This document shows, one piece after another, positions 1-10,765 of a stretch of DNA of 10,765 nt (within the stretch, counting starts at the first letter, position 1; each line of letters starts with the position of its first letter). The DNA comes from Selaginella moellendorffii. Taxonomy: Eukaryota; Plantae; Lycopodiophyta. The DNA is taken from contig NW_003314589.1 of NCBI RefSeq assembly GCF_000143415.4, forward strand, positions 1 to 10,765, in the 5' to 3' direction. The position numbers and the translations under genes are program-made. A model generated the notes under the pieces. That model saw only the letters and a program-made list of their open reading frames with translations, was not told the origin of the DNA and searched no databases.

Positions 1-69
1 AAGACTGGTAGTCCCAGGCGCGCCAGACGACAGATTAGCGCCGGTGTTCCGTAGTCGGTCGCACCAAGG

Positions 70-1146
70 AGCTGGAGATTTCTTGAAGCAAAGAAGCTGT
101 TTGATAGAATGGAACGAGATCATGATTCTCACAAAAGACTGAGCAATCCAGTCCCATGGAACTCTATGATCGTTGCGCATGCTCAGTGCGGAGATCTTGA
201 TGGAGCACGAAAGTTCTTTGCGAGGATGGCGCAGAGAGATTGCGTGTCGTGGGCAACACTTATCAACTCTTTTGCGCAGCATGGCTGCACTAATCTAGCA
301 AGAGACACATATGAGAGAATGCCACAGCACGATGTTATAGCGTGGACTGGAATGCTCCGAGCAAACTCCCAGTGCGGTGAAATCGATCAAGTACACAATT
401 TCTTTGATTCAATGCCTCAAAGAAACCTTGTGTCGTGGACACTTTTCCTAGCAGCACTTTGAAATCAAGATAATCTTGCAAAAGATAGAAGAGTGTTTGA
501 TCTGATGCCCCAGAGAGACAGCGTTCCTTGGAATGTTATGATCACTGCATATGCCCAACGAGGGCATGTAAACGAAGCAAAGTACTTTTTTGACAGTGTA
601 GAAGTTCCAAACGTTATCACGTGGAATTGCATGATCGGAGCGTATGGGCAAAATGGACACTTAGACGATGCTTGGGCATTGTTTAAACGCTGTTTACAGC
701 CAAACATAGTGACCTGGAACGTTCTTATCGTGTCGTTTGCCCAGAATCTACATTGTGCTGAGTCCATTCATCTCTTTGACGTCTTGAATCTGGAAGGATT
801 CAAGCCAGACGAGCTGAGTTTCATGGGCCTTTTGATTGCTTGCTGCCACCTTGGGCTGGTAATTGCTGCTAGAGATACCTTGGCTTCAATGGTTTTTGAC
901 TACGATATAAGCCCTGAGCGAGATCACTACTGCTGCTTGATCGGTGTTCTTGCGGGAGCTGGGCTCTTGGATGATGCTGAGGATCTCATCAACACAATGC
1001 CATTTCTTCCAGATGTTTCCAACTGGGGATGCTTCGTGAGTGCCTGTAAGATCCACTCTGTTGGAGTGGATAGGAGTGTTGGTGCTGCTTGCAATGCCAT
1101 CGCGATGGATCCTAAAAACTCAGCGCCATACAACAATTTTTACTGA
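70..1146 (+). pseudogene. PLS-class pentatricopeptide repeat (PPR) gene with E-type C-terminus, copy 1; 5'-truncated, with a nonsense codon
   Basis: ORFs 109-462 and 493-1146 are in one frame and carry tandem PPR motifs (e.g. MPQRDSVPWNVMITAYAQRGH, PNVITWNCMIGAYGQNGHLDDA, PDELSFMGLLIACCHLG, HYCCLIGVLAGAGLLDDAEDLINTMPFLPDVSNWGCFVSACKIH). TGA at 460-462 replaces the TGC of copy 2 (10070-10072). Homology to copy 2 starts only at ~70, with a 1-nt T deletion at ~79-81. Confidence 0.9.
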
Positions 1147-1381
1147 TGAGTGGTTAAACTAGCATTTTGGTATATTTAAATTTTTTGTGAAGCTTTTTTC
1201 AATCTAACTCTCTCGAAAGTTGTTATACCAGAATATTTTACTGCTCCTGTAGTGTTGGAGCTCTGTTTCAAGGAATTCTTTACCTGCTCCAAATACTTCA
1301 AAACCACTTCTAAAACGAGCTCTTTTATAGTTAATTAAATCATTAATAATTAATTAATTATATTTAGGGTTTAAGGTCTAT

Positions 1382-2763
1382 TCAAGAGCACAACATGGAG
1401 AAGAAATGAAGTGTTATATTGCCCAAATAGATTCTATATGATTTTGAAATTGTGTATTTGAATTGTAGAATTTCAAGTCTGCAGCAAATGGATATTGCTA
1501 GTTCACACAACAGTGAAGGCAAGATCCAGAACAACATTATTGTATCGCCCACTAAACCAGTTAGGAAGCGATAGTGGTGGATAGTGTGGTAGTACCAGCT
1601 GCTGTCTTCCAAGTCATAAACCATCTTTGTTGTGCAGCTGATTCATGCAGAAGTAGCATGCACCTGTGGAGATGAAGTGAAGAGAAGAAGAGCGGAAGCT
1701 ACGATGGTGGATGACTCCAAGGATAATCGTATATAATATCATAGATATATATACATGATGAAGAGACATGTCTCTAGCCTACACCTGGATCAGTGAAGTG
1801 GCACTACTGCCACCTAGGATCATGTCATAGAGAGCATATACTCAACACTCCCTCTCGATCTCAATGACATCAATCTGAGATCACTCTCCCTCTGCATCCA
1901 AGCACTCTGTCGTATTCACGACAGAAATCTGTCTTTGCTCAGTGCCTCCTCTCAGCGCCTCTGCCAGCACCTTCTCACACCAGCGCTTCACTCAGCGCTC
2001 CAGTGGAGTCTCTGCTCGGCCAGCCCTCGGGGCCTCGTGCCACCACTCGGCTGATGGACACCATGGCAGTACATTGAATGTGAATCAAGCTTCTACCACT
2101 CTGATCCCGGTCCTCGTCCCAAACCAAGAGTTTGATTATGTCATCTTTATAATCCTATACAACCTGCCCTTGTACCAGTGGAAGCAAACCAACATCTGGA
2201 GTACTGTTGGAATTGGAATGGCTTTGCACAAATTGAGCCTTACATTGTATCTTTTCTGCATCATATACATCTTTCCAAGCTCTGAAATCCTGACAAGCTG
2301 GGGGTCATGGTCCTTGTTAGGAAGTGGTTGCCATGAATTTGTGAGGGAGAAGTAGACCTTGCACTTGCAAACCACATAGAGACGTCGCAAGGACTACAAG
2401 CAAGGACGTGATCCTCTTCACCTCAAGTATATAATAAAGAAAAAATTAGGTTCATACTTTTAGTTACCACGAAAGCATGACAAACCCATCTTTAGCTGTG
2501 TGGCACGCTAAAGCAAGAGTTAAGACCCAACTATTCTGGGCACTTAGATATGTGTATGCACGAACATCTTTATAGGAGACTGTTTTCAACTTGAAGGATG
2601 AGAACAACCCCTATACTGTGAACCAGAAAAAAATCTCTTTCTTTGTTCACAACCTTGTGACCTTTTCCTTGAGACCACCATGCCCGTCCCATTGTCCTAT
2701 GACCACCACCATATACTCTAGACCATCATATCCATGAGTTGCAAGGCCATGTGAAGGATATTT
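1382..2763 (-). pseudogene. Possible degenerate F-box/kelch-like (beta-propeller) gene remnant
   Basis: Collinear minus-strand peptides resemble kelch/F-box-associated blades: HGLATHGYDGLEYMVVVIGQWDG (~2752-2684), CKVYFSLTNSWQPLP, WYKGRLY, IIKLLVWDED (shifted frame), ECLDAEGE*SQIDVI, MVYDLEDSSW. There are plausible acceptors (cttgtag at 2400-2394, ctccacag near 1664) and several stops or frameshifts. No F-box motif was seen. Confidence 0.4.
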
Positions 2764-2899
2764 CTTTGCTCATCACCTGGTGAATAACAACAGCTACATA
2801 GCCTTTAGAGCTAATCCTTTACAAACAAATTGGTTAGACTTTTGAAAGAAAATTGAAACTTTAGCTTTATAACCATCTTGTGTTATTTAAGGCTATAAG

Positions 2900-4498
2900 T
2901 CATTTTTAGACTGTGCTTTCATAACACATTTTTTTTAATTATTGAATTTTTTTTTAGGATTCAAACGTACTAGATTACCTAACAAATACTCAAAGCTCTC
3001 AAAGCATAGGCAAACTTATTATTGAGCATTTAGCTGACAGCTATTTGATACAAAATTAAAAGAAGAGCATAATTATTTCATTGGTTATATGATTGACTTA
3101 GTTGTAAATTGATTTTTCTTTACTTTAAAGAAAAAGGACTTTTAGGATTGTGGTAGTAATGAAAGTATATTTCTCTTGTATTTATTAGTTATGATAAAAG
3201 TGAGAGACTAATAAGGACAAAAAAGCTTTTAGTTTCCCTACACATACACCACTTTAACTATTGAATTAACTTTTGATCCTGTTTAGTATATAAGTAATTT
3301 CTGTACCTCTTGTAGAATTTCTGCTATGTTGAATTATAACTTTATAAATTAATACAGAAAAGCTGATATAGTTGGACTTCTTTGGCAAATAGCCCTAGTA
3401 TATAGTTCGCCCATATATATATGTATGTATGTATGTATGTATATATGTATATATATATATATATAATAGTACTGTTTAGTATATAATATATAGTCTTTTA
3501 ACTAAAAAGGAAGAAAAATATACTCTAACTTTATAATGTCTATATTTGATGGTCACATAACTCAATTTTATTTTGCATTTGAATACCTTAAAAAGCCCAT
3601 ATAAATGAATTTCATCATAGTTTTATTCTAGAACCTGATAGATATAGTAATCTTGAAAATTACAATAAATCACATATTCTCAAGGTCATTAGTGTATATG
3701 TAAAATTCATAACTCTAATGAATTATTAAATTTATTTCTTTAATAAATTTAAAATATTTAATTAAAATTTTAAGGTATTATTATTATATATTTTACAAAA
3801 ATAAAAAATAACCTAATATATATAATCTATATAAGCTGGAAAGTTAAATGACCTCTTTAAAATATCAATAGTAGGAACTTAATAAATAAAAAATATTTTG
3901 TGTAAAATAAATTTTATAATTTTTAATAAATAGGTAAGAATTGCTGATGCAACCAGTTTAAACAACTAAAAACCTCTAAAACAATGATGATAATCATAAA
4001 GTGGTTAGTGCACTAAGTTAAAGTATTGCAACTAATAAAAAAACTAGGTCAGAGTATCATAATCTATTGAGATATACTAGAGGTAGTAAATTGTAATAAA
4101 TTTAAATAAATAATATGTATTAATACTAAAAAAATCACTTATATTTAAGAAAAATAATAAAATGATTAGAATGATATTTTAGAAAAATATTTAATTTTTT
4201 TTATATGGGTGGTAGGATAAACCTAGAATATGGTTGGATATTCTGGGATATTTTACCATTTAACAGTTAATATTTATTTAAATTAATCTTTTACTTATAA
4301 ACATATTTATAATTTATAAACACTTCCTAGTATATTCTACTTCATTCTACCATTGAAAGTTGTAATAAAATTAGAATTAAATTTATGTAAGTAACTATCC
4401 TAATTAATAGTGTTTAAAATATAAATAAGGTAATTATTGATTATATTATCATTAAAAATTAATAAATAAACAAGCAAGTTGCTTGTATGTAAATCTAC
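2900..4498. other. Very AT-rich, CpG-depleted non-coding tract, probably decayed transposon DNA
   Basis: No ORF in the track. I noticed only about two CpGs (near 2966 and 3408). There is an abrupt compositional boundary at ~4500. Confidence 0.6.
3413..3465. repeat. Compound (AT)n/(GTAT)n microsatellite
   Basis: atatatatatgtatgtatgtatgtatgtatatatgtatatatatatatatata. Confidence 0.95.
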
Positions 4499-4501
4499 TT
4501 G

Positions 4502-4797
4502 TACCTGAATAGCTTAAGGTACACAAGCTTTCATTCATTTTTGGTTTGAAAGTTCTAGAGTTTTTGTAACTTTCCTACAGCAAGCTATAATACAAGCTCC
4601 AAATAAGAAACTTTTACTTGAGGATTTTTTACATCCGGATCTGGTCTGCATCATGGAAAGCCATCAATTTACTCTGGAACTTCCCTCACACCTGTGCTGC
4701 TCAAATCCAGGCATCCGAGTTGGAGCCATCAAGTCGGCTCTTGGTACCAAAGACTATTCAACACTAGCTCTGGCGAGTTATGGACATTGGCACGCTT
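4502..4797 (+). pseudogene. Inverted, deletion-riddled subtilase fragment (end of exon 8 to start of exon 11)
   Basis: Collinear with the reverse complement of ~6476-5952. 4517-4549 aggtacacaagctttcattcatttttggtttga matches the start of intron 8 with 1 mismatch. 4672-4753 contains ctctggaacttc|cctcacacctgtgctgc|tcaaatccaggcatccgagttgg|agccatcaagtcggctct|ggtaccaaaga, which match exon 10 blocks and the intron 10 donor. Confidence 0.9.
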
Positions 4798-4799
4798 AA

Positions 4800-5120
4800 G
4801 TAAGCTTACTTCCATGTTAAAATCTCTATGTTTCATCTACACAAACCTCTAGGTGTTTGGCCCGCATCCAAGAGCATAACGAGCGGACAAAGGAAGAATC
4901 AAGTAGCAAATTAGTGACGGCTCCATCATAGTGAAAAGCCATTGAAGCAAAGGATTCTTTGCCCAAGGTGGGGATGAAGAGGACTAACTTAGTATATAAG
5001 ATCAGGCGTTGGCATAGAGTTCTCGTCTCTCTCATTGAGTTACAGATCAACCCCAAGCACAAGCCATCGAACAGTGCTGGGATCGTATGTTTTGTTGCTA
5101 CAATTTGACAGGAAATTCTC
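4800..5120 (+). pseudogene. Second inverted subtilase fragment (intron 4 to exon 6), heavily deleted
   Basis: aagcttacttcc..gttaa (intron 4), aggtgtttggcccgcatccaagagc (GVWPESKS exon start), ttagtgacgg..ccat..gcaaaggattctttg (weak match to DDGDSI..QKGIF), caagccatcga (QTIE) and gacaggaaattctc (DRKFS, 13/14). These occur in the same order as gene positions 7598 to 6943. Confidence 0.75.
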
Positions 5121-5121
5121 A

Positions 5122-5388
5122 AGCACAGTGTTGTACCGTGGACTAGAAATGCTCAGAGCAAACCCCAGTGCAGTGAATTTGATCAATCGAAAGCTCTTTT
5201 ATTCAACACCTCGATAAGATCCACTTTGAGACCAGGGGGAATTAAACGAATGTTTTGTAGAAAGTTTGGGTACTGCATTATTATGCCGAAAGAGGGCATC
5301 TTGGAAATGAAAGGGATTGAAGCTTGACGCACTGTTTTGCCGCCAAATCTTGTGACCTGGAGCATTCTTATCATGTCGACTGCCATCT
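5122..5388 (+). pseudogene. Third, highly decayed and internally deleted PPR fragment of the same family as the flanking copies
   Basis: 5122-5186 agcacagtgttgtaccgtggactagaaatgctcagagcaaaccccagtgcagtgaatttgatcaa aligns to 326-390. tatgccgaaagagggcat aligns to ~550-567. gccaaatcttgtgacctggagcattcttatcatgtcg aligns to ~699-735. ctgccatct weakly matches ~843-851. Confidence 0.85.
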
Positions 5389-5395
5389 CTTCAAC

Positions 5396-8196
<2,801 letters not shown>

Positions 8197-8486
8197 CGCT
8201 CCAGGGAAATCTTCTCCCCATGCGGCTCCATTTTAAAGGCTAAAGCGCGGGCGGAAGCTCCAACCACGGGCAAAGGCCACTCCGCCAGCCGATCAATAAG
8301 TCTCGTCCATTTCTATCGGATCACGCATCATATCACCAAAATCCAAAGAAAGAACCTCGCACGCATCATTCCCGCCAAATGCAGGCAACTTAAAACACTA
8401 AACCCCAGCTAGGGCTTTGTTTTACCGCATTAAAACAAAGACTAGACTTACAAGGAGTGTTAAATCACTCGCTCTCTCTCTCGTGT

Positions 8487-9033
8487 CTAGCTAGCTTCTA
8501 TGACGCCTTTGCTGTGAAGGGGCCGCAACGCTAGCCTTCTTATAATGCAACGTTTTTTGATGAGCAGCTTGATTAGGATGTACCCACTGTCCATAAGAAG
8601 AATTAGCAGCTGCGGTTCCACCACCACCACCACCACCACCACCACCGCCACTACCAGCGACACTACTAGCAGAAGGCGGTGGCGGAGGCCCTGGCGGTAG
8701 AGGTGGCCGCAAGACTGGAAATCCTCCGCCTGGATTCGACGAGCTATCCTCGACGATGGCTTACAAGAGCAGGGATTAAGCTTCTTTGCGAGTGGAAGCC
8801 GAGTCTCTCTAGCAGTGAAAGCGGATCTTGTGATTGATCCACGAAAATCCAGCAAAGAGAAAAGGTCGAGAACTTACACGATGGCAAATGGTGGAGAGAA
8901 ATCCCAGTGGAAGCCAACGCCTCCTGTGTGCTGCATGAAAGCTGCCATGTATCGCCATCGATCGAGGAGACTGGACCCTTGAATCCTCTGGTTCACCCAG
9001 CGATGCCCACATTCCATCCCATCCACTGTCATC
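8487..9033 (-). other. Possible small orphan gene or gene fragment (Pro/Gly-rich)
   Basis: GC-rich, with a low-complexity frame RPPLPPGPPPPPSASSVAGSGGGGGGGGGGG. Strong GTAAGT donor at 8877 and candidate acceptor tgctAG at 8809. No recognisable domain. Confidence 0.3.
8618..8646. repeat. (CCA)9 trinucleotide microsatellite
   Basis: ccaccaccaccaccaccaccaccaccacc; encodes poly-Gly or poly-Val on the minus strand. Confidence 0.95.
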
Positions 9034-9131
9034 CTCGATCAGGGCTGGATCCTGCAAGCCCTGGCGCGGTGGTGCGCCAGAGATCCCCGAGACATTGATA
9101 GCATAGCTTAAACCCTGGATGGAAGCTTTAC

Positions 9132-10756
9132 ATGGTTGCCAAGAACATCTTTCGCCGGGATGATCACTTGGAATCATACGCTTGTCTCGTCAGGTGCTGT
9201 GGTAACGCGAAAGATCTGAGCGATGCTCGCAAGATCCACGCTTTGATCGAAGGAACCCATTACAAGAACAACGTCTACATTGCGAATCTCCTCGTCCAAA
9301 TGTATGGCAAATGCGGGAGCTCTGGCGATGCACGCAGCGTGTTTGATTCCATTCTCACCGCCAACTCCTTTTCGTGGACAATCCTGCTCCAAGCCCACAT
9401 TCACAACCAGCAGCTCCACGAGGCCAAGCGCGTTTTCGATTCCATGCCCGGGAAGAATGTAGTGACTTGGAATGCGCTTCTTTCGGCAAATGCCAAAATC
9501 GGGCAAATTCATGAAGCGAGGCTTGTTTTCGATCGAATTCCAGAGTGGGACGTTGTTTGCATGAATGCTATTGTCACTGGGTTGGCGAGATCTGGAATGA
9601 TCATCCAGGCTAGAAACCAATTCGAAAACGTGCCTGAGAGAGACTCTGTGTCGTGGAATGTGATTATTTCGGCATATGCTCAAGCTGGAGATTTTCTTGA
9701 AGCAAAGAAGCTGTTTGACAGAATGGAACGAGACCATGATTCTCAAAAGAGACTGAGCAATCCAGTCCTATGGAACTCTATGATCGTTGCGCTCAGTGCG
9801 GAGATCTTGATGGAGCACAAAAGTTCTTTGCGAGGATGGCGCAGAGAGATTGCGTGTCGTGGGCAACACTTATCAACTCTTTTGCGCAGCATGGCTGCAC
9901 TAATCTAGCAAGAGACACATATGAGAGAATGCCACAGCACGATGTTATAGCGTGGACTGGAATGCTCCGAGCAAACTCCCAGTGCGGTGAAATCGATCAA
10001 GTACACAATCTCTTCGATTCAATGCCTCAAAGAAACCTTGTGTCGTGGACAGTTTTCCTAGAAACACTTTGCAATCAAGATAATCTTGCAAAAGCTAGAA
10101 GAGTGTTTGATCTGATGCCCCAGAGAGACAGCGTTCCTTGGAATGTTATGATCACTGCATATGCCCAACGAGGGCATGTAAACGAAGCAAAGTGCTTTTT
10201 TGACAGTGTAGAAGTTCCAAACGTTATCACGTGGAATTGCATGATCGGAGCGTATGGGCAAAATGGACACTTAGACGATGCTTGGGCATTGTTTAGACGC
10301 TGTTTACAGCCAAACATAGTGACCTGGAACGTTCTTATCGTGTCGTTTGCCCAGAATCTACATTGTGCTGAGTCCATTCATCTCTTTGAAGTCTTGAATC
10401 TGGAAGGGTTCAAGCCAGACGAGCTGAGTTTCATGGGCCTTTTGATCGCTTGCTGCCACCTTGGGCTGGTAATTGCTGCTAGAGATACCTTGGCTTCAAT
10501 GGTTTTTGACTACGATATAAGCCCTGAGCGAGATCACTACTGCTGCTTGATCGGTGTTCTTGCAGGAGCTGGGCTCTTGGATGATGCCGAGGATCTCATC
10601 AACACAATGCCATTTGTTCCAGATGTTTCCAACTGGGGATGCTTCGTGAGTGCCTGTAAGATCCACTCTGCTGGAGTGGATAGGAGTGTTGGTGCTGCTT
10701 TCAATGCCATCGCGATGGATCCTAAAAACTCAGCACCATACGACAATTTTTACTGA
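9132..10756 (+). pseudogene. PLS-class PPR gene with E-type C-terminus, copy 2; full length but frameshifted (~542 aa if repaired)
   Basis: ORF 9132-9908 has a typical PLS N-terminus (LVRCCGNAKDLSDARKIH...NVYIANLLVQMYGKCGS) and overlaps ORF 9770-10756. Copy 1 reads gttgcGCATgctcag and copy 2 reads gttgcgctcag at ~9790, a 4-nt deletion. Restoring it gives 1629 nt of open frame. No DYW domain. The frameshift could also be a sequencing error. Confidence 0.88.
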
Positions 10757-10765
10757 TGAGTGGTT

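Follow-up and report, generated by a model that had tools for sequence, protein, structure and literature searches.

The locus considered here raises the question of how an inverted fragment of a subtilase gene came to keep blocks of small-RNA size while pieces of about 10 nt were removed from between them. The window analysed, which comprises 10,765 nt of contig NW_003314589.1 of Selaginella moellendorffii (GCF_000143415.4), is land-plant nuclear DNA and contains an intact subtilase gene together with two genes for PLS-class PPR proteins (Table 1). In a Pfam scan performed exon by exon, the Inhibitor_I9, Peptidase_S8, PA and fn3_6 domains were found in the subtilase gene, the matches to the last three falling on separate exons. 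Exon 10 spans 6020-6230 and encodes the catalytic-Ser motif (Ser codon 6119-6117); its numbering in a preliminary description of the locus is correct, the gene having 11 exons, and the boundary of intron 10 (5959-6019) has been confirmed by a spliced contig of run X18, from which this intron is removed. Because it contains this spliced contig of the subtilase gene, X18 is regarded as an RNA run. The same description had attributed the pattern either to an unusual deletion or template-skipping process or to selection favouring bulged duplexes or blocks of guide length. The reading preferred here, which is held to be probable, is that the remnant is a dead inverted copy of a subtilase fragment, whittled down piecemeal by a neutral deletion process.

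The core of the remnant (window 4672-4753) aligns in inverted orientation to gene positions 6129-6010 as five blocks with 3 mismatches in 81 nt, and five gap-penalty settings all give an identical core. The pattern of blocks and deletions first described has therefore been reproduced in full for this part, including the loss of 10 nt just after the catalytic Ser, and so has the junction microhomology of 0-2 nt: taken in order, the four junctions share 1, 0, 2 and 0 nt, which is the chance level. Nearer the 5' end of the exon, the loss of 33 nt followed by another of about 9 nt that had been read in 4627-4671 proved to depend on the alignment settings, under which it appears either as 33 nt or as 2+13+26+23 nt; this piece carries approximately 7 mismatches in 44 nt, and both the number and the size of its deletions vary with those settings. 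Similarly, the statement that deletions outnumber substitutions holds in the 82-nt core (4 vs 3) and fails for the exon-10 remnant as a whole (approximately 7-8 vs approximately 10). Coding capacity has been lost: the 8-, 10- and 11-nt deletions are frameshifting, nothing is left of the codons that follow the catalytic Ser, and the pieces stand out of gene order. A copy of a shorter paralogue has been rejected as the source, since these three deletion sizes are out of frame and similarity within introns ties the remnant to the lineage of the subtilase gene.

The core is one piece of a decayed mosaic (4502-5388) made of scraps of two adjacent genes, those coding for the subtilase and the PPR protein, and the last PPR remnant abuts the subtilase stop codon. 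The piece that follows the core (4754-4877) is out of gene order and shows deletions of 16 and 3 nt as well as insertions of 2, 12 and 6 nt. Shortening with respect to the parent is also found in other pieces of the mosaic (476 to 263, 161 to 116 and 456 to 293 nt), and one piece has hardly been shortened (151 to 137 nt). Introns have been retained in several places, namely intron 8 (in 4502-4583), part of intron 4 (4802-4820), the start of intron 10 (4744-4753) and part of intron 9; the mosaic was therefore copied as DNA and not from mRNA. An origin of the deletions as micro-introns or at the RNA level has been discarded as well, given that the deleted pieces are devoid of GT..AG ends and the remnant retains introns. 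Capture of gene fragments by a Helitron, which would be expected to bring together pieces of dispersed, unrelated genes in one orientation between a 5'-TC and a 3' hairpin with CTRR, was another candidate, rejected because the fragments come solely from two adjacent genes and in mixed orientation; inspection of the termini by eye revealed a 7-bp hairpin at approximately 4471-4487, at the left edge, with no CTRR after it. The gaps of the other mosaic pieces were also tabulated strictly, a gap being accepted only if it had clean flanks and recurred under three penalty sets. Solely the core deletions and three 1-nt events were retained, and the 7-21-nt deletions that seem to be present in the PPR scraps are therefore only suggestive.

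Table 1. Coordinates of the genes, mosaic pieces, core blocks and deletions in the window, and of the further copies of the remnant in assembly GCA_000143415.2 (copies a to d).
Feature	Position	Matching gene positions	Strand	Remarks
Intact 11-exon subtilase gene	5396..8230		-	ATG ~8230, stop 5396; introns 46-63 nt
Parent sequence: subtilase exon 10 and first 10 nt of intron 10	6010..6230		-	Pfam Peptidase_S8, spliced contig
PLS-class PPR genes	1-1146 and 9132-10756		+	
End of exon 8, whole intron 8 (63 nt), start of exon 9	4502..4583	6475-6393	+	81% identity, one 1-nt gap
Rest of exon 9 and intron 9	4584..4626		+	heavily eroded, ~155 to 43 nt; alignment ambiguous
End of intron 9 and 5' half of exon 10	4627..4671	6237-6130	+	~108 to 45 nt
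Core, sense-oriented: 3' half of exon 10 and first 10 nt of intron 10	4672..4753		+	five blocks, four deletions
Block 1	4672-4683	6129-6118	gene minus strand	12 nt, 0 mismatches
Deletion 1		6117-6108	gene minus strand	10 nt; Met-Ala-Cys codons directly after catalytic Ser
Block 2	4684-4700	6107-6091	gene minus strand	17 nt, 2 mismatches
Deletion 2		between 6091 and 6079	gene minus strand	11 nt
Block 3	4701-4723	6079-6057	gene minus strand	23 nt, 1 mismatch
Deletion 3		between 6057 and 6048	gene minus strand	8 nt
Block 4	4724-4741	6048-6031	gene minus strand	18 nt, exact
Deletion 4		between 6031 and 6020	gene minus strand	9-10 nt
Block 5	4743-4753	6020-6010	gene minus strand	11 nt, 0 mismatches; last exon base and 10 intron bases
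End of exon 4, intron 4, start of exon 5	4754..4877	7668-7542	+	~75% identity
Inverted PLS-class PPR remnant	4880..4992	10577-10420, 906-873	-	158 to 113 nt
Direct PPR remnant	5100..5388	9915-10359	+	445 to 289 nt, ~78% identity
Copy a	L001 5460-6378
Copy b	L001 18861-19773
Copy c	L002 4921-5747
Copy d	L002 14247-14409 and 15959-16679

The PPR open reading frame at 9770-10756 is 98, 84 and 82% identical to S. moellendorffii proteins, and two of the matched proteins map to loci of the assembly GCA_000143415.2, referred to here as L001 (GL377646.1) and L002 (GL377608.1). Both loci are tandem arrays of a unit with the order PPR(+) ... subtilase(-), 93-98% identical to the window, and their annotated subtilase homologues have 752-819 aa. 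The window itself lies within a tandem array whose unit, of about 10 kb, consists of a PLS-PPR gene (+), an AT-rich spacer, the mosaic and the subtilase gene (-); its PPR stretches 70-1155 and 9683-10765 are 97% identical, and at least five copies of the unit, with 88-98% identity, are found on two scaffolds of GCA_000143415.2.

The four core deletions are common to all five copies of the remnant (the window and copies a, b, c and d), and therefore they are older than the amplification of the unit. Since that amplification the copies have diverged by 2-12%, and deletions of the same type have continued to appear in individual copies. For example, copy-specific indels of 6, 7, 12 and 21 nt are present in the mosaic of copy d, and others of 6 and 93 nt in that of copy c, while an 8-nt indel is shared by copies a and b and a 23-nt one by copy b and the window. 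Substitutions inside the core blocks also differ between copies. Moreover, copy d is split at window positions 4661-4665 by a TG..CA insertion of 1546 nt (L002 14410-15955), probably a solo LTR, whose target duplication, (G/A)CCAT, measures about 5 nt. Taken together, the copy-specific substitutions in the blocks, the separate deletions of 6-93 nt and the 1546-nt insertion point to no sequence constraint across the copies.

The background against which the core has to be judged was obtained from 47 cleanly flanked indels in the non-coding DNA of the unit copies, many of which are unpolarised and may be either deletions or insertions. Single-nucleotide events account for 15 of them and 2-nt events for 6; another 3 are of 3-5 nt, 19 are of 6-12 nt (mean 8.5, sd 1.9) and none is of 13-19 nt, and the remaining four measure 21 nt (two events), 64 nt and 93 nt. 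The 6-12-nt events show microhomology of 0-4 nt, mostly 0-1; they are not tandem duplications, so that footprints of transposon target-site duplications have been rejected as their source. The core deletions (8, 9, 10 and 11 nt, with 0-2 nt of microhomology) fit this class in size and in junctions, and such agreement with the local background, which the preliminary description had itself named as grounds for refutation, speaks against anything special at this spot. The unusual deletion process that had been put forward thus survives in a weaker form, in that the 6-12-nt class is real and still active in neutral DNA; template skipping is not required, as such deletions arise singly in different copies. 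We have found no small-indel spectrum for Selaginella in the published literature.

The number of deletions can be judged on the same background. Recent events give a ratio of 0.09-0.13 deletions of at least 6 nt per substitution, and the per-lineage divergence estimated from the intron-bearing pieces (0.09-0.15) leads to 1.0-2.4 expected deletions in the core (120 nt of parent sequence) against the four observed, with P = 0.02-0.23 uncorrected for the post hoc choice of the region. For the whole exon-10 remnant, about 7 deletions compare with 1.7-4.3 expected (P = 0.002-0.14), an excess somewhat larger than that of the core. The number in the core is therefore mildly unusual, its excess not being clear. 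The quasi-periodic spacing of the deletions has not stood up: the evenness of the block lengths has P = 0.014-0.07 when unconstrained and loses significance (P = 0.07-0.39) once blocks are required to be alignable, that is, of at least 6-10 nt. The spacing looks regular because blocks shorter than about 10 nt go unrecognised, and neighbouring deletions merge when the block between them is too short to be aligned (less than about 6-10 nt). A link with palindromes was considered too, since each deleted piece overlaps a short one, such as GCCGCGGC or TCATGA; it was rejected, as palindromes cover 46-60% of exon 10 and a permutation test of their association with the deletions gave P = 0.10-0.47.

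The course of events that best accounts for the remnant would begin with a DNA-level copy of part of the subtilase gene, placed in inverted orientation just downstream of it within the mosaic of subtilase and PPR scraps. A neutral process operating in S. moellendorffii would yield many deletions of about 6-12 nt with junction microhomology at chance, and four of them would have struck a 120-nt stretch of the exon-10 copy prior to amplification of the unit of about 10 kb, every copy of the unit then inheriting all four. The four old deletions would accordingly have arisen separately. As microhomology does not exceed chance, the junctions point to break repair of the end-joining type rather than to slippage between repeats. 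The remnant itself is ordinary junk DNA undergoing ordinary decay in a deletion-prone genome, and what is noteworthy is the narrow size class of the deletions. More tentatively, it is conceivable that S. moellendorffii has a narrow, microhomology-independent class of deletions of around one helical turn (6-12 nt, mode 7-9) arising at about one-tenth of the substitution rate, which together with rarer larger deletions would steadily remove neutral DNA.

Neutral DNA loss of this sort has known counterparts. Petrov and colleagues reportedly described a deletion-biased loss of DNA in dead-on-arrival elements of Drosophila. As in that system, a dead copy shrinks here by many small deletions, frequent in relation to substitutions, and neutral DNA is removed; the difference lies in the spectrum, which at this locus seems to have two peaks, at 1-2 nt and at 6-12 nt, and is empty at 13-19 nt, instead of declining smoothly. 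Another example is the shrinkage of plant genomes by illegitimate recombination, for which Arabidopsis (Devos et al., 2002) and rice (Ma et al., 2004) are given in a passage of PMC4898805. There too, small internal deletions erode neutral repeats and counter genome growth; however, deletions made by illegitimate recombination are typically flanked by short direct repeats, whereas the junctions at this locus mostly share 0-1 nt, which suggests end joining. The way in which Selaginella maintains its anciently small genome is described as unexplained (PMC4898805). The five copies of the 10-kb unit make up a small sample that carries its own control, and in it neutral DNA is lost mainly through deletions of about 6-12 nt whose junctions are not repeat-mediated. 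If the proposed class is real across the species, its restricted size would point to a specific geometry of breakage and repair and it could help to explain the very small genome of the lineage; if it is genome-wide, it would constitute a signature of mutation that can be measured and might be linked with a repair pathway.

The alternative that fares best, unlikely as it is, would have the four deletions, or more, arise together, in a single event, while the fragment was being copied by a polymerase of low processivity that skips along its template. Such an enzyme would copy 12-25 nt and re-prime about 10 nt onward, either in Pol-theta-type templated synthesis or by MMBIR/FoSTeS-type switching, in the course of break repair or replication restart. 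The presence of the four deletions in every copy is compatible with this idea, as are their tight sizes (8-11 nt), the clean blocks between them and the modest excess above the background rate. In addition, the region 4502-5388 is a scrambled, mixed-orientation patchwork of two adjacent genes and thus resembles the products of complex template switching, in which short collinear blocks from nearby DNA are joined in scrambled order and mixed orientation. Template switching primed by microhomology usually shows at least 2 nt at the junctions, however, and here the expected microhomology is absent (0-2 nt, at chance level) and no templated filler is found at the junctions. Deletions matching these in size and junction type appear one at a time in different copies, so that an event of multiple jumps is not required, and the other mosaic pieces are 16-25% diverged, that is, old enough to have acquired their deletions one by one.

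Also pertinent to a single event is the low divergence of the core, with 3 mismatches in 81 nt (3.7%) vs 36 in 172 (approximately 21%) for the intron-bearing pieces (Fisher P = 0.0003). The difference is not significant when the exon-10 remnant in its entirety, with 10 mismatches in 125 nt, is compared with the intron-8 piece (11 in 71; P = 0.15). Part of the closeness of the core is due to its parent, the most highly conserved portion of the enzyme, which barely changes, so that substitutions of the remnant alone are counted, whereas in introns both lineages change; in fact, contigs of paralogues match 6095-6130, showing that the region of the catalytic Ser is alike even among paralogues. The conserved parent explains only part of this closeness, and the residue leaves room, as a minority view, for a single-event origin or for some gene conversion. 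Piecemeal deletion of a dead copy nevertheless remains the preferred reading.

Less probable still is that selection shaped the pattern, a proposal that starts from the capacity of the inverted copy to pair with exon 10 in a read-through transcript. Two variants can be envisaged. In the first, deletions that break up long double-stranded RNA would have been favoured, avoiding silencing of the subtilase family; in the second, the bulged duplex or the guide-sized blocks would act as an antisense or small-RNA regulator. The geometry is suitable, since the copy stands in inverted orientation 0.6-0.9 kb past the stop codon, and if both were co-transcribed, with read-through of 0.9 kb, pairing between the tail and exon 10 would reach -136 kcal/mol, vs -67 kcal/mol for shuffled tails, leaving four bulges of 8-11 nt. 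Exact matches of at least 21 nt have gone, the longest exact complementarity between the remnant and exon 10 being 18 nt. The remnant may also be transcribed, as run X18 has a low-depth contig over 4644-4839; this contig (depth 2.5) carries no strand information and could derive from any unit of the array, the paralogous units confounding its origin. The pairing itself follows from descent alone, and a longest block of no more than 23 nt is ordinary under random placement of the deletions (P = 0.05-0.47). Local folds of 4495-4760 on both strands were no better than shuffles (z = +1.4, +0.3, -0.9 and -1.5), no Rfam family was matched in the window, and the only pairing left would be at long range, with exon 10 at a distance of 1.3 kb. 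Furthermore, the sequence of the blocks differs from copy to copy, the 1.5-kb insertion breaks up one copy, and the PPR scraps, which have no nearby inverted partner, have been eroded likewise. The suggestion that bulged duplexes or blocks of guide length were selected for is accordingly not supported. Some likeness to young MIRNA loci can be recognised: in a model that Allen et al. are said to have advanced in 2004, young MIRNA or hairpin loci come from inverted duplication of their target gene, and here an inverted gene fragment likewise lies close to the gene and is able to pair with it. Unlike such loci, the remnant has no compact foldback and no conserved stretch of about 21 nt, its blocks are variable and one of its copies is disrupted.

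Finally, an assembly or consensus artefact producing false gaps can practically be dismissed, since 4307-4888 is spanned by contigs from three public runs that are free of gaps in the core, and an identical structure recurs in the four copies of the independent assembly GCA_000143415.2, an agreement that disposes of the low-quality or chimeric consensus contemplated in the preliminary description.

Several minor features of the locus deserve mention. In copy a, four substitutions with respect to the window fall within 6 nt (4688-4693), inside the 17-nt block, and one of them restores the base of the parent; this cluster may have arisen by mutation of several nucleotides at once or by conversion over a tiny tract. 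Position 4693 has three states among the contigs of the public runs. A further low-depth contig of X18 (5262-5435), without strand information, contains the stop codon and 134 nt of 3' UTR of the subtilase gene and carries a 6-nt deletion typical of the L002 unit with copy c. A single contig of low depth in run X1 leads from 4751, where the core ends on the right, back to 4253 through 21 other letters; this junction may reflect an alternative arrangement of the array or an artefact of the assembly graph. The spacer (2750-4500) is very AT-rich (19-28% GC), and contig depth over 4200-4433 in X1 is 5-14 times that of the genes, which indicates a repeated element. The unit copies differ in the spacer by large insertions, for instance one of about 5 kb between window positions 3733 and 3729 in the unit of copy b. 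Another difference concerns a 363-nt segment (1678-2040) that is present in the window and in the unit of copy a and absent from those of copies b, c and d. The GC content of 1150-2750 is gene-like (approximately 46-49% in 1500-2500), and the single long open reading frame scanned there (1942-2355) gave no Pfam match.

Within the subtilase gene, the window lacks at position 7101, in exon 6, the 12 nt ATCCGGTGGTAC, an in-frame difference of four codons; this sequence is present in the units of copies a, c and d, and contigs from X1 and X5 contain it too. Other gaps in the gene are an in-frame one of 12 nt at 5471 in the unit of copy d and one of 3 nt at 6296 in that of copy c. Between the start of the subtilase gene and the PPR gene, a trinucleotide repeat (8590-8660) accounts for the long Gly, Val or Thr runs seen in the translations of several open reading frames.
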